DNA from: a virus
Taxonomy: Duplodnaviria > Heunggongvirae > Uroviricota > Caudoviricetes
IMG/VR virus record: IMGVR_UViG_2548876868_000025
DNA: 10,643 bases
Reading direction: 5' to 3' (one strand)
The notes beneath the pieces were generated by a model, which was not told the origin of the DNA, did not search any database, and saw only the letters and a list, made by a program, of their open reading frames with translations. This document shows positions 1-10,643 of this stretch, one piece after another. How positions within the stretch are numbered: position 1 is the first letter of the stretch; each line of letters begins with the position of its first letter. The translations under genes and the position numbers were made by a program.

Positions 1-291
1 TTACCGCCGTAACCGCTCCGGCTTCTTCCAGTGGTACGTAATTTTTGCTTTTTCCCTGTACGTCTGCACGCGGCGACGGTAGGCCAGCATTTCAAGAACG
101 CGGATCCGTATGTTGCGCATATCCACATCATTAAGCTGGATACCATCACGGCGCATCACCTCAGCAACCACACGCGCGTAATTTTCGGCGGTCACGCTGT
201 CCGGCTGCGCGGTCTGTTCGTCAGCCTGCTGGCTGATTCCGGCGACGCGGCGGATTAATCCCAGTAGTTCGGCTTCTGTCATTGTGCCCAC
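1..291 (-). CDS. hypothetical protein (93-96 aa)
   Basis: Complete ORF with stop at 1-3; start is GTG at 291 or ATG at 282 (MTEAELLGLIRR...). No family recognised. Lies just beyond cos1. Confidence 0.4.
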   Translation of the reverse strand: MGTMTEAELLGLIRRVAGISQQADEQTAQPDSVTAENYARVVAEVMRRDGIQLNDVDMRNIRIRVLEMLAYRRRVQTYREKAKITYHWKKPERLRR

Positions 292-317
292 ATCGCTCTG
301 ATAGTCTGGTGTCGTAG

Positions 318-537
318 GGTCCTTCCTGGAATTATGGCCCGTTACGGGGCGGCGACCTCGCGCGTTTTCGCTATTTATGAAAATTTTTAGGGAAAAAGCA
401 GATCCGTTCTTCTTCTCTGTAACAGAATGTTTAACAATGAAAATATTAAAAAAAGAAAGGATCTTACACGAGGCATTTTAGCCAGAAAATGCCATTATCA
501 GATCCTTTCTCATTTTTGTTCAATAATTGCGCGTCTG
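318..537 (+). other. cos1: lambda-type cohesive-end site (cosN 347-358, followed by a lambda-like cosB region)
   Basis: Plus strand reads cgttacg GGGCGGCGACCT cgcgcgttttcgctatttatgaaaattttt, nearly identical to the phage lambda left end as recalled. Downstream blocks ccgttcttcttc, aaaagaaagga, tcctttctc and tttttgt mirror lambda cosB R-site/IHF-region sequence. Confidence 0.75.
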
Positions 538-1080
538 TTACTCGCCTTTCTTCTGTAGCAACTTTTCCGGTACGTTTCCGGTTGTTTCTTTCAAGTAATC
601 AGCCAGTATCTGTGGGAGGTTGTCGGCAACTCTGGCACTGGCATTACAGGCTTTAACCACTTCCCTTTTAAGCCTATCCAGCATGGCGGGGGTAATCTGT
701 GGGAAGCTCCTTTGCATAGTAAGCGGGAGGCTGTCCATGATTGATGAAATCTGACTCGCCAGCTTTGAAAGCGCGTACAGGCAAAACTCAGTATCAATCA
801 CGTTACCGCGATCGCGCTCGTTTTTAAGTTCCTGCGCCTCCGCCTGTACTGTCAGTAATCTGATCCTGACTCGTAAGAGTTCATCATCATCAATCTCGCC
901 TTTGTCGTTTGTAAGCTGGCTAATTGCATTGTTAACCCTATTGTCTATCACGCTGGCAACATCATAAAACGCCTCACGGCCTTTACGTTCAACGGGTGTC
1001 ACTCCCCACTTGTCGAACGCTGTCGCACTTACACGGCAGCTTTTCGCCATGTTTTTTTTGTTCATCAGGTGCGATTTCAT
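538..1080 (-). CDS. terminase small subunit, lambda Nu1-like
   Basis: 180 aa. The C-terminal half aligns by eye to lambda Nu1 (RLLTVQAEAQELKNERDRGNVIDTEFCLYALSKLASQISSIMDSLPLTMQRSFP versus RLTRAQADAQELKNARDSAEVVETAFCTFVLSRIAGEIASILDGLPLSVQRRFP). N-terminal NKK...W motif is in a similar position; alternative start is ATG at 1065. A cos site lies about 135 bp upstream, as in lambda. Confidence 0.85.
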   Translation of the reverse strand: MKSHLMNKKNMAKSCRVSATAFDKWGVTPVERKGREAFYDVASVIDNRVNNAISQLTNDKGEIDDDELLRVRIRLLTVQAEAQELKNERDRGNVIDTEFCLYALSKLASQISSIMDSLPLTMQRSFPQITPAMLDRLKREVVKACNASARVADNLPQILADYLKETTGNVPEKLLQKKGE

Positions 1081-1120
1081 TAATACACCAACTTAATTAC
1101 TGCTTCAGGTTGGTGTATTG
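1081..1120 (-). promoter_or_regulatory. Inverted repeat (11-12 bp arms, 16-nt spacer) abutting the terS start codon
   Basis: taATACACCAAC (1081-1092) and GTTGGTGTATtg (1109-1120) are reverse complements. On the minus strand the 3' arm ends 2 nt before the terS ATG. Confidence 0.5.
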
Positions 1121-1180
1121 TTTGCATCTTTCCCTTTTCATTCATAAAGATAGAGCAAACAACAAAACCACCACCGCCAA

Positions 1181-1256
1181 CCCGAAAAGGCTCATAAATA
1201 GCGAAAATCCGCGAGGTCGCCGCCCCGTAACGGGTCCATATGCCGGAAAGGACCCG
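1181..1256 (-). other. cos2: lambda-type cohesive-end site (cosN 1214-1225 on the minus strand), upstream of and colinear with the Nu1-like gene
   Basis: Minus strand reads acgggtcctttccgg...cgttacg GGGCGGCGACCT cgcggattttcgctatttatga. The core 23 bp is identical to cos1 and the upstream flank resembles the lambda right end (ACGGGTCCTTTCCGG). Confidence 0.75.
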
Positions 1257-1257
1257 T

Positions 1258-1280
1258 AAAAAAAGCCGGATTTCTCCGGC
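1258..1280 (-). terminator. rho-independent terminator after the 137-aa gene
   Basis: Hairpin GCCGGAtttcTCCGGC (1265-1280) followed on the minus strand by a 7-U run (1258-1264), 5 nt after the stop at 1286-1288. Confidence 0.7.
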
Positions 1281-1285
1281 CTGTC

Positions 1286-1699
1286 TCAGATGGTTTTCAG
1301 TATGCGATCGATGTCGCGGTCATCGCCCGGCTTTCTGCCATCGTATGCCATGCCTGCTGATACGGCTTGCGGGCTGTGCATGTCCATAAAGTTTTCAAAG
1401 GCTGCGGTAAGCTCTGGTGCAACCTTCTGGCGTTCCTGCTCTATGGTCATGCTAAGGATGCTTTTAGCCGTACCAACATCGATACAAGGCACGTTTGCCA
1501 TTGCACGTAACAGCGGCTGATAGTCGCCAGATTCATCAAGCGCCATAATCGCATCAGAGCGCGGCTTGTCCTGCTCTTCCAGTTTGTTGAGTTGATATAC
1601 GGCCTCGTAGGTTGATAACCCTCTGTCAGCCATTGCCCGCGCTTCGGCTTTAAATTTACTCGCCAGCGGTAGCGTCATGATGCTTTCATTCGTTGCCAT
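1286..1699 (-). CDS. hypothetical protein (137 aa), last gene of the capsid operon
   Basis: ORF tightly packed after the gpD-like gene (12-bp gap) and followed by a terminator. Sits where lambda has FI, but no similarity to a known family could be confirmed. Confidence 0.55.
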   Translation of the reverse strand: MATNESIMTLPLASKFKAEARAMADRGLSTYEAVYQLNKLEEQDKPRSDAIMALDESGDYQPLLRAMANVPCIDVGTAKSILSMTIEQERQKVAPELTAAFENFMDMHSPQAVSAGMAYDGRKPGDDRDIDRILKTI

Positions 1700-1711
1700 C
1701 GTTCCCCCTGC

Positions 1712-2056
1712 TTATCGCGCCAGCGGCTGAACGGATACGCCAGAACCCGCAAAGGCGGCGCATTTTTTCGCATCGGTGTCGACGCTCTCAGGCCAGTTAA
1801 CGGCGGCGATATTAAATATCCCCGTCTTATAGCACTGTGCTGATTTCTGCGTCGACGTGTCAACGGGGTACGAGGTCAGATAAACAGCCTTGCCAGATTC
1901 CTGACCATCCCACGGCTTAAACTCGCCATTGTCCGCCAGCATCAGCGGGGTAAATTCCTGAATAACGCCAGCATCAGCGGCAAAATGTACCAGCGTCGTT
2001 GATACCTGCTGACTGCCTGCAAATAACTCAATGTATGGAGTGTTCATAGAATCCAC
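1712..2056 (-). CDS. head decoration protein, lambda gpD-like
   Basis: 114 aa. TPLMLADNGEFKPWDG...CYKTGIFNIAAVNWPESVDTDAKKCAAFAGSGVSV parallels lambda gpD TPLMLDTSSRKLVAWDG...[35 protein letters not shown]. Only 2 bp separate it from the capsid gene. Confidence 0.8.
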   Translation of the reverse strand: MDSMNTPYIELFAGSQQVSTTLVHFAADAGVIQEFTPLMLADNGEFKPWDGQESGKAVYLTSYPVDTSTQKSAQCYKTGIFNIAAVNWPESVDTDAKKCAAFAGSGVSVQPLAR

Positions 2057-2058
2057 CG

Positions 2059-3114
2059 TTAACCAATTTTGACGGTAACAAATTTTCGAATATCTGCCGG
2101 AACAGGCTGCGGTGCGCTGTGTGTCTGCACGTACTCAATCGCCGGATCGCCGTCTTCAATCCAGTTTTTCGGGTAAAACATGTTTTGCGTTGCGCCCGTT
2201 CTTACCGCTTCCTGTTCCATAATCGCACCATAGGCCACCAGCCCTTTATTGTTGGTGTTGCCCAGGACCAGCAAATCAGGCTCAAGGAAATATTTTTCTG
2301 TGCCGTCGCTGTCAGTGTATTTGCCGGAATAGACGATAAGGGCCAGATCACCAAGATAGCCTTTAAAGCTCACCACTTCGCCCAGGTTTTTACATGCCAG
2401 CTCTGCGGCGGATTCTGAACCACGGGAGAGATCGTACAGTTCACGGAATTTTTTAAAGCTGCGTAACATGCGCCATACATCAACGCCCATAATCATGACG
2501 TTGGCGGGGCAACCTGCCTGATCTGCGTATAGTTCAATGTCATATATTGGGTCGTGTATGTCTTTATCCTGCTCAGACCATTTTTTACCGTCGGCCTGCT
2601 CTATGATGTTTTTTTCCGGTATCTTCCAGTCGATTTCATAGCGTTCTATGCCTTCGCCCTCAATGATGTTTTTTCCGGTCGTTACCGCATTCACCGCCAG
2701 CCATTCAACGCGTGCCTTAATGGCGTTTATCTGGCGGCGCATGTTGCCAGTAATCAGGCGCATACGGCGGTAGGTAGGATCGTTAAGCTGTGCCGGATCT
2801 TCTCCAGCCATGCGCATTATTGTTTTTAATGGATCGATTTCGTGTTTTGGCTTCATGTAGCCAGGGCGGATAATGCTGGTTTCGTACCCTTTATCGCGCT
2901 GAACCTGGCTGCCAACCATAGGCGAACAAAACGCCGACATAGTGACTTCTTCAATATCCAGGTTATCTAACATGATGTCCTGCGTGTTGAATGTCGCCAC
3001 GTTCGGGAAAAACAGCGCGGTAAACAGCGGACTAAATTTAAATTCCGCAATATCCTCGCGATTCAGGTACGCGAAAAGCTGGTGTGTGTTAAGTGCTATT
3101 GCTTTGACTGCCAT
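2059..3114 (-). CDS. major capsid protein, lambda gpE family
   Basis: 351 aa. Multiple blocks match lambda gpE: FKFSPLF/FKFDPLF, RPGYMKPKHEIDP/TPGYVKPKHEVNP, EDPAQLNDPTYRRMRLI/EDPQNLADPAYRRRRII, YPKNWIEDGDPA/YPKNWVTTGDPA. Length matches gpE (341 aa). Confidence 0.9.
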   Translation of the reverse strand: MAVKAIALNTHQLFAYLNREDIAEFKFSPLFTALFFPNVATFNTQDIMLDNLDIEEVTMSAFCSPMVGSQVQRDKGYETSIIRPGYMKPKHEIDPLKTIMRMAGEDPAQLNDPTYRRMRLITGNMRRQINAIKARVEWLAVNAVTTGKNIIEGEGIERYEIDWKIPEKNIIEQADGKKWSEQDKDIHDPIYDIELYADQAGCPANVMIMGVDVWRMLRSFKKFRELYDLSRGSESAAELACKNLGEVVSFKGYLGDLALIVYSGKYTDSDGTEKYFLEPDLLVLGNTNNKGLVAYGAIMEQEAVRTGATQNMFYPKNWIEDGDPAIEYVQTHSAPQPVPADIRKFVTVKIG

Positions 3115-3320
3115 TATTCGCCCCCATAATTTTTGTGCATCCCAAGCGCCGCAAGTAAATAAGATCGCACAAGTGAACCTATCGACGGCTCCGGCGTCAT
3201 CAGCGGATCCAGTCCAGCCGCAACGCCAGCTTCATAGTTTTTTTTGTGGCGCTGCTTGAGCACCTCCACGATTTCGGGGCTTATGTACACCGAAACACCG
3301 CCTTTTTTCTCTTCAGCCAT
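3114..3320 (-). CDS. small protein (68 aa) translationally coupled to the capsid gene; possible ribbon-helix-helix fold, or a small scaffold-like factor
   Basis: TAATG stop/start overlap with the capsid gene. SD-like AGAGGAA upstream of the ATG at 3320. VSVYISPEIVEVLKQ resembles an RHH beta-strand plus helix; function unassigned. Confidence 0.5.
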   Translation of the reverse strand: MAEEKKGGVSVYISPEIVEVLKQRHKKNYEAGVAAGLDPLMTPEPSIGSLVRSYLLAALGMHKNYGGE

Positions 3321-3349
3321 AGTAAGAAATTCCTCTTCGACTAAAAAAA

Positions 3350-3410
3350 TTATAACTGGATGTTTATCCAGTCCTGATTATAATCAGAATTGCATTTTAT
3401 GCAATGATAT
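3350..3410 (-). promoter_or_regulatory. Candidate sigma70 promoter of the capsid operon, overlapped by three palindromes
   Basis: On the minus strand: TTGCAT, a 16-bp spacer, then TATAAT. Palindromes TTGCATtttATGCAA (3391-3405), CTGATTATAATCAG (3374-3387, containing the -10) and CTGGATgtttATCCAG (3356-3371, near the expected transcription start). Confidence 0.5.
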
Positions 3411-3485
3411 TGAGTTATGTTGCAAATTATGAAATGATTATCCCGATCACGAACGCCAGTGCATCCAAAAACCTCATATGCAAAA

Positions 3486-3523
3486 GCCCGATAAGAACCC
3501 TCTGACCTTATCGGGCTTTTTTT
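3486..3523 (+). terminator. rho-independent terminator oriented on the plus strand, with no obvious plus-strand gene upstream
   Basis: Perfect 10-bp stem GCCCGATAAG / CTTATCGGGC (3486-3495 and 3507-3516) followed by 7 T (3517-3523). Confidence 0.6.
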
Positions 3524-3529
3524 GGGCGC

Positions 3530-3551
3530 AAAAAAGCCGGATTGCTCCGGC
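3530..3551 (-). terminator. rho-independent terminator after the 74-aa gene
   Basis: Hairpin GCCGGAttgcTCCGGC (3536-3551) followed on the minus strand by a 6-U run (3530-3535). Confidence 0.7.
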
Positions 3552-3571
3552 TATGTGTGCTGTGTGCTGGC

Positions 3572-3796
3572 TCAGTCTCTGATCTCTTTCAGAAATTCTA
3601 TCAATGCATCTATCTGTTCAGGATTTACCGCCAGCATTTCACCGGATAGAGCACATCTCACAAAACCATGCTGATCCTTTTCAATCAGTGCGCCCGTCTC
3701 CAGGAATGCGCGGTAATCATTGATGCTCATCGTCTCCATGTTGTCAGCATGGTATTTATCACGCTGTTTTAATATCTCATCAAATTTCATCGGCAT
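3572..3796 (-). CDS. hypothetical protein (74 aa), stand-alone transcription unit
   Basis: ATG at 3796 with a GAGGAA SD 9 nt upstream. Bracketed by terminators at 3893-3915 (upstream) and 3530-3551 (downstream). No family recognised. Confidence 0.55.
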   Translation of the reverse strand: MPMKFDEILKQRDKYHADNMETMSINDYRAFLETGALIEKDQHGFVRCALSGEMLAVNPEQIDALIEFLKEIRD

Positions 3797-3892
3797 TGTT
3801 TTTTTCCTCTGTTGTGTCTGTTTGTTTCAGATAGTAACTATGCCTGACCGTGACGAAAACCCGGTAATGCGCCATACCGTTTCAACTGGTGC

Positions 3893-3915
3893 AAAAAAAG
3901 CCGGATTTCTCCGGC
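3893..3915 (-). terminator. rho-independent terminator after the 90-aa gene
   Basis: Hairpin GCCGGAtttcTCCGGC (3900-3915) followed on the minus strand by a 7-U run (3893-3899); the stop codon is at 3923-3925. Confidence 0.7.
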
Positions 3916-3922
3916 TGTTTGA

Positions 3923-4195
3923 TTAGCTGTCTTGGTAATTGCGCCATATTTCATCACCAGCACCATCTATACCCATTTCGGCATAAGTGCGATCGACTGC
4001 CTTTTTCAGGTCTCCGAAATTATCCGGCGGCTCCGGTGCCCTCTGTGCCTTCCTTGAACATTCCAGCCGTCGCATCGTGATGTGATGCCGTTCCTTGTCT
4101 GTCTCCACCAGCTGCATGACTTCACCCCATCGCGCCGCCGCCCTCCGGTAAAAGCCTTTCGCCTCCAGTTCCTCCGCTATGCGGTCATGTACCAT
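3923..4195 (-). CDS. hypothetical small protein (90 aa); weak resemblance to ANR-type small regulators
   Basis: ATG at 4195 preceded by GAGGGGG. The longer 130-aa reading frame would overlap ssb, so the short start is preferred. Motif IAEELEAKGFYRRAAARWGEV resembles an ANR-like helical pattern, unverified. Confidence 0.45.
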   Translation of the reverse strand: MVHDRIAEELEAKGFYRRAAARWGEVMQLVETDKERHHITMRRLECSRKAQRAPEPPDNFGDLKKAVDRTYAEMGIDGAGDEIWRNYQDS

Positions 4196-4205
4196 CGTCA
4201 CCCCC

Positions 4206-4616
4206 TCAGAACGAAATATCATCACCGTAAGGGTCATCGCCTCCCGCTGGTGGCTGATTACCCTGTGTGCCTGTGGTTTTGCGTCTGTTCCCGCCTGGAC
4301 GTGCCGCGCGGGCACTGATTACGCTGTCTGCGATAACCTGCCAGCCCTGCCGCGTTTCTCCGTTCTGTCCGGTCCACTGGCTTACCTGCATCGTGCCGGA
4401 TACGCTGGCAACATCGCCTTTTTGATGTTTAGCCAGGAAGTCGGCCTGTTTGCCAAATGCGATGACCGATAACCATAACGTCGCCTGTCCGTCCTGTGCC
4501 TGGCTGCATGGCAAAGATACCGCCATACGCGCCAGCGTCATCGGTGTGCCCTTGCTGGTCTGTTTTACCTGCGGGTCGTCCACCAGCCGCCCGTAAGCGG
4601 CTATCTGTGCCGTCAT
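4206..4616 (-). CDS. ssb: single-stranded DNA-binding protein
   Basis: 136 aa. OB-fold-like core (LWLSVIAFGKQADFLAKHQKGDVASVSGTMQVSQWTGQNGETRQGWQVIADSV), Gly/Pro/Gln-rich linker and acidic C-terminal tail DDPYGDDISF, comparable to the E. coli SSB DDDIPF tail. ATGA overlap with the upstream gene. Confidence 0.85.
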   Translation of the reverse strand: MTAQIAAYGRLVDDPQVKQTSKGTPMTLARMAVSLPCSQAQDGQATLWLSVIAFGKQADFLAKHQKGDVASVSGTMQVSQWTGQNGETRQGWQVIADSVISARAARPGGNRRKTTGTQGNQPPAGGDDPYGDDISF

Positions 4617-4882
4617 AATTCCACCTCTCCGGTTTTAACGTTGATGGTTGTTACCTGTTCCGCTTCGGCAATCTCCCGTTCTGTCAACGTGGCAAAGTTT
4701 GCCGCTGCTGTGGTCATGAATGCGCTTATCAGGTCGGGATGTTCCTTCGCGTATCCTTCCCCTGCGTGGCGGTCTATTACCCTGATTGCCACCTTTAAGG
4801 CGTGCTCTGTCATGTCTAACGCTTTATATTTCGGCTCTGTTCTGTCTCTGCGCATTTTGGTTATCTCCTCACTCATGCTCAC
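4613..4882 (-). CDS. hypothetical protein (87-89 aa), translationally coupled to ssb
   Basis: Start is GTG at 4882 or ATG at 4876, with GTGAGG upstream. No family recognised. Confidence 0.55.
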   Translation of the reverse strand: MSMSEEITKMRRDRTEPKYKALDMTEHALKVAIRVIDRHAGEGYAKEHPDLISAFMTTAAANFATLTEREIAEAEQVTTINVKTGEVEL

Positions 4883-5068
4883 TTTTACGCCTCACTTTTT
4901 AAAGCGTCTCGCTTCGTCTCACTTGAGATTTTTGTGTTTTGTATGCGCATGTTTCATAAGTGTTTTTTTTACGCCTCACTTTTGAGCATGTATACAGGTG
5001 AGAAAGTGAGCAATCGTGTTAATATTTTGTAAAAACCTCACCATTACTCACTTTTGCTACTCACTTTT
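4878..5068. repeat. Iteron array (candidate replication origin) immediately 3' of the replicase gene
   Basis: CTCACTTTT direct repeats at 4878, 4891, 4975, 5047 and 5060, a variant CTCACTTGA at 4918 and an inverted copy in GTGAGAAAGTGAG (4998-5010). An AT-rich tract lies between them (4921-4970). Confidence 0.6.
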
Positions 5069-6465
5069 TACAGTGGTCCTACATCATCACCATCAATGTA
5101 AATCACGGCGTCTTTTTCCAGTTTGGCTAACCATCGCCGCATATTTTTCACGTCATACCCAAGCCGTTTCATGTCATCACGTAACAGCGGGATCGTGCAC
5201 TTGTCGCCGTTCTGTGTACGTGAACGGATGCACCCCCATAGCGCGGTATGGTTTTCCGTCTTGTTGCCTGCCTCCTCGATGCGCTCCAGTTCAACGGGAG
5301 GGCGCGGCTTATCCACCACCACCAGCGACGTGATTAACTCCCCGTCAGCGTCGGTAAAAAGCTCCACCACGCGTAAGTCATATGCGGCTTCTTTGAGTTC
5401 CTCCGCGTCCTTCATTTTGGTGCATGAGATAACCAGCGCTTCGCTGCCTGCGTCCTCCCTGCGTATCCGGTATTCAGCGTCCAGTGATGCACGAAATGCA
5501 CTGGAACCACGCGCCCCCTTTGTTTCATCCTTGCCGGAATGGTGAACCACCAGCACCGTGGCCCCTGTGCGCCGTTTCAGTTCGTCACAACCACGGATAA
5601 ACGCCCCCATATCACGGGAATCATTTTCATCATTACCACCAAAGCAACGCGCCAGCGTATCCAGAATAATCATGCGTACAGGTTTACCCGTTTCCCGCTC
5701 CACCTGACGGGCAGCGATAACCATTTCATCAACATCAAACGGGGCAGCCGGAAAGATGGGACGGTTTACCAGGTACAGATTTTTCACCTGCTCACCGTGC
5801 ACAACTTCCCACGCTCTCACGCGACGCGGTACACCAATACCGCCTTCACCAACCACATAGAGGACCGCACCATGTGCAACCCTGCGGCCTCCCCAGTGGC
5901 GACCCGTTGAAACGTGACACGCCCACGAACCAGCAAGGAACGACTTATATGAACCGCTCGCCCCGTATATGCTGCATAGCGACGATGCCGGAATAATCCC
6001 CTTTACCACGTAATCTAATTGCGTGTCGTATCCGGCAGATCCAACGCTCATCGGTAGCGTGGTTTTTCGCTGGTGGCTCAGGCTTTCCCCGCGTTCCCAT
6101 GTCTCCCTAAGCCGTGGAAGCTGGTCGCTCCATTCCTCCAGCAATTCGAAATTTTCAGAAAACAGGCGCGCTTCCTGGACTCCTGCGATTGCCAGTTTCG
6201 TGGCGATGGTTAACAACTGCACTTCGTCAATATTTCCGGCACGTATCACTTTCGCCCTGAACCGACCTTTATCAACAATCTGCAAGTTATCCAGTTCGCT
6301 TAACTGATAACGCCCCAGGTAAACGGGAGGGACTGGATCGCCTGCTTTTTTGGCCTGTGCAATGATGTAGTGCTCTGCAAATGAGTGAGCATTATCACCC
6401 GCAAAAATAACCGCTTCGGTGTGTTTATCTTTCGGTAACAGTTTTACATTCGGTGCCAGTTTCAT
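5068..6465 (-). CDS. replication protein with a RecA-like/AAA ATPase core (primase-helicase-type replicase of P4/PICI-like elements)
   Basis: 465 aa. Walker A GASGSYKS and Walker B-like MIILDT followed by an acidic stretch; unassigned N-terminal domain of about 150 aa; C-terminal DNA-binding-like tail. ATGA overlap with the upstream gene. Confidence 0.85.
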   Translation of the reverse strand: MKLAPNVKLLPKDKHTEAVIFAGDNAHSFAEHYIIAQAKKAGDPVPPVYLGRYQLSELDNLQIVDKGRFRAKVIRAGNIDEVQLLTIATKLAIAGVQEARLFSENFELLEEWSDQLPRLRETWERGESLSHQRKTTLPMSVGSAGYDTQLDYVVKGIIPASSLCSIYGASGSYKSFLAGSWACHVSTGRHWGGRRVAHGAVLYVVGEGGIGVPRRVRAWEVVHGEQVKNLYLVNRPIFPAAPFDVDEMVIAARQVERETGKPVRMIILDTLARCFGGNDENDSRDMGAFIRGCDELKRRTGATVLVVHHSGKDETKGARGSSAFRASLDAEYRIRREDAGSEALVISCTKMKDAEELKEAAYDLRVVELFTDADGELITSLVVVDKPRPPVELERIEEAGNKTENHTALWGCIRSRTQNGDKCTIPLLRDDMKRLGYDVKNMRRWLAKLEKDAVIYIDGDDVGPL

Positions 6466-6761
6466 TTTTTACCCCTGAATCCGTTAATCATGGTTTTCAG
6501 CTTCTGGATGTTTGCCCGTGCCCTGGCGTTGCTGGTGGGCACGTTATGCGGCGCGGTCTGTACCAGAGAAAAATCACGCCGGAACTGATAAACAGGCATC
6601 ACGCAATCATATTCGTAACCTTCACGGCGGTAAGTTACGCACCGTCCCGCCACGCCCTTAATCATTACCGTGCCGCCGTACTGGTCGCGGTAAATATCAC
6701 CGCGCGTAAATTTAGGGTGAGTGTTGCCACTGGCAGTTAAGCCAGAATATTTAAGTTTCAT
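6462..6761 (-). CDS. hypothetical protein (99 aa), coupled to the replicase gene
   Basis: ATG at 6761; stop overlaps the replicase start (ATGA). Beta-rich-looking sequence; no family recognised. Confidence 0.55.
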   Translation of the reverse strand: MKLKYSGLTASGNTHPKFTRGDIYRDQYGGTVMIKGVAGRCVTYRREGYEYDCVMPVYQFRRDFSLVQTAPHNVPTSNARARANIQKLKTMINGFRGKK

Positions 6762-6766
6762 TATTT

Positions 6767-7000
6767 TTATTCTCCGGTGTGCTGTTCTTTATATCTGTCG
6801 TGCAATAGATCTATTTCTTGCAGTTCCATTATTACAGGCTCAAGTAGAGTTATTAATGCCGTGGCAATCCGTGATTTTTGTTTGTCTCGTTCATTATCGC
6901 CAAGCGTTTCAAGCCATATGCGCAACATTTCCATCATGATTTCACTGTGAGAAAGTGCAAGAAATGCGCGGTCTATTGTTTCGAGGTAAATATCACGCAT
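6767..7000 (-). CDS. hypothetical protein (77 aa)
   Basis: ATG at 7000 (MRDIYLETIDRAF...), preferred over the TTG at 7039 given in the ORF track. Helical-looking; no family recognised. Confidence 0.45.
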   Translation of the reverse strand: MRDIYLETIDRAFLALSHSEIMMEMLRIWLETLGDNERDKQKSRIATALITLLEPVIMELQEIDLLHDRYKEQHTGE

Positions 7001-7001
7001 A

Positions 7002-7151
7002 TTAATTACCGTCCGTTGTTTTATTTTCTTTCGTGCCAAGTAAGAAAAAGGCCGCTCTTATCAGTTCGGATATTGCAGAAAGCGCATCAGCCGCATCATC
7101 AGATACGCCGGAAAATTCCTGTTTCAGGGAATTAAAACGATCATCACGCAT
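7002..7151 (-). CDS. hypothetical small protein (49 aa)
   Basis: ATG at 7151 overlaps the upstream stop (ATGCGTGA); its stop lies 1 nt before the next ATG. The longer version from 7199 would overlap the upstream gene by 56 nt. Could be non-coding. Confidence 0.3.
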   Translation of the reverse strand: MRDDRFNSLKQEFSGVSDDAADALSAISELIRAAFFLLGTKENKTTDGN

Positions 7152-7365
7152 AACCCCCCCCATTTTCACAATCAGCAATAAGAATATTTTTAGCGTCATT
7201 CAGCGACCGCGTGGCGGTGTATCGGATACATTCCAGGGCGAACAATGTGTATTCTTCCCGTTCTTCCTTTTGTGCAAGCCCTGCTGTGCATTCAATATCA
7301 ATAAGTGCGTGCATCAGCGTAGTGAGCGCGGCGGCTGCTGCGTCCGGTGTGGTTTTATTGTGCAT
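7144..7365 (-). CDS. hypothetical protein (73 aa)
   Basis: ATG at 7365 with AGGGGA 7 nt upstream; overlaps the last codons of the Icd-like gene B. No family recognised. Confidence 0.45.
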   Translation of the reverse strand: MHNKTTPDAAAAALTTLMHALIDIECTAGLAQKEEREEYTLFALECIRYTATRSLNDAKNILIADCENGGGYA

Positions 7366-7528
7366 AGGTTTTCCCCTGACGAATACGGGCGACAAAAATC
7401 AGATGTGCGTGCGGCAACCTGGCGCGGGCTTCGCGTTCAGTGGCTGCGGTAACGGTGTAAATATCAATGCTGCTGTGGTGGCACTGCATAAAGCGCCAGA
7501 CAAAGTAAGGGCGTGCGAATACAGCCAT
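7355..7528 (-). CDS. Icd-like small protein, copy B (57 aa)
   Basis: ATG at 7528 with GGAG 8 nt upstream. FVWRF...TEREARARLP...FVARIRQG pattern, paralogous to copy A; TEREAR motif recalled as typical of P4-type Icd-like proteins. A longer in-frame reading from 7822 cannot be excluded. Confidence 0.55.
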   Translation of the reverse strand: MAVFARPYFVWRFMQCHHSSIDIYTVTAATEREARARLPHAHLIFVARIRQGKTYAQ

Positions 7529-7814
7529 GTGAAAGGCTCCCAGATGAAATTTAAGGAGTCTCGCTACTACGCTGTCAAACATGGTGGCGAGACGTAACAG
7601 GGTTGACAGACTGGTCATCTGGAAACCAGCGAGCGCAAAGGCTCCCCCGTTACGCCCCGCCATAATGCGGGTATGGGTAGGTTTACGGACACAAAAAAAC
7701 CGCTTATCGGATATGGGCGGCTGTCCGCCAGATGTATTCAGGCTGTCAAACCCGGTCGCCATGTGGGCGACGGGTGAAGCATACAGCCCCGTGATAATTT
7801 TTTGCAAGCGGTTT

Positions 7815-8012
7815 TTACGCATGATGTGACCCCTGACGAATACGAGCGGCAAATACAGCAACACAACCTGACGGGCAACGGCTACGCGCTTCGCGTTCCG
7901 TCCAGGCGGTTACGTGGATGATTTGAGATTCTCCGGCACTCAGGGCCAGAAAACGCCACACAAAGGCCGTTTGTGTGTGTACAAGGTGTGGTATATGATT
8001 TACGGCAACCAT
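7815..8012 (-). CDS. Icd-like small protein, copy A (65 aa)
   Basis: ATG at 8012 with GGAG 4 nt upstream. MVAVNHIPHLVHTQTAFVWRFLALS...WTEREARSRCP...VFAARIRQG aligns with copy B. Confidence 0.6.
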   Translation of the reverse strand: MVAVNHIPHLVHTQTAFVWRFLALSAGESQIIHVTAWTEREARSRCPSGCVAVFAARIRQGSHHA

Positions 8013-8141
8013 AACGGCTCCTAGTTTACGTTGTTGGTTAGAAGCCCCGTTACTGCTCCTACAGTGCGGGGCTTTGCTTTTTGTGTTGATTGTGTGTAAT
8101 GTGTCATTACACATAAATACATTACATGAGGTGTAATTAAC
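8013..8141. promoter_or_regulatory. Divergent control region between the Icd-like operon and the RHH gene, with operator-like inverted repeats and a hairpin
   Basis: Inverted repeats GTGTAATG-tgt-CATTACAC (8094-8112) and ATTACA-tgagg-TGTAAT (8121-8138, overlapping the RHH SD). GC hairpin GCCCCG...CGGGGC (8044-8072) followed by a T-rich tract on the plus strand. Confidence 0.5.
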
Positions 8142-8321
8142 GTGTCAACACACAAAAACGAAAGGCGTGGTAATCCTCCGTTCCAGTTCCGTTTAGATCC
8201 TGACTTACGGGAAAAGATGGAAAAGGCACAACAACAGGACGGCGATGATTCTCTTGCTGCCTGGATAAAGCGAATAATCCGCAAAGAATTACAGCAACGC
8301 GGCATAGAACCCAAAGGATAA
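8142..8321 (+). CDS. Arc/ribbon-helix-helix family DNA-binding protein (candidate repressor)
   Basis: 59 aa, GTG start with GAGG 10 nt upstream. PPFQFRLDPDLREKMEKAQQQDGDDSLAAWIKRIIRKEL fits the RHH beta-strand/helix/helix pattern. Not in the ORF track (below its length cutoff). It is the only convincing plus-strand gene. Confidence 0.7.
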   Translation: MSTHKNERRGNPPFQFRLDPDLREKMEKAQQQDGDDSLAAWIKRIIRKELQQRGIEPKG

Positions 8322-8644
8322 AAACTATCAGCGCCGTGGTGTGAGGAACTCCGGCGCATTGCTTTACAGGCGCACACAATGACCAACGAAGAATCAACCA
8401 AAAAAACATCACCTGCACGAAAAAGACGACGCAGAAAGAAAGAGCATGAATCAGAACGATTCGCGCCGTGTTCTTTTGCCCTTGAGAAGTACCTTAAAGA
8501 ATACTCATCAAAGGAGAGAGCTTCGCAGTTATGGAAACGCACTGAAACAGACTGATAGCATTGCCCACCAGCCTGATAGCGGCTATCATGCCCTGGCTTA
8601 TGTTTGTTGACACATAATGCGCAGCGGGTTAATTGTTCAGAAAG

Positions 8645-8671
8645 GCGGCTCCATATCGGGGCCGCTTTTTT
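8645..8671 (+). terminator. rho-independent terminator oriented on the plus strand, ending the RHH transcription unit
   Basis: 8-bp GC-rich stem (8645-8652 paired with 8658-8665, one G-U pair), 5-nt loop, then 6 T (8666-8671). The minus-strand tail is weaker (CTTTCTG). Confidence 0.65.
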
Positions 8672-8697
8672 CGTGTTCGTCATATGAGATACACCCG

Positions 8698-8904
8698 TTA
8701 AGCAGCCGTTACGCGCGCTTCCTGTTCGCGTTCTTTCATCCAGGCGATTACGTCATCCTCATACCATCCCCGACGGCGTAAACCAACACGAAAACCCTGC
8801 GGGAATTCTCCGGCGTTGATCATGCTTTGCAGCGTGCTGTCTGCCTTGATGTGGATAAGTTTTTTTACTTCCTGGCGAAAGATGACTTTTTTGATTGCTT
8901 CCAT
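8698..8904 (-). CDS. alpA: AlpA-family transcriptional regulator / excisionase-like protein
   Basis: 68 aa. ...STLQSMINAGEFPQGFRVGLRRRGWYEDDVIAWMKERE fits the AlpA/Vis pattern (HTH, G-FP, conserved W, C-terminal W). AAGG SD upstream. Located just downstream of int, as in P4-like and PICI elements. Confidence 0.85.
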   Translation of the reverse strand: MEAIKKVIFRQEVKKLIHIKADSTLQSMINAGEFPQGFRVGLRRRGWYEDDVIAWMKEREQEARVTAA

Positions 8905-8981
8905 CGTGATTTACCTTGTGAATCCGGTGTATTCCGGTGACAAATACGGTAAATCATCGAATATGGGTAAAAACAGTTCCC

Positions 8982-9008
8982 ACCGTTTTTAAACGGTTAT
9001 AACCGTTT
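8982..9008. promoter_or_regulatory. Palindromic operator-like site upstream of alpA
   Basis: Perfect 16-bp palindrome AACGGTTATAACCGTT (8992-9007) overlapping an ACCGTTT-tt-AAACGGT inverted repeat (8982-8997); three ACCGTT-type half-sites about 90 bp upstream of the alpA start. Confidence 0.4.
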
Positions 9009-9037
9009 TTTATGTTGATGATTTGAAAGGGAATTAT

Positions 9038-9060
9038 AAAAAAAGCGGCATTTCTGCCGC
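9038..9060 (-). terminator. rho-independent terminator downstream of int and the 76-aa ORF
   Basis: Hairpin GCGGCAtttcTGCCGC (9045-9060) followed on the minus strand by a 7-U run (9038-9044). Confidence 0.65.
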
Positions 9061-9072
9061 TTTCAGGGAGTG

Positions 9073-9303
9073 TTAACGCCACTTTCTTGGCCTGCCTCCG
9101 GTTTTCATGGATGCCGGACGTACTACCCTATCAATACTTACCGCCAGATTTCTGGAAGCCCCGCGGGATACCAGAAAATCTACTACCTGTTTTTTTGATG
9201 GGGCTGTCGTTCTGTCCTCCGGATCGTAGGTTGACCAAAATTCATGCTGAACCATCAGGGCCAGTTGCAGCCCGTCGCAATTGCATCTGATATTTTTTTG
9301 CAT
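9073..9303 (-). CDS. hypothetical protein (76 aa), doubtful
   Basis: ORF between int and alpA with a terminator 12 nt after its stop, but no convincing SD and an unconvincing composition. Could be non-coding 3' region of int. Confidence 0.25.
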   Translation of the reverse strand: MQKNIRCNCDGLQLALMVQHEFWSTYDPEDRTTAPSKKQVVDFLVSRGASRNLAVSIDRVVRPASMKTGGRPRKWR

Positions 9304-9401
9304 CTTAACGGTTTCATGTTTCGCGGCCTTGTCGTTAAATTTGGTGCAATTATACGACGGTTTTGCATGGTTTTCGTAGTTTTTACTGGTTTTCTGTACA
9401 G

Positions 9402-10643
9402 CTACACGGCCCGAATACCCCTTTTACCACTGGCAAGGGTTACGCCCGTTGCCGCCGCCTCGACAAATTCGCCCCACCAGCGCATAAGCACAATGCGTTT
9501 TTCTATGTAGTTGCTCCGGTTGTATGCCCGTCTCACTTCGTTGGTGTCCACGTGGGCTAGTGCGGCCTCGATTACGTCCGGCTCAAATCCTTCTTCGTTC
9601 GCTGCGGTGCTGAATATGGCGCGCATACCGTGAGAAACCAGAATCCCGCCAAACCCCATCCGCCGCAATGCTGCGTTTGCGGTCTGGCTGTTCATAGGCT
9701 GCCGTGGGTCTTTCAGGCTCGGGAAAACATAATCGCGGTGGTGGCTGATTGGTTTCATGGCCTCCAGTACCGCCATGGCCTGACTACAAAGCGGGATAAC
9801 GTGATCACGCCGCATCTTCATGCGTCCGGCGGGTATCGTCCATTGTTGCGCGTCCAGGTCGATTTCTTCCCAGCGTGCTGACGATGCTTCAACCGGACGG
9901 GTTACAGTCAGTAACTGCCATTCAATCAGTAATCTGGTCTGCCGTTCTGTTGCCGATACTGATAAAGCCTGCATAAGCTCCGGCAACTGTTCGGGGCGGA
10001 TTGTTGGCATATGTTTTTTTACAGGGGAGGGGAACGCCTTACGCACATTCATAGCCGGATTGGTATCAATCAGCCCACTGTTGGCGGCGTAATCCATTAC
10101 CTCATTAATTCGCTGCAAAACCCGCTTTAGTGTTTCCAGGTTGCCACGTTCCTTGATGGGGGTAAGCACCTCAACGAACCTGCGAGCGGTCAGGGTGTCT
10201 ATTGGCGTGTTGCCGATGAACGGGAATACATATTTTTCCAGCGAACGCCAGATGTCTTTAATCGTGTTGGGGGCCAGATTCTGGCTGATTTTCACCTGGT
10301 ACCATGCCGCCGCCACATTTTCGAACGTGTTCCCTTGTCTTCGGGCCTCTGTCTCTCTTTTTTGCCTCTCGTGGTCCTGCGGGTCAGTTCCGGCACTGAT
10401 TAACGTCCTGTACTCGCTACGGCGTTTTCTGGCATCAGCCAGGGAAACATCTTCAAGCGATCCAAAACTCAGCAATATTCTTTTTTTGTCCGATGGTCGG
10501 TAGTAGGAAAATCTCCAGAGTTTTGATCCAGACGGTTTGACCAAGAGAAAAAGCCCTCCGCCGTCCTGCAGGGTGTACTCCTTTTGCGCTGGTCTGGCTG
10601 CTTTGATCTGCACTGTGGTTAATGGGTGTGTTTTTCTCGCCAT
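9402..10643 (-). CDS. int: tyrosine site-specific integrase, P4 family
   Basis: 413 aa. N-terminal arm-type DNA-binding region (LTTVQIKAARPAQKEYTLQDGGGLFLLVKPSGSKLWRFSYY) and C-terminal catalytic region with HGMRAIFST (H-x-x-R) and a tyrosine in RRAYNRSNY. The start codon is the last three bases of the window. Confidence 0.95.
   Translation of the reverse strand: MARKTHPLTTVQIKAARPAQKEYTLQDGGGLFLLVKPSGSKLWRFSYYRPSDKKRILLSFGSLEDVSLADARKRRSEYRTLISAGTDPQDHERQKRETEARRQGNTFENVAAAWYQVKISQNLAPNTIKDIWRSLEKYVFPFIGNTPIDTLTARRFVEVLTPIKERGNLETLKRVLQRINEVMDYAANSGLIDTNPAMNVRKAFPSPVKKHMPTIRPEQLPELMQALSVSATERQTRLLIEWQLLTVTRPVEASSARWEEIDLDAQQWTIPAGRMKMRRDHVIPLCSQAMAVLEAMKPISHHRDYVFPSLKDPRQPMNSQTANAALRRMGFGGILVSHGMRAIFSTAANEEGFEPDVIEAALAHVDTNEVRRAYNRSNYIEKRIVLMRWWGEFVEAAATGVTLASGKRGIRAV

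What the first reader, a model, noticed from the sequence alone, without database searches (positions are those of the whole stretch)
1..10643. Satellite-type backbone joined to a lambdoid capsid and packaging module
The integrase/AlpA/Icd-like/replicase/iteron-origin arrangement is what P4-like satellites and PICIs carry. Those elements usually remodel the helper capsid with scaffold-type proteins rather than encode gpE/gpD homologues, and capsid-forming PICIs are described with their own portal, protease, terS and terL. Here only a major capsid protein, a decoration protein and a Nu1-type TerS are visible, next to lambda-type cos. This combination may be an undescribed or poorly described satellite architecture that depends on a lambdoid helper for TerL, portal and tails.
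Basis: inference. Interest (0 to 1): 0.7.

Follow-up and report, generated by a model that had tools for sequence, protein, structure and literature searches.

The report
Known E. coli phage satellite (PICI)
This is an ordinary member of a well-described family of small E. coli chromosomal islands (PICIs) that ride in lambda-like phage particles; its capsid, decoration and small-terminase genes are standard for that family, not a new architecture.

Summary
The window is 100% identical to an ~11.6 kb island in E. coli 7_33_46A. The island sits at tRNA-Pro between yejM and yejO, with no terL, portal, protease, tail or lysis genes nearby, so it is a satellite and not a prophage.

The architecture is not undescribed. 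The window is syntenic with EcCICFT073, the prototype Gram-negative PICI: capsid protein 95%, decoration protein 96%, next gene 96%, last gene 88% identical. It is 94% identical over 6 kb to the O157:H7 EC4115 island catalogued as a PICI in 2018. Integrase, AlpA-type regulator, replicase plus origin, capsid gene and small terminase are the five published PICI core components.

It differs from the prototype by module swaps:
- a full Nu1-type TerS replaces RppA, inside a cassette bounded by two inverted lambda cosN sites;
- a RepA-type helicase replaces the primase;
- the integrase and attachment site differ.

Side observations:
- one cos site has a complete phage-type cosB matching real lambdoid prophages;
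- the TerS is a mosaic;
- the 137-aa protein resembles the phage 21 scaffold;
- a C4 antisense RNA lies in the Icd region.

Verdict: already known, low interest.

The parts
9402..10643 (-). Tyrosine integrase (413 aa), P4-int type with an arm-binding domain. It targets tRNA-Pro.
   Evidence: Pfam PF00589, PF22022 and PF13356. NCBIfam PRK09692 7.9e-167. Only 24% identical to the EcCICFT073 integrase.
9073..9303 (-). 76-aa ORF of unknown function, followed by a strong terminator hairpin at 9041-9064.
   Evidence: No family hits. Terminator scan.
8698..8904 (-). AlpA-type HTH regulator/excisionase. In the PICI family this is the helper-activated inducer.
   Evidence: Pfam AlpA 0.0036. PHROG 66 1.9e-7. 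29% identical to EcCICFT073 AlpA. The role is taken from PMC6092414.
8142..8555 (+). Two small divergently oriented ORFs: a 59-aa Arc/YlcI-YnfO-like protein at 8142-8321 and a 58-aa protein at 8379-8555.
   Evidence: PHROG 228 Arc-like repressor 2.1e-6. NCBIfam YlcI_YnfO 5e-4. The same pair is annotated in CFT073.
7815..8012 (-). First Icd-like ORF.
   Evidence: NCBIfam phage_ICD_like 5.8e-18.
7735..7784 (-). Element resembling the a1/b1 target of the C4 antisense RNA.
   Evidence: Rfam RF03163, 45.7 bits, just below the gathering score of 46.7.
7580..7667 (-). C4-type antisense RNA (family of the P1/P7 immI regulator), lying inside the annotated long Icd-like ORF.
   Evidence: Rfam RF01695, 71.6 bits against a gathering score of 45, full-length match.
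7355..7822 (-). Second Icd-like ORF. Only its C-terminal ~45 aa match the Icd-like domain, and the upstream part overlaps the C4 RNA.
   Evidence: NCBIfam match to residues 107-149 of 155. Overlap with the Rfam hits.
6462..7395 (-). Small conserved PICI ORFs: 83 aa (RefSeq annotates a frameshifted pseudogene at about 7002-7365, overlapping it), 90 aa, and a DUF4222 protein.
   Evidence: Pfam DUF4222 2.1e-23. PHROGs of unknown function. RefSeq annotation. 89% DNA identity to EcCICFT073.
5068..6465 (-). Replication initiator/helicase (RepA/AAA_25, 465 aa).
   Evidence: PF13481 8.5e-44. 80% identical to the EC4115 PICI Rep. Shares only its N-terminal ~130 aa (45% identity) with the EcCICFT073 primase.
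4878..5066 (-). Replication origin: seven AAGTGAG iterons around an AT-rich core, directly downstream of rep.
   Evidence: Pattern count of 8 in the window (7 of them here) against 0.74 expected. Sequence read. The position matches the PICI ori described in PMC6092414.
3923..4882 (-). 89-aa ORF, SSB (4206-4616) and a PerC-family regulator (3923-4195), ending at the terminator at 3899-3916.
   Evidence: PF00436 1.7e-16 and PF06069 1.2e-42. Terminator scan.
3114..3796 (-). 74-aa and 68-aa conserved ORFs. The 68-aa gene overlaps the capsid gene start. A terminator lies between them at 3535-3552.
   Evidence: PHROG 1957 and 3255. Terminator scan.
2059..3114 (-). Major capsid protein, lambda gpE family (351 aa).
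   Evidence: PF03864 5.1e-49. 43% identical to lambda gpE. At most 48% identical to any phage in the collection. 95% identical to EcCICFT073 c1499. dN/dS 0.09-0.15.
1712..2056 (-). Head decoration protein, lambda gpD family.
   Evidence: PF02924 3.7e-18. 37% identical to lambda gpD. 96% identical to EcCICFT073 c1500. dN/dS 0.05-0.11.
1286..1699 (-). 137-aa protein homologous to the C-terminal part of the phage 21 scaffold (gp6, the Nu3 counterpart). Followed by a terminator at 1263-1282.
   Evidence: PHROG 53 1.9e-8. tblastn hits to Nu3/scaffold genes. 37% identity over 70 aa to phage 21 gp6, pairwise E 1e-9. No alignment to lambda Nu3 itself. 96% identical to the EcCICFT073 gene.
1081..1255 (-). 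cos1: cosQ (1249-1255), cosN (1214-1225) and a satellite-type cosB without phage R repeats, upstream of and co-oriented with terS.
   Evidence: It is conserved together with terS in EC4115 and CREC-532. It contains TTGTTGTTT, as does the R3 region of N15.
538..1080 (-). Nu1-type small terminase (180 aa), occupying the position that rppA has in EcCICFT073.
   Evidence: PF07471 1.4e-22. PHROG 57 7.8e-53. No similarity to RppA. The DNA-binding domain is 61% identical to N15 gp1, and the C-terminal 43 aa are 52% identical to PhiR5_1 Nu1.
317..537 (+). cos2, inverted relative to cos1: cosQ (317-323), cosN (347-358) and a complete phage-type cosB with R3 (400-410, +), R2 (454-464, -) and R1 (500-510, +).
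   Evidence: AGATCCKTTCT occurs three times against 0 expected, in lambda order and orientation. Position-by-position match to lambda cos. The same R sequence is found in the cos of a lambdoid prophage of E2348/69 and in the SerU-LTIIb prophage.
1..291 (-). Last conserved PICI ORF (93-96 aa), unknown function.
   Evidence: 88% identical to the last EcCICFT073 gene. PHROG 1561.

Best explanation
The window is nearly the whole of a classical Gram-negative phage-inducible chromosomal island (PICI) of the E. coli EcCICFT073 lineage. The island is ~11.6 kb and integrated at tRNA-Pro.

Shown here:
- Gene content, island boundaries and the lack of other phage genes.
- Near-identity of the capsid, decoration and scaffold-like genes to the prototype PICI.
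- Modular replacement of the packaging cassette, the replicase, the regulatory region and the integrase.

Inferred from published work on EcCICFT073: a lambdoid helper activates alpA. The island then excises using Int, replicates from its own Rep and iteron origin, and its concatemers are cut at lambda-type cos sites. The helper's terminase large subunit packages the DNA into helper-built heads with helper tails.

Inferred here for this variant:
- Instead of Rpp, which needs the helper TerS, the island makes its own full-length Nu1-type TerS.
- Its N15-like DNA-binding domain reads the satellite-specific cosB of cos1.
- Its lambdoid-type C-terminus recruits the helper TerL.
- cos2, in the opposite orientation, copies the full R3-I1-R2-R1 cosB of one class of lambdoid phages. 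Helpers of that class could therefore package the island with their own TerS.

The capsid, decoration and scaffold-like genes are under purifying selection, so they are functional. Their role is unknown: deleting the orthologues in EcCICFT073 gave no phenotype.
For: Context and boundaries:
- 100% identical copy in NZ_CP074819.1, lying between tRNA-Pro/yejM and yejO with no further phage genes.

Similarity to known PICIs:
- Synteny with EcCICFT073, with 88-96% protein identity in the capsid module.
- 94.3% DNA identity over window 1-6076 to the EC4115 PICI.
- All five published PICI core components are present (definition in PMC10085698).

Packaging signals:
- Two exact lambda cosN sites with cosQ at the lambda spacing, the same layout as in EcCICFT073.
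- In EcCICFT073 both cos sites were shown to be functional (PMC6092414, read).
- The homology breakpoints against EcCICFT073 fall at 393/394 and 1183/1184, 30-35 bp inside each cosN. The cosB2-terS-cosB1 block is therefore a swapped cassette.
- The three R sites of cos2 match the cos next to the terS-terL-portal genes of an E2348/69 prophage.

TerS and distribution:
- The TerS is a mosaic of domains.
- The cassette is present at >=80% coverage in 478 of 5426 complete E. coli genomes.
- The host genome has 7 places matching the cosQ-cosN region, two of them in the island. Resident lambdoid helpers are therefore plausible.

Selection:
- dN/dS is 0.05-0.15 for the capsid, decoration and TerS genes.
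Against: - No experiment exists for this element: induction, excision, packaging and transfer are all inferred from a relative.
- Which cos site the island TerS uses is inferred only from co-inheritance and a short N15-like motif. That motif lies 8-9 bp further from cosN than in N15, and cosN-to-R3 spacing is critical in lambda (PMC9026076).
- The C-terminal similarity to any known TerS is only 52% at best, so the TerL partner is not identified.
- The AlpA assignment is below the Pfam gathering score.
- One small ORF is frameshifted in the RefSeq annotation, so full functionality is not guaranteed.
Confidence: 0.85

Rival explanations
1. One reading: a new, undescribed satellite class, intermediate between classical PICIs and capsid-forming PICIs. 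It would build its own capsid shell from its gpE-, gpD- and scaffold-like proteins and borrow only portal, protease, TerL and tails.
For: - Three head genes are present and under purifying selection.
- They are at most 48% identical to any phage capsid protein, so they are an old satellite lineage rather than a recent capture.
- The only lambda- and phi80-helper transfer entries in the published Table 1 are for EcCICFT073 c1499::cat, in which the capsid gene is replaced. The other marker was c1501::tetA. The capsid-size tests may therefore not have probed an intact module.
Against: - The architecture is not new. It is the prototype PICI architecture (PMC6092414) and matches the published PICI core set (PMC10085698).
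- The related island in CREC-532 has an HTH gene in place of the scaffold-like gene, so the trio is not fixed.
Confidence: 0.08
2. A decayed remnant of a lambdoid prophage that retains a few head genes and cos.
For: Lambda-family capsid, decoration, TerS and cos sequences are present. RefSeq annotates one frameshifted small ORF.
Against: - The island has precise boundaries at a tRNA.
- It has its own integrase, replicase and iteron origin.
- The gene order E, D, scaffold-like, cos, terS differs from the phage order.
- The same module set occurs at different chromosomal sites with different integrases.
- There is strong purifying selection, and the cassette is in 478 genomes.
Confidence: 0.02
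3. A P4-like satellite that exploits a P2-like helper.
For: It has a P4-type integrase, an AlpA-like regulator, Icd-like ORFs and an antisense-RNA module reminiscent of P4/P1 immunity.
Against: No Psu, Delta, Sid or P4 alpha primase domains were found in any ORF. The cos sites are exact lambda cosN with lambda cosQ spacing. The head genes belong to the lambda family.
Confidence: 0.02

Closest known systems
EcCICFT073, prototype Gram-negative PICI of E. coli CFT073 (Fillol-Salom et al. 2018, PMC6092414; 2019, PMC6739421)
   Same: - Same gene order after the replicase: small ORF, SSB, PerC, 68-aa ORF, capsid, decoration, 137-aa protein, cos1, packaging-specificity gene, inverted cos2, last ORF.
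- Protein identity of 88-96% in the capsid module.
- Two inverted exact lambda cosN sites.
- DUF4222 and the other small ORFs are 89% identical at the DNA level.
   Different: - The packaging cassette is swapped: a 180-aa Nu1-type TerS with different cosB sequences replaces the 144-aa RppA.
- A RepA/AAA_25 helicase replaces the primase, with only the N-terminal ~130 aa shared.
- The integrase (24% identity) and attachment site differ: tRNA-Pro here, roxA/phoQ there.
- The C4 RNA was not detected at the gathering score in the CFT073 sequence searched, which starts inside that island.
PICI of E. coli O157:H7 EC4115 (11.2 kb, listed in the supplement of PMC6092414)
   Same: Same architecture including RepA helicase (80% identity), capsid, decoration, 137-aa protein, TerS (97% identity) and both cos sites. 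94.3% DNA identity over window 1-6076.
   Different: The integrase, AlpA and attachment site differ (roxA/phoQ locus). The Icd region differs, and no C4 RNA was detected at the gathering score.
Capsid-forming PICIs, e.g. EcCIEDL933 (bioRxiv 10.1101/2022.09.08.507074)
   Same: Same int-alpA-rep backbone logic. The satellite encodes its own capsid protein and TerS.
   Different: cf-PICIs also encode a protease, portal, head-tail connectors, HNH and TerL, and make their own small capsids. None of these genes is in or next to this island.
SaPI-type packaging redirection by a satellite TerS, and SaPIbov5 Ccm (as described in PMC6092414 and PMC6739421)
   Same: A satellite-encoded TerS that recognises the satellite's own packaging site and uses the helper TerL. 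A satellite-encoded capsid-protein homologue.
   Different: Those are Gram-positive elements. Their TerS works with headful (pac) packaging, whereas here packaging is lambda-type cos. Ccm makes small capsids, which has not been seen for the E. coli relative.
Lambda, 21 and N15 terminase/cos systems (reviewed in PMC9026076)
   Same: cosQ-cosN-cosB layout. cos2 has R3-I1-R2-R1 at lambda positions. TerS has a winged-helix DNA-binding domain plus a C-terminal TerL-binding region.
   Different: There is no TerL. There are two inverted cos sites. The R sequence CAGATCC(G/T)TTCT differs from those of lambda and 21. The TerS is at most 45% identical to any phage TerS in the collection.

Membership tests
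PICI (classical, Proteobacterial) | Integrase at one end of a small island (about 10-20 kb) with its own attachment site | tested here: met
   Integrase. The island is ~11.57 kb, running from the tRNA-Pro 3' end to a degenerate repeat of it.
PICI (classical, Proteobacterial) | Regulation module (alpA, merR or stl) | tested here: met
   AlpA-like HTH: Pfam 0.0036, which is sub-threshold; PHROG 66 1.9e-7; 29% identical to EcCICFT073 AlpA. Met, but weakly.
PICI (classical, Proteobacterial) | Primase/replicase module with an adjacent origin | tested here: met
   AAA_25 RepA-type protein, with seven iterons immediately downstream.
PICI (classical, Proteobacterial) | Capsid morphogenesis gene | tested here: met
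   gpE-family capsid protein, gpD-family decoration protein and a scaffold-like protein.
PICI (classical, Proteobacterial) | Small terminase or another packaging-redirection gene | tested here: met
   Nu1-type TerS flanked by cos sites.
PICI (classical, Proteobacterial) | Absence of other structural and lysis genes (terL, portal, tail, holin) | tested here: met
   None in the window or within 12 kb of flanking sequence.
PICI (classical, Proteobacterial) | Helper-phage-dependent induction, packaging, high-frequency transfer and interference with the helper | not testable with these tools
   Shown experimentally only for the relative EcCICFT073 (PMC6092414, PMC6739421).
Rpp-type cos PICI (EcCICFT073 subgroup) | Rpp protein that heterodimerises with the helper TerS | tested here: not met
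   No similarity between the window TerS and RppA. Sequence searches of solved structures with the TerS and the 137-aa protein returned only chance-level hits, none to an Rpp or Nu1 entry. The rppA slot is occupied by a full Nu1-type TerS.
Capsid-forming PICI | Own TerL, portal, prohead protease and head-tail connectors | tested here: not met
   Absent from the window and its flanks. Definition read.
P4-like satellite | Psu, Delta, Sid and alpha primase-helicase core genes, with a P2-type cos | tested here: not met
   No such domains in any ORF. cos is lambda-type.
Lambdoid prophage | Contiguous complete head, tail, lysis and immunity modules | tested here: not met
   The flanks are the chromosomal genes yejO, narP and ccm on one side and tRNA-Pro, yejM and yejL on the other.

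The most novel reading that the evidence does not exclude
The most novel reading not excluded has two parts. First, the conserved gpE-, gpD- and Nu3-like trio may be a working mini-morphogenesis module. With suitable helpers it would co-assemble with the helper portal and protease to give satellite-specific heads, possibly smaller ones. Second, the Nu1-type TerS with its own cos1 may make packaging independent of the helper TerS, while cos2 is a decoy or backup copy of a helper cos. This would place the TerS-type E. coli PICIs between classical and capsid-forming PICIs. Published negative results do not fully exclude it. The markers used were c1499::cat, which replaces the capsid gene, and c1501::tetA, which by gene numbering is probably the scaffold-like gene; that assignment is my inference.
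Probability: 0.15. Interest if true: 0.6.

Novelty: already known. Interest (0 to 1): 0.22.

Why it matters
As a discovery it matters little. The element belongs to a family described since 2018, and the same packaging cassette is in about 9% of complete E. coli genomes, including O157:H7 and O26:H11 strains.

Two open questions in that field become sharper with this variant.

1. Why do these islands carry two cos sites? PMC6739421 asks this explicitly. Here one site is a full copy of a real lambdoid cosB, and the other travels with the island's own TerS.

2. What are the conserved capsid, decoration and scaffold-like genes for? They are under strong purifying selection, yet no phenotype has been found.

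The TerS-for-Rpp swap also predicts a testable difference: this variant should not need the helper TerS.

Tried and rejected
- tRNA scan of the window: none found. The tRNA lies just outside the window.
- Megablast against the phage collection: only short cos and cosB matches, so this is not a known phage.
- Sequence search of solved structures with the 137-aa protein and with TerS: only chance-level hits.
- TerS against RppA: no similarity, so I rejected the idea that the TerS is a long Rpp.
- The 137-aa protein against lambda Nu3: no alignment. The homology shows only against the phage 21-type scaffold and PHROG 53, so I call it scaffold-like, not proven.
- The broad homologue search for the 137-aa protein returned only close E. 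coli relatives. No distant profile could be built from them.
- Direct-repeat search for the attachment core at 14 nt or more missed it because the distal copy is degenerate. I found it by reading the sequence.
- Rfam on the CFT073 and EC4115 loci: no C4 RNA at the gathering score, so that RNA is not a family-wide feature. The CFT073 locus searched starts inside that island, so its left end was not covered.
- PADLOC on the ten small ORFs: no defence genes.
- Literature search for PICI plus Nu1 found only the Murialdo and Feiss review. I found no experimental study of a Nu1-type PICI TerS in this library, which lacks most subscription journals.
- Prophage-remnant and P4-like readings: rejected, as set out under the rival explanations.

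Full report
**1. Observation**

Every gene of note lies on the minus strand.
- Tyrosine integrase, 9402-10643.
- AlpA-like HTH, 8698-8904. The Pfam match is weak. It is backed by a PHROG match and by 29% identity to the AlpA of EcCICFT073.
- Two Icd-like ORFs.
- DUF4222 protein and RepA/AAA_25 replicase, 5068-6465.
- SSB and PerC.
- gpE-family major capsid protein, 2059-3114; gpD-family decoration protein, 1712-2056; Nu1-family small terminase, 538-1080.
- Seven AAGTGAG iterons directly downstream of rep, in 4878-5066, against 0.74 expected in the whole window.

There are two lambda-type cos sites, not one. Both are exact copies of GGGCGGCGACCT, at 1214-1225 (minus strand) and 347-358 (plus strand). 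They are inverted and flank terS. Each has GGGTCCT 30 nt upstream, which is the lambda cosQ spacing.

**2. Context**

The window is 100% identical to a stretch of the chromosomes of E. coli 7_33_46A and DEC9B. In 7_33_46A:
- The integrase start lies 220 bp from tRNA-Pro, next to yejM.
- The last ORF lies about 800 bp from the yejO pseudogene.
- No terminase large subunit, portal, protease, tail or lysis gene occurs within 12 kb on either side.
- The 3' end of the tRNA (TGGTCGGCACGAGAG) recurs in degenerate form (TGGCCACGAGAG) 11,572 bp away.
- CGTATAACTAAA-type repeats sit inside both ends and look like arm-type integrase sites.

**3. What it is**

By chance the first stretch of CFT073 that I fetched contained EcCICFT073, the prototype Gram-negative PICI. 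After the replicase the gene order is the same, gene for gene:
- small ORF, SSB, PerC, 68-aa ORF;
- capsid (351 aa in both), decoration, 137-aa protein;
- cos, a packaging-specificity gene, an inverted cos, and a last 93-aa ORF.

Protein identities are 95% (capsid), 96% (decoration), 96% (137-aa protein) and 88% (last ORF).

The published record already covers this architecture.
- Fillol-Salom et al. [quoted passage not shown] Deleting either changed neither interference nor transfer. [quoted passage not shown] The island has two functional cosN sites (PMC6092414).
- Mageeney et al. report a capsid gene in 21 of 29 reference Gram-negative PICIs (PMC10111431).
- De Sousa et al. define five PICI core components: integrase, regulator, primase-replicase, capsid morphogenesis and small terminase (PMC10085698). 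The window has all five.
- The O157:H7 EC4115 island is listed as an 11.2 kb PICI in the 2018 supplement. It has the same architecture including RepA helicase and TerS, and is 94.3% identical to window 1-6076.

The claim of an undescribed architecture is therefore not supported.

**4. How the window differs from the prototype**

A BLAST map shows homology to EcCICFT073 in window 1-393, 1184-3564, 3972-4816, 6389-7360 and 8329-8670. The swapped blocks between these are:
- 394-1183: cosB2, terS and cosB1.
- 4817-6388: the origin and the catalytic part of Rep. A RepA helicase replaces the primase, and only the N-terminal ~130 aa are shared.
- 7361-8328: the Icd region.
- 8671-10643: AlpA and the integrase, which is 24% identical.

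The breakpoints of the packaging cassette fall 30-35 bp inside each cosN. The conserved cosN-proximal DNA therefore looks like the recombination substrate; this is an inference.

The 180-aa TerS has no similarity to the 144-aa RppA. The TerS cassette is common. It is present at >=80% coverage in 478 of 5426 complete E. coli genomes, including O157:H7 and O26:H11. The EcCICFT073 rppA cassette reaches that coverage in only 53 genomes.

**5. Mechanism**

From the EcCICFT073 experiments, I infer the following for this element:
- A helper phage activates alpA.
- Int excises the island, and Rep and the origin replicate it.
- Concatemers are cut at cos and packaged by helper terminase into helper particles.

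*TerS.* The variant-specific part is my inference from sequence. The TerS is a mosaic:
- Its middle part is 66% identical, and its C-terminal 43 aa 52% identical, to the Nu1 of the lambdoid phage PhiR5_1. The C-terminal region is the one that binds TerL in lambda (PMC6739421, PMC9026076).
- PhiR5_1 also shares the cosQ-cosN flank at 96% identity.

*cos1.* It lies upstream of terS in the phage arrangement.
- It has no phage R repeats.
- It carries GGTGGTGGTTTTGTTGTTTG, which is conserved in EC4115 and, with one change, in CREC-532.
- That stretch contains the TTGTTGTTT also found in the N15 R3 region, though 8-9 bp further from cosN.
- In more distant islands terS and cosB1 stay together while cosB2 is replaced.

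*cos2.* It aligns position by position with lambda cos.
- It has three copies of AGATCC(G/T)TTCT, at bp 54-64 (+), 108-118 (-) and 154-164 (+) from the start of cosN. That is the R3, R2, R1 order and orientation. Zero copies are expected by chance.
- A TAAC..AATGTTT element sits at the position of the lambda and phage 21 IHF site.
- The same R sequence occurs in the cos immediately upstream of terS-terL-W-portal in a lambdoid prophage of EPEC E2348/69, and in the SerU-LTIIb prophage.

I therefore propose that cos1 is the island's private site, read by its own TerS, which then recruits the helper TerL. cos2 would be a copy of one helper class's cos, usable by that helper's own TerS. Unlike the Rpp-type islands, this variant should not need the helper TerS. 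The host genome has seven places matching the cosQ-cosN region, two of them in the island, so resident lambdoid helpers are plausible.

**6. The head genes**

- The capsid protein is 43% identical to lambda gpE over its full length, and at most 48% identical to any phage in the collection.
- The TerS is at most 45% identical to any phage TerS.
- Between island copies, dN/dS is 0.09-0.15 for the capsid gene, 0.05-0.11 for the decoration gene and 0.15 for terS.

These are old, selected satellite genes, not recent captures or decaying remnants.

The 137-aa protein matches PHROG 53 (head maturation protease, C-terminal end) at 1.9e-8. It also matches the C-terminal part of the phage 21 scaffold gp6: 37% identity over 70 aa, pairwise E 1e-9. 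It does not align with lambda Nu3 itself. Strong terminator hairpins at 3535-3552 and 1263-1282 bracket a separate unit made of the 68-aa ORF, capsid, decoration and scaffold-like genes. Its function remains unknown.

One caveat on the published negative results. For the lambda and phi80 helper strains, Table 1 of the 2018 paper lists only EcCICFT073 c1499::cat, in which the capsid gene is replaced. The other marker was c1501::tetA. By gene numbering c1501 is probably the scaffold-like gene; that assignment is my inference.

**7. Rivals**

- *Prophage remnant.* Rejected because of the precise tRNA boundaries, the island's own replicon, the non-phage gene order, its occurrence at different chromosomal sites with different integrases, and the purifying selection.
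- *P4-like satellite.* Rejected because no Psu, Delta, Sid or alpha domains are present and cos is lambda-type.
- *Capsid-forming PICI.* Rejected because terL, portal, protease and connectors are absent.

**8. Verdict**

It is a classical E. coli PICI of the EcCICFT073 lineage carrying the common TerS-type packaging cassette. Novelty: already known. Interest is low. It comes only from the unanswered questions about the two cos sites, the TerS-for-Rpp swap and the conserved head genes.

Noticed in passing
window 7580-7667 and 7735-7784 (minus strand): A full-length C4 antisense RNA (Rfam RF01695, 71.6 bits against a gathering score of 45) and an a1/b1-target-like element (45.7 bits against 46.7) lie inside the ORF that RefSeq annotates as a 155-aa Icd-like protein. 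Only the last ~45 aa of that ORF match the Icd domain. The real layout is probably a1b1, then c4, then a short icd, as in P1/P7 immI. No C4 hit at the gathering score in the CFT073 or EC4115 sequences searched; the CFT073 locus starts inside that island.
   Followed up: partly
window 1286-1699 (minus strand): The 137-aa 'hypothetical' protein between the decoration gene and cos1 is homologous to the C-terminal part of the phage 21 scaffold (Nu3 counterpart). It does not align with lambda Nu3. Some NCBI records name it 'phage head-tail connector protein'.
   Followed up: partly
window 347-537 (plus strand); L010 3489-3680; L007 1190-1350: cos2 carries a complete R3-I1-R2-R1 cosB with R sequence CAGATCC(G/T)TTCT. 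The same R sequence occurs in the cos of a lambdoid prophage of EPEC E2348/69 and of the SerU-LTIIb prophage. The published discussion of PICI cos sites that I read concerns cos1 and states that no phage-type cosB is apparent.
   Followed up: yes
L002 8100-8308 (EcCICFT073 cos2): The second cos of EcCICFT073 also appears to have three repeats, ATGTCCGGTT. The first two sit at the R3 and R2 positions and orientations; the third is in the same orientation as the second. They resemble the CATGTCGG repeats of the 21-type helper prophage in the same genome. This comes from reading the sequence only.
   Followed up: no
window 538-1080 (minus strand): The TerS is a domain mosaic. Its DNA-binding domain is 61% identical to N15 gp1. 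Its middle part (66%) and C-terminal part (52%) are closest to PhiR5_1 Nu1. It also has a 12-aa C-terminal extension that none of the compared phage TerS proteins have.
   Followed up: yes
window 5068-6465 (minus strand); L002 2241-3995: The RepA-type helicase here and the primase of EcCICFT073 share a 45%-identical N-terminal ~130 aa fused to unrelated catalytic domains. This suggests a common N-terminal module of unknown role.
   Followed up: no
window 9041-9064, 3899-3916, 3535-3552, 1263-1282 (minus strand): Four terminator hairpins divide the island into transcription units; three share the stem GCCGGAG(A/C)AATCCGGC and the fourth (9041-9064) is a more divergent relative. One lies directly in front of cos1.
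   Followed up: no
L001 11290-11301 and 22862-22876; L001 11362-11387 and 22672-22731: The distal attachment repeat is a damaged copy of the tRNA-Pro 3' end, as reported for PICIs in PMC10111431. CGTATAACTAAA-type repeats inside both island ends look like arm-type integrase sites.
   Followed up: partly
L011 1943-5009 (E. coli CREC-532 island next to clpS): In a more distant TerS-type island, a 127-aa HTH protein replaces the scaffold-like gene. Its second cos has a different cohesive-end sequence (GGGCGGGAGCAT) behind a normal cosQ.
   Followed up: no
window 3923-4195 (minus strand): PerC-family regulator in an island carried by a bovine isolate and by the human isolate DEC9B; the related cassette occurs in Shiga-toxigenic O157:H7 and O26:H11 strains. 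According to PMC11773190, the PerC-like genes of EcCICFT073 and EcCIEDL933 had no effect on LEE1, while that of EcCIMP1 represses it. There is also a weak NCBIfam hit to the ANR negative-regulator family.
   Followed up: no
window 7002-7365 (minus strand): RefSeq annotates this small hypothetical gene as frameshifted in the identical genome copy.
   Followed up: no

Follow-up and report, generated by a model that had tools for sequence, protein, structure and literature searches.

Two convergent cos sites flank the small-terminase gene of an EcCICFT073-family phage-inducible chromosomal island

Described cos-packaged islands and phages

The phage-inducible chromosomal island (PICI) EcCICFT073 carries a convergent pair of cos sites around the gene rppA, which were published as cos1 and cos2 and analyzed by deletion and plasmid-transfer experiments (PMC6092414, PMC6739421). 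Each cloned cos supports phage-mediated plasmid transfer; deletion of cos1 lowers island transfer, which is abolished only by the double deletion, and RppA works via the cosB of cos1 (PMC6092414, PMC6739421). Deletion of cos2 raised lambda- and phi80-mediated transfer, and the authors left open the reason for two cos sites (PMC6092414, PMC6739421). Induction, replication, and high-frequency transfer by helper phages have been published for this prototype only (PMC6092414, PMC6739421). Two other members of this family, the islands of strains IHE3034 and 18098, have a gene for a TerS homologue and were not mobilised by resident prophages (Fillol-Salom et al. 2018). No description of the cos sites of these two islands was found in the literature searched; the published IHE3034 primer sequence matched the region 3′ of terS in one of the loci compared here (L009).

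Two further systems served as references. In phage lambda, a single cos composed of cosQ, cosN, and cosB, with the elements R3-I1-R2-R1, lies directly 5′ of terS-terL (reviewed in PMC9026076), and the specificity classes of lambda and phage 21 are set by matching R sequences and recognition helices (Feiss laboratory; PMC9026076). In SaPIs, an island-encoded TerS redirects the helper TerL onto island DNA, as would be the case here, whereas SaPIs belong to unrelated bacteria, have terminases of unrelated families, and, where they encode TerS, package by headful (pac); this comparison was made by description. Two putative cos sites have been reported for SaPIbov4, which is cos-type like SaPIbov5.

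The window, that is, the whole stretch of 10,643 nt analyzed here, is a PICI of approximately 11 kb that belongs to the EcCICFT073 family of E. coli and sits between tRNA-Pro and yejO. The PICI criteria applied were an integrase at one end, an AlpA-type regulator, a replication module, unidirectional genes, a length of 10-20 kb, and a specific attachment site. The window contained int (9402-10643), a helix-turn-helix regulator (8698-8904), and a RepA helicase (5068-6465), with nearly all genes on the minus strand. The backbone comprises int, the AlpA-like regulator, the RepA helicase, SSB, PerC, gpE-like and gpD-like capsid genes, hyp137, the cos-bounded cassette, and hyp93. The 3′ module (gpE-like, gpD-like, hyp137, the cos-bounded packaging gene, and hyp93, which also follows the cassette in EcCICFT073) occurred in the same order in CFT073 and in the window. 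A contig scan with hyp93 returned a single Shigella locus.

EcCICFT073 resembled the window in its backbone, gene order, and cosN and cosQ sequences, and in having cosQ outermost at both sites. Its cosN sites, on the plus strand upstream and the minus strand downstream of rppA, are syntenic with those of the window, the upstream cos of which corresponds to cos1 and the downstream cos to cos2. The premise of the earlier note on this DNA that integrated cos-packaged elements normally have one cos thus fails for this family, since the prototype itself has the convergent pair around rppA. The two islands differed in three respects. RppA has 144 aa and needs a phage TerS, whereas the window encodes a 180-aa TerS with a putative TerL-binding C-terminal half; the upstream cosB of EcCICFT073 does not have the sequence found in the window; and its cos2 has been reported to have no phage cosB, whereas that of the window has AGATCC-type R repeats in the lambda arrangement that match a prophage cos. 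In contrast to lambda, the window has two cos sites and no terL, and at the 3′ end of terS it carries the phage-type site in inverted orientation. The two-cos architecture itself is therefore already published, and what distinguishes the present island is a complete TerS and a phage-type second site.

Anatomy of the cos-bounded cassette

The features of the cassette and its neighborhood are listed in Table 1.

Table 1. Positions of the cos elements and genes in and around the cassette
Feature	Position	Strand	Remarks
hyp93, 93 aa, PHROG 1561	1..282	-	last island gene; conserved, no assigned function; start adjoins cosQ side of plus-strand cos
Inverted phage-type cos module (cosQ-cosN-cosB)	283..537	+	between terS stop and hyp93 start; corresponds to EcCICFT073 cos2
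Whole cos-bounded cassette	317..1255	.	inverted arms 317-387 and 1185-1255; inside of cosN pair inverted relative to flanks in some other islands
cosQ-like GGGTCCT	317..323	+	30 nt 5′ of nick
cosN 12-mer GGGCGGCGACCT, lambda cohesive end	347..358	+	cos2 side in EcCICFT073
R3 equivalent AGATCCGTTCT	400..410	+	distance to cosN same as for lambda R3
R2 equivalent AGATCCTTTCT (minus-strand reading)	454..464	-	opposite to R3 and R1, as in lambda
R1 equivalent AGATCCTTTCT	500..510	+	forms inverted repeat I3 with R2 (arms 448-464 and 500-516)
Island TerS, full-length lambda Nu1 homologue, 180 aa	538..1080	-	PF07471, PHROG 57, Nu1 alignment; no adjacent terL
Island-type cosB 5′ of terS	1081..1213	-	without R3/R2/R1 repeats; conserved block GGCGGTGGTGGTTTTGTTGTTTGC at 1155-1178
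cosN 12-mer, upstream cos	1214..1225	-	counterpart of EcCICFT073 cos1
cosQ-like GGGTCCT	1249..1255	-	30 nt 5′ of nick
Terminator-like hairpin and T-run	1263..1282	-	closes capsid-gene transcript just before cosQ
hyp137, conserved gene beyond cassette	1286..1699	-	weak similarity to C-terminal (Nu3/scaffold) part of head maturation proteases

The 12-nt lambda cohesive end had been noted to occur twice, with the copies facing each other, and this was borne out. Two exact matches to the 12-mer, one on each strand, flank the full-length Nu1-type terS, against an expected count of 0.04. None of 200 shuffled sequences contained two or more matches, which rules out chance as the origin of the pair. 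The sites lie in inverted-repeat arms of 71 nt that are 83% complementary and separated by 797 nt, and GGGTCCT starts in both arms exactly 30 nt 5′ of the nick, as in lambda. The anatomy described earlier also held: an upstream cos with a short, divergent cosB precedes terS, and a long lambda-like cosB abuts the 3′ end of the gene.

The island protein matched Pfam PF07471 (E = 1.4e-22; 80.5 bits against a cut-off of 30) and PHROG 57 over residues 1-174 (E = 7.8e-53). It aligned with lambda Nu1 over residues 3-180 at 36% identity (E = 3e-33), including both the DNA-binding domain, which is highly conserved within the family, and the C-terminal TerL-binding region. RppA matched PHROG 57 over residues 7-47 only, i.e., the DNA-binding domain, and BLASTP showed no similarity between TerS and RppA (E = 1). 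These results, together with its length (180 aa versus 139-154 aa), ruled out an Rpp; the small packaging protein of the island is, as judged from its sequence, a complete TerS of the Nu1 family. No terL was found in the island, and the large terminase partner must therefore be supplied by a helper; conservation of the C-terminal region suggests that the island TerS could bind the helper TerL. A PDB sequence search with TerS returned no match at E ≤ 1, Nu1 and RppC included (an RppC structure has been published), and NCBIfam gave zero matches among the five proteins tested. The AlphaFold2 model of TerS, built from a 13-sequence alignment, was too poor for use (pLDDT 48; pTM 0.28).

Alignment of the downstream, plus-strand site to the lambda cos, which the earlier note had proposed as a check, mapped equivalents of R3, R2, and R1. 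The motif AGATCCKTTCT occurred in the window at these three positions only (expected count 0.15), and three occurrences were reached in none of 200 shuffles. The site has the layout of a lambda-type cos at lambda spacing, namely cosQ at -30, a 12-nt cosN identical to that of lambda, and R3(+)/R2(-)/R1(+), with a near-identical spacer. The segment between R3 and R2 is AT-rich and could be aligned with the lambda I1 region; no exact match to the IHF site WATCAANNNNTTR was present anywhere in the window. The module also shared approximately 86% identity with a cos from a lambdoid prophage, where terS, terL, and portal genes come after it. It thus appears to be a borrowed phage-type site. The AGATCC-type R2-R1 segment gave 463 matches across 438 genomes (median per genome, one), indicating that a matching AGATCC-cosB phage is usually not co-resident; the prophage of strain 98889 is an example of a phage with this type of cosB.

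In the upstream, minus-strand cos, cosQ, cosN, and the spacer are all present, and both R repeats and similarity to lambda were absent from the cosB beyond approximately bp 45. The position equivalent to R3 (bp 48-71 from cosN) is occupied by the GGCGGTGGTGGTTTTGTTGTTTGC block, in line with the single conserved block at the R3 position that has been proposed for the cos sites of PICIs and N15. A sigma-70 promoter scan of this cosB detected none.

Variation and inversion of the cassette in relatives

The upstream cosB and the downstream cos varied in different ways. All islands of this TerS type kept the GGCGGTGGTGGTTTTGTTGTTTGC block, including those whose cosN differed or whose cassette was flipped, and in Enterobacteriaceae homologues at 56-58% identity the same position was taken by a related block, GGTGGTGGTG. 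A GGTGGTGG...TTGTTG block at the R3 position was common to islands with this DNA-binding domain, including KE47 (with another cosN), L008 and L009 (flipped), and the Enterobacter/Citrobacter homologues (56-58% identity). The block differed where the cassette encoded RppA or a TerS like that of phage 21. In RM10466, which shares the backbone, the 3′ half of terS, and the downstream cosB with the window, a phage-21-like DNA-binding domain was paired with a 21-like upstream cosB. Among the islands compared, the upstream cosB co-varies with the TerS DNA-binding domain; physical linkage could partly account for this.

A single collinear piece covering 80% or more of the region was present in approximately 490 of the 5,426 complete genomes of E. 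coli, so the arrangement is not an artefact. Among the fetched E. coli loci with hyp93, four of five close TerS alleles had identical convergent cosN sites approximately 860 bp apart. For the remaining allele, P0057, seven of eight loci had a convergent second cos with a different cosN, and the eighth, L045, had none. The second cos was likewise absent from KE47 (L019), the gap between terS and hyp9x being 11 nt in both cases, and from non-E. coli relatives. The TerS protein of L045 was identical to that of L039, whose second cos combines another cosN (GGGCGGGAGCAT) with ATGGGACA repeats like those of phages mEp460 and phi458. The second cos of CFT073 has a CATGTCCGG-repeat cosB in place of the window type, and L009 contained yet another version. 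At least four phage-type versions were thus found in this slot, convergent with the upstream cos every time; in strain 135, one cosN variant (GGGCGTCGACCT) was present at both sites. The second cos is a modular add-on that is exchangeable among phage cos types.

The cassette was also found inverted. In five complete genomes of this terS type, the segment between the cosN sites was inverted with unchanged flanks, and rppA cassettes were fully flipped in at least 15 genomes. A count of rppA junctions gave 27 of the flipped type versus 64 of the standard type; the 27 cannot all be taken as inversions, since 12 fell in other groups and the two inspected of these were degenerate or rearranged, and clean flips were counted from the 15 WP4-like matches only. 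One rppA flip was verified, in which the RppA and hyp93 accessions were identical to those of CFT073 and rppA was on the opposite strand. Both cosQ arms were of one type in this flip, which points to homologous recombination with gene conversion. The breakpoints of the inversions in L008 and L009 fell within the 24-nt core holding cosN. One strain contained two islands with cassettes in opposite orientations, and different cassettes were found on identical backbones.

Inversion was a minority state. All of the approximately 490 window-type genomes had the standard orientation, as did four of four CFT073 assemblies and approximately 120 contigs with the five close exact TerS alleles. Flipped states were common to groups of similar genomes, as expected for rare inherited events, and no invertase gene was found in or beside the cassette. 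The invertase-driven Mu G, P1 C, and Salmonella H segments are likewise bounded by short inverted repeats and seen both ways round. The present cassette differs from them in that it lacks an invertase gene, flips only as a rare heritable event, and has cos sites as its repeats. That the cassette flips occasionally is new, and the literature searched yielded neither an account of such inversion nor an explanation of the second cos.

Function and origin of the second cos site

Of the three explanations proposed in the earlier note, dual packaging specificity is the best supported, given the co-variation and the phage-type downstream cos, and we consider it probable that the cassette is a dual-specificity packaging module of a TerS-encoding PICI of the EcCICFT073 family. 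We infer that the DNA-binding domain of the island TerS would recognise the island-specific upstream cosB and that its C-terminal half would recruit the helper large terminase, resulting in island-specific packaging, whereas the downstream cos would be usable directly by the TerS-TerL of a matching helper phage. Because the sites are inverted, each could terminate only at its own copy one island-length away, and either site would consequently yield complete island units, packaged in opposite directions. Direct orientation of both sites would give genomes lacking or duplicating terS, which may be the reason for the inversion. The inverted arms would also let the segment between the cosN sites flip by recombination, with both cos sites staying intact. 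One published result counts against dual specificity: the increased transfer of EcCICFT073 after deletion of cos2 implies that the second site is a cost with lambda and phi80 as helpers. The usual lack of a co-resident AGATCC-cosB phage also speaks against it, as does the failure of resident prophages to mobilise the islands of IHE3034 and 18098.

The same result, however, can be read in other ways. If the site were kept for a reason other than transfer, the phage-type cos could serve mainly to interfere with the helper, by titrating or misdirecting its terminase or by causing unproductive cutting. The phage-type cosB and the interference of PICIs of this family with helper packaging (PMC6739421) agree with such a decoy, but the cloned cos2 of EcCICFT073 gives productive plasmid transduction, the residual island transfer was lost only with both sites deleted, and interference by the prototype is explained by Rpp alone. 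An intact and correctly placed cosQ would moreover be needless in a decoy, and we regard this explanation as unlikely. It is about equally improbable that recombination with lambdoid phages at cos left the second cos behind as a neutral or mildly harmful element under no selection. Its presence/absence polymorphism with an identical TerS (L045 versus L039), its absence from KE47 and non-E. coli relatives, and the harmlessness of cos2 deletion with lambda or phi80 would fit such a relic. The module is nevertheless intact with lambda-exact spacing, the various phage-type versions in its slot are convergent throughout, and the two sites of strain 135 share one cosN variant. A simple leftover is in any case impossible, because a phage cos lies 5′ of terS in direct orientation.

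The inversions raise the further question of whether the segment is a programmed switch, in which frequent flipping within a strain toggles the packaging direction or terS expression. The proposal of an invertible segment stands insofar as both orientations exist in nature, in five flipped genomes of this terS type and 15 flipped rppA genomes (one verified), as a rare polymorphism of other islands. As a switch it is very unlikely, given the missing invertase, the uniform orientation of the window-type genomes, allele-matched contigs, and CFT073 assemblies, the confinement of flips to groups of similar genomes, the same-type cosQ arms of the verified flip, and the degenerate cassettes among the 12 of 27 flipped-type rppA matches that were set aside. 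Inversion is best read as an occasional product of recombination. Misassembly, for example by collapse of a repeat or formation of a chimera, can be dismissed, since the same arrangement recurred in the complete genomes and in numerous independent draft contigs and nothing was found in support of this explanation. A more speculative idea, to which we give little credence, is that the terminase itself may move the cassette, shuffling specificity without homology or a recombinase. If the two convergent cos sites were both cut, the excised fragment would have identical 5′-GGGCGGCGACCT overhangs on its two ends, and the cut backbone would keep two complementary overhangs, so that the fragment could be religated either way or swapped between co-resident islands or phages. 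The breakpoints within the 24-nt cosN core, the exchanged cassettes, and the opposite orientations within one strain are compatible with such shuffling.

This island type was present in hundreds of genomes of Shiga-toxin-producing E. coli (O157:H7, O26, and O145), and the phages that mobilise it therefore bear on gene flow in pathogens. In this family, one cos site tracks the DNA-binding domain of the island TerS or Rpp, and the other slot takes interchangeable phage-type cos modules. The comparative evidence turns the question of why there are two cos sites into a testable one: an interchangeable second cos might allow the island to exploit more kinds of helper phage, and the inverted layout would keep the packaged genomes complete.

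Paired cos sites and the island that carries them

The 12-nt cosN sequence GGGCGGCGACCT was found twice in the window, once on each strand (expected count, 0.04), and none of 200 shuffled sequences reached two matches. In both arms of the inverted repeat surrounding these sites, the start of the lambda cosQ sequence GGGTCCT preceded the nick by exactly 30 nt, and the ~35 nt following cosN nearly matched lambda. The plus-strand site possessed a cosB of lambda architecture with three R repeats (AGATCCKTTCT), the only copies in the whole window (expected count, 0.15), and R3 was at the same distance from cosN as in lambda. A gap of 28 nt separated the end of this cosB from the terS stop codon. 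The minus-strand site was located upstream of terS, and comparison with lambda revealed no R repeats in its cosB, which departed from lambda beyond bp ~45. The anatomy reported in the earlier note, with inverted arms and one lambda-like and one divergent cosB, was recovered in full on re-analysis, and the shuffles argue against chance matches. R2 and R1 also formed a 17-nt inverted repeat enclosing a smaller hairpin (window 448-516) and followed on the minus strand by a run of seven T, from which the phage-type cosB could double as a transcription terminator of terS. No sigma-70 promoter was detected by a simple scan of the cosN-terS interval.

Coordinates of the principal features in the window
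Feature	Position	Strand	Remark
Inverted-repeat arms	317-387 and 1185-1255		71 nt, 83% complementary
Downstream cosN	347-358	+	3' of terS
R repeats	400-410, 454-464, 500-510	+, -, +	cosB of the plus-strand site
terS	538-1080	-	cos-bounded gene
Upstream cosN	1214-1225	-	5' of terS
Terminator-like hairpin	1263-1282	-	
hyp137	1286-1699	-	137-aa protein
gpD-like decoration protein	1712-2056		
gpE-like major capsid protein	2059-3114		
Integrase	9402-10643		

The ~11 kb island is flanked in E. coli by tRNA-Pro and yejO, and its organization is that of a Gram-negative phage-inducible chromosomal island (PICI), the prototype of which is EcCICFT073. Other genes encode an AlpA-like regulator, Icd-like proteins, RepA helicase, SSB, and PerC, and the gene set is completed by hyp137, the cos-bounded gene, and a 93-aa protein (hyp93). 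At least 80% of the region was present as a single collinear piece in ~490 of 5,426 complete E. coli genomes, including many O157:H7, O26, O145, and O55:H7 strains, which excludes an assembly error. hyp137 matched positions 495-566 of the PHROG 53 head maturation protease (E = 1.9e-8), a C-terminal stretch whose counterpart in lambda gpC is the Nu3 scaffold; with the gpE-like and gpD-like genes counted in, the island may encode capsid, decoration, and scaffold proteins. The terminator-like hairpin closed the capsid-gene block directly against cosQ. A pseudogene annotated by RefSeq as frameshifted (window ~7002-7365; 20753-21116 in L001, the locus containing the window region) lay between Icd-like and DUF4222/RepA replication genes, with two neighboring Icd-like cell-division inhibitor genes annotated nearby.

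EcCICFT073, from the CFT073 chromosome, showed the same gene order and cos topology as the window, with cosN (+) 90 nt upstream of rppA, cosN (-) ~200 nt downstream, and cosQ on the outer side of each site. The published names are cos1 for the upstream and cos2 for the downstream, inverted site, an assignment settled by the supplementary sequences (PMC6092414, PMC6739421); these correspond to window 1214-1225 and 347-358, respectively. Lambda and phi80 transfer plasmids carrying either cloned cos, whereas transfer of the island decreased without cos1, increased without cos2, and was abolished without both; RppA forms a heterocomplex with phage TerS and acts via cosB of cos1 (PMC6092414, PMC6739421). 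The review by Murialdo and Feiss (2022) covers the upstream site only. The earlier note had treated two cos sites as anomalous for an integrated element; because the convergent pair is already published in EcCICFT073, it is instead the norm in this family. The core finding is thus real yet already published for the family, of which the window island is a TerS-type member, encoding a complete small terminase where EcCICFT073 encodes RppA. The islands of strains IHE3034 and 18098 also encode TerS, and attempts to mobilize them were unsuccessful (Fillol-Salom et al., 2018).

Small terminase and upstream cosB

The terS product matched Pfam Phage_Nu1 (80.5 bits; cut-off, 30) and, across residues 1-174, PHROG 57, and aligned with residues 3-180 of lambda Nu1 (36% identity; E = 3e-33), a span that takes in the C-terminal part responsible in lambda for large-terminase binding. 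These matches show the gene to encode a complete small terminase and not an Rpp protein. RppA matched PHROG 57 in the DNA-binding part only, and protein comparison revealed no similarity between RppA and the window TerS. Annotation of the whole island identified no terL. The TerS DNA-binding domain (residues 1-48) hardly varied within the family, even at overall identities as low as 56-58% in Enterobacter and Citrobacter, with a variable C-terminal part. Contig JARWGE010000012.1 encoded a TerS identical to allele P0057 in another island context, where the capsid, decoration, and hyp137 genes were absent and terS directly followed SSB, PerC, and a small ORF.

A GGTGGTGG...TTGTTG block, located ~48-71 bp from cosN (window 1155-1178), was common to all islands with the same TerS DNA-binding domain. 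It was retained in flipped cassettes (L008 and L009), in distant Enterobacter/Citrobacter homologues, and in strain KE47 despite a different cosN, GGGCGTCAGGCG. The RM10466 island shared its backbone proteins, terS 3' half, and downstream cosB with L008, and paired a phage-21-like DNA-binding domain with a 21-like upstream cosB. Upstream cosB thus tracks the TerS DNA-binding domain, whereas downstream cosB does not; this co-variation is supportive but not decisive, because physical linkage adds to the pattern.

RM10466 terS (locus L010, 820-1404) was itself mosaic, the 3' half being nearly identical to island-type terS and the 5' half closely resembling 21/PhiR5_1-type TerS from lambdoid phages, which implies that recombination took place within the gene where the domains meet. 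At the position equivalent to R3, TerS-type cosB contained GGCGGTGGTGGT (window 1155-1178, -) and the RppA-type cosB of CFT073 contained ACACCACCACCAC (locus L005, 2607-2625, +); one triplet-repeat motif is thereby shared by the two cosB types, in opposite strand orientation, although TerS and RppA are unrelated outside the DNA-binding fold. The KE47 island (locus L019, ~2440-2470, -) combined the same TerS type and island-type cosB with its differing cohesive end, a single cos, and a nearby abortive-infection family gene.

Downstream site and cassette orientation

From cosN through R1, the downstream site was ~86% identical to a lambdoid prophage cos of strain 98889, which has the same three R sequences, with terS, terL, and portal genes behind them; the site is therefore built like a functional phage cos. 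The second cos was absent in KE47 and L045, which have the same TerS type, leaving 11 nt between the terS stop and the next start, and the L045 TerS protein was identical to that of L039, where the slot was filled. Relatives outside E. coli had a single cos. These distributions mark the downstream cos as an add-on. In the window the slot contained repeats of the AGATCC type, and those of CFT073 were of the CATGTCCGG type; L009 had a further version, and L039 had a different cosN, GGGCGGGAGCAT, with ATGGGACA repeats, resembling the cos region of mEp460 and phi458. The two sites were convergent wherever the slot was filled. Strain 135 (locus L020) had the cosN variant GGGCGTCGACCT at both sites, 1761-1772 (+) and 2284-2295 (-), which indicates gene conversion between arms or joint selection and suggests that the arms evolve in concert. 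This variant differed by a single base, and the rpp gene between the sites was degenerate.

For the terS cassette (the cos-bounded segment), a synthetic flipped-junction query gave full-length matches in five complete genomes. Everything between the cosN sites was inverted in 2014C-4587 and two genomes in which this region is identical or nearly so (99.9%), as well as in PM4-5 and one genome of about the same query identity. The cosQ arms remained with their own flanks, and the breakpoints fell inside the shared core CCCGTTACGGGGCGGCGACCTCGC. Each site has cosQ on its outer and cosB on its inner side, and both cos sites therefore stayed complete after the flip. Strain 2014C-4587 (NZ_CP027342.1) carried two family islands (2430649-2431116 and 3212913-3214013), one with a flipped and one with a standard terS cassette.

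The same test on the rppA cassette yielded 27 flipped-junction genomes (coverage of at least 80%) versus 64 with the standard junction. One hit group comprised 15 of the 27; its inspected member, WP4-S17-ESBL-08, had the same RppA and hyp93 accessions as CFT073 with rppA on the opposite strand, and both its cosQ arms were of the hyp93-side type, implying gene conversion. The remaining 12 were in other hit groups, where the two inspected (L020 and L021) had degenerate or rearranged cassettes. All ~120 contigs with five exact window-type TerS alleles were in standard orientation, and no invertase gene was present. The invertible segment raised in the earlier note thus exists, albeit as a rare and inherited state, for which the best explanation is recombination of one arm with the other rather than a programmed switch.

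Probable packaging by two routes

We consider the cassette to be probably a dual-specificity packaging module. Island TerS would bind its own cosB beside cosN 1214-1225 and recruit the helper large terminase, and a helper whose TerS recognizes AGATCC-type R sites would use the cos at 347 directly. Because lambda terminase must reach a site from its cosQ side to end packaging, a round begun at one inverted site would end only at the next copy of that site, and complete island units would be packaged by either route, with opposite polarity. Direct orientation of the two sites would be expected to give genomes without terS or with terS duplicated.

Against dual specificity, lambda and phi80 transferred EcCICFT073 at a higher level once cos2 had been deleted; as neither phage matches the cos2 cosB, the second site looks costly with them. 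A phage with a matching AGATCC-type cosB is also usually not co-resident. A decoy role for the phage-type cos seems unlikely, and it is similarly doubtful that the second cos is a neutral relic. That the cassette is a programmed switch is more improbable still, both orientations occurring in nature notwithstanding.

Comparison across islands newly showed the second site to be phage-type in architecture and interchangeable, present or absent with the same TerS, and part of a cassette found in both orientations; these points make the published question of why the family has two cos sites directly testable.

Follow-up and report, generated by a model that had tools for sequence, protein, structure and literature searches.

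The window (the whole stretch of DNA analysed, 10,643 nt) is a complete EcCICFT073-like PICI located at tRNA-Pro, that is, a phage satellite of E. coli of about 11 kb. It is 100% identical to part of the genome record of E. coli 7_33_46A, in which the flanks of the island are chromosomal: it is bordered at one end by the yejO pseudogene and at the other by int followed by tRNA-Pro/yejM; a candidate att repeat of 13 bp gives an island of about 11.35 kb. The island encodes an integrase, an AlpA-type regulator, Icd-like genes, a DUF4222 protein, a RepA-family helicase, an SSB and a PerC protein, together with a lambda E-like major capsid protein, a D-like decoration protein, a 137-aa protein, a small terminase and a 96-aa ORF; the longest ORFs in the ORF list are 465, 413 and 351 aa. 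A synteny comparison showed that the gene order matches that of EcCICFT073 gene for gene. The island has the attributes of a Gram-negative PICI of the EcCICFT073 type: int, alpA, a pri/rep gene (here the RepA-family helicase), a size within about 10-15 kb, a mostly unidirectional gene organization, the absence of tail and lysis genes, and the candidate att site. By analogy with other PICIs, it would be expected to be induced, packaged and moved by a helper phage. At least 80% of the segment 1-1800 of the window, which contains the region described below, is present in 491 of 5426 complete E. coli genomes.

The gene of interest, terS(sat) (538-1080, minus strand, ATG start), encodes a full-length small terminase of 180 aa belonging to the Nu1/N15 gp1 family, as established from Pfam, PHROG, alignments and dN/dS values. 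The protein matched the Pfam family Phage_Nu1 (PF07471) with E=1.4e-22 and 80.5 bits (cut-off 30), residues 33-148 covering positions 35-162 of the 164 of the profile, and it matched PHROG 57 ('terminase small subunit') with E=7.8e-53, residues 1-174 covering profile positions 8-193 of 199. The RefSeq label of the gene is also terminase small subunit. The identity is 37% with lambda Nu1 and 44.8% with N15 gp1 over 90% of the protein, N15 gp1 being the nearest phage TerS. The initial annotation, which had recognized a lambda Nu1 homologue, was therefore right on this point. It was equally right in describing a TerS without an adjacent TerL: no terL was found among the ORFs of the window and none is annotated in the flanks of the 100%-identical genome record and, as these flanks are chromosomal, there is no terL next to the island on either side. 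The lack of terL after terS marks the latter as a satellite gene.

The annotated start codon of terS(sat) is correct, because M1 is invariant in all homologues while M6 varies, being a Leu in other genera; the alternative starts M6 and M11 were ruled out on these grounds. Homologues with 75-98% identity are common in E. coli, and homologues with 55-58% identity are found in Enterobacter, Citrobacter, Kosakonia and Superficieibacter, intact 180-aa ORFs being present in hundreds of genomes of several genera. A scan of genome contigs detected only four loci; two of them (L007 and L008), of a Pseudomonas type and 41% identical, are devoid of a lambda-type cosN and were left out of the further analysis. 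The dN/dS ratio between terS(sat) and its E. coli homologues is 0.12-0.27, for the whole gene and for each third of it, and terS(sat) is therefore maintained by purifying selection. The capture of late genes of the helper by the late zones of PICIs is documented (bioRxiv 10.1101/2022.07.18.500453), and neither a promoter nor a Shine-Dalgarno (SD) sequence is recognizable for this gene, as would be expected if terS and its cos site were a decaying, functionless leftover of a captured lambdoid or N15-like prophage fragment. Such an origin without present function is nevertheless highly improbable, given the widespread intact ORFs, the selection acting on all three thirds of the gene, the conservation of the cosB blocks across genera and the replacement of the DNA-binding domain (DBD) and cosB as a unit (see below).

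The different parts of the protein have diverged unequally. The DBD (lambda residues 1-68) is the region of terS(sat) most diverged from lambda-type TerS, with 25-29% identity (29% to lambda itself) compared with 53% between two phage TerS proteins, in agreement with the divergent DNA-binding N-terminus initially reported. The N-terminus of terS(sat) aligns with the DBDs of Nu1 and N15 gp1, and the motif AFDKWGV.PVE..GRE.F.DV.SV.DNR is common to terS(sat) and N15 gp1. An AF2 model built on an alignment of 12 sequences, of poor overall quality (pLDDT 59.6) and used for secondary structure only, predicts a strand-helix-helix-hairpin-helix succession in the DBD (pLDDT 68-79). A Foldseek comparison of this model with the PDB returned nothing below E=0.3, and a phmmer search of the protein against PDB sequences returned chance hits only, reaching neither the Nu1 DBD (1J9I) nor RppC.

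In the central self-association region (lambda residues 69-140; residues 100-140 in the region-by-region comparison), the identity with phage TerS proteins is 41-66%, and this region holds the invariant motif R.RL..AQA.AQELKN.R. In lambda Nu1, the last 40 residues or so bind gpA. The corresponding residues of terS(sat) are 29% identical to those of lambda and 48% identical to those of PhiR5_1; the protein is as long as a complete TerS, the pattern LK.e..KA.N......P..L..Y of the gpA-binding segment is preserved in it, and it ends with a tail of 12-13 residues that was found in no phage in the 50,697-record collection searched. Consequently, productive binding of TerL by terS(sat) is not assured. 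The conserved C-terminal half previously attributed to this protein thus corresponds to its middle part, and the conservation does not extend to the gpA-binding end.

On the terS(sat) strand, the gene is preceded, in this order, by a terminator, cosQ, cosN and a cosB of about 130 bp that ends at the ATG, which is the lambda layout. An intrinsic terminator-like hairpin with a T-run (1263-1282, minus strand) closes the operon of the capsid, decoration and 137-aa protein genes before cos. It is followed by a cosQ-like element, GGGTCCTTTCCGG (1243-1255, minus strand), located upstream of cosN and conserved in all loci aligned, and by the cosN cohesive end of a satellite-specific cos, GGGCGGCGACCT (1214-1225, minus strand), which is identical to the lambda left end. 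The cosB region (1081-1213, minus strand) separates cosN from the terS(sat) ATG, and similarity to phage cos sites ends just past cosN. A cosN followed by terS on the same strand was also found in 10 related loci, and the cosQ-to-ATG region was aligned for 11 loci of five genera; the cosQ-cosN-cosB-terS order is kept in Escherichia, Enterobacter, Citrobacter, Kosakonia and Superficieibacter. Three blocks are conserved in the cosB part of this alignment: TGGTGGTGGTKTTGTTGTT (1158-1175), TATC..ATGAWT (1140-1152) and CAATACACCMAC (1109-1119 and its flanks). In the window, the first one, an R3'-like block, reads GGTGGTGGTTTTGTTGTT (minus strand), is situated 51-68 bp from the cohesive end and is conserved in 11 of 11 loci; within the window, TTGTTGTT is present only once. 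The second, which reads TATCTTTATGAAT (minus strand) and consists of conserved alignment columns, is a spacer block and a candidate bending or accessory site. No good match to the IHF consensus WATCAANNNNTTR was seen in the cosB spacer, as judged by eye only. A scan of the minus strand and inspection by eye revealed no sigma-70-like promoter between the terminator and the terS(sat) ATG, and no canonical SD sequence was recognized upstream of this ATG.

Since N15 gp1 is the closest phage relative of terS(sat), the satellite cosB was compared with that of N15. According to PMC9026076, N15 cosB consists of a single R3 site, defined by linker scanning and placed at bp 48-60 (Fig. 2 legend). This R3 reads GAGGTTGTTGTTT in the N15 sequence, with a core GTTGTTGTT at N15 bp 51-59. 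The satellite block 1158-1175 has the core GTTGTTGTT in common with N15 R3, and the distances to cosN are comparable, with the qualifications that the N15-like core is about 8-10 bp farther from cosN in the satellite than in N15 and that the window itself reads TTTGTTGTT rather than GTTGTTGTT. Because of the association of an N15-type DBD with this core, the block 1158-1175 was taken as the primary TerS site; on these sequence comparisons, it is the likeliest candidate site for the N15-type DBD of terS(sat).

Two observations connect the DBD with the adjoining cosB. First, between the E. coli and the Enterobacter satellites, the DBD is 67% identical and the C-terminus only 28%, and the cosB blocks are kept, which indicates that the DBD goes together with the conserved cosB and that the tail diverges. 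Second, strain JNE151685 carries, in the same slot, a natural chimeric terS (locus L023) made of a PhiR5_1-type DBD and of the satellite C-terminal half, and the cosB adjoining this chimeric gene is of the PhiR5_1 type. These results support the conclusion that DBD and cosB are co-inherited, or replaced, as a modular unit. In conclusion, the idea that terS(sat) recognizes a cosB different from that of lambda is well supported, by the N15-like DBD, by the N15 R3-like core and by the chimera in which DBD and cosB were exchanged together.

An inverted repeat is present at the end of cosB that adjoins terS(sat). It had been described as a stem of 11-12 bp ending 2 nt before the ATG, and was proposed either to gate translation or to be the TerS binding site. 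The stem is real; it measures 11 bp, its edge is 1 nt before the ATG at 1080, and it lies inside a cos site that the initial annotation did not mention. The 5' arm, AATACACCAAC (1109-1119, minus strand), is part of the conserved cosB block CAATACACCMAC, at bp 107-117 from the cohesive end, as deduced from the 11-locus alignment and the comparison with lambda. The 3' arm, GTTGGTGTATT on the mRNA strand (1082-1092, minus strand; bp 134-144), overlaps an SD-like GGTG and is lineage-specific. When listed by coordinate, the arms are AATACACCAAC at 1082-1092 and GTTGGTGTATT at 1109-1119; they are complementary at 11 of 11 positions and enclose a loop of 16 nt. Only three local inverted repeats reaching 11 bp or more, this one included, were counted in the 10.6 kb, where about 0.1 is expected by chance according to our own estimate. 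The R3' block shows a weak sequence similarity to the stem arms, which is in part specific to the window. The possibility that GGTTGGCGGTGG, near cosN, duplicates the stem arm GGTTGGTGTATT in direct orientation was rejected, as this sequence is window-specific, close relatives having GGGGGGTGGTGG instead.

The possibility that the stem-loop is a selected translational gate, which would keep terS(sat) expression low until a signal or TerS itself opens the hairpin, was evaluated from RNA folding and from the comparison of homologues. The hairpin by itself has a predicted energy of -14.5 kcal/mol, and the 96-nt region 1040-1135 (minus strand) folds at -19.5 kcal/mol (z=-3.8), none of 200 shuffled sequences folding equally well. 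The mean probability of being unpaired is 0.27 for the ribosome binding site (RBS) of the window, the most paired of all, compared with 0.35-0.74 for the other homologues tested; however, lambda (0.36) and N15 (0.33) are predicted to be nearly as paired as the window. A perfect 3' arm was found only in the class with at least 95% identity (four strains checked, from different hosts). In other E. coli lineages, two or three of the 11 positions of this arm are mismatched without compensation, and the region folds at about -7 kcal/mol only; in other genera the 3' arm is missing and a canonical SD, AGAGGTG, stands in its place. Altogether, no pair of the stem has changed on both sides, and five of the 11 pairs depart by mismatch only. 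The invariant arm is thus conserved with the cos site and not with its partner arm. A search of Rfam (E<=1) with the segment 1-1800 returned only two chance miRNA-hairpin hits, at both inverted repeats. The lack of covariation and the lineage specificity of the 3' arm leave translational gating unsupported as a selected function, and we regard it as doubtful; if transcribed, the stem could still lower translation initiation by burying the SD-like GGUG and the bases down to -1, as the folding model predicts. Judged from the alignment, the stem is best described as a conserved cosB block with an inverted copy of it that probably arose in one E. coli lineage, arranged like lambda R2/R1, and by analogy the two arms may act as an R2/R1-like pair of DNA half-sites. 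As for the suggestion that the stem is the TerS binding site, the best candidate site, at 1158-1175, lies outside the stem region to which the suggestion referred; the 5' arm, which belongs to a conserved cosB block, may be an additional site.

A second cos is present on the other side of terS(sat). The gene is flanked by a 71-nt inverted repeat, the left arm at 317-387 and the right arm at 1185-1255, each arm being a cosQ-cosN region; the arms are 83% complementary and each of them holds GGGCGGCGACCT. The second cosN (347-358, plus strand) is downstream of terS(sat), inverted relative to the first one, and is equivalent to cos2 of EcCICFT073. This second cos runs on into a complete phage-type cosB, with an R3 element, AGATCCGTTCTTCTTC (400-415, plus strand), and an R2/R1 inverted pair identified by repeat analysis, AGAAAGGATCT ... 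AGATCCTTTCT (454-510, plus strand); the R3 element is also found upstream of nu1 in phage SerU-LTIIb, and the three elements R3, R2 and R1 are present as upstream of nu1 in that phage. The possibility of lateral transduction from the outward-facing cos was set aside, in view of the published statement that cos phages do not perform it.

Inversions of the segment bounded by the two cos arms have occurred naturally. A synthetic query representing the inverted junction gave full-length matches in six complete genomes. In strains 2014C-4587 and JNE151685, the segment corresponding to 317-1256 of the window is flipped relative to both flanks, with breakpoints within the cos arms, the left arm being a breakpoint zone of these inversions. 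Such an inversion may be either an occasional recombination accident or a working switch. It is conceivable, and we propose it only tentatively, that the inverted cosQ-cosN repeats make up an exchangeable and invertible packaging-specificity cassette: one cos would be the satellite's own, read by its own TerS or Rpp, the other would mimic that of the helper with its phage-type cosB, and recombination at the cos arms would swap or flip cassettes of different types (Rpp, N15-type, PhiR5_1-type chimera). If this were true, the island could re-tune which helpers are exploited and which are blocked.

The reading we favour, with a probability of roughly two-thirds, is that the region is a PICI packaging-specificity module, in which a TerS that is encoded by the satellite and has a DNA specificity of its own directs a gpA-like TerL of the helper to the satellite cosN. 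During helper growth, the putative N15 gp1-type winged-HTH of terS(sat) would bind the satellite cosB, mainly at the (GGT)n(GTT)n block 1158-1175 and perhaps also at the CAATACACCAAC block 1109-1119. The central and C-terminal half of the protein would assemble with the TerL, gpA-like, provided by a lambdoid helper, whose nuclease and motor would nick the lambda-type cosN and package island concatemers instead of phage DNA. terS(sat) would thus do the job of Rpp in EcCICFT073, from the same slot, with the difference that TerL would be recruited by the satellite TerS itself; since terS(sat) is a complete TerS, with central and C-terminal regions, it could recruit TerL alone, unlike Rpp. The identity of the gene, the lack of terL, the cos architecture, the pattern of conservation, the purifying selection and the joint inheritance of DBD and cosB are established by the sequence analysis, whereas we infer that terS(sat) binds DNA at the cosB blocks, recruits TerL and interferes with the helper.

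terS(sat) could alternatively be a decoy acting like Rpp, which would hetero-oligomerize with the helper TerS through the central region, spoil recognition of the phage cosB and retarget the complex to the satellite cosB, TerL being supplied by the helper TerS. The main argument for such a decoy is the poor conservation of the C-terminal 40 residues, with their satellite-only tail. In addition, terS(sat) stands where rppA does, flanked by the same pair of inverted cos sites, its central region, with the invariant QELKN motif, is as close to phage TerS as reported above, and EcCICFT073 requires the helper TerS (PMC6739421). Rpp is itself a relative of the TerS DBD, RppA matching phrog_57 over residues 7-47; however, terS(sat) and RppA are not detectably similar (BLASTP E=1.0), and terS(sat) had no hit to the RppC PDB chains 6HLK and 6HN7. 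Furthermore, the Rpp-TerS dimer uses DBD mimicry and the C-terminal helices of Rpp (PMC9026076), whereas the DBD is the most divergent part of terS(sat). Finally, terS(sat) keeps the full length and the gpA-binding pattern, a segment that Rpps lack according to Murialdo and Feiss (PMC9026076). On balance a decoy function is unlikely, and recruitment of the helper TerL by terS(sat) itself remains our preferred interpretation.

A satellite TerS without TerL is not new, and is by now textbook knowledge: the core components listed for PICIs include a packaging-redirecting small terminase (PMC10085698), a terS homologue was noted in some Gram-negative PICIs in a 2018 survey (PMC6092414), and the present gene is annotated as such in RefSeq. 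We therefore consider the terS(sat) module as a known satellite strategy, TerS redirecting the helper TerL, in an uncharacterized variant of the cos type. In the searchable literature, we found no description of an rpp slot occupied by a full-length Nu1/N15-type TerS, nor of the N15-like cosB that accompanies it, of DBD/cosB cassette swaps or of the inversion polymorphism. The only worked-out hijack of lambda-like (cos) helpers is that by Rpp, which needs the helper TerS, and about 9% of complete E. coli genomes (491/5426) carry a full-length TerS cassette in the rpp slot instead. Direct TerL recruitment, if true, would be a second and simpler solution to the hijacking of cos helpers; it predicts independence from the helper Nu1, hence a different helper range and different phage escape mutants. 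The rules of TerS-cosB recognition are unsettled even for lambda and N15, and these cassettes provide a matched set for their study: an N15-type DBD paired with a (GGT)n(GTT)n cosB, a PhiR5_1-type DBD paired with the cosB of that type, and Rpp paired with an (ACC)n cosB.

Several known systems can be compared with this module. The TerS of SaPIs (staphylococcal PICIs) follows the logic proposed here, being encoded by a satellite, having a DNA specificity of its own and working with the large terminase of the helper, but it belongs to an unrelated family and acts in headful (pac) packaging, whereas terS(sat) is of the cos-type Nu1 family, with a defined cosN cut site. In the helper-embedded satellites (HES; Tommasini, Mageeney and Williams, bioRxiv 2022), the Enterobacter and Citrobacter cos-terS modules likewise sit in satellites, here within the major capsid gene E of lambdoid prophages; the island of the window differs from these in being a chromosomal PICI at tRNA-Pro and in having a second, inverted cos that is missing from the HES loci. 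One HES example, 11capE, is stated to be without terS (Tommasini, Mageeney and Williams, bioRxiv 2022).

Lambda Nu1 shares with terS(sat) the Pfam family and the cosQ-cosN-cosB-terS order, and the inverted repeats of the two cosB regions occupy similar positions (bp 107-117 and 134-144 in the satellite, roughly 109-124 and 150-165 for lambda R2/R1). The satellite differs from lambda by the DBD, which is 29% identical and whose wing and linker are shorter, by unrelated R sequences and by the absence of terL; lambda cosB is organized as R3-I1-R2-R1, whereas in the satellite the search for an IHF consensus, made by eye only, did not recognize one. N15 gp1 is closer, with the same short-wing DBD, a near-identical recognition region and a lambda-type cosN; its core GTTGTTGTT spans bp 51-59, and the satellite block spans bp 51-68. 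In N15, however, gene 1 overlaps terL (gene 2) and encodes a lambda-like C-terminus, whereas the satellite has no terL, a different and longer C-terminus, and a cosB about 55 bp longer than that of N15, with two more conserved blocks.

The closest counterpart is the RppA/cos1 module of EcCICFT073, whose cos1 and cos2 have been published and in which rppA stands where terS(sat) does (Fillol-Salom et al. 2019, PMC6739421; Murialdo and Feiss 2022, PMC9026076). The type of element is the same, and so is the slot, after the capsid, decoration and 137-aa protein genes and a terminator, between inverted lambda-type cosN sites. In both islands the gene follows a cos with a phage-like cosQ-cosN but a non-phage cosB, and the N-terminus of RppA belongs to the TerS wHTH family (phrog_57, residues 7-47). 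The proposed R3 region of RppA has ACCACCACCAC, whose reverse complement is the (GGT)n block present in the satellite at an equal distance from cosN. The proteins themselves differ, with no similarity detected by BLASTP (E=1.0), and Rpps, of 135-153 aa (PMC9026076) compared with 180 aa for terS(sat), are devoid of the central and C-terminal TerS regions. Rpp must consequently heterodimerize with the helper TerS, whereas terS(sat) could recruit TerL itself.

The second cos of the island (window 347-520, plus strand) carries a complete phage-type cosB, in which R3, R2 and R1 match those of phage SerU-LTIIb. Other phage cosB types occupy the same position in related islands, namely an ATGTCGG type (locus L018) and, in cos2 of EcCICFT073, a ATGTCCGG type.

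It was observed that in other E. coli strains the entire stretch bounded by the inverted cosQ-cosN arms, with terS and both cosB regions, is flipped relative to both flanks. The positions concerned are window 317-1256, 2586-3525 in strain 2014C-4587 (L024) and 2586-3116 in strain JNE151685 (L023). A synthetic 'inverted' junction query was matched over 100% of its length by 6 of 5426 complete genomes.

The satellite TerS of strain JNE151685 (L023 2807-3391, minus strand; 194 aa) is a chimera, in which the first ~110 residues are of the PhiR5_1/lambda type and the last ~85 residues, including the VPEKLLQKKGE tail, are of the satellite type. The cosB that adjoins this chimeric gene (L023 3400-3580) is of the PhiR5_1 type and not of the (GGT)n(GTT)n type.

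In the genome locus that contains the window, the element is flanked on both sides by CGTATAACTAAAA, a direct repeat of 13 bp and a candidate att core (L001 11375-11387 and 22719-22731). The copies lie ~625 bp from window base 1 on the left and 88 bp from base 10643 on the right. The island size given by these repeats is ~11.35 kb; four copies amount to 45.4 kb, which would fit a lambda-sized head according to lambda packaging limits.

Between the decoration gene and cos lies a gene for a 137-aa protein (1286-1699, minus strand), which matches the C-terminal end of phrog_53, a head-maturation-protease family (positions 495-566 of 583, E = 1.9e-8). The matched region is taken to be a gpC/Nu3 scaffold-like part; on this reading, the island would encode a capsid protein, a decoration protein and possibly a scaffold-like protein. 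Further along, a perfect 14-bp inverted repeat with an 11-nt loop (3482-3520, arms AAAAGCCCGATAAG and CTTATCGGGCTTTT) occupies the gap that separates the 68-aa and 74-aa ORFs, and looks like a bidirectional terminator.

Outside E. coli, homologues of the cos-terS module from Enterobacter and Citrobacter (L009-L012, L019-L020) belong to helper-embedded satellites, which interrupt a lambdoid prophage within its major capsid gene E. They differ from the island in having a single cos only, and the accessory genes 3' of their terS encode FRG, DUF3892 and Lambda_tail_I-domain proteins. Two more distant TerS homologues, 41% identical (L007 and L008, from a Pseudomonas MAG and an Enterobacterales bacterium), are similar to the TerS of Pseudomonas phages. 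Both genes have GGTTGGTTGTTGTGTTGTT directly 5' of the start codon, and no lambda-type cosN was found near them.

The island also encodes a PerC-family transcriptional activator (3923-4195, minus strand; Pfam E = 1.2e-42), which is homologous to a virulence regulator; EcCICFT073 likewise carries a PerC-family activator. The authors of the 2018 and 2019 papers (PMC6092414, PMC6739421) report that they could not identify a phage cosB in EcCICFT073, although its cos2 has one of the ATGTCCGG type. In its cos1, the region of the proposed RppA site (L003 37559-37625) contains ACCACCACCAC. The (GGT)n block in the TerS-type cosB (window 1158-1175) reads as the reverse complement of this sequence, and the two elements lie at about equal distances from their respective cosN.

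Follow-up and report, generated by a model that had tools for sequence, protein, structure and literature searches.

Why should a phage satellite carry its own genes for the shell of a phage head? The question is raised by an operon on the minus strand (3320-1286) of a 10,643-nucleotide stretch of DNA, hereafter the window, in which four tightly spaced genes encode a 68-aa protein, a capsid protein, a decoration protein and a 137-aa protein, and are followed by a terminator and then by a lambda-type cos site. The four minus-strand ORFs on which an earlier note on this DNA was built are all present. That note was also right to regard the element as a phage satellite lacking portal, protease and large terminase, as no ORF within the window matches a portal, protease, TerL, tail or lysis protein by the ORF list, Pfam or PHROG. 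The operon is the morphogenetic (head-protein) operon of a phage-inducible chromosomal island (PICI) of the EcCICFT073 family.

The element itself is a complete PICI of the Gram-negative type and lives as a satellite of lambdoid cos phages. Two E. coli chromosomes match the window at 100% identity, and the insertion adjoins tRNA-Pro, between yejO and yejM. Clean att sites were not found; the sole candidates are imperfect 26-nt repeats that flank the element 11,344 bp apart, which gives it a size of about 11.3 kb. Nearly all genes lie on the minus strand and include, besides SSB, PerC and terS genes and cos, the following backbone:

9402-10643, minus strand: integrase gene (int), at one end of the element
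8698-8904, minus strand: HTH/AlpA-like gene
5068-6465, minus strand: RepA-family helicase gene of the replication module
4883-5068: three iterons of 17 nt at a spacing of 84-85 nt

The features expected of a PICI are thus in place: an integrase and an AlpA-type regulator with mostly unidirectional genes; a length of about 10-15 kb with site-specific insertion and with neither lysis nor tail genes; an origin directly 3' of the replication module; and helper-type cos sites with a packaging redirector (Rpp/TerS), here two exact lambda cosN cores and a Nu1-like TerS. That such an island is induced by a helper, replicates and is transferred at high frequency has been shown by experiment for the relative EcCICFT073 only. 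An NCBIfam search with six proteins returned no match for any of them.

The operon and its surroundings are made up as follows, with orthologues named after EcCICFT073:

3321-3440, minus strand: conserved upstream region, putatively a control region, with a candidate promoter and three dyads
3114-3320, minus strand: ORF for the 68-aa protein, c1498 orthologue
2059-3114, minus strand: major capsid protein, 351 aa, lambda gpE family, c1499 orthologue (PDB 3BQW)
1712-2056, minus strand: head decoration (cement) protein, lambda gpD/phage 21 SHP family, c1500 orthologue
1286-1699, minus strand: 137-aa protease-less scaffold homologue, c1501 orthologue
1263-1282, minus strand: intrinsic terminator ending the operon, an 8-bp stem and a T run directly past the last stop
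1200-1240, minus strand: lambda-type cos site, its cosN core at 1210-1225, a short way 3' of the operon; the cosB side is unlike that of lambda
538-1080, minus strand: full-length Nu1-type small terminase, 180 aa, outside the capsid operon and part of the packaging context
347-362, plus strand: another copy of cosN, in the opposite orientation to the first; its cosB side resembles that of lambda more closely

The stop codon of the 68-aa gene and the start codon of the capsid gene share one base at 3114 (TAATG), so that the translational coupling of the two genes, pointed out in the earlier note, holds, and the later genes are spaced by 11-12 nt. The terminator placed after the 137-aa gene was likewise found, as a hairpin at 1282-1263 whose sequence is repeated at three more gene-block ends of the element. 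Upstream, the putative control region contains a candidate sigma-70 promoter (TTGCAT at 3404-3399, 16 nt, TATAAT at 3382-3377) and three dyads, TTGCAyAAAATGCAA, TGATTATAATCA and CTGGAT-N4-ATCCAG, the last followed by a T run. This region is nearly invariant across six E. coli elements, and its architecture recurs in a Salmonella element whose proteins are 52-67% identical. A promoter and hairpin scan of the region gave only TTCATA-18-TATCAT (3433-3404) and a hairpin at 3373-3354, the overall promoter count being no higher than chance. For the leader RNA of the operon the folding energy is -12.1 kcal/mol (z = -2.1).

The two central genes leave little room for debate. In the capsid protein, Pfam Phage_cap_E (PF03864) covers residues 27-349 (5e-49, 167.5 bits against a cut-off of 22.9), and PHROG 29 matches at 2e-107; among PDB chains it matches 3BQW (4.8e-228), the deposited structure of the c1499 protein, which folds and was crystallised, and lambda gpE 7VI9 (4e-81). 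Its identity is 94.6% to CFT073 c1499, 43% to lambda E over 328 aa and 45-48% to phage-21-type E, and the nearest phage capsid among 50,697 records stands at 48.4%. The decoration protein matches Pfam HDPD (PF02924) at 3.7e-18 (66.2 bits against a cut-off of 29.1) and PDB 1TD0, the SHP of phage 21, at 6e-14; it is 37% identical to lambda D and 37-45% across lambda/21-type proteins, with the nearest phage decoration protein in the same 50,697 records at 45.3%. The capsid protein therefore belongs to the lambda gpE family, with its HK97 fold, and the decoration protein to the lambda gpD/SHP family, both far above chance. The earlier note had assigned the decoration protein to the correct family. 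Read from GTG 2056 it has 114 aa; the start is likely to be ATG 2047 instead (111 aa), since this is the RefSeq start and fits the position of the Shine-Dalgarno sequence.

The last gene proved to be more informative than had been assumed. Listed before as an anonymous 137-aa protein at the end of the operon, it does occupy that position, and homology now identifies it as a truncated, protease-less scaffold fragment of the Nu3/gp6 type, a relationship newly recognised here. The homology falls in the scaffold region common to gpC and Nu3 and is both significant and specific, with an identity of 37-39% to lambda/21-type scaffold proteins. It becomes visible only with phage-21-type gpC/Nu3 and with profiles; BLASTP of lambda Nu3 against the 137-aa protein gave no alignment. 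The gene is free-standing, 3' of the decoration gene, and does not lie in frame within a protease gene, the element having no S49 protease; the protein itself is without the S49 protease body and approximately the first third of Nu3. Its AF2 model is helical and of low confidence (pLDDT 50), and comparison of the 137-aa protein, TerS and a 96-aa protein with the PDB, as single sequences or profiles, gave nothing meaningful.

With the 137-aa protein recognised as a scaffold homologue, the satellite carries a matched kit of shell, cement and scaffold. Divergence from the lambda/21-type proteins is similar in all three (capsid 43-48%, decoration 37-45%, scaffold 37-39%), and the three proteins descend from a phage-21/lambda-type head module. 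Their order does not follow that of the phages: lambda, 21, PhiR12, Gifsy-1, N15 and phiARM81ld all have portal, C/Nu3, D, E, whereas the satellite has E, D, Nu3-like. The gpE-like capsid and gpD-like decoration proteins in a non-lambda order, as proposed earlier, are therefore upheld by Pfam, PHROG and the comparison with these six phages.

Packaging signals lie immediately next to the kit. At the cos site there is an exact match to GGGCGGCGACCTCGCG, for which the chance expectation is 0; the site was aligned to the lambda left end and to PhiR12, and positions 1192-1263 are 95.8% identical to phage PhiR5_1. The small terminase sits between the two inverted cos copies, at the position of RppA in EcCICFT073, and matches Pfam Phage_Nu1 at 1.4e-22 with 36% end-to-end identity to lambda Nu1. 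Against PDB chains, which should include the reported structure of RppC, it had no match at E <= 0.01.

The operon is neither decayed nor rare. The earlier note would have given up its proposal had the capsid gene been a pseudogene, but the dN/dS values, 0.06-0.15 (capsid gene) and 0.05-0.19 (decoration gene), place both genes under strong purifying selection. The four operon genes occur undamaged in each of six elements that between them use four different integration sites and three replication modules, and 591 of the 5,426 complete E. coli genomes (about one in nine), O157:H7 and Nissle-type strains included, carry the operon at a coverage of 80% or more. Salmonella keeps the synteny of small gene, capsid and decoration at 52-67% protein identity. 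Of all phage-derived genes in Gram-negative PICIs, those for capsid proteins are the most frequent; among the 29 reference elements, 21 have one, more than any other late gene (PMC10111431).

These genes are already known from EcCICFT073, where they are c1498-c1501 and are experimentally dispensable; the c1499 capsid and c1500 decoration genes were described in 2018 (PMC6092414). The two islands share all four genes with like order and spacing, operon DNA that is 92.4% identical, capsid, decoration and 137-aa proteins that are 94.6-96.4% identical, lengths of 68 and 137 aa that match the published table, and the backbone of int, alpA, replication, SSB, PerC and two cos sites. They differ in that EcCICFT073 has RppA (144 aa) where the present island has its Nu1-like small terminase (180 aa), and in the RepA-helicase replication module, the tRNA-Pro site and the other 68-aa allele (68% identity) of the present island. 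Deletion of c1499 or c1500 in EcCICFT073 left transfer by the resident prophage and interference with lambda unchanged. Islands marked as c1499::cat or c1501::tetA were still transferred by lambda or phi80, and phi80 still transferred the island when the c1498-c1501 block was swapped for cas9 or melA. Because islands with a disrupted or replaced operon are transferred, helper capsids suffice. One might suspect that the negative genetics are an artefact of markers placed within the operon; the transfer of islands with the whole block replaced rules out an essential role. The marker caveat still applies to the results on capsid size and composition.

The first gene of the operon is the most difficult to place. 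The 68-aa protein matches PHROG 3255, of unknown function, at 8.5e-46; it has no homologues in the 50,697 phage records and just 16 representatives among 1.8 billion proteins. It is satellite-specific and always found immediately 5' of the capsid gene, in Salmonella too. Its AF2 model (pLDDT 74) has an extended segment and helices at 15-34 and 47-58. The idea that it is a fragment displaced from a head protein of phages (the Nu3 N-terminus, W, FI and others) was considered and rejected, as an HMM of the protein found no match in six lambdoid head regions, nor was there one in the phage records.

Could the 68-aa protein simply be a ribbon-helix-helix (RHH) transcription factor that autoregulates the operon through the conserved dyads and has no structural role? 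We consider this a strong contender that falls a little short of an even chance. The RHH-like N-terminus noted earlier survives in a weak form, since the protein is possibly RHH-like, but every fold and Pfam match to RHH stays below threshold, comparison with the PDB by single sequence and profile gave nothing meaningful, and the protein does not model with confidence as an RHH dimer; such a model would, for the earlier note, have told against a capsid role. The first helix is of unusual length, and RHH proteins have nothing that corresponds to a conserved loop of 12 residues. Moreover, covariation between operator and regulator was looked for and not found: two 68-aa alleles, 68% identical, share identical upstream DNA, so the protein does not covary with its would-be operator. 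As its likeliest role we see that of a small DNA-binding regulator or an assembly adaptor tied to the capsid gene.

What, then, is the kit for? The operon genes are functional, being intact and strongly conserved, with a CFT073 capsid orthologue that has been crystallised. The best explanation, which we advance tentatively and at somewhat less than even likelihood, is that the satellite makes shells of its own on the portal and protease of the helper and fills them using the island cos and TerS. Upon helper induction, the three satellite proteins would assemble procapsid shells on the helper portal, and the helper gpC protease would mature them. The helper large terminase, guided by the Nu1-like small terminase and cos of the island, would then fill the shells, the D-like protein would cement them, and helper connectors and tails would finish the particle. 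Such shells would probably be of full size, since a lambda head has room for about four lengths of the island: four copies of the element come to about 45 kb, or about 94% of lambda. With lambda, phi80 or a 21-type phage as a healthy helper, heads would abound and a further supply would be superfluous, and this redundancy would explain the absence of a laboratory phenotype; the kit would be of use where the capsid genes of the helper are defective, interrupted or limiting. The recognition of the scaffold homologue, which makes the module a complete shell-building kit, renders the earlier idea of an own shell on a borrowed portal and protease somewhat more plausible.

Several observations speak against satellite-made shells on helper portals. 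In EcCICFT073 the c1499 and c1500 deletions are neutral and the block as a whole is dispensable; the helper protease and portal would need to accept a shell protein that is just about 45% identical to their own; and the structural model of the scaffold-like protein is of low confidence. The literature holds no report of satellite E- or D-like proteins in particles.

A narrower version of this explanation, which predicts a benefit only with crippled helpers, would see the kit as a backup that extends the range of helpers to those with broken, repressed or interrupted capsid, decoration or scaffold genes. Defective lambdoid prophages would be one example, and helper-embedded PICIs that integrate into the helper E gene another; these PICIs carry their own capsid gene, for which the authors propose the role of a backup copy (PMC10111431). 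That transfer by intact lambda or phi80 does not need the module, which is nevertheless strongly conserved, fits this reading, as does the full-length Nu1-like TerS, with which the island would need fewer helper functions. However, the family of the present island occupies chromosomal sites rather than helper genes, and at about 45% identity the shell may not fit the helper portal and protease. As a special case of the main explanation, the restriction to crippled helpers is unlikely to be the full account.

It is less probable still that the E-, D- and scaffold-like proteins act as decoys, spoiling the capsids of the helper or of other invading lambdoid phages by co-assembling with or titrating the helper portal, protease and E. 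PICIs generally hamper their helpers, SaPIbov5 with its Ccm protein is a precedent for a satellite whose capsid homologue acts on the assembly of its helper, and the dominant effect of RppA could have hidden a weaker second interference in the published deletion tests. Yet among the post-ori genes expressed singly from pBAD only c1503 (RppA) lowered lambda plaques, and deletion of c1503 restored plaque formation almost fully while that of c1499 or c1500 brought no relief. A pure poison would also need no matched cement and scaffold under strong purifying selection.

Least probable of all, and hardly to be expected, is a redirection of capsid size by the 68-aa protein or the truncated scaffold toward small capsids holding one island copy: small size-determining proteins are known in other satellites (SaPI CpmB, P4 Sid), Pasteurella PmCI172 combines a capsid homologue with small capsids, and every lambda experiment used islands marked within the operon (c1501::tetA, c1499::cat), but DNA packaged with lambda and EcCICFT073 was all phage-sized with no PICI-monomer band in CFT073, a lambda head takes four island lengths, a T=3 or T=4 shell of the lambda type is by our own estimate from P2/P4 scaling a poor match for 11.3 kb, and the 68-aa protein resembles neither any known size determinant nor scaffold C-termini. 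The size-redirecting mini-scaffold suggested in the earlier note thus finds no support, the operon block being replaceable in an island packaged at phage size, and the T=3/T=4 arithmetic was set aside in favor of four-copy packaging in a full-size head.

Set beside the known systems, satellite-made shells on a helper portal would occupy a place of their own. SaPI CpmB is close in size to the 68-aa protein, and both are satellite-encoded within a morphogenesis operon, although no similarity of sequence or fold to CpmB or P4 Sid was detected. SaPIbov5, also a cos-packaged satellite, has in Ccm a homologue of the HK97-fold capsid protein of its helper; Ccm co-assembles with the helper capsid protein into small capsids and blocks the helper, whereas neither a change of size nor interference has been traced to the present gene, which comes with its own cement and scaffold. 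The head module of lambda and phage 21 (C-Nu3, D, E; in 21, gp5-gp6, SHP, gp7) shares all three homologous families, with the satellite decoration and scaffold proteins nearest to the phage 21 type. The satellite differs from it in the reversed order (E, D, Nu3-like against Nu3, D, E), in an identity of just 37-48%, in having no portal, W, FI or FII, and in the extra small gene coupled upstream.

The closest parallel in strategy is found in the capsid-forming PICIs (cf-PICIs) such as EcCIEDL933, which, like the present island, bring a major capsid protein and a packaging specificity of their own and take their tails from the helper. The cf-PICIs encode the full set of capsid, protease, portal, head-tail connectors, HNH, TerS and TerL and make their own small capsids. 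In contrast, shell, cement, scaffold fragment and TerS are all that the present island offers, and it does not qualify as a cf-PICI; its capsid is of the gpE type and its cement of the gpD type, and the prototype EcCICFT073 is packaged at phage size. It is conceivable, if doubtful, that PICIs of the EcCICFT073 type are "half capsid-forming", building a full-size shell from a capsid protein, a cement protein and a protease-less mini-scaffold of their own and stealing only portal, protease, large terminase, connectors and tail. This strategy, which would fall between the classical PICIs and the cf-PICIs, may have been missed because in most functional work the islands were marked or replaced at the operon and because healthy helpers, with capsids of their own, mask it. 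If it is real, it would amount to a new and intermediate degree of dependence on the helper, built on an operon that is widespread in E. coli, and it would bear on PICIs engineered as delivery vehicles, where this very block is routinely exchanged for cargo.

The window comprises a small, complete mobile element, with nearly every gene on the minus strand. E. coli 7_33_46A and DEC9B carry it in their chromosomes at 100% identity over all 10,643 bases, and 2,213 of 5,426 complete E. coli genomes match it in parts; in 7_33_46A it lies between a yejO pseudogene and tRNA-Pro/yejM. Its architecture is that of the Gram-negative phage-inducible chromosomal islands (PICIs) of Fillol-Salom et al. 2018 (PMC6092414), and portal, protease, large terminase, tail and lysis genes were not found in the window, which bears out the earlier proposal of a satellite. 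Its features are:

9402-10643, minus strand: integrase
8698-8904, minus strand: AlpA-like HTH gene
following the AlpA-like gene in order: Icd-like genes
5068-6465, minus strand: RepA-family helicase, with three iterons next
between the replication module and the four-gene block: SSB gene and PerC-family gene
1286-3320, minus strand: the four-gene block (68-aa, capsid, decoration and 137-aa genes)
beyond the four-gene block: cos site, Nu1-type small terminase, second inverted cos and a 93-96-aa gene
1259-1286, 3530-3557, 3894-3921 and 9039-9066: copies of a reused terminator hairpin

The hairpin (AAAAAAGCCGGATTTCTCCGGC, plus strand) is used, in nearly the same sequence, four times at gene-block ends of the island. 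Three 17-nt direct repeats (TTTTACGCCTCACTTTT) at 4883-5068, spaced 84-85 nt and directly 3' of the RepA helicase gene, sit where a PICI replication origin would be expected. In the host-chromosome stretch containing the window (L001), imperfect 26-nt direct repeats (CCGTATAACyAArCGTATAACTAAAA) at 5362-5387 and 16706-16731, 11,344 bp apart, bracket the island, one copy just outside the window and the other at its end; no clean att core was seen to overlap the tRNA-Pro 3' end. A small hypothetical early-region gene at 7002-7365 (minus strand) is frameshifted according to RefSeq, while the late operon is intact.

All four ORFs of the operon are present where the earlier note placed them; its observation was correct and its interpretation is supported in part. 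As described there, the 68-aa stop and capsid start are coupled (a one-base overlap, TAATG, at 3114), and a terminator-like hairpin (1282-1263) follows the 137-aa gene; the two remaining junctions span 11-12 nt, and each has a good Shine-Dalgarno sequence. The gpE-like and gpD-like assignments also hold. The 351-aa protein belongs to the lambda-E capsid family (Pfam, 5e-49), with 43% identity to lambda E and 48% to E of phage PhiR12_2_star, and the decoration protein to the lambda-D/SHP family (Pfam, 4e-18), with 37% identity to lambda D and phage 21 SHP as its closest solved relative. The decoration gene more likely starts at ATG 2047 (111 aa, the choice of RefSeq) than at GTG 2056. The non-lambda order, E before D, is a real difference, because all six bona fide phages compared (lambda, 21, PhiR12, Gifsy-1, N15 and phiARM81ld) run portal, C/Nu3, D, E.

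The identical arrangement of the four genes is found in EcCICFT073, the prototype Gram-negative PICI, as taken from the CFT073 genome. The operon DNA is 92.4% identical, and the proteins 94.6% (capsid), 96.4% (decoration), 96.4% (137 aa) and 68% (68 aa). In the 2018 paper (PMC6092414) a supplementary table lists lengths of 68 aa for c1498 and 137 aa for c1501, and the text describes c1499 as a putative capsid protein and c1500 as a head decoration protein. The structure of the c1499 protein is deposited in the PDB as 3BQW, and the window capsid protein matches this entry at 4.8e-228. The operon thus belongs to a known satellite family in which it has already been published and structurally characterised, and it is not novel as an object. 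Deletion of c1499 or c1500 left both lambda interference and transfer unchanged, and lambda-packaged EcCICFT073 DNA was phage-sized (PMC6092414). When genes after ori were expressed one at a time, lambda was blocked by c1503 (RppA) only, and phi80 still packages and transfers synthetic islands in which cas9 or melA replaces the whole c1498-c1501 block. Mageeney et al. found a capsid gene, dispensable for transfer, in 21 of 29 reference Gram-negative PICIs (PMC10111431). From this orthology and these experiments the module is known and dispensable in the laboratory, and its dispensability for transfer is solid. In the published experiments on capsid size and composition, the islands carried markers inside the operon (c1501::tetA, c1499::cat).

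By sequence comparison, the 137-aa protein is homologous to about the last two thirds of the phage-21-type scaffold. A secondary PHROGs match covers positions 495-566 of the 583 in a 'head maturation protease' family, in its last part, and the sole tblastn match in the phage collection lies within the gpC/Nu3 gene (501 aa) of PhiR12_2_star, with 39% identity over 70 residues (positions 416-484); BLASTP against lambda Nu3 gave no alignment. Even at a search-space setting of one million, the family HMM matches gpC of PhiR12 (2e-10), Gifsy-1 (8.5e-10) and phage 21 (1.4e-8), and when it is run against every ORF in the head regions of six phages, the top six matches are their gpC frames. The aligned part, a repeated 'IMxLxEaxG...A..La..PgmtVe.Ar.IL' motif and a 'FExFMxxHSPxAV' tail, falls in the scaffold portion common to gpC and Nu3/gp6, which argues for a free-standing, protease-less scaffold homologue. 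The protein has two repeats, and natural 93-aa variants (proteins P0050, P0053 and P0056) lack exactly one, with the deletion between the two 'RAMA' motifs. Its AlphaFold model is helical and of low confidence; such models are common for scaffolds. A literature search returned no paper linking PICIs with Nu3.

The operon genes are, judged from their coding sequences, alive. All four are intact in six elements, which between them use four integration sites and carry three types of replication module, with pairwise dN/dS values of:

capsid gene: 0.06-0.15
decoration gene: 0.05-0.19
scaffold-like (137-aa) gene: 0.22-0.55
68-aa gene: 0.07-0.61

The capsid gene is thus not the pseudogene that the earlier note had considered. 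At least 80% of the operon is covered in 591 of the 5,426 complete genomes. The closest proteins in phage records reach at most 48.4% (capsid) and 45.3% (decoration) identity. CFT073 carries a lambdoid prophage at icd, the site of the reported helper (PMC10111431), and between its phage-21-type head module and the island proteins identity is just 45% for capsid, 43% for decoration and 37% for scaffold. These low identities mark the three genes as an old, co-diverged satellite lineage and not as a recent capture.

The 68-aa family is very small (16 representatives among 1.8 billion proteins), and neither 50,697 phage records nor lambdoid head regions yielded a homologue. A PICI-like Salmonella element carries a 56%-identical 68-aa homologue, again directly upstream of capsid and decoration genes. 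In the model (pLDDT 74), residues 8-14 are extended and 15-34 form a long helix; a conserved loop and a second helix (47-58) follow. The ribbon-helix-helix fold, proposed earlier for the N-terminus, gives consistent signals, none of which reaches threshold (BrnA_antitoxin, 0.017; RHH_1, 0.15-0.2 for some members), and Foldseek gave no significant match. The C-terminal Gly-Gly-Glu codons are invariant; since they double as the capsid gene ribosome-binding site, this conservation may be at the nucleotide level. Comparison with six other loci (L004-L008 and L011) revealed two alleles of ~68% protein identity and dS ~0.6 inside operons otherwise 92-96% identical, a split that points to localised recombination or diversifying selection affecting the middle of the protein and its C-terminal part. 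No covariation with the alleles was seen in the upstream DNA. The 120 nt upstream are nearly invariant across the six E. coli elements, and the Salmonella element has a control region of identical layout:

TTGCA-N5-TGCAA: first dyad
TGATTATAATCA: second dyad, containing a perfect -10 hexamer
CTGGAT-N4-ATCCAG, then a T run: hairpin

A promoter consensus scan of this region was not above chance on its own, and its putative function rests on conservation. The leader RNA (3321-3376, minus strand) has two possible hairpins (MFE -12.1 kcal/mol, z -2.1), the first followed by a -10-like TATAAT/TATGAT and the second pairing a T/U run with the 68-aa ribosome-binding site; an attenuator or pause site is a speculative reading. 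The 68-aa protein may be a regulator or an assembly adaptor, and we prefer neither.

Shell, cement and scaffold genes have stayed together, show similar divergence and are under strong constraint, which is most simply read as their products working together. Tentatively, and short of even confidence, we propose that they would assemble satellite-encoded shells on the helper's portal, which the helper protease would mature and which the helper's large terminase would fill, acting through cos and TerS of the island itself. The shells would probably be full size, since four copies of the ~11.3 kb element make ~94% of a lambda genome, consistent with the phage-sized DNA seen for EcCICFT073. Healthy helpers would make such a supply redundant, which would explain the negative genetics; it would be of use when the helper's capsid genes are defective or interrupted. 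One alternative is a backup role with crippled helpers only, which fits the laboratory dispensability. Another is a purely regulatory role for the 68-aa protein. Interference by co-assembly has the deletion results for lambda against it. Size redirection by the 68-aa protein as a scaffold, as suggested earlier, found no support. For the operon's unsolved function, the scaffold assignment made here gives our proposal of satellite-made shells a sharper, directly testable form.

The Nu1-like terS is flanked by two exact lambda cosN cores, inverted, at 347-362 (plus strand) and 1210-1225 (minus strand), and the cosB side is more lambda-like at the copy at 347. In the PM4-5 element (L007, 8207-8749) the terS segment between the cos copies lies in the opposite orientation to that in the other five elements, suggestive of recombination between the inverted copies. 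The window's small terminase (538-1080, minus strand) is a full-length Nu1-type protein, 36% identical end to end with lambda Nu1 and including the TerL-binding C-terminal part, whereas EcCICFT073 has the shorter RppA in its place and the Salmonella relative (L009, 10157-11025) two tandem Rpp-like genes. An Rfam C4 antisense RNA (RF01695, 71.6 bits, E 9e-13) at 7580-7667 (minus strand) lies beside the Icd-like genes, and together, inside a PICI, they resemble the immI (c4-icd-ant) immunity module of P1.

Follow-up and report, generated by a model that had tools for sequence, protein, structure and literature searches.

Phage-inducible chromosomal islands (PICIs) of Gram-negative bacteria are thought to be run by AlpA, itself turned on by the helper phage, and the manner and timing of expression of their capsid and packaging genes are undescribed. 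SOS promoters under dual control are known from mobile elements, namely PrstA of the CTX phage (LexA and RstR) and that of GIL01 (LexA and gp7). In the SaPIs of Staphylococcus aureus, operon I, the packaging and capsid-morphogenesis module, is reportedly under LexA control, a result said to go back to Ubeda et al. in 2007. AlpA is reported to act on its own promoter and on island genes as an activator needed for induction, and alpA to require the helper, not SOS, for its expression; in EcCICFT073, the prototype PICI of Gram-negative bacteria, the homologues of capsid and decoration genes are c1499 and c1500 (PMC6092414). The published studies of EcCICFT073 (Fillol-Salom et al. 2018, 2019) deal with Rpp and with control by AlpA and are silent on a LexA box at the capsid promoter. 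LexA appears there in the reference lists only, and a cf-PICI preprint makes no mention of it. No account of a LexA box at the promoter treated here was found in the open-access main texts searched, and the sequence of the box is printed nowhere in them.

The stretch of DNA analysed in this study (the window, 10,643 bases) is an EcCICFT073-type PICI of Escherichia coli. It matches part of the E. coli 7_33_46A chromosome at 100% identity, and a tRNA-Pro gene lies about 220 bp from the end of that part. Within about 10–11 kb, annotation and family searches revealed an integrase near a tRNA, alpA, a replication module and then lambda-like genes for capsid, decoration and a Nu1-like (Rpp-type) product, as in EcCICFT073-type islands. 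The main genes are all on the minus strand:

9402-10643, minus strand: integrase gene (int), from annotation and family searches.
8698-8904, minus strand: AlpA-like HTH gene with a product of 68 aa, from annotation and family searches.
Leftward, minus strand: Icd-like genes, from annotation and family searches.
5068-6465, minus strand: RepA-family helicase gene, from annotation and family searches.
4206-4616, minus strand: SSB gene, from annotation and family searches.
3923-4195, minus strand: PerC-family gene, from annotation and family searches.
3572-3796, minus strand: gene for a 74-aa product, from annotation.
3114-3320, minus strand: first gene of the capsid operon, encoding a 68-aa protein (PHROG 3255, no Pfam family).
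2059-3114, minus strand: lambda E-like major capsid gene (Pfam Phage_cap_E; the operon matches PHROGs 29, 49, 1999 and 53).
1712-2047, minus strand: lambda D-like decoration gene (Pfam HDPD).
1286-1699, minus strand: Nu3-like gene, encoding a 137-aa protein (PHROG 53).
1282-1263, minus strand: terminator closing the capsid operon, 3' of the Nu3-like gene, from the terminator scan.
538-1080, minus strand: Nu1-like small-terminase gene, from annotation and family searches.

EcCICFT073, located in the CFT073 genome, has the same gene order as the island in the window. The two differ in their integrase and replication modules, with a RepA helicase in the window and a primase in EcCICFT073. Of 5426 complete E. 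coli genomes, about 600 have the sequence, many O157:H7 strains among them.

Several further features of the island were observed. The 137-aa protein (1286-1699) aligns only to the C-terminal end of the head-maturation protease of PHROG 53, comparable to lambda Nu3 nested in gene C, and the island thus seems, from this alignment, to carry a scaffold-like gene besides its E and D homologues. Three near-identical terminator hairpins, AGCCGGAG(A/C)AATCCGGCT, lie at 1263-1282, 3535-3552 and 3899-3916, 3' of the Nu3-like, 74-aa and PerC genes respectively, and this repeated cassette splits the island into separate transcription units. The PerC-family regulator gene (3923-4195), just upstream of the capsid promoter region, is related to LEE pathogenicity island activators; some related islands have it and others do not. 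At 8093-8113, between the leftward Icd-like genes and the rightward ORFs 8142-8321 and 8379-8555, lies the 21-bp palindrome TGTGTAATGTGTCATTACACA (9-bp arms), which looks like the operator of a divergent control region of the island.

The region in front of the 68-aa gene is, as read from its sequence, the sigma-70 promoter of the capsid operon and is probably kept shut by host LexA. Its features are as follows:

3552-3535 and 3520-3482, minus strand: two intrinsic terminators, from the terminator scan and inverted repeats.
3434-3420, minus strand: upstream imperfect copy of a 15-bp motif, TTTCATAATTTGCAA, a direct repeat 30 bp from the first copy, at about -64 to -50.
3405-3389, minus strand: palindrome ATTGCATAAAATGCAAT with 7-bp arms, comprising the -35 hexamer and the conserved spacer box AAAATGCAA.
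3404-3399, minus strand: -35 hexamer TTGCAT, read from the sequence, with 3/6 matches to TTGACA.
3387-3374, minus strand: 14-bp palindrome CTGATTATAATCAG, perfect with 7-bp arms, a candidate operator at about -17 to -4.
3382-3377, minus strand: -10 hexamer TATAAT, read from the sequence, with a 16-nt spacer to the -35.
3373-3354, minus strand: predicted LexA box GACTGGATAAACATCCAGTT, from its matrix score, at about -3 to +17 of the promoter.
3372-3355, minus strand: start-site palindrome ACTGGATAAACATCCAGT, perfect with 7-bp arms, inside the predicted LexA box.
About 3370 (range 3368-3372), minus strand: predicted transcription start, 7 nt past the -10, placed from the hexamer positions.

Conservation was assessed on a set of relatives assembled from E. 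coli genomes, viral contigs and contigs encoding homologues of the 68-aa capsid-operon protein (54–74% identity, Salmonella included). The set comprises 107 loci with 58 distinct promoter sequences, which form a gapless alignment between the upstream motif and the LexA box. One-genome-per-species scans with the 68-aa and capsid proteins gave no confirmed locus. Between the window island and the Salmonella relatives, an 87-bp block (3440-3354) is gapless with 79% identity, against 54% just upstream, 56% in both the 5' UTR and the 68-aa gene, and 69% for the capsid gene. With the block conserved above its surroundings, more than the LexA box is under constraint.

Both terminators upstream insulate the capsid promoter from upstream transcription, so the capsid operon has its own promoter. 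With two strong terminators just upstream and the 68-aa, E-like, D-like and Nu3-like genes downstream, the designation of this region in the earlier note as the capsid-operon promoter is borne out. The description of that promoter as near-consensus sigma70 holds for the -10 hexamer, which is perfect and invariant in 58/58 distinct relatives, and fails for the -35. Of the latter, TTGC is invariant and positions 5 and 6 vary among the 58 relatives (TTGCAC in 32, TTGCAT in 11, TTGCGC in seven, and others). A consensus promoter scan of the window did not list the TTGCAT-16-TATAAT promoter, because its -35 matches TTGACA at three of six positions only. A second TATAAT at 3354-3349 is lineage-specific (4/58 distinct relatives). 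A tandem promoter using an upstream TTGCAA or a downstream TATGAT was rejected, the partner hexamers being poor or unconserved. In the 5' UTR (3321-3343) a hairpin is predicted in which the Shine-Dalgarno sequence AAGAGG pairs with a downstream TTTCTT; its sequence AAGAGGAATTTCT is kept in the E. coli relatives.

Enumeration of palindromes on the minus strand returned three perfect ones with 7-bp arms, separated from one another by single bases. Of 300 dinucleotide-shuffled versions of the window, three contained a trio of palindromes with arms of 6 bp or more and starts no further than 50 bp apart; of 3000 local shuffles of the 161-bp AT-rich intergenic region, 16 contained at least three palindromes. 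The earlier observation that three palindromes overlap a minus-strand promoter was thus reproduced, at a density above chance. The first of them had been placed 5' of the -35; its left arm is the -35 hexamer itself, and the rest runs 3' into the spacer.

The start-site palindrome, for which the earlier note had not recognized any known regulator, is a canonical E. coli LexA box by sequence. The segment GA CTGGATAAACATCCAG TT at 3373-3354 fits the imperfect 16–20-bp dyad CTGT-N8-ACAG of LexA operators, with CTG and CAG 10 bp apart, and the G/C at its fourth position is the same as in the ruvA and cho boxes. Boxes of this CTGG/CCAG type (ruvA, cho) are among the weaker LexA sites. The predicted box begins 3 nt past the invariant TATAAT and overlaps the core promoter and the predicted start site; an extent of about -3 to +17 is a usual placement for a LexA operator. 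The ruvA SOS box CGCTGGATATCTATCCAGCA has the same arms, CTGGAT/ATCCAG (PMC3009722). On a symmetrised matrix built from only 18 E. coli LexA boxes (Table 4 of PMC3009722), GACTGGATAAACATCCAGTT scored 20.3 bits, by far the top match in the window. Leave-one-out scores of the 18 real boxes ranged over 6.5–27.5 bits (recA 20.4, sulA 20.0, ruvA 18.4). From the exact score distribution, 0.0009 (uniform base composition) to 0.005 (33% G+C) matches of this score are expected per window. An approximate heterology index derived from the same 18 sites is 6.3 for the predicted box, compared to 0.3–9.3 for the real ones. In 153 kb of control sequence (lambda, CFT073 chromosome, flanking chromosome) nothing outside PICIs exceeded 16 bits, the best match reaching 15.0.

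That best match outside the islands is TACTGGATCTATCAACAGGA at lambda 38660-38679 (15.0 bits), between cII and O. A 12.5-bit site resembling it lies at the corresponding place in a CFT073 lambdoid prophage (18866). These LexA-like sites are probably due to chance.

Among the 58 distinct relatives the CTG and CAG of the CTG-N10-CAG dyad never change, an invariance which, like that of the core of the -10 palindrome, is partly ascertainment, as most relatives were retrieved with patterns fixing parts of the motifs, one of which fixed CTGK, MCAG and the -10 palindrome core. A set anchored on the upstream motif, which is unbiased for the -10 core and for CTG/CAG, gave the same picture. The four central bases vary (GAAC, AAAC, GAAA, GTTC, GTAC). 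In four of the 58 variants position 3359 is changed from C to A, turning ATCCAG into ATACAG; the perfect dyad and the hairpin pairing are lost, the match to the LexA consensus is improved and the score rises to 21.6 bits. The box is kept in the Salmonella relatives (20.1 bits) and in EcCICFT073 (20.2 bits). With CTG and CAG invariant, the centre variable, and a substitution that breaks the dyad and raises the score, this pattern fits LexA recognition and does not fit a structural RNA element. The start-site palindrome is therefore likely to be a LexA operator and the capsid promoter to be SOS-repressed. Given the canonical box, the host SOS repressor is the one regulator that can be named here.

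A second LexA-like box was found at the other end of the island:

9384-9403, minus strand: AGCTGTACAGAAAACCAGTA, 16.9 bits, directly 3' of the int stop codon.

At this score 0.009–0.04 matches are expected per window. The box sits upstream of a 76-aa ORF (9073-9303). Relatives with unrelated flanks, EcCICFT073 among them, also carry LexA-like boxes between int and alpA; in EcCICFT073 the site scores 18.1 bits and has CAC instead of CAG in one arm. The box at 9384-9403 may be non-functional. As alpA is helper-dependent and SOS-independent, SOS alone does not run the island.

The two remaining palindromes differ in how they are conserved. Around the -10, perfect symmetry of the 12-bp core TGATTATAATCA is kept in 56 of the 58 relatives, a figure subject to the same partial ascertainment, with one-sided changes in the two exceptions, and the core is identical in Salmonella even though neighbouring bases differ. 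The outermost pair of the 14-bp palindrome is complementary in 41/58 (A-T 28, C-G 13) against about 29 expected from column composition, a comparison uncorrected for the relatedness of the sequences. The palindrome is plausible, on this conservation, as an operator over the -10. The only strong association of the state of the outer pair with neighbouring gene variants concerned the adjacent 74-aa gene, which is lineage linkage and uninformative about the binder. The palindrome is no Fur box: a scan of the window gave seven matches of 13/19 to GATAATGATAATCATTATC and nothing above, and the palindrome, for which at least 13/19 was asked, is not among the seven.

For the palindrome on the -35, a perfect 6+3+6 dyad is present in only 11 of the 58 relatives. 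Positions 3400 and 3399 vary in this set with no compensating change at 3394 and 3395, and the conserved part consists of TTGC and AAAATGCAA. The asymmetric 15-bp motif TTKCNNAAWWTGMAA has exactly two copies, 30 bp apart, per locus across the 908 kb of 105 related loci, with none elsewhere. Its first copy is at -34 to -20; the upstream copy TTTCATAATTTGCAA, which the earlier reading had missed, is nearly invariant among the relatives. Sites for CytR, ArgR, KdgR, IHF and lambda CII and the MarA/SoxS box, compared by eye through their consensuses, fitted the 15-mer and the -10 palindrome poorly. The 14-bp palindrome and the two copies of the 15-bp motif (-34 to -20 and -64 to -50) probably provide, judging by their conservation, additional control by further proteins.

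In the proposed mechanism, the perfect -10 with a TTG-type -35 would form an active, constitutive promoter in the absence of repressors. In the undamaged cell a LexA dimer on the start-site box would block RNA polymerase. DNA damage would activate RecA and lead to self-cleavage of LexA, the same signal inducing lambdoid helper prophages. With LexA gone, the promoter would fire and the 68-aa, E-like, D-like and Nu3-like proteins would be made. We infer from the DNA sequence that LexA binds the box, where transcription starts, that SOS induces the promoter and that the other two elements may be occupied. The suggestion in the earlier note of tight repression agrees with a promoter that looks built for repression, and more than one regulator, as also suggested there, is plausible in view of an 87-bp block better conserved than the adjacent coding sequence.

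Other explanations were weighed against LexA control. It is hardly credible that the symmetry is a chance product of an AT-rich promoter with no operator function. TATA is self-complementary, so that a -10 easily extends into a palindrome, and only 11/58 relatives have the first palindrome in perfect form, but the shuffle tests, the statistics of the LexA score and a block conserved at 79% against 54–56% in the flanks all argue otherwise. An RNA attenuator, in which the start-site stem-loop and its U-run would be read through by a Q- or AlpA-like antiterminator loaded at the spacer box, is very unlikely. The terminator scan does flag 3373-3354 with its T-run, the hairpin folds (the whole 5' UTR at -10.5 kcal/mol, z-score -2.1), and a TATAAT/TATGAT is present at +17 to +22; Q and the AlpA of Pseudomonas aeruginosa use a site between -35 and -10 together with a -10-like pause element (PMC9371919). 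Against it, the C-to-A variants break the stem yet improve the LexA match, no compensatory changes were seen, and the stem has three G-C pairs only. The -10-like element is not kept either, being TGTGAT in 7/58 distinct relatives and AGATGA in the Salmonella relatives. The locus lacks the marks of antitermination of the Q or P. aeruginosa AlpA type: the hexamer at 3354-3349 is unconserved, and the sole terminator-like feature is the weak hairpin of the LexA box. The Q-binding region of lambda, rejected as a counterpart of the 15-mer, matches it at 10 of 15 positions (five mismatches) and is placed differently relative to the -35 and -10. The AlpA of the island is 68 aa long, whereas that of P. 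aeruginosa is much longer, with contact residues up to H142 (PMC9371919).

The reading of the earlier note, in which the three palindromes are operators for island or helper regulators and activation by AlpA or a helper protein is needed, is improbable. In its favour, AlpA turns on island genes and induction depends on it (PMC6092414), conservation of the block extends past the LexA box, and the outer pair of the -10 palindrome tends to stay complementary. Yet a promoter combining a perfect -10 and a TTG -35 can do without an activator, the perfect -10 argues for repression over activation, and the palindrome on the -35 is not conserved as a dyad. The search for the same palindromes elsewhere that had been proposed with this reading returned no copies: the three promoter motifs have no other copy within the element and none in lambda within three mismatches, and the promoter and the 68-aa capsid-operon protein are absent from 50,697 phage records. 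A word comparison found no meaningful words common to the capsid promoter and the region upstream of alpA, which has AACGGT-type palindromes of its own, and the idea that the two share an AlpA site was rejected. PerC was rejected as the regulator, as four of six variant loci keep the whole block although they lack PerC, and no DNA-binding family was found for the other small island ORFs. Autoregulation on top of LexA, with the 68-aa product of the operon binding the -10 palindrome or the repeated 15-bp motif, is rather doubtful. Antitoxin-type repressors are said to act in this way at some SOS promoters, such as dinJ-yafQ. The protein is encoded by the first gene of the operon, the motifs are confined to the capsid promoter, and among 11 homologues three gave faint matches to BrnA_antitoxin (best E 0.017) and three to RHH_1 (best E 0.15). 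The monomer model consists of an extended N-terminal segment followed by two helices (mean pLDDT 70). Against this, the protein of the window has no Pfam match, its model no fold match, and profile comparison with CopG and ParD found nothing. Its earlier label as an RHH gene is unproven, the BrnA and RHH_1 matches being faint and sub-threshold, and the protein is a candidate autoregulator by gene position, the only real argument. It is tentatively conceivable that the promoter is a multi-input gate, at which LexA acts together with a second regulator on the -10 palindrome, the 15-bp motif or both; that regulator could be island-encoded, helper-encoded or the 68-aa product of the operon.

Two overlapping palindromes, AAACGGTTATAACCGTTT (perfect, 18 bp) and ACCGTTTTTAAACGGT, lie at 8982-9008, about 90 bp from alpA on its upstream side. 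They are a candidate site of AlpA autoregulation and are unrelated to the motifs of the capsid promoter.

LexA control of the capsid promoter, as predicted here, can be compared with the described systems. The predicted box shares with the ruvAB and cho SOS boxes of E. coli the 20-bp CTG-N10-CAG dyad, a score in the validated range and the overlap with the core promoter and start, but lies on a mobile element before capsid genes, whereas theirs precede repair genes. As in operon I of the SaPIs, a satellite morphogenesis module would be placed under the host SOS repressor, apart from the master regulator. The LexA motif here is, however, Gram-negative, the genes are unrelated (homologues of lambda E, D and Nu3), a terminator separates the Nu1-like gene from them, and the role of master regulator falls to the activator AlpA, where the SaPIs have the repressor Stl. 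The two systems resemble each other in function, by convergence, and are not homologous. EcCICFT073 carries a near-identical promoter block with the 20.2-bit box upstream of the gene preceding c1499. With CTX PrstA and GIL01 the locus has in common a LexA box beside further conserved operator-like sequences at one promoter; the second regulator has a name there (RstR, gp7), whereas here there are only candidate sites.

A LexA box on the capsid promoter, from E. coli to Salmonella and in EcCICFT073, would tie the capsid genes of these islands directly to the host SOS response. A LexA-controlled capsid operon would be an independent, convergent parallel to operon I of the SaPIs. SOS control gives a testable prediction on the timing of expression, and may throw light on what the homologues of capsid and decoration genes, c1499 and c1500, do. 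If the multi-input gate were true, the capsid homologues would be made only when SOS and a particular state of the helper coincide, a regulatory logic undescribed for Gram-negative PICIs.

Follow-up and report, generated by a model that had tools for sequence, protein, structure and literature searches.

A conserved plus-strand terminator and a predicted small RNA unit at the border between the early and packaging genes of an E. coli phage satellite

The DNA analysed here, to which we refer as the window, is a stretch of 10,643 nucleotides (IMG/VR record IMGVR_UViG_2548876868_000025), and it is an E. coli phage satellite of the PICI type. It is 100% identical to a sequence of E. coli DEC9B, where the copy sits between tRNA-Pro and yejO; in TW14359, an island of the window type occupies the roxA-phoQ site. 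The element carries an integrase, an AlpA-like regulator and a replication gene with iterons, measures ~11 kb, adjoins a tRNA gene and contains packaging genes without tail or lysis genes, and in its gene layout it agrees with the phage-inducible chromosomal islands (PICIs) that Fillol-Salom et al. 2018 (PMC6092414) reported from Gram-negative bacteria. All of its substantial genes are on the minus strand (Table 1). The region 3486-3915, on which this analysis centres, straddles the border between the early genes (replication and accessory) and the packaging operon.

Table 1. Genes, terminators and control elements of the window, in the order in which the minus strand is read.
Feature	Position	Strand	Details
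Integrase	9402-10643	minus	
AlpA-like helix-turn-helix protein	8698-8904	minus	family match weak (E 0.0036)
Icd-like genes	between the AlpA-like gene and the DUF4222 gene	minus	
C4 antisense RNA	7580-7667		true C4 family member (71.6 bits, Rfam), among the Icd-like genes
DUF4222 protein	6462-6761	minus	
RepA-type helicase	5068-6465	minus	
SSB	4206-4616	minus	
PerC-family gene	3923-4195	minus	Pfam PerC, E 1.2e-42; RefSeq CDS
Terminator after perC, upstream of the 74-aa gene	3893-3916	minus	AGCCGGAGAAATCCGGCT plus T7 at 3916-3899; copy of repeat family D1
74-aa gene	3572-3796	minus	ORF list and RefSeq CDS; closes the early/accessory block
Terminator after the 74-aa gene, end of the early block	3530-3552	minus	AGCCGGAGCAATCCGGCT plus T6 at 3552-3535; reference copy of D1
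Plus-strand intrinsic terminator	3482-3523	plus	14-bp stem, 11-nt loop, T7 tail; proposed 3' end of a small RNA
Predicted non-coding RNA, ~78 nt	3445-3523	plus	predicted start, accurate to a few nt
Candidate sigma-70 promoter of the small RNA	3410-3438	plus	TTGAGT (3410-3415), 17 nt, TG-a-AATGAT (3430-3438), extended -10
Two operator-like sites, 30 bp apart	TTGCATTTTATGCAA 3390-3404; TTGCAAATTATGAAA 3420-3434		each overlaps one candidate promoter
Best candidate promoter of the capsid/packaging operon	3377-3404	minus	TTGCAT (3404-3399), 16 nt, TATAAT (3382-3377)
Packaging block: 68-aa gene, lambda gpE-like capsid, gpD-like decoration, 137-aa protein, Nu1-like small terminase		minus	after the 251-bp gap

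The 74-aa gene has its own SD sequence (GAGG at 3809-3806, 9 nt 5' of the ATG on the minus strand) and, as an earlier note on this DNA had described, is bracketed on both sides by intrinsic terminators, which a terminator scan of the minus strand recovered. The upstream hairpin folds at -12.6 kcal/mol (z -4.4) and the downstream one at -12.5 kcal/mol (z -4.7), and the two terminators are 89% identical over 28 nt, with the downstream copy as the reference; in locus L143, the 18-nt hairpins of both are identical. The downstream terminator is retained after the last early gene in the nine E. coli variants that we fetched. The comparison of the gene with accessory cargo agrees with its distribution, as it is optional among satellites that share the same capsid module and is absent from KGu016, STEC2018-607, IHE3034 and Nissle. 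Next to this same capsid module, the order is SSB-terminator in RM14516, SSB-perC-terminator in KGu016 and STEC2018-607, and SSB-perC-terminator-74aa-terminator in the window, and homology between the window and other elements breaks off at terminators (3522, 3531, 3570, 3895 and 3917). Because such intermediates exist among satellites and the breakpoints fall at terminators, the 74-aa gene behaves as a terminator-bounded cassette that is gained and lost. It occupies a stretch ahead of the packaging module that He et al. 2025 (bioRxiv 10.1101/2025.02.11.637232) describe as variable and where immune systems are expected. The gene is common to window-type satellites and cf-PICIs, and perC is its usual upstream partner (L003, L143, L144 and the Sakai pair pchE-ECs1589). 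We propose that cassettes of perC followed by the 74-aa gene are gained and lost between related satellites, probably via recombination at the repeated terminator. AlpA-type antitermination has been described (PMC7969949, PMC9371919); it is attractive as the reason for the internal terminators and stays speculative because the AlpA-like protein of the window matches its family weakly.

The bracketing terminators had also been taken to mean that the gene is expressed independently of its neighbours, and for this part of the earlier description we found no support. A promoter scan of the minus strand at 3797-3898, 5' of the gene, found no promoter-like site, and the best match by eye in this interval (TTTTCG, 17 nt, TACTAT) reaches 7/12. 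In SB0258h1, the start of a 41%-identical homologue lies within perC, 10 nt before its end, so that the homologue overlaps the perC stop codon. No terminator separates the two genes and only the downstream one is retained, and we conclude from the 10-nt overlap that the homologue is co-transcribed with perC. Given this arrangement and the lack of a convincing promoter, the insulation of the 74-aa gene is lineage-specific and its independent expression is unproven. Expression would probably proceed via read-through of the upstream terminator or from a weak promoter.

The product, labelled in RefSeq as hypothetical protein WP_001132079.1, belongs to PHROG 1957, a family of unknown function (E 2.3e-42), and a close copy of the gene is carried by 540 of 5426 complete E. 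coli genomes. Its homologue in strain Sakai is ECs1589, which lies in the cf-PICI Sp7/OI-51 (EcCIEDL933), flanked by pchE (ECs1588) and the Sp7 major head gene. An exhaustive HMMER search returned 17 more distant small proteins (E ≤ 0.001), and the 16 that were aligned are 31-43% identical to the 74-aa protein. Two of the three distant relatives whose context was examined, at four places, lie between a replication gene and an HK97-type capsid gene in cf-PICIs, and a further relative from the same search follows a RepA-type helicase gene on a short contig. The protein has no Pfam match above threshold and no NCBIfam match; Pfam DUF7189 aligns with residues 52-73 only, at 16.5 bits (E 0.0098) against a gathering threshold of 27 bits. 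Remote-homology and structure prediction, which the earlier note had recommended for this protein, were run. The AlphaFold model (pLDDT 83.6) consists of two helices, a small beta hairpin and a C-terminal helix, a structure search with it gave no meaningful neighbour, and no known fold or function emerged. The PADLOC defence models match neither the protein nor those of its neighbours. The exclusion and anti-defence roles suggested for the gene stay guesses, since there is no defence-model match and no structural relative. 'Hypothetical gene 1792', the loss of which lowers EcCIEDL933 transfer, was considered as a homologue of the 74-aa gene and rejected: no mapping connects the two, and the gene order favours a small gene between HNH and terS.

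One other function can be proposed for the protein, namely that it is not cargo at all but binds DNA as a small partner of PerC and regulates the packaging operon. In support of this, the homologues always stand directly before the capsid gene and, where a perC gene is present, are paired with it, in the four places named above; in L144, homologue and perC stop codon overlap. The family profile also gives a marginal match to residues 82-121 of the nicking endonuclease N.BspD6I (E 2.3e-4 overall, 0.12 for the best stretch), which we take to be part of the DNA-recognition domain of that enzyme. We nevertheless consider a PerC-partner function unlikely. We regard the small 74-aa gene as genuine and as an ordinary hypothetical gene within an already known variable region; the new points are the repeated terminator on either side of it and its usual partnership with perC.

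Beyond the end of the early block lies a third terminator, and it is oriented on the plus strand, as claimed, with its T7 tail on the plus side. The arms of the hairpin (3482-3495 and 3507-3520) are 100% complementary over their 14 bp, and the T run ends at 3523. The plus-strand hairpin folds at -19.5 kcal/mol (z -6.45), and none of 200 shuffled sequences was as stable. The structure is real, and the '10-bp stem' assigned to it earlier corresponds to the G+C-rich core of the 14-bp stem. The hairpin is a predicted Rho-independent terminator. Its loop of 11 nt is longer than usual for an intrinsic terminator; the terminator scan missed the hairpin because the loop limit of the scan is 8 nt. No plus-strand gene lies upstream, the sole plus-strand ORF (3244-3432, with a TTG start, 62 aa) being antisense to the 68-aa gene.

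For comparison, we assembled 52 distinct module sequences, taken from E. coli genomes and one IMG/VR scan. Part of this set was retrieved with a pattern that covered the -10 region of the plus-strand promoter candidate, and only the ten E. coli sequences derived by BLAST are free of this bias; genome-contig scans with the 68-aa and capsid proteins gave no confirmed relatives. The plus-side T run measures 5-8 in 52 of 52 variants and at least 6 in 51 of them, and the A run on the opposite side of the hairpin measures 3-5 in all 52. The stem is nearly invariant in variants of the body types A and B, named for the sequence between promoter and terminator. In L109, an A-to-G change in the stem gives a G-U pair, and in the deletion variant L100 a G+C stem with a T7 tail is still formed. 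Among the variants, L010 and the IMG/VR loci of type C are the most distant (77% identity), and in them the hairpin GCCCGATAAG/CTTATCGGGC gives way to an unrelated one, TCCCCCGG/CCGGGGGA, with a T8 tail in the same place and the same orientation. That structure and orientation persist although the sequence does not is our strongest evidence for the need of a plus-strand terminator at this site.

Of 5426 complete E. coli genomes, 601 (~11%) contain the 251-bp gap between the early and packaging blocks (3321-3571). Carriers of the module include O157:H7 TW14359, O103:H2 12009, O26:H11 11368, Nissle 1917 and IHE3034. In many of the more distant matches to the gap, the alignment ends at 3522, the last T of the tail, and homology with satellites without perC and the 74-aa gene ends at the same position, which indicates that the hairpin belongs to the control region of the capsid operon and not to the upstream genes. 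In the IHE3034/Nissle class, ~190 bp lie between the plus-strand hairpin and the minus-strand terminator, and in cf-PICIs, where perC and the 74-aa gene are present with a different capsid module, the hairpin is absent. The anatomy of this region, its conservation and the linkage of the hairpin to the capsid control region are established.

These observations bear on the possibility, raised in the earlier note, that the hairpin is a second, bidirectional stop; it would then serve the minus-strand early operon, and no plus-strand RNA would be made. The hairpin does lie 6 nt beyond the main minus-strand terminator; read on the minus strand, it has a folding energy of -20.9 kcal/mol and UUUU after it, and the two structures share AAAAGCC(C/G)GAT and can pair together. 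However, the long tail is on the plus side in every variant, the minus-side run of the unrelated replacement hairpin is only 3, the hairpin segregates with the capsid control region, at a distance from the minus-strand terminator in the IHE3034/Nissle class, and the minus strand is already served by a canonical terminator. We consider a second stop rather improbable, and a purely bidirectional stop fits the tail asymmetry and the linkage least well.

The alternative from the same source, that the plus-strand terminator ends a small RNA arising in the palindrome-rich region next to it, is favoured by the comparative data. The region is indeed rich in palindromes, including TTGCATTTTATGCAA and, at 3374-3387, CTGATTATAATCAG, and a further inverted repeat has its arms at 3348-3361 and 3366-3379. 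The site TTGCAAATTATGAAA is an imperfect second copy of the palindrome TTGCATTTTATGCAA; the operator-like pattern has 3 matches in the window versus 0.82 expected, and the sites are conserved in the variants. A plus-strand promoter-like element is located ~45 nt upstream of the stem. This candidate scores 8/12 plus TG, below the 9/12 cut-off of the scan, and overlaps a palindromic operator-like site. Its hexamers and 17-nt spacing are retained in all nine other fetched E. coli variants and in all three body types, in a conserved block order of operator 1, TTGA[GCT]T, 17 nt and TGaAAT[GTAC]AT; in the wider set, the conservation of the -10 is partly by construction, because the retrieval pattern covered this region. 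Directly after the -10, conservation collapses into the three body types, which are largely unrelated. The overlap with the operator-like site could explain part of the conservation of the plus-strand promoter. On the minus strand, the candidate capsid promoter is retained in type C variants as TTGCAA, 16 nt and TAAAAT. The two candidate promoters stand back-to-back, with their -35 elements 5 bp apart. The minus-strand candidate of the scan at 3433-3404 was rejected as the capsid promoter, its -10 not being conserved.

A transcript from the plus-strand promoter candidate to the terminator would have a weak stem-loop at its 5' end, followed by an A-rich linker that is single-stranded and contains AACCUCAUAUGCAAAA, and then the terminator, and is predicted to fold at -24 kcal/mol (z -5.2). 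Across variants, the predicted length is 70-92 nt, and every one folds into the same three parts, the short 5' stem-loop being weak and only partly conserved. RNAalifold, run on 21 variants, yielded no consensus structure, as neither the body types nor the hairpins can be aligned by sequence. The predicted RNA contains no SD sequence, and the A run of type A variants (5-8 nt) differs by 1-3 nt, a change that would shift any reading frame, and this excludes a coding role for the type A RNA. An 18-codon frame is present in the type C body and is unsupported. Body types A and B share the conserved linker A(A/G)CCUC(A/G)UA(U/A)G(C/A)AAAAG, and CUCAU..GCA is found again in type C.

No Rfam family matches this unit at its threshold. 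In an Rfam search of 3330-3570 with C4, AsxR, AgvB and 4224 other models, the best score was 18.6 bits, against thresholds of 37 or more, and a search of the whole window gave no family match in the region of the predicted RNA. A comparison with 50,697 phage records yielded one insignificant 26-nt match, an exact-sequence literature search for the hairpin gave no match, and the PICI and EHEC-sRNA literature that we checked describes no RNA at this position. The Hfq-crosslinking catalogue of Tree et al. 2014 (PMC4104026) is silent on the locus because it was made with strain Sakai, which does not have the module: the proL-yejO site of Sakai is empty and its roxA-phoQ site holds a cf-PICI. Three sRNAs were considered as the predicted RNA and rejected, Esr41 because it is located in SpLE1, and EcOnc33 and EcOnc48 because, their near coordinates notwithstanding, they map to Sp6, close to a gene for a neuraminic-acid deacetylase, and to the pmrD region of the core genome.

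In its layout, the predicted RNA is typical of Hfq-binding sRNAs, since the stem-loop at the 5' end is followed by a single-stranded, A-rich stretch and by a terminator whose tail is U7, and EHEC prophages are known to encode sRNAs of similar size (PMC4104026). The ~78-nt RNA might accordingly be a trans-acting sRNA of the Hfq type, the variable body of which targets mRNAs of the helper phage or the host, for interference or host control, and the conserved linker with its recurrence in type C would fit such a role. However, duplex scans against the island transcripts and translation-start regions revealed no outstanding target. The best duplexes with translation-start regions stay within ~1 SD of background for four of the six islands tested and within ~2-3 SD for the remaining two (L048 and L084), and no target gene recurs across body types when the islands' own genes are scanned. 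In addition, no similarity was found among the phage records, and three largely unrelated bodies are unexpected for a conserved host target. A trans-acting role of this kind therefore seems unlikely to us.

It may also be asked whether the plus-strand transcript has any function. The control region is symmetric, with a palindromic TATAAT on both strands and the -35 elements back-to-back, and the body evolves freely while promoter and terminator are retained, as would be expected if the transcript were a functionless by-product of a bidirectional AT-rich region and the terminator guarded the early genes from antisense transcription. However, loss of the -35 or -10 would be an easier way to remove such a transcript, yet both are retained with the exact 17-nt spacing in all variants, and the RNA keeps within its narrow length range. 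We judge a functionless by-product to be quite unlikely.

The plus-strand terminator, then, is not the orphan that it had seemed to be; it most likely closes a previously unannotated, predicted non-coding unit of ~78 nt. This unit would begin at a sigma-70-type promoter back-to-back with the promoter of the capsid operon, and, along with the convergent minus-strand terminator at a distance of 6 nt, it would mark the boundary between the early and packaging genes. The predicted RNA lies between the T run of the early terminator (3530-3535) and the capsid promoter candidate, and it overlaps a sense transcript solely if the early terminator is read through. We infer that the promoter fires, that the RNA starts near 3445 and that the RNA acts locally. 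Transcription of the RNA would converge on the end of the early operon, the RNA would be antisense to the read-through transcript, and the RNA or its transcription may oppose early read-through into the packaging operon; the unit would also keep antisense transcription out of the early genes. A role in cis is favoured since the body varies freely while promoter and terminator are retained, there is no target on the island and there is no relative among phages. The combined picture of a ~78-nt RNA unit and a terminator-bounded 74-aa cassette at the early/packaging border, with the unit opposing read-through, is one to which we give about an even chance of being correct.

A bolder view of the same arrangement is that a conserved promoter-terminator chassis carries a fast-diversifying body, which would serve either as a regulatory RNA against helper or host transcripts or as a timing switch for the packaging operon. 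We hold the chances of this to be slim; if it were true, the diversifying RNA body would make up a module, so far undescribed, by which E. coli PICIs interfere or set timing at the level of RNA. The locus is of interest because E. coli PICIs and cf-PICIs spread virulence regulators (PerC/Pch, RgdR) and interfere with helper phages, and the PICI literature that we checked does not describe how the packaging operon is silenced and switched on. A conserved, unannotated, predicted RNA unit by the capsid promoter is a concrete and testable candidate for the control of this operon. In addition, the cassettes with repeated terminators point to a simple means of transferring accessory genes such as perC and the 74-aa gene between classical and capsid-forming satellites.

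Judged by its comparative anatomy, the unit would be an undescribed instance of a small phage- or satellite-borne RNA with its own predicted promoter and terminator. Other regulatory non-coding RNAs of phages and satellites include the C4/CI-type antisense RNAs of P1, P7, P4 and phiR73 (RF01695), and a satellite-borne non-coding transcript is known as the 'IIR' of PLE (PMC7567579). In contrast to the C4 RNAs, the predicted RNA at 3445-3523 has no match to the C4 model, and it differs from the C4/CI type in showing no complementarity to the leaders of island genes. AsxR, AgvB and Esr41 are prophage-encoded Hfq-binding sRNAs of EHEC (PMC4104026, PMC5286369), and the window RNA resembles them in being short, in the long U tail at its terminator and in its location on a mobile element of pathogenic E. 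coli; however, its matches to AsxR (18.2 bits versus a threshold of 63) and AgvB (15.8 bits versus a threshold of 56) are driven by the terminator.

The inferred mechanism has parallels in phages. OOP of lambda and sar of P22 are short phage antisense RNAs with their own promoter and intrinsic terminator, OOP overlapping the sense mRNA of cII and sar that of ant. The predicted RNA shares with them the ~70-80 nt size class, an orientation opposed to the neighbouring operon, a Rho-independent end and a position at the boundary of functional blocks. It differs in that it would overlap only transcripts that read through the early terminator, and it has no sequence or Rfam relationship with either.

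The 74-aa gene recalls the phage 'morons', which are promoter-gene-terminator cassettes inserted between phage genes. Like these, it is a single small gene with its own SD sequence and a downstream terminator, varies in presence and lies between modules; unlike these, it has no convincing promoter of its own and, in one relative, is translationally coupled to perC. Its position is also that of the variable accessory region of PICIs and cf-PICIs, and perC homologues are known accessory genes of PICIs (PMC6092414). Immune systems are expected in that region, whereas the 74-aa protein matches no defence model, and its family is also retained at this position in distant cf-PICIs at 31-43% identity.

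The terminator that recurs at the module borders of the island (see the table) is also what closes the final early gene of related satellites, and it may serve as a recombination joint in module exchange. At the end of the early block, a minus-strand terminator stands next to the plus-strand terminator that is the proposed 3' end of a small non-coding RNA. A complementarity of 92% links the plus-strand terminator, through its 3' arm and T run, with the A run and 5' arm of its minus-strand neighbour, so that an alternative hairpin across both terminators could form in read-through RNA. The two elements lie further apart in strain IHE3034 (locus L002, 4223-4415) and likewise in Nissle (L008), where about 190 bp of extra sequence, containing ATGATGATGATGA and a G-rich stretch, separates the plus-strand hairpin from the minus-strand terminator. 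A 42-aa ORF in the RefSeq annotation overlaps the end of perC and crosses the perC terminator; in other genomes this stretch is annotated as a frameshifted 'trigger factor', and the ORF is probably a spurious call.

Another hairpin (window 3343-3373) is located at the extreme start of the predicted leader of the capsid operon, where it could act as an attenuator or operator; the type C variants lack it; type C is the most diverged of the three RNA body types. The predicted RNA of type C carries at its 5' start an 18-codon frame, GTG GTT TTA ... TGA (L010, 1617-1673, plus strand; also the IMG/VR loci L027, L030, L084 and L095), the putative product of which is a hydrophobic peptide. This frame is without an SD, and three of its six between-variant differences are synonymous, a sample too small for judgement.

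In the packaging block, the 137-aa protein belongs to PHROG 1999 and also matches the C-terminal part of the head-maturation-protease family PHROG 53 (E 1.9e-8, profile positions 495-566), which suggests that it has a scaffold-like domain but no protease. Directly downstream of the RepA helicase gene, TTTTACGCCTCACTTTT is present in three copies that are probably iterons of a replication origin.

Coordinates of the predicted features in the window
Feature	Window position	Strand	Details
Repeated terminator AAAAAAGCCGGATT.CTCCGGC, four copies	1259-1286, 3530-3557, 3894-3921, 9039-9066		island module borders
137-aa protein	1286-1699	-
Hairpin ACUGGAU-AAAC-AUCCAGU, then UAUAAUUUUUUU	3343-3373	-	-9.8 kcal/mol, z -3.7
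Complementary arms of the plus/minus terminator pair	3510-3542
42-aa ORF	3838-3966	-
TTTTACGCCTCACTTTT copies	4883-5068		84-85 bp apart
RepA helicase gene	5068-6465	-
DUF4222 protein, 99 aa	6462-6761	-	RGD = residues 20-22
Direct repeats, two pairs	7373-7454 and 7830-7914		24 nt (92%), 30 nt (77%); spacing ~458 bp
C4 antisense RNA, full-length	7580-7667	-	71.6 bits, threshold 45 (Rfam)
isrK-like stretch	7693-7771	-	Rfam
a1/b1 target element of C4	7735-7784	-	45.7 bits, slightly below threshold 46.7 (Rfam)

The roxA-phoQ attachment site is occupied by a capsid-forming PICI in Sakai (L138, 1594711-1610171) and by a classical PICI of the lambda-capsid type in TW14359 (L142); because the occupant differs between these two strains, O157:H7 lineages differ in the satellite that they carry. 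In the window, the 99-aa DUF4222 protein corresponds to RgdR (ECs1581), a regulator of type III secretion (Flockhart et al. 2012, PMC3378721). The paired direct repeats point to a tandem duplication within the C4/Icd-like region, and the C4 antisense RNA, its target element and the isrK-like stretch (window 7580-7784, minus strand) point to an RNA immunity of the P1/P4 type adjoining Icd-like genes.

Follow-up and report, generated by a model that had tools for sequence, protein, structure and literature searches.

The window considered here, i.e., the whole stretch of 10,643 bp that was analyzed, represents a PICI (phage-inducible chromosomal island, a type of phage satellite) of about 10.6 kb, which is gene-for-gene syntenic with EcCICFT073, the prototype of the E. 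coli PICIs, and 100% identical to the locus lying between yejO and tRNA-Pro/yejM in E. coli DEC9B. All the genes of the window are located on the minus strand and include int, a small HTH regulator, Icd-like genes, DUF4222, a gene coding for a “helicase RepA family protein” (hereafter rep), a small ORF, and the genes for SSB, PerC, a lambda E-type major capsid, a decoration protein, and a Nu1-like small terminase. The traits by which PICIs are recognized (an integrase, an AlpA-type regulator, a unidirectional operon, a length of about 10-12 kb, and a specific att site) were found; as for the last one, the published att core of the yejM-site PICIs was not detected in the window and was present as a single copy, with one mismatch, beside int in L001. 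PICIs integrated at the yejM site were included in the catalogue of Fillol-Salom et al. 2018 (PMC6092414), as was EcCIDI14 (CP002212 249047-259688; PMC6092414), within which one of the loci compared below (L087) harbors the same RepA-type gene and a GTGGG-type array; thus, both this class of elements and the Rep allele, as a “Pri-Rep” variant, were already on record.

The region on which we focused embeds rep (5068-6465, minus strand; 465 aa, TAA at 5068-5070), a spacer of 203 bp between the Rep stop codon and the next gene, the small ORF (4613-4864, minus strand; PHROG 1231), which, over 69 aligned residues, shows 84% identity with the corresponding ORF of EcCICFT073, and the gene coding for the island single-stranded-DNA-binding protein (4206-4616, minus strand; Pfam SSB, 1.7e-16), which occupies the same position in EcCICFT073. 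The start of the small ORF is ambiguous: the RefSeq start is at 4864, the window and L083 exhibit ATA (4864-4862) where L084-L089 exhibit ATG, and in-frame ATGs occur at 4855 (behind a GAGGAG Shine-Dalgarno sequence) and 4876.

Three regions can be distinguished in Rep: the first 126 residues make up an alpha/beta domain, an AAA_25 core follows at aa 147-314, and the C-terminal part (aa ~400-465) is predicted to be a winged helix. AAA_25 is the only Pfam family recognized in the protein (aa 147-314, 8.5e-44), the nearest solved relative in a sequence search of the PDB is the RSF1010 RepA hexameric helicase (1g8y; a weak match), and the PHROG relatives of Rep are primase-helicases. The full-length AF2 model, in which the helicase core is partly of low confidence, matched RecA-fold proteins such as RadA, Rad51, T7 gp4 (replisome), and KaiC; since the helicase region is modeled with low confidence, the full-length fold search was uninformative beyond the RecA-like cores, and a model of the C-terminal domain (CTD) alone was needed. 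According to these matches and models, the core of Rep is predicted to be a RecA-fold domain of the RepA type, SF4-like, and the assignment of Rep to the AAA+ SF3/SF6 initiators (the class of SaPI Rep, P4 alpha, and LTag/E1) was discarded because the core matches AAA_25 and the RecA fold instead. For helicases of the SF4 family, a 5'-3' polarity is expected. The model of the CTD (the last ~65 residues; pLDDT 91, pTM 0.78) consists of three helices and a beta-hairpin wing, and its best Foldseek matches are all DNA-binding wHTH proteins (DtxR/IdeR, Fur, MepR, LexA, and IclR), with TM values of 0.57-0.72, probabilities of 0.9-0.99, and E-values that are modest for this small domain (0.03-0.1). 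As regards the N-terminal domain (aa 1-126, window 6088-6465), it is modeled as a confident alpha/beta fold (pLDDT ~77-93 over aa 11-120) and recurs, with 42-59% identity, in otherwise unrelated replication proteins of satellites and plasmids, including the EcCICFT073 Pri-Rep and proteins annotated as DUF927, DUF5906, and P4-family primase; it does not follow the iteron type described below and resembles a mobile adaptor module.

The 203-bp spacer has a GC content of 0.38, vs 0.50 for the window, and hosts an array of short iterons with a core of 8-9 bp and a spacing of 10-13 bp. Five exact copies of the 9-mer CTCACTTTT (AAAAGTGAG when read on the coding strand) were counted on the plus strand, at 4878, 4891, 4975, 5047, and 5060, and the rest of the 10,643-bp window contains none. 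Shorter direct copies are found at 4918 (CTCACTT), 4868 (CTCACT), 5037 (CTCACC), and 4908 (degenerate CTCGC), and there are two inverted copies, GGTGAG at 4997-5002 and the adjoining AAAGTGAG at 5003-5010 (plus strand). The initial annotation had reported at least six copies, a count that holds for the 7-mer CTCACTT, through the addition of the copy at 4918, and does not hold for the exact 9-mer; the single inverted copy that it had described corresponds to AAAGTGAG and is indeed real, with the second one lying next to it. The two extended copies also noticed at that time were recovered as ACGCCTCACTTTT at 4887-4899 and 4971-4983, and the full 17-mer TTTTACGCCTCACTTTT is common to both of them.

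Following the direction of transcription, the array starts within the stop codon itself, as the iteron at 5060-5068 overlaps the rep TAA, and its Rep-proximal set (5037-5068, minus strand) is composed of three direct copies on the coding strand, i.e., AAAAGTGAG at 5068-5060, AAAAGTGAG at 5055-5047, and AATGGTGAG at 5045-5037; a three-copy proximal set beginning at the stop codon recurs in the homologous loci. An AT-rich spacer (5011-5036, GC 0.23) then leads to a central palindrome (4975-5010), which on the coding strand is made up of CTCACTTT with CTCACC, TGTATACA (4989-4996), and TGCTC with AAAAGTGAG; in other words, two iterons face each other across the TATA-like centre TGTATACA, the copy at 4975-4983 opposing those at 4997-5010. 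Beyond the palindrome lies an A/T-rich tract (4925-4970, GC 0.28) with an A8 run on the coding strand, which is a candidate DNA-unwinding element and confirms the AT-rich tract initially associated with the array; an AT-rich spacer of ~50 nt is kept at the equivalent position in the E. coli variants and in other genera. The Rep-distal set (4865-4926, minus strand) again consists of direct copies on the coding strand, namely TCAAGTGAG (4926-4918), the degenerate GAAGCGAG (4915-4908), AAAAGTGAG (4899-4891), AAAAGTGAG (4886-4878), and AGTGAGGAG (4873-4865), and is collinear with the distal sets of L083-L089; the proximal and distal blocks form a 49-nt direct repeat with 73% identity. The end of the array, AGTGAGGAG, is the source of the GAGGAG Shine-Dalgarno sequence of the next gene; hence, the overlap between iterons and ribosome-binding region previously pointed out is correct, although the iterons involved, which had been called the first ones, are the last in the direction of transcription.

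The clustering of the repeats is very marked: counting both strands, 8 of the 11 CTCACT sites of the window fall in the 213 bp from 4860 to 5072, where 0.06 would be expected from the density outside (Poisson tail 5e-15). A dinucleotide shuffle scored by the most frequent 8-mer gave counts of five or more in 47 of 5000 randomized sequences, a test weakened by the T-runs of the region, so that we relied on the density comparison and on the cross-locus control reported below. No second iteron cluster exists elsewhere in the 10,643-bp window. Neither a sigma-70 promoter nor a terminator was predicted in the spacer between rep and the next gene, which places the array within a transcription unit; besides, the hairpin stability of the palindrome (4975-5010) is not significant and no Rfam family reaches the threshold in the spacer, and the idea of an RNA element, a terminator, or a promoter was discarded on these grounds. 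No DnaA box was found in 4860-5072 at up to two mismatches, and a literature search for the strings CTCACTTTT and AAAAGTGAG retrieved unrelated papers only.

A scan with one genome per species retrieved 80 loci with Rep relatives, of which 78, from the Enterobacterales, were usable. The relatives are 52-71% identical to the window Rep over aa ~127-465, possess variable N-termini, and are ~350, 455, or 700 aa long, with one protein cluster of the ~700-aa form (P0119, 680 aa) harboring Zn-ribbon and Toprim primase domains. At least four copies of a single GTGNGG hexamer were detected within 263 bp 3' of the stop codon in 62 of the 78 loci, whereas none of the 1549 equally long background windows taken from the same loci reached four copies (maximum, three). 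The array-bearing loci belong to Xenorhabdus, Pectobacterium, Serratia, Morganella, Pantoea, Kosakonia, and other genera, and they share the same layout, that is, two to three direct iterons from the stop codon, a spacer, an inverted pair, an A/T-rich stretch of ~50 nt, and three to four direct iterons. The inverted pair, 32-36 bp around (T)ATATA(C), was found in 59/78 loci and begins 36-71 nt (mostly 46-61) past the stop; the whole layout is retained even with a different downstream gene. Three types of core can be recognized: AAGTGAGG (GTGAGG type) in the window and in Xenorhabdus; AAGTGGGG(A) (GTGGGG type) in Serratia, Pectobacterium, Morganella, Pantoea, and others; and AAGTGCGGC (GTGCGG type) in Kosakonia, Phytobacter, Enterobacter, and one Klebsiella element. 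Within E. coli itself, the RepA-type rep-ori is present in more than 1000 complete genomes (counts of 1058 and 1562).

The loci lacking a clear array mostly carry a truncated or decayed rep or degenerate repeats. Decayed arrays (AATGAG and AGCGAG variants) or a truncated rep/ori were observed in L003, L015, L024, L021, L065, and L077, which suggests a joint decay of rep and its origin in islands that have become domesticated or defective. A different situation is found in Xenorhabdus beddingii (L002), where a second array, of the GTGGGG type and with its own inverted pair around TGTATATAT, lies ~225-330 nt past the rep stop, directly behind the GTGAGG array, giving tandem origins of two specificities with one rep. 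As for the Klebsiella element (L090, CP018459.1), it was deposited as K. pneumoniae plasmid pKp_Goe_795-4, is circular, 16,971 bp long, and satellite-like, and carries genes for an integrase, a capsid, a head-tail adaptor, the large and small terminase, and a product annotated as tape measure, together with a RepA-type Rep, downstream of which there is a GTGCGGC array built in the same way. This record may represent an island that has been excised and replicates, and its features are consistent with an episomal replicating form.

The variation of the iteron core turned out to be linked to Rep. Seven further E. coli origin variants (L083-L089), 71-86% identical, were aligned collinearly with the window, and in this set of eight all the copies, the inverted one included, are GTGAG in three and GTGGG in five. 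Among the eight Reps, residue 441, embedded in the motif GY(D/E)xK-[N/H]-xxRWLxKLE, is the sole column separating the two types, with N in the A-type Reps and H in the G-type ones; one of the latter (L085) is 90-100% identical to the window Rep in every segment. In this strain (E. coli 05-3629), rep is interrupted by an internal stop and bears a pseudogene annotation, yet the GTGGG array is intact. When 64 Rep-ori pairs were compared, the combinations of residue 441 and iteron base were N-A (20), H-G (11), K-G (27), and S-C (6), and none of the other columns among the 335 aligned matches residue 441 in predicting the base without exception (64/64 pairs), even though related loci are phylogenetically non-independent and these pairs correspond to only 4 to 8 independent base changes (Fitch parsimony on NJ trees). 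An earlier specificity search, based on three clades and an 85% conservation rule, had pointed to 23 positions scattered over the protein but not to residue 441, since both H and K occur in the G type; it was the close E. coli variants that resolved it.

In the window, the Asn441 codon is located at 5143-5145 (minus strand), and in the CTD model the residue directly precedes the predicted recognition helix, of which it would be the N-cap. The preference of Asn for adenine and of His and Lys for guanine is a classical one between side chains and bases. Strong indirect evidence, from co-variation and modeling, thus indicates that the Rep winged helix reads the repeats, with Asn441 as the proposed reader of the A in GTGAG. 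As far as comparative sequence data can go, the co-variation proves a relationship between Rep and the iterons, i.e., a binding specificity; initiation is a separate matter. The module responsible for this specificity may also be delimited: the Xenorhabdus Reps have aa 127-465, and not the N-terminus, in common with the window Rep, and possess GTGAGG iterons, whereas EcCICFT073 shares only the N-terminus and its iterons are unrelated. This comparison shows an origin specificity that apparently follows the helicase and winged-helix module (aa 127-465) and not the N-terminal domain shared among PICIs.

On the whole, we propose that 4865-5068 is the vegetative replication origin of an EcCICFT073-type PICI and that the Rep encoded by 5068-6465 is its cognate initiator, a putative hexameric helicase of the RecA-fold RepA type; this is a reading drawn from sequence comparison to which we assign a probability of roughly 85%. 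What is observed, that is, a locally enriched array whose architecture is conserved and whose core co-varies with residue 441, is in agreement with this proposal. Two traits of PICI origins are indeed present: the position immediately 3' of the initiator gene, shared by the homologous loci, and the two iteron sets around an AT-rich region with opposed central iterons. The initial annotation had spoken of an origin of PICI or plasmid type, with iterons bound by the replicase; the former alternative is supported by the synteny with EcCICFT073, the match with the published layout, the array conserved in 62 of 78 loci, and the switching of residue 441 together with the iteron core, and the latter is considered below with the iteron plasmids.

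From these data, we infer binding, melting, self-loading, and replication as follows, the steps of assembly, melting, and loading being modeled on the SaPI and EcCICFT073 paradigm (PMC9371898, PMC6092414). Rep would be expressed from the induced island operon and, after induction, its C-terminal winged helices would bind the (A)AAGTGAG iterons beside its own gene, i.e., the three direct copies from the stop codon, the pair facing across TGTATACA, and the four or five direct copies beyond the 46-bp tract with 28% GC. The facing pair and the direct sets on either side might then nucleate Rep rings or oligomers, leading to the melting of the TATA centre TGTATACA and/or of the 28%-GC tract, and Rep, needing neither DnaA nor DnaC, might load itself to act as helicase at the fork. 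The island SSB, which probably supports replication from this origin, would coat the unwound strands, and priming would be carried out by the host or, in the ~700-aa relatives, by the fused primase.

A different idea is that the iterons serve only as operators for Rep or as sites of copy control (through autoregulation, handcuffing, or regulation of the small ORF, ssb, and perC) and that initiation occurs elsewhere, for example within rep, as for lambda O. The overlap of the distal iterons with the Shine-Dalgarno sequence and the start of the next gene fits this idea, as does an array lying inside a transcription unit with neither a terminator nor a sigma-70 promoter detected, and it has to be kept in mind that co-variation indicates binding specificity, not function. 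However, the PICI and SaPI origins defined by experiment (PMC6092414, PMC9371898) likewise combine an AT tract and a facing pair at the centre with a location just 3' of rep, the window contains no second iteron cluster, and the layout persists where the downstream gene differs; we regard a purely regulatory function, which would leave the AT tract and the facing pair without an explanation, as unlikely. A regulatory role is, in any case, compatible with an origin that also autoregulates.

Even less probable, in our opinion, is that the repeats represent sites for another protein (the AlpA-like HTH, PerC, DUF4222, or IHF) or a functionless product of chance or slippage. It is true that several small DNA-binding proteins are encoded nearby, but only a Rep column tracks the iteron base, and, as for DUF4222, the G-type L085 and L088 carry the same protein (WP_000770163.1) as the A-type window; chance is excluded by the CTCACT density and by the cross-locus control (62/78 vs 0/1549). 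The repeats of lambda cosB are binding sites for TerS, and the island does encode a Nu1-like TerS; that the array might be a packaging/terminase site resembling the cosB R sites bound by a Nu1-like small terminase is nevertheless very hard to sustain, since the exact lambda-type cosN GGGCGGCGACCT is located at 1214-1225 (minus strand, just upstream of terS) and at 347-358 (plus strand), with no cosN-like sequence in 4865-5068, the iteron base co-varies with Rep and not with TerS, and in other elements, whose packaging genes are quite dissimilar, homologous arrays are again located after rep. A lambda-type cos site at the array was excluded because cosN is elsewhere. Concerning the two cosN copies, they lie in a 71-nt inverted repeat (317-387 and 1185-1255; 83% complementary) bracketing the Nu1-like terS (538-1080), and such a pair of cos sites in opposite orientation, ~870 bp apart, is unusual for a cos-packaged element.

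Returning to the proposed replication origin, the kind of origin is one already described, the family of islands is known, and no new principle is involved; the origin sits where the PICI paradigm predicts, and the value of the finding is in the details, since the RepA-type PICI origin can now be described with coordinates to the base and with an architecture that is conserved. The literature search did not reveal any functional test of a RepA-type PICI origin, and what goes beyond the published work on PICI origins that was found is the putative RecA-fold (SF4-type) self-loading initiator, the base-level architecture, and the one-residue/one-base rule. It is possible to go one step further and to imagine a widespread enterobacterial class of self-loading RecA-fold (SF4, RepA/gp4-like) initiators whose specificity for position 4 of GTGNG is set largely by residue 441 (N-A, H/K-G, and S-C), a generalization for which we see about even chances. 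If it is true, then residue 441 would set the replicon compatibility of co-resident satellites, about ten iterons would have been converted in concert with each change at position 441, and the substitution N441H combined with A-to-G edits of the iterons should reprogram the origin. The rule is simple and directly testable; it could account for the coexistence of several PICIs in the same cell with no cross-talk between their origins, and it could serve to build orthogonal Rep-ori pairs.

A last point concerns the relationship between this origin and the systems already known. The iteron plasmids (pPS10, RK2, F, and R6K) resemble it in having direct initiator sites beside an AT-rich unwinding element and a winged-helix initiator; however, their iterons are 17-22 bp long with a phasing of ~22 bp, they possess DnaA boxes, and they depend on DnaA, DnaB, and DnaC, as their initiators lack helicase activity. 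An iteron-plasmid origin was thus rejected on the basis of the 8-9 bp cores at 10-13 bp spacing, the lack of a DnaA box, and the AAA_25 helicase initiator, and the plasmid-type half of the original suggestion was abandoned with it, as there are no iterons of 17-22 bp and the initiator is itself the helicase. In outline, the facing short elements, the central palindrome, and the AT tract may also recall the origins of SV40 large T antigen and papillomavirus E1, a layout that would suit the assembly of two helicase rings; these SF3 helicases, however, belong to viruses of eukaryotes and bind their origins through another fold, and no homology is implied. Closer in biology is P4 alpha, the multifunctional initiator-helicase of an enterobacterial satellite, whose C-terminal domain binds repeated octamers and which acts independently of DnaA. 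Unlike the window, which exhibits a single compact array after rep, P4 combines a primase with an SF3 helicase, uses other repeats, and needs the distant crr as a second site; the likeness itself is in part that discussed in PMC6092414. In the SaPIs (PMC9371898 and the work cited therein), the initiator (Rep/PriRep) is likewise a helicase with a C-terminal winged helix for short iterons, as predicted for the window Rep, and rep is immediately followed by six to twelve iterons, those at the core being opposed and the centre being AT-rich. Nevertheless, the SaPI Reps are AAA+ proteins (SF3 or MCM-like SF6) with 3'-5' polarity, in contrast to the predicted RecA-fold AAA_25 core of the window Rep (RSF1010 RepA/T7 gp4-like, SF4), and the two share no sequence similarity. 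Finally, in EcCICFT073, rep together with its 3' iteron region supported plasmid maintenance, which was reduced by deleting either of them (PMC6092414). That functional test covers the EcCICFT073 allele, whose iterons are different (GGTAGAYA/TGTCTACC) and whose Pri-Rep, a protein of 584 aa with the annotation “DNA primase family protein”, is 45% identical to the window Rep in the N-terminal 126 aa and unrelated beyond them; nonetheless, the two elements have in common the island family, the gene order, an origin immediately 3' of rep, and two iteron sets flanking an AT-rich region.

Follow-up and report, generated by a model that had tools for sequence, protein, structure and literature searches.

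A very likely P4/P1-type C4 antisense-RNA immunity cassette between two Icd-like genes of a satellite-like island in Escherichia coli DEC9B

On the minus strand of the IMG/VR record IMGVR_UViG_2548876868_000025 (10,643 nucleotides, hereafter the window), two Icd-like genes, copies A and B, are separated by a spacer of 286 nt (7814–7529), and the locus raises the question of what this spacer encodes. A sequence-only reading of the same DNA had counted 287 nt, one too many, had correctly described the spacer as repeat-containing, and had proposed that either copy B has an N-terminal extension or the spacer holds an internal promoter or RNA element. We find this choice between extension and RNA element to be a false dichotomy, as P4 has both eta and kil around its CI RNA, and conclude that positions 7822–7528 very likely represent a P4/P1-type immunity cassette on a satellite-like island at tRNA-Pro of E. 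coli DEC9B (Table 1).

Table 1. Features of the Icd-like locus in window coordinates. Promoters and analogies to P1 and P4 are predictions.
Feature	Position	Strand	Details
Candidate promoter upstream of copy A	8121–8148	minus	TTGACA 8148–8143, 16 nt spacer, TGTAAT 8126–8121
Icd-like copy A	8012–7815	minus	65 aa; NCBIfam NF033153 'phage_ICD_like' 64.7 bits
Long open frame, probable P4 eta analogue	7355–7822	minus	155 codons; a1b1, C4 and a2b2 inside; ends as copy B
Candidate internal constitutive promoter	7778–7807	minus	TTGCAA 7807–7802, 18 nt spacer, TATGCT 7783–7778
Leader with a1/b1 targets (P4 seqA/IsrK-like)	7735–7784	minus	Rfam match, P1 alignment, covariation
Terminator-like hairpin, U7 run 7699–7693	7685–7728	minus	isrK model 3' hairpin and fold
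C4/CI-type antisense RNA	7580–7667	minus	Rfam RF01695
Downstream targets a2 and b2	7537–7578	minus	a2 UUGACAG 7578–7572; b2 UCAUCUGG 7547–7540
Icd-like copy B	7528–7355	minus	57 aa; NF033153 52.9 bits; putative P1 icd/P4 kil analogue

By score against NF033153 (host cell division inhibitor Icd-like; curated cut-off 25 bits), both copies are predicted members of this family, as the sequence-only reading had recognized; the P4 kil region reaches 73.9 bits with the same model. The description of the two genes as tandem paralogs holds for family membership and fails for local duplication. Copies A and B share 47% identity, and the DNA of copy A is ~98% identical to the single Icd gene of an O157:H7 island, a likeness that stops at the 3' end of the gene. 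These comparisons reject local duplication and identify the tandem as a recombination mosaic; the breakpoint lies where the Icd gene is conserved, at its 3' end. Neither this locus nor the O157 island has an Rfam C4 match 5' of copy A, and copy A therefore has no C4 cassette of its own. The stop of copy B is overlapped by the ATG of the next ORF (7365, ATGCACAATAA), as is that of the Icd-like gene of P4. Among tandem loci, spacer identity with the b sites left out is 94–99.6%, above that of icdA (54–100%) and icdB (77–100%), which suggests that the spacer is under nucleotide-level constraint.

The Rfam C4 model matched the spacer at 7667–7580 over model positions 1–87 with 71.6 bits (E 9.3e-13, gathering score 45); the known members from P1 and P4 score 68.8 and 74.9 bits, respectively. 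By homology to the 77-nt C4 RNA of P1, the mature RNA would extend from about 7661 to 7583 (~79 nt). The 3' end of the RNA, GCCACCA, is like that of P1, its b' loop (CCAGAUG) lies at 7622–7616 and its a' segment (CUGUCAA) at 7609–7603. From a1 to a2, the spacer shares 78% DNA identity with the c4 region of phage P1, and the alignment maps the annotated a1, b1, C4, a2, b2 and icd of P1 onto the window, with copy B placed after b2 as icd is in P1. The order of parts is identical to that of P1 immI (P51/P1c4, a1 b1, c4, a2 b2, icd, ant1/2), the a' and a sites are the same (CUGUCAA/UUGACAG), the promoter position is shared and b2 lies on the ribosome-binding site of the Icd-like gene in both. Unlike P1 immI, the locus has CCAGAUG instead of CACUAAC as b', satellite replication genes and no ant downstream of icd, an open instead of a closed frame across C4, and an additional Icd-like gene upstream of the cassette. 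The C4 fold, a closing stem with two internal hairpins (23 pairs), was compared across 16 diverse sequences, P4 among them; 99.5% of cells were paired and nine pairs showed a change on both sides, a level reached in none of 500 shuffles (slid controls 29–51%). The sequence-only reading had considered a structured non-coding spacer plausible, pointing to the small RNA of P4, and had suggested comparing the spacer across related elements for structure conservation; a small-RNA element of P4/P1 type is borne out by the Rfam match, the identity to P1 and the compensatory pairs of the conserved fold. By sequence, the spacer is a P1/P4-type C4/CI antisense-RNA immunity cassette in which the RNA is flanked by its own targets.

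Segment a' is complementary to a1 (7749–7743) and a2, and b' to b1 (CAUCUGG, 7734–7728) and b2. The b'–b2 duplex has an energy of -15.0 kcal/mol (equalled in one of 500 shuffles), and b2 overlaps the Shine-Dalgarno sequence of copy B (GGGAG, 7541–7537), which it abuts or overlaps in every lineage. Related loci carried 24 distinct b' loops, each matching its own b1 and b2. Cognate pairs had a longest perfect match of 7.2 nt (b1) and 8.0 nt (b2) on average, non-cognate pairs one of 2.6 and 3.2 nt, and 1.4% (b1) and 2.4% (b2) of the non-cognate pairs reached 7 nt. No P1-type phage with b' CCAGAUG was found; carriers of this loop were only small contigs of satellite size (4–16 kb). The direct repeat noticed earlier, GTTTGACAGC on the gene strand, has exactly two copies in the window (7751–7742 and 7580–7571). 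As a bare 10-mer it is unremarkable (at least two matches in 40 of 200 shuffles, one mismatch allowed), and its significance derives from covariation and complementarity to the C4 loop, not from its count. TTGACA is the -35 consensus, and the sequence-only reading had taken the TTGACAGC repeats for minus-strand -35-like boxes. This was ruled out by loci L110–L112, in which both repeats are TTAGCAG and a' carries the matching change, a triple compensatory swap of a1, a' and a2 together; the repeats are antisense targets, namely a1 and a2.

Upstream of the C4 RNA, the hairpin reported as GGTCGCC/GGCGAC was recovered as GTCGCC-CACAT-GGCGAC (7771–7755) and corresponds to the first hairpin of the Rfam c4-a1b1/isrK motif. 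A second leader hairpin (7754–7739) holds a1 (UUGACAG) in its loop, and b1 lies directly 3' of it. The c4-a1b1 model (RF03163) scores 45.7 bits, 1 bit below its gathering score of 46.7, and the isrK model (RF01394) 35.3 bits, below its gathering score of 50; P4's own c4-a1b1 match is also sub-threshold (44.1 bits). Despite these scores, homology to the annotated a1/b1 leader of P1 is clear in the DNA alignment, and the c4-a1b1, isrK and C4 matches stand in the expected order. A stem that encloses the terminator-like hairpin (GCGGAC, 7728–7723, with GUCCGU, 7690–7685) is conserved and covaries across lineages.

A strict sigma-70 and terminator scan of positions 7100–8450 returned no promoter and no relevant terminator, and the promoter calls therefore rest on positional homology. 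The internal candidate matches 8 of 12 consensus positions with its 18-nt spacer, has a predicted transcription start near 7771 and occupies the same place in the alignment as P1c4, the annotated promoter of P1, which makes it a candidate analogue of P1 P1c4/P51b and P4 PLE and renders the internal promoter of the sequence-only reading plausible. In most aligned lineages, a TTGnnn/TAnnnT pair keeps the same distance to a1; it is less clear in four of the beta-proteobacterial loci. For copy A, we infer a promoter at 8148–8121, whose -35 hexamer and position are kept in the O157 island.

The cassette is also crossed by an open frame. As the sequence-only reading stated, this frame runs through the spacer from ATG 7822, which overlaps the stop of copy A (ATGCGTAA); the frame of copy B is open further back to GTG at 7864. 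An identical 155-aa ORF is annotated by RefSeq/PGAP as 'Icd-like protein' (WP_001230907.1), and its exact sequence is recorded on 187 contigs. The frame fits the nested eta/kil layout of the P4 left-operon leader (PLL/PLE, seqA, CI RNA, seqC, eta, kil) in that targets and RNA lie within it and that it begins where the upstream gene stops. In P4, a C4-family RNA likewise lies within a long, Icd-ending frame that has a promoter inside; Met codons for eta forms of 199, 198 and 197 aa overlap the ORF88 stop, another Met gives the nested 65-aa kil, and the old 137-aa 'cI' ORF has the RNA inside and an Icd-like domain at its end. The long-frame start overlaps the upstream stop at loci L011, L012 and L023 as well. 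Unlike P4, the a and b sequences are both different, a second Icd-like gene takes the place of the alpA/vis homologue as coupling partner upstream, and the gene content of the island is cf-PICI-like (capsid, decoration protein, small terminase), not sid/psu/delta. By analogy, the 155-codon frame is probably the counterpart of P4 eta and copy B that of the nested kil, with conditional translation of the long frame. A 155-aa peptide, which the sequence-only reading would have taken to make copy B a C-terminal domain, would not refute the RNA element, because frame and RNA coexist in P4.

It is somewhat unlikely that the cassette is real and the spacer purely non-coding, in which case the 155-codon frame would be untranslated, its openness a by-product of the RNA and the RefSeq CDS over-extended. 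An older DEC9B annotation does call the 57-aa short form of copy B, and P1-type phages have stops 33–42 nt upstream of icd. Although locus L100 encodes the same Icd B, loss of 1 nt from the U-run closes its long frame, and in L072 ~37 extension codons are read in another frame; the extension thus lacks conservation at the amino-acid level as such, and the long frame could be dispensable. Conservation of the spacer also extends across all codon positions, with 5, 5 and 11 variable columns among 15 tandem loci, a comparison that has little bearing on coding, because even the Icd genes, whose variation is patchy and mosaic, lack a third-position excess. These points are countered by the two compensating indels that restore the frame in L072, by the long-frame starts placed over an upstream stop in several lineages, and by the conservation of the open frame. 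In non-P1 lineages, the in-phase frame was open in 8 of 11 cases, and none of the 22 cases for the other two frames was open (p = 1.2e-5, with lineages grouped and tallied by hand and partly dependent, as openness is inherited with the conserved RNA). Among unique satellite-type sequences the in-phase frame was open in 11 of 12; of the 20 P1-type sequences 17 had it closed, as did all four of another, large-contig group. Translation across such an RNA also has precedents: P4 eta is translated and functionally needed for read-through (PMC10111431), and orf45 of Gifsy-1 is translated over a C4-like RNA with its nucleotide sequence conserved and its amino-acid sequence not (PMC4825925).

The Salmonella Gifsy-1 isrK-orf45-anrP locus (IsrK sRNA, STnc1160) resembles ours in having an a1b1/seqA-like RNA and a leaky terminator ahead of the C4-like processed RNA, and its orf45 is translationally coupled to the following gene (PMC4825925), as we would expect here by analogy. 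IsrK acts there as an activator (PMC4825925), and at our locus a short a1b1 RNA ending at the U7 run might similarly open a structure in read-through transcripts in trans, thereby switching on translation both of the frame that covers C4 and of the gene downstream. The isrK match with its terminator-like 3' hairpin and U-run, the conserved and covarying alternative stem around this run, and an AUG at the 5' end of C4 (7663) in the frame of copy B fit such activation, which we nevertheless regard as distinctly unlikely: the isrK match is sub-threshold, the terminator hairpin is weak (5-bp stem, 13-nt loop), the locus is far nearer to P1 c4, and the a and b complementarities fit C4 repression. 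Unlike the frame at this locus, which is fused to copy B, the Gifsy-1 ORF over the RNA stops where the next gene starts (AUGA), a gene that encodes an antirepressor-like protein and not Icd. Activation of this type is compatible with C4 repression, and the two are not exclusive. That the 155-aa Icd-like protein is the sole product, with no functional RNA and with repeats that are -35 boxes or chance, is hardly credible and already contradicted, although the PGAP call, its many exact copies and the match of TTGACA to the -35 consensus would favour it. The C4 score lies far above threshold, fold and targets show compensatory covariation, and L110–L112 lose TTGACA at both repeats and keep the a' complementarity. 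In addition, no Pfam or NCBIfam domain was found in residues 1–98 of the 155-aa protein, where the Icd model spans residues 107–149 only, and a Pfam search of the extension and neighbouring small ORFs gave no match. The 75-aa members of the protein's cluster were discarded as an unrelated downstream protein linked through a fusion.

For the C4/CI cassette, the identity and fold of the RNA, the complementarity and covariation of its targets and the conservation of the open frame are established here, and we modelled its mechanism by homology on P1 immI and on the left operon of P4; RNase P processing, Rho-dependent termination and the use of promoters would be as in P1 and P4. A weak constitutive promoter just 3' of copy A (~7807–7778) would give an untranslated leader that is processed to the C4/CI RNA. 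On new transcripts, the exposed a' and b' of this RNA would bind a1/b1 upstream and a2/b2 downstream, with b' on b2 masking the ribosome-binding site of copy B, and the untranslated transcript would end prematurely and leave the downstream replication genes off. On transcripts from the upstream promoter, ribosomes leaving copy A would re-initiate at ATG 7822 and read through the cassette, making these transcripts insensitive to C4. P4 eta was reportedly found by Forti et al. 1999 to be translated solely from the regulated upstream promoter, its translation preventing Rho-dependent termination. A published account of P4 describes eta as made solely from this promoter and its translation as blocking Rho-dependent termination (PMC10111431).

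A scan of genome contigs for a 17-mer core returned 34 loci, which were sorted by reading; about 14 had a cassette (Neisseriales, Burkholderiales, Budvicia, Escherichia) and the remaining loci had none around the match. The RefSeq records examined show the 155-aa 'Icd-like protein' CDS in the region and no RNA feature, so that the antisense RNA and its four target sites are invisible to users of these records. The key regulator of the island would thus be an antisense RNA missed by public annotation. P4 has a history of the same kind, as its record still contains the 137-aa 'cI protein' ORF.

The type of element is already well known and involves no new principle. We raise as an unlikely extension that, in this E. 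coli satellite lineage, the translational launch pad of the eta-type frame, once the alpA homologue, is now the highly variable second Icd-like gene and that b' serves as an immunity barcode. If this were true, Icd A would be made from the upstream promoter alone, which may be repressor-controlled, and C4 would keep Icd B silent. With its hypervariability (at least 24 variants, a1/a'/a2 also being switchable), b' would then allow co-resident satellites and P1-type phages to avoid or exploit mutual repression. The locus itself is a clean natural case of three-way compensatory evolution, of b', b1 and b2 and, in one lineage, of a', a1 and a2, and such co-changes would define immunity specificities among satellites and P1-like phages. 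The frame that is open in satellites and closed in P1-type phages would be a simple and transferable comparative signature of an eta-type bypass by translating through the cassette.

The window is contained at 100% identity in E. coli DEC9B (NZ_CP074760.1), where it forms a portion of an island adjoining tRNA-Pro/yejM. All window genes are carried on the minus strand, and the island encodes an integrase, an AlpA-like HTH protein, a RepA-family helicase, SSB and PerC, as well as a lambda-E-type major capsid protein, a decoration protein and a small terminase subunit. The whole window (1-10643) is a satellite-like island at tRNA-Pro, and its gene content is that of a capsid-forming PICI rather than that of P4. 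Copies A and B, the two genes matching the family 'host cell division inhibitor Icd-like' (NF033153), share 47% identity and are separated by a spacer of 286 nt. PGAP calls copy A at 65 aa and copy B as a 155-aa ORF from 7822, and its annotation of the island region in the DEC9B record contains no RNA feature. The gene after copy B (7002-7365, minus) has an ATG at 7365 that overlaps the copy B stop; RefSeq labels it a frameshifted pseudogene, and overlapping ORFs (7365..7144 and 7199..7002) occupy this stretch in the window where relatives have one gene.

Features of the Icd-like region in the window, with the corresponding P1 and P4 promoter hexamers
Feature	Position	Strand	Detail
Candidate promoter upstream of copy A	8148..8143; 8126..8121	minus	TTGACA, 16 nt, TGTAAT
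Copy A	8012..7815	minus	65 aa; NCBIfam NF033153, 64.7 bits (cut-off 25)
Long frame	7822..7355		155 codons, in phase with copy B
Candidate internal promoter	7807..7802; 7783..7778	minus	TTGCAA, 18 nt, TATGCT
c4-a1b1	7784..7735	minus	Rfam, 45.7 bits (below gathering score, 46.7)
isrK	7771..7693	minus	Rfam, 35.3 bits (below gathering score, 50)
Hairpin	7771..7755		GTCGCC-CACAT-GGCGAC
Direct repeat, a1	7751..7742		GTTTGACAGC
b1	7734..7728	minus	CAUCUGG, complement of b', 8 nt after a1
C4 antisense RNA	7667..7580	minus	Rfam, 71.6 bits (gathering score 45), E 9e-13
b' loop	7622..7616	minus	CCAGAUG
a'	7609..7603		CUGUCAA, single-stranded in C4
Direct repeat, a2	7580..7571		GTTTGACAGC
b2	7547..7540	minus	CAUCUGG, complement of b', after a2
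Copy B	7528..7355	minus	57 aa; NCBIfam NF033153, 52.9 bits (cut-off 25)
P1 hexamers			TTGACC, 17 nt, TATAGT; annotated as P1c4
P4 hexamer			TATAGT; PLE

An Rfam scan of the entire window gave three matches, all inside the spacer and in the 5'-to-3' order c4-a1b1, isrK and C4. By blastn, 7759..7570 and the c4 region of phage P1 and relatives share ~78% identity. The P1 record annotates, in order, promoter P1c4 (formerly P51b), a1, b1, the 77-nt C4 RNA, a2, b2 and icd, each of which was placed on the window by pairwise alignment, with indels of 1-2 nt. For the C4 fold, evaluated on 16 diverse sequences (E. coli satellites, P1, P4, Budvicia, Neisseriales and Burkholderiales), 99.5% of cells were paired and nine pairs were changed on both sides; none of 500 shuffles was as good, and slid controls gave 29-51%. 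The C4 match and this fold bear out the structured RNA element that the sequence-only reading had considered plausible for the spacer and, at the level of sequence, establish the predicted RNA as C4. Across 15 tandem loci the spacer, b sites left aside, shows 94-99.6% identity, with copies A (54-100%) and B (77-100%) more variable, which indicates that constraint on the spacer acts on nucleotide sequence. Between b1 and C4, a stem GCGGAC/GUCCGU (7685-7728, minus) flanks a terminator-like hairpin and a U7 run and covaries across lineages (GCGGGU/GCCCGU, GCGAAU/AUUCGC, GCAGAC/GUCUGC; GCGAC/GUCGC in P4). b1 adjoins the 5' arm of this stem, and a small hairpin, GGCGG-ACAG-CCGCC, could form in competition with it; this suggests that the region may adopt alternative structures, like the isrK locus.

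Comparison across loci establishes the four antisense target sites (a1, b1, a2 and b2), their covariation, and the overlap of b2 with the ribosome-binding site of copy B (Shine-Dalgarno sequence GGGAG). The direct repeat, present twice in the spacer, contains the a1/a2 pair (UUGACAG), the complement of a'. The b' loop of P1 is CACUAAC and differs from that of the window. Among loci sharing the a' core, gathered from IMG/VR and species-representative genomes, a1, the loop and a2 are present in 77, in which the b' loop takes 24 forms. Each form is matched over 7-10 nt by the b2 of its own locus and, except in L003 (4 nt), over 7-9 nt by the b1; non-cognate b' pairs reach 7 nt in only 1.4% (b1) and 2.4% (b2) of cases. 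Three loci, L110-L112, have a cassette otherwise identical to that of locus L044 over the compared stretch, with a1 and a2 both changed from TTGACAG to TTAGCAG and a' from CTGTCAA to CTGCTAA. This triple compensatory change indicates that selection acts on RNA-RNA complementarity; it rules out the earlier proposal that the repeats form -35-like boxes and identifies them as the a1/a2 antisense targets.

The spacer had also been described as open in the copy B frame from an ATG overlapping the copy A stop, and this holds: the frame contains no stops, with four and seven in the other two, and in ATGCGTAA the ATG (7822) and the copy A stop overlap. Of 12 unique satellite-type sequences, all but two of them on contigs of 4-17 kb, 11 keep the in-phase frame open between a point upstream of a1 and the start codon; 17 of 20 P1-type sequences have it closed, as do all four sequences in a further group, which comes from large contigs. 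Budvicia also has the frame open, as do five beta-proteobacterial loci representing four lineages (L007 and L032 are near-identical); the three of these loci that were checked have integrase or AlpA-like genes upstream and a downstream gene that is not Icd-like. Counted by lineages, which were grouped by hand and are not fully independent owing to inherited RNA sequence, the frame is open in 8/11 in phase versus 0/22 out of phase (Fisher p = 1.2e-5). In the window, L011, L012, L023 and P4, the long-frame start overlaps the stop codon of the gene before it. The long frame is more than an artefact, and these comparisons establish the nested open frame and its conservation. They leave room for the long frame being dispensable, as the extension shows no conservation of its peptide as such: in L072, indels of -1 at b1 and +1 in the b' loop shift ~37 codons into another frame before phase is restored, and in L100 a 1-nt deletion in the U-run closes the frame and leaves Icd B unchanged. 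A non-conserved peptide is what would be expected if the act of translation matters and not the peptide. In the satellite L067 (1-2180, oriented locus), the frame in phase with Icd continues without a stop for 1926 nt upstream; the resulting ORF of 723 codons has a junk-like translation and is probably the antisense frame of an opposite-strand gene.

The window has the same anatomy as P4, with copy B in the position of kil and the 155-codon frame in that of eta. The P4 reference record (L108, NC_001609) carries at 8168-8584 an old 137-aa CDS, 'cI gene product / transcriptional repressor', over the CI RNA, and no features for CI RNA, kil or eta. Rfam places the CI RNA (C4 family, 74.9 bits) inside this ORF and seqA/isrK just upstream, and the last 48 residues of the ORF are Icd-like (73.9 bits). 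In the P4 sequence, the same frame stays open over 8821-8168, with Met codons 8767, 8764 and 8761, overlapping the ORF88 stop, for 199, 198 and 197 aa and Met 8365 for 65 aa; these frames are the nested genes eta and kil. In P4, read-through yields Kil, a truncated Eta; the full-length protein comes only from a late promoter upstream, through translational coupling to the alpA homologue, and translating eta prevents termination (PMC10111431). In Gifsy-1, orf45, an ORF over a C4-like RNA, is translated and translationally coupled to the gene that follows, and is conserved in nucleotide and not in amino-acid sequence (PMC4825925).

Most aligned lineages have a pair of hexamers at a constant distance upstream of a1, less clearly so in the beta-proteobacterial L003, L007, L009 and L023. 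We infer two promoters in the window, neither of which was reported by a strict consensus scan. The internal pair sits just after the copy A stop, inside the long frame; from it, transcription is predicted to start near 7771, the first position of the isrK match. The position of the pair upstream of copy A is conserved in an O157:H7 island. Divergent from this upstream pair is a 59-aa ORF (8142-8321, plus) with a ribbon-helix-helix-like sequence (FQFRLDPDLREKMEKA...), weakly similar to YlcI/YnfO (NF041551, E 5e-4, below cut-off) and without a match in Pfam. An inverted repeat, TTGTGTGTAATG/CATTACACATAA (8090-8116), adjoins the same candidate promoter; the ORF and the repeat resemble a repressor-operator pair and could regulate this promoter.

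The tandem Icd arrangement is a recombination mosaic. Copy A and its leader are ~98% identical to the sole Icd gene of the O157:H7 island (L109), with the similarity ending at the ARIRQG codons, the gene's conserved 3' end, and very different copy A alleles lie upstream of a nearly invariant cassette in the tandem loci. The tandem is not a duplication in situ, and the earlier description of the genes as tandem paralogues holds for their shared family. The upstream Icd is confined to the window-like lineage (16/79 loci). The junctions after copy A (ATGCGTAAAAACC), copy B (ATGCACAATAAAACC) and P4 kil (GTGCGTAATAAAAAA) are alike, and the long-frame start therefore looks like the start of the gene normally following Icd. 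A third, weak Icd-like match (17-20 bits, ad hoc profile) occurs upstream of copy A, ~670-740 nt upstream of the C4 core, in the tandem loci L056, L060, L072 and L083. Upstream of the copy-A-like gene of L109, RefSeq annotates a 594-nt 'Icd-like pseudogene, missing C-terminus' (1829-2422), a stretch matched by neither NCBIfam nor Rfam C4.

Cassettes of this kind are well known (C4 of P1 and P7; P4 CI with seqA and seqC; IsrK with STnc1160); their presence in Gram-negative PICIs has already been noted, several of which are matched by the Rfam C4 and isrK models (PMC10111431). Specific to the window are the Icd-like gene as putative upstream coupling partner, the b' specificity CCAGAUG, seen only on satellite-size contigs, and the annotation that hides the RNA. 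By analogy with P1 and P4, the internal promoter would be transcribed constitutively and the leader processed to a ~79-nt RNA; C4 would pair at a2/b2 and block translation of copy B, and the untranslated RNA would be terminated ahead of the replication genes. On transcripts from the upstream promoter, translation would proceed from copy A into the long frame and repression would be escaped.

What the first reader, a model, noticed from the sequence alone, without database searches (positions are those of the whole stretch)
8013..8671. Divergent RHH repressor module with about 320 nt of unassigned transcript before its terminator
The only convincing plus-strand gene encodes an Arc-like RHH protein whose start region is covered by TGTAAT/ATTACA inverted repeats, consistent with an autoregulated repressor of the Icd/replicase operon. 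A strong plus-oriented terminator lies at 8645-8671, so the transcript continues about 320 nt past the RHH stop. That stretch holds two overlapping small ORFs: a 58-aa, highly basic one at 8379-8555 (MTNEESTKKTSPARKRRRRKK...) and a 54-aa one at 8446-8610. It could encode a partner protein (toxin-like or anti-repressor-like) or be a structured RNA. A second plus-oriented hairpin with a T-tract at 8044-8085 sits upstream of the RHH promoter inside the icd leader.
Basis: partly seen in the sequence, partly recalled or inferred. Interest (0 to 1): 0.5.

Follow-up and report, generated by a model that had tools for sequence, protein, structure and literature searches.

The report
Hidden repressor operon in PICI satellites
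The stretch is a small, mostly overlooked two-gene operon (a ribbon-helix-helix repressor plus a 58-residue basic protein) next to a SymR-like antisense RNA, and together they look like the missing "off switch" of a common family of E. coli phage satellites that includes the laboratory model EcCICFT073.

Summary
The window is an EcCICFT073-type phage-inducible chromosomal island (PICI).

- **RHH gene (8142-8321, +):** a real ribbon-helix-helix gene. Its TGTAAT/ATTACA operators change together with the protein's beta-strand across at least six alleles. They overlap a minus-strand promoter whose -35 box (TTGACA) is the reverse complement of RHH codons 1-3.
- **The "unassigned" 320 nt:** a conserved 57-nt spacer, a real 58-aa gene (8379-8555), an 83-nt tail and a plus-strand terminator. 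The gene has pN/pS 0.29 and occurs only in E. coli/Shigella, in 30% of complete genomes. The model gives an Arg-rich tail plus one helix. The 54-aa ORF is not supported.
- **ORF58 role:** it fills a variable accessory slot, because the same RHH occurs alone in other elements. A toxin-antitoxin pairing is therefore unlikely. Its function remains unknown.
- **Upstream hairpin (8041-8085):** the terminator of a roughly 77-nt plus-strand antisense RNA that covers the ribosome-binding site and start codon of the first operon gene. It shows strong covariation and 120 G·U against 4 A·C cells. It matches SymR reciprocally but below Rfam's threshold.
- **220-aa minus-strand ORF:** it bridges alpA to the first operon gene in 56 of 74 loci, like P4 eta/kil.

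None of this has expression data behind it.

The parts
8142..8321 (+). RHH (Arc-like) repressor gene, 59 aa, GTG start (WP_000103622)
   Evidence: PHROG 228 'Arc-like repressor', E = 2e-6. The AF2 model has two helices at pLDDT above 90, and its Foldseek matches are mostly RHH proteins at rmsd 0.7-1.0 Å. 117 homologues, most from Enterobacterales. pN/pS is 0.37 in frame and about 1 in the other plus frames.
8093..8137 (.). Operator: four hexamers, TGTAAT 8095 / ATTACA 8106 / ATTACA 8121 / TGTAAT 8132, forming two palindromes
   Evidence: Seen directly in the sequence. Conserved wherever this RHH allele occurs, in Serratia, Yersinia and E. coli. Replaced by different repeats in each other RHH allele.
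8119..8148 (-). Predicted promoter of the Icd/replicase operon: -35 TTGACA (8148→8143, the reverse complement of RHH codons 1-3), 18-nt spacer, -10 TAATGT (8124→8119)
   Evidence: Best minus-strand consensus match. A perfect TTGACA at this position gives the best promoter in 64 of 74 distinct regulatory regions. The proximal palindrome lies across its spacer and -10 box. This is an inference; the promoter has not been mapped.
8007..8085 (+). SymR-like cis-antisense RNA of about 77 nt. SL1 is 8007-8039 with the anti-Shine-Dalgarno CUCCU in its loop. The terminator hairpin is 8041-8076, with a U tract to 8085. It is complementary to the SD and ATG (8012) of the first minus-strand gene.
   Evidence: Covariation. 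120 G·U against 4 A·C cells, and a T tract only on the plus strand. SL1 is more stable on the plus strand in 71 of 72 loci. CM R1 scores 68.7 bits here and finds K-12 symR at 32.2 bits, E = 6e-5. Rfam SymR hits the same place in relatives at 36-41 bits, against a gathering score of 61.
7994..7999 (+). Predicted -10 box (TATGAT) of the antisense RNA, 7 nt upstream of the inferred start at A8007
   Evidence: Same layout as K-12 symR, which has TAGAAT, then 7 nt, then the annotated 5' end AGTCAT. TAnnnT hexamers sit at this position in the relatives. Confounded by the coding sequence on the other strand.
8322..8378 (+). Conserved 57-nt spacer with hairpin GCGCCG 8331-8336 / CGGCGC 8352-8357 and a weak SD (AGG) upstream of ORF58
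   Evidence: The spacer is exactly 57 nt in every module variant, including EcCICFT073. Its sequence is highly conserved. The fold is not significant on its own (z = -0.99).
8379..8555 (+). ORF58: 58-aa basic protein (WP_162829750), with a disordered Arg-rich N-terminus and one long helix
   Evidence: PHROG 21027, E = 2.5e-13. 23 clusters, all named ones from E. coli or Shigella. Only 9 representatives among 1.84e9 proteins. pN/pS is 0.29, against 0.96 and 1.25 in the other plus frames; variable columns by codon position are 12/14/26. AF2 mean pLDDT is 71, with helices 24-27 and 29-57.
8556..8638 (+). 3' untranslated tail; contains a conserved Chi site (GCTGGTGG on the minus strand, 8572→8565) at the point where module variants diverge
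8639..8676 (+). Intrinsic terminator of the RHH-ORF58 transcript
   Evidence: 14-bp hairpin followed by a short U run. An analogous plus-oriented hairpin plus T tract is present in all variants.
8021..8683 (-). 220-codon 'bridging' ORF, antisense to the whole module. Its ATG lies 14 nt after the alpA stop, and its TAG lies 8 nt before the ATG of the first operon gene.
   Evidence: The stop-free span in this frame has a median of 534 nt, against 86 and 99 nt in the other minus frames. 56 of 74 loci have at least 100 codons: 34 run in frame into the first gene and 14 stop 8-19 nt before it. 34 of 42 start within -40 to +25 nt of the upstream gene's stop. EcCICFT073 has a 428-codon version. There is no amino-acid-level constraint.
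7815..8012 (-). First gene of the minus-strand operon (Icd-like, 65 aa); the target of the antisense RNA
   Evidence: NCBIfam NF033153, 64.7 bits. SD AGGAG at 8023→8019, then ATG at 8012.
8698..8904 (-). alpA-type HTH gene, convergent with the RHH operon
   Evidence: Pfam Phage_AlpA and HTH_17, both below their thresholds, and PHROG excisionase/regulator families. RefSeq annotation.

Best explanation
The region is the maintenance (immunity) module of an EcCICFT073-type PICI.

1. **Repressor.** RHH dimers bind the four TGTAAT hexamers. These sit in the spacer and -10 box, and at the start, of a minus-strand promoter whose -35 box is formed by RHH codons 1-3. Binding would shut off the Icd/DUF4222/helicase operon and would probably also limit RHH's own expression. 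This step is inferred.

2. **The 320 nt.** The RHH transcript continues through a fixed 57-nt spacer into ORF58. ORF58 is a real 58-aa protein with an Arg-rich tail and one helix. The transcript ends at the 8639-8676 terminator. ORF58 occupies an accessory slot that holds other genes, or nothing, in related elements. It is most likely a lineage-specific accessory factor made together with the repressor while the island is silent, possibly one that binds nucleic acid. It is not an obligatory partner or a toxin.

3. **Antisense RNA.** Just upstream, a SymR-like antisense RNA (about 8007-8083) would pair with the SD and AUG of the first operon gene and block leaky translation.

4. **Override.** On the other strand, an ORF starts 14 nt after alpA and ends 8 nt before that first gene. 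It would let AlpA-driven read-through, coupled to translation, override all three controls, as P4 eta does. This step is inferred from the geometry only.
For: **Context**
- The window is 100% identical to an E. coli DEC9B island at tRNA-Pro, with int, alpA, RepA helicase, SSB, PerC, capsid, decoration and TerS genes.
- EcCICFT073 has the same layout. It carries a YlcI/YnfO RHH, a 57-nt gap and a 57-aa ORF58 homologue.

**RHH**
- PHROG 228 and an RHH fold.
- Specificity alleles each have their own repeats: TGTAAT, GGTAATTACC, TGTGCGCACA, GTGTAAGACAC, GTGTTGAACAC and GGTGTGGCCCAC.
- Divergent promoters overlapped by the repeats.

**ORF58**
- Coding signature, in-frame indels and synonymous CGA/AGA and CTT/TTA changes.
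- As strong a signal as RHH's own.
- Present in 1601 of 5426 complete genomes.
- RHH-only elements exist, and the slot content varies between genera.

**Antisense RNA**
-.

**Bridging ORF**
-.
- The P4 eta/kil mechanism is summarised in PMC10111431.
Against: - There are no expression, binding or phenotype data of any kind.
- No consensus promoter for RHH itself was found in this short-spacer allele. The gene has a GTG start and a modest SD.
- Foldseek E-values are above 1, because the domain is tiny. No Pfam family reaches its threshold, and NCBIfam YlcI/YnfO scores 20 bits against a cut-off of 30.
- The window's RNA does not hit Rfam SymR even at E ≤ 10.
- Published work on EcCICFT073 describes unidirectional transcription and induction by AlpA overexpression alone, with no repressor identified (PMC6092414).
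- ORF58's function is a guess.
- The loci are related by descent, so counts across loci are not independent.
- About a quarter of the loci (18 of 74) lack a long bridging ORF.
Confidence: 0.6

Rival explanations
1. Type II toxin-antitoxin pair: RHH is the antitoxin and autorepressor, and ORF58 is a small toxin.
For: The gene order (RHH first), the small sizes, the apparent co-transcription and a basic downstream protein resemble RHH-antitoxin operons. A Yersinia relative of this RHH sits next to a RelB/YafQ pair.
Against: ORF58 matches no Pfam family at its threshold and no NCBIfam or PADLOC family. The model is one helix plus a disordered tail, not a toxin fold. RHH that is 86-88% identical is common with no downstream partner. 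RHH has only about 6 residues after helix B, too few for a toxin-neutralising tail. ORF58 is shuffled among unrelated RHH alleles.
Confidence: 0.07
2. Only the minus-strand long ORF is real (a P4 eta-like or 'ORF3' gene). The plus-strand RHH and ORF58 are its shadow ORFs.
For: The long ORF is conserved as an open frame and is coupled to alpA and to the first gene. PGAP and gene callers often annotate it. The published EcCICFT073 description has unidirectional transcription (PMC6092414).
Against: pN/pS is lowest in the plus frames: 0.29 and 0.37, against 0.50 and 0.55 for the antisense frame. The RHH fold and PHROG match support a real plus-strand protein. Operator and beta-strand co-vary. Plus-oriented terminators with a G·U strand bias are present. 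The minus-strand translation is Cys/Ser/Arg-rich and matches no family.
Confidence: 0.08
3. ORF58 is a regulator that is integral to the switch. It could be an Arg-rich RNA-binding factor acting on the leader hairpins or on C4/SymR-like pairing, or a co-repressor. On this view it is not an accessory gene.
For: It has an Arg-rich motif (SPARKRRRRK) followed by an amphipathic helix. The 57-nt linkage to RHH is fixed and the spacer is conserved. ORF58 stays the same while RHH alleles change.
Against: It is confined to E. coli and Shigella, whereas the RHH, hairpin and operator architecture spans several orders. RHH-only E. coli elements with the same architecture exist. In other genera the slot holds unrelated genes.
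Confidence: 0.2
4. The upstream hairpin acts in the minus-strand mRNA, as a 5'-leader stabiliser or attenuator, and does not terminate a plus-strand RNA.
For: It lies within the predicted 5' UTR of the operon and also folds on the minus strand (-28.4 kcal/mol for the leader).
Against: There are 120 G·U against 4 A·C cells. T content after the stem is 6.0 of 10 on the plus strand and 1.3 of 10 on the minus strand. The plus strand is more stable in 67 of 72 loci for the terminator and in 71 of 72 for SL1. There is a reciprocal match to SymR on the plus strand.
Confidence: 0.08

Closest known systems
P22 immI region (Arc and Mnt RHH repressors plus sar antisense RNA) (comparison from my own knowledge)
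   Same: Small RHH repressors bind palindromic operators between divergent promoters. A short antisense RNA covers the ribosome-binding site of the controlled gene. A further gene is co-transcribed after the RHH (arc-ant).
   Different: There is no sequence relation beyond the fold. The controlled operon here is a satellite replication operon, not an antirepressor. The antisense RNA is SymR-like, not sar (the sar model scores 11.7 bits). ORF58 is unrelated to Ant.
SymE/SymR of E. coli K-12 (Rfam RF01809)
   Same: A 77-nt, two-stem cis-antisense RNA. Its -10 box lies inside the target's first codons, and it starts just inside the target gene's 5' end (symR overlaps symE by 6 nt). It covers the SD and AUG. 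The sequence and structure match is reciprocal.
   Different: Scores fall below Rfam's gathering threshold, and the window's copy is not detected by the Rfam model. The target is an Icd-like/Ash gene, not SymE. The RNA sits in a mobile satellite next to an RHH operator, not next to a LexA-controlled promoter (the LexA point is from my own knowledge).
Satellite P4 immunity region (PLE/PLL, nested kil/eta, CI RNA)
   Same: The order is an alpA/vis homologue, then a long ORF spanning an internal promoter, with a 65-aa first gene nested in it or abutting it. A C4/CI-type RNA lies downstream. The logic is that translation from the upstream promoter overrides immunity (summary in PMC10111431).
   Different: P4 has only 180 nt between ORF88 (vis) and the annotated cI ORF. 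That leaves no room for an RHH/ORF58 cassette. P4 also has no SymR-like hit. Here a protein repressor operon and an antisense RNA are encoded antisense inside the eta-like ORF.
pMV158 copy control (CopG RHH plus antisense RNA II) (comparison from my own knowledge)
   Same: Dual control of a replication operon by a small RHH transcriptional repressor and a countertranscript that blocks translation initiation.
   Different: That system is on a plasmid, where CopG is co-transcribed with rep rather than divergent from it. There is no homology beyond the fold (CopG is among the Foldseek matches).
SaPI/Gram-positive PICI master repressor Stl (Rpr)
   Same: A repressor gene transcribed divergently from the excision/replication operon, on the int side of the switch (description in PMC6092414).
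   Different: Stl proteins are larger HTH proteins that are relieved by helper-phage proteins. Nothing is known about how this RHH would be relieved. Gram-negative PICIs were reported to lack such a divergent pair.

Membership tests
Ribbon-helix-helix (Arc/MetJ/CopG) DNA-binding proteins | N-terminal beta-strand followed by two helices (the fold) | tested here: met
   AF2 gives helices 20-33 and 38-52 at pLDDT above 90. The monomer model leaves the strand region (residues 12-19) unassigned. The Foldseek matches are mostly RHH proteins (NikR, CopA_SO, Arc, CopG, MazE9, PutA) at rmsd 0.7-1.0 Å, but with E above 1. PHROG 228 'Arc-like repressor', E = 2e-6.
Ribbon-helix-helix (Arc/MetJ/CopG) DNA-binding proteins | Sequence match to a curated RHH family at its threshold | tested here: not met
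   No Pfam family reaches its threshold. NCBIfam YlcI/YnfO_N scores 20 bits against a cut-off of 30 for the window allele. The EcCICFT073 allele scores 67 bits and is a member. The PDB sequence search found nothing relevant.
Ribbon-helix-helix (Arc/MetJ/CopG) DNA-binding proteins | Binds repeated or palindromic operator half-sites as dimers or tetramers | not testable with these tools
   Only indirect evidence: each allele has its own repeats, and the beta-strand residues change with them.
SymR antisense RNA (Rfam RF01809) | Score at or above Rfam's gathering threshold (61 bits) | tested here: not met
   No hit in the window at E ≤ 10. Relatives score 35.9-41.2 bits.
SymR antisense RNA (Rfam RF01809) | Two stem-loops (anti-SD loop, then terminator), about 77 nt, on the strand opposite the target's 5' end | tested here: met
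   Structure and covariation. A CM built only from satellite copies finds the annotated K-12 symR (32.2 bits, E = 6e-5) as the single match in that 20-kb K-12 locus.
SymR antisense RNA (Rfam RF01809) | Target gene is symE (an SOS-induced toxin) | tested here: not met
   The target here is an Icd-like protein (NF033153).
Type II toxin-antitoxin system | The downstream gene belongs to a toxin family and is obligatorily paired with the antitoxin | tested here: not met
   ORF58 matches no family at threshold. RHH occurs without it in E. coli and Serratia elements.
P4 eta/kil-type nested leader ORF | A long ORF begins upstream of the internal promoter, next to the alpA/vis homologue, and contains or abuts the first short gene | tested here: met
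   Window ORF 8683→8021: 14 nt after alpA and 8 nt before the ATG at 8012. 48 of the 56 long ORFs run in frame into the first gene or stop 8-19 nt before it. EcCICFT073 has a 428-codon ORF ending at the Icd-like stop.
P4 eta/kil-type nested leader ORF | Its translation prevents premature termination or immunity | not testable with these tools
   Inference from P4, as summarised in PMC10111431.
Gram-negative PICI (EcCICFT073 type) | int, alpA, a replication module, then a packaging/capsid module, integrated at a specific site, 10-15 kb | tested here: met
   Annotation of the identical DEC9B island at tRNA-Pro, and the gene-for-gene similar layout of EcCICFT073.

The most novel reading that the evidence does not exclude
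The roughly 700-bp segment between alpA and the replication operon is a two-strand genetic switch. One strand encodes the 'off' state: the RHH master repressor, ORF58 and a SymR-like antisense RNA. The other strand carries an eta-like ORF that is translationally coupled to alpA. Its transcription and translation run antisense through the repressor operon and deliver ribosomes to the first operon gene, giving the 'on' state. The two states exclude each other. On this reading the RHH is the master repressor that Gram-negative PICIs, including EcCICFT073, were thought to lack, and E. coli symER is a domesticated remnant of such a switch.
Probability: 0.35. Interest if true: 0.8.

Novelty: new variant of a known kind. 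Interest (0 to 1): 0.62.

Why it matters
Gram-negative PICIs are described as being transcribed in one direction, and whether they have a global repressor is stated to be unclear (PMC6092414). A later four-zone model lists only immunity RNAs in this region (PMC10111431).

This analysis finds three unreported parts in the model island EcCICFT073:
- a divergent RHH repressor operon with allele-specific operators;
- a SymR-like antisense RNA;
- an alpA-coupled bridging ORF.

ORF58-like DNA is in 30% of complete E. coli genomes. The RHH and antisense-RNA architecture occurs in satellites across Enterobacterales, Orbaceae, Pasteurellaceae and Aeromonadales.

If these parts work as proposed, they explain how the islands stay silent and how AlpA overrides that silence. 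They also define immunity groups among co-resident islands and give SymR an evolutionary context. In addition, the region is frequently mis-annotated as an antisense 'Icd-like' pseudogene. Each part can be tested with simple reporters in an existing experimental system.

Tried and rejected
- **54-aa ORF (8446-8610).** Rejected: no coding signature, and the frame is truncated in three variants.
- **Structured RNA in the 320 nt.** Rejected: z-scores of -1.0 and -1.7, and no Rfam hit.
- **Toxin or defence role for ORF58.** No Pfam family at threshold and no NCBIfam or PADLOC match. tblastn against phage genomes found nothing. An exhaustive profile search gave only 9 representatives, none from a different context. 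I ran no fold search on the ORF58 model, because a single helix is uninformative.
- **220-aa minus ORF as a plain shadow ORF.** I first dismissed it this way. I revised that view once its open frame proved to extend beyond the coding parts and to be anchored at both ends.
- **Consensus promoter for RHH in this allele.** None found. Longer-spacer alleles do have clear back-to-back promoters.
- **PDB sequence search with the RHH profile.** Nothing useful.
- **Literature.** Searches found no description of an RHH, SymR-like RNA or repressor in Gram-negative PICIs. The P4 eta/kil paper (PMC94026) is not held, so I cite it through PMC10111431 and from memory.
- **P4 itself.** It has no RHH cassette and no SymR-like RNA.
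Full report
**Context.** The window is identical to an 11-kb island of E. coli DEC9B inserted at a tRNA-Pro gene next to yejM. All its large genes are on the minus strand: int (9402-10643), a 76-aa gene, an alpA-type HTH gene (8698-8904), two Icd-like genes, DUF4222, a RepA-family helicase, SSB, PerC, major capsid, decoration and TerS. Rfam finds a P1-type C4 antisense RNA (7667-7580, 71.6 bits). Its a1b1 target and an isrK-like element, both below their gathering scores, lie between the two Icd-like genes. EcCICFT073, the experimental model for Gram-negative PICIs, has the same order and near-identical right-hand genes. The window is therefore an EcCICFT073-type PICI.

**Observation check.** RefSeq already lists the RHH ORF and the 58-aa ORF as hypothetical proteins in DEC9B. 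In many related islands the region is instead left empty or annotated as an antisense 'Icd-like' pseudogene.

**The RHH gene**
- *Family and fold.* It matches PHROG 228 'Arc-like repressor'. The model has two confident helices, and its structural matches are mostly RHH proteins: NikR, CopA_SO, Arc, CopG, MazE9 and PutA. Their rmsd is 0.7-1.0 Å, although the E-values are weak for so small a domain.
- *Distribution.* Homologues at 55-98% identity occur across Enterobacterales, and in Mannheimia and Frischella.
- *Co-variation with the operator.* A related island is 83% identical overall, but it diverges sharply in just two places: the operator (TGTAAT becomes GGTAATTACC) and the N-terminal half of RHH. 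The C-terminus and everything downstream stay conserved. Other islands carry further alleles with their own repeats: TGTGCGCACA, GTGTAAGACAC, GTGTTGAACAC, and GGTGTGGCCCAC in EcCICFT073. Wherever the window's allele occurs (Serratia, Yersinia, E. coli), the TGTAAT layout is kept. This co-variation is the main evidence that the protein binds these repeats.
- *Promoters.* In 64 of 74 distinct regulatory regions the best minus-strand promoter uses a perfect TTGACA formed by the reverse complement of RHH codons 1-3. In the window it is TTGACA (8148→8143), an 18-nt spacer, then TAATGT (8124→8119), with the proximal palindrome lying across the spacer and -10 box. Longer-spacer alleles show clear back-to-back promoters overlapped by the repeats. 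Repression of the Icd/replicase operon is thus well supported by anatomy, but it has not been shown. No convincing promoter for RHH itself was found in this allele.

**The 320 nt after RHH**
- *Composition.* It consists of a 57-nt spacer, ORF58 (8379-8555), an 83-nt tail and the terminator.
- *ORF58 is a real gene.*
  - It matches PHROG 21027 (E = 2.5e-13).
  - It has 23 homologous clusters, all the named ones from E. coli or Shigella.
  - It always begins exactly 57 nt after the RHH stop, whatever the RHH allele, integrase or replicase.
  - Indels are in frame, and there are synonymous CGA/AGA and CTT/TTA replacements.
  - pN/pS is 0.29 in its frame, against 0.96 and 1.25 in the other plus frames. 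That signal is as strong as RHH's own (0.37).
- *Abundance.* DNA similar to the spacer-ORF58 stretch occurs in 1601 of 5426 complete E. coli genomes.
- *Narrow family.* An exhaustive profile search of 1.84 billion representatives found only nine proteins.
- *Model.* The AF2 model has a disordered basic N-terminus (SPARKRRRRK) and one long helix. No Pfam family reaches its threshold, and NCBIfam and PADLOC give nothing.
- *Rejected alternatives.* The 54-aa ORF has no support. The RNA folds of the spacer and tail are unremarkable.
- *An accessory slot.* The same RHH allele (86-88% identical) sits in the same place without ORF58 in other E. coli islands and in Serratia. In other genera the position after RHH holds nothing, a small lipoprotein-like ORF, a second RHH, or larger cargo. 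ORF58 is therefore the E. coli-specific occupant of an accessory slot co-transcribed with the repressor. This argues against an obligate toxin-antitoxin or repressor/anti-repressor pair. Its function is unknown. My best guess, with low confidence, is a nucleic-acid-binding accessory factor made while the island is silent.

**The upstream hairpin**
- *Covariation.* I aligned this region from 58-70 distinct loci drawn from E. coli assemblies and from a scan of one genome per species. Ten of 13 hairpin pairs show compensatory changes. With a second stem added, 14 of 21 pairs do so, and every measure exceeds all 500 shuffles and all slid registers.
- *Strand.* There are 120 G·U cells against 4 A·C, and the T tract exists only on the plus strand (6.0 against 1.3 T per 10 nt).
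- *Second stem.* A further stem-loop (8007-8039) presents the anti-Shine-Dalgarno sequence in its loop. It is more stable on the plus strand in 71 of 72 loci.
- *Link to SymR.* Rfam's SymR model hits exactly this element in three relatives (36-41 bits, below the 61-bit threshold). A covariance model built only from the satellite copies finds the annotated symR of K-12 as its single match in that 20-kb K-12 locus (32.2 bits, E = 6e-5). The same model scores 68.7 bits in the window and 50.3 bits in EcCICFT073.
- *Promoter layout.* It also matches. K-12 has TAGAAT, 7 nt, then the annotated 5' end AGTCAT. The window has TATGAT (7994-7999), 7 nt, then AACCAT at 8007.
- *Conclusion.* The hairpin is the terminator of a roughly 77-nt SymR-like antisense RNA that is complementary to the SD and ATG (8012) of the first operon gene. 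P4 has no such element.

**The minus strand**
- *First view, then revised.* I first dismissed the 220-codon ORF 8683→8021 as a shadow ORF. RHH and ORF58 share one frame, and their third codon positions coincide with those of this ORF.
- *Open frame.* Across 90 loci, the stop-free span in that frame has a median of 534 nt (maximum 1884), against 86 and 99 nt in the other two minus frames. Stops are also depleted in the non-coding leader and downstream of RHH.
- *Anchored ends.* Of 74 loci with landmarks, 56 have at least 100 codons. Of those, 34 run in frame into the first operon gene and 14 stop 8-19 nt before its ATG. Thirty-four of 42 start within -40 to +25 nt of the stop of the upstream gene, which is alpA or the last cargo gene. 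In the window the gaps are 14 nt and 8 nt.
- *EcCICFT073.* It has a 428-codon version that ends at the Icd-like stop codon. This is probably the 'ORF3' whose expression AlpA activates (PMC6092414).
- *No protein-level constraint.* The amino-acid sequence is unconstrained and not protein-like.
- *P4 parallel.* This is the geometry of P4 eta/kil. There, translation from the upstream promoter, coupled to the alpA homologue, overrides immunity-dependent termination (summary in PMC10111431; Forti et al. 1999, from memory).

**Proposed mechanism**
- *Shown:* the anatomy, the conservation, the coding and structure signals, and the strand assignment.
- *Inferred:*
  1. RHH represses the internal promoter.
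  2. The SymR-like RNA blocks translation of the Icd-like first gene, and C4 controls the second.
  3. ORF58 is an accessory product of the repressor transcript.
  4. AlpA-driven transcripts are translated from the alpA stop across the plus-strand terminator, ORF58, RHH and the leader. This suppresses termination, interferes with the convergent repressor operon and delivers ribosomes to the first gene.

**Comparison and novelty.** RHH repressors, SymR and the eta/kil logic are each already known. What is new is their combination on two strands of one 700-bp segment. Their presence in Gram-negative PICIs is also new: these elements are described as unidirectionally transcribed, with no identified repressor (PMC6092414), and a later survey lists only immunity RNAs in this zone (PMC10111431). 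My literature searches found no earlier description.

**Limits**
- Nothing here shows expression or binding.
- The RHH promoter is unresolved.
- Family thresholds are not met by the window's RHH or by its RNA.
- The loci are phylogenetically related, so counts overstate independence.
- ORF58's role is open.

Noticed in passing
window, whole (sites at 2235, 4105, 4246, 4580, 5319, 5547, 6069, 6531, 8565, 9474): There are ten Chi sites (GCTGGTGG) in 10.6 kb, seven of them on the minus strand. Shuffles predict 0.34, and none of 200 shuffles reaches 10. This suggests protection of replicating or packaged island DNA from RecBCD.
   Followed up: partly
window 8565-8572 (-): One Chi site lies 10 nt after the ORF58 stop. 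It is conserved in nearly all module variants, and it sits exactly where the variants' downstream sequences diverge. It may be a recombination junction for cargo exchange.
   Followed up: partly
window 7580-7784 (-): A P1-type C4 antisense RNA (7667-7580, 71.6 bits) lies between the two Icd-like genes. Its a1b1 target (7784-7735, 45.7 bits, just below the 46.7-bit threshold) and an isrK-like terminator element (35.3 bits, below 50) lie there too. This is a second, RNA-based immunity layer downstream of the RHH/SymR-like one.
   Followed up: partly
window 7815-8012 (-), compared with L003 2916-3473 and L002 2524-3084: The first operon gene appears to be a recombinant. Related islands have an 'ash family' segment followed by an Icd-like gene. 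The window lacks about 390 nt between two 87-nt repeats that are 77-78% identical, which fuses an Ash-type N-terminus to an Icd-like C-terminus.
   Followed up: partly
L123 6767-8053 (+), EcCICFT073 in NC_004431: A 428-codon ORF starts 53 nt after alpA, runs antisense through the ORF58 homologue and the RHH gene, and ends at the stop of the 66-aa Icd-like gene. It is probably the 'ORF3' used as an AlpA-dependent reporter in the 2018 PICI paper.
   Followed up: partly
L002 3238-3753 (-) and many hits: PGAP often annotates the antisense strand of ORF58/RHH as an incomplete 'host cell division inhibitor Icd-like protein' pseudogene and omits the intact RHH and ORF58 genes. This looks like a systematic mis-annotation.
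   Followed up: partly
L041 3583-3664 and 4369-4451 (+): One E. coli island carries two tandem copies of the regulatory module: two SymR-like RNAs and two ORF58-like genes of 81 and 65 aa. A 785-codon minus-strand ORF (3046-5403) spans both copies.
   Followed up: no
L044, L048, L057, L084 (4 nt after the RHH stop); L079, L081, L083 (4-7 nt after it): In other genera the slot after RHH holds either a 47-53-aa ORF with a signal-peptide/lipoprotein-like N-terminus (MKKIIILAAVLIVAAFLLKSC...) or a second, DUF3950-type RHH gene.
   Followed up: no
L032-L034 4001-4797 (Yersinia enterocolitica): The same RHH allele and hairpin occur next to a RelB/YafQ toxin-antitoxin pair, beside P2-like tail genes. 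This is a different context from the satellites.
   Followed up: no
L047 4396-4463 (-): The Rfam 'int-alpA RNA' motif (RF02996, 40.3 bits, above its threshold) is present in a Mangrovibacter relative. No such hit was found in the window.
   Followed up: no
window 7002-7395 (-): RefSeq marks the gene here (L001 8103-8466) as frameshifted. The window shows two ORFs (7144-7395 and 7002-7199) in its place.
   Followed up: no
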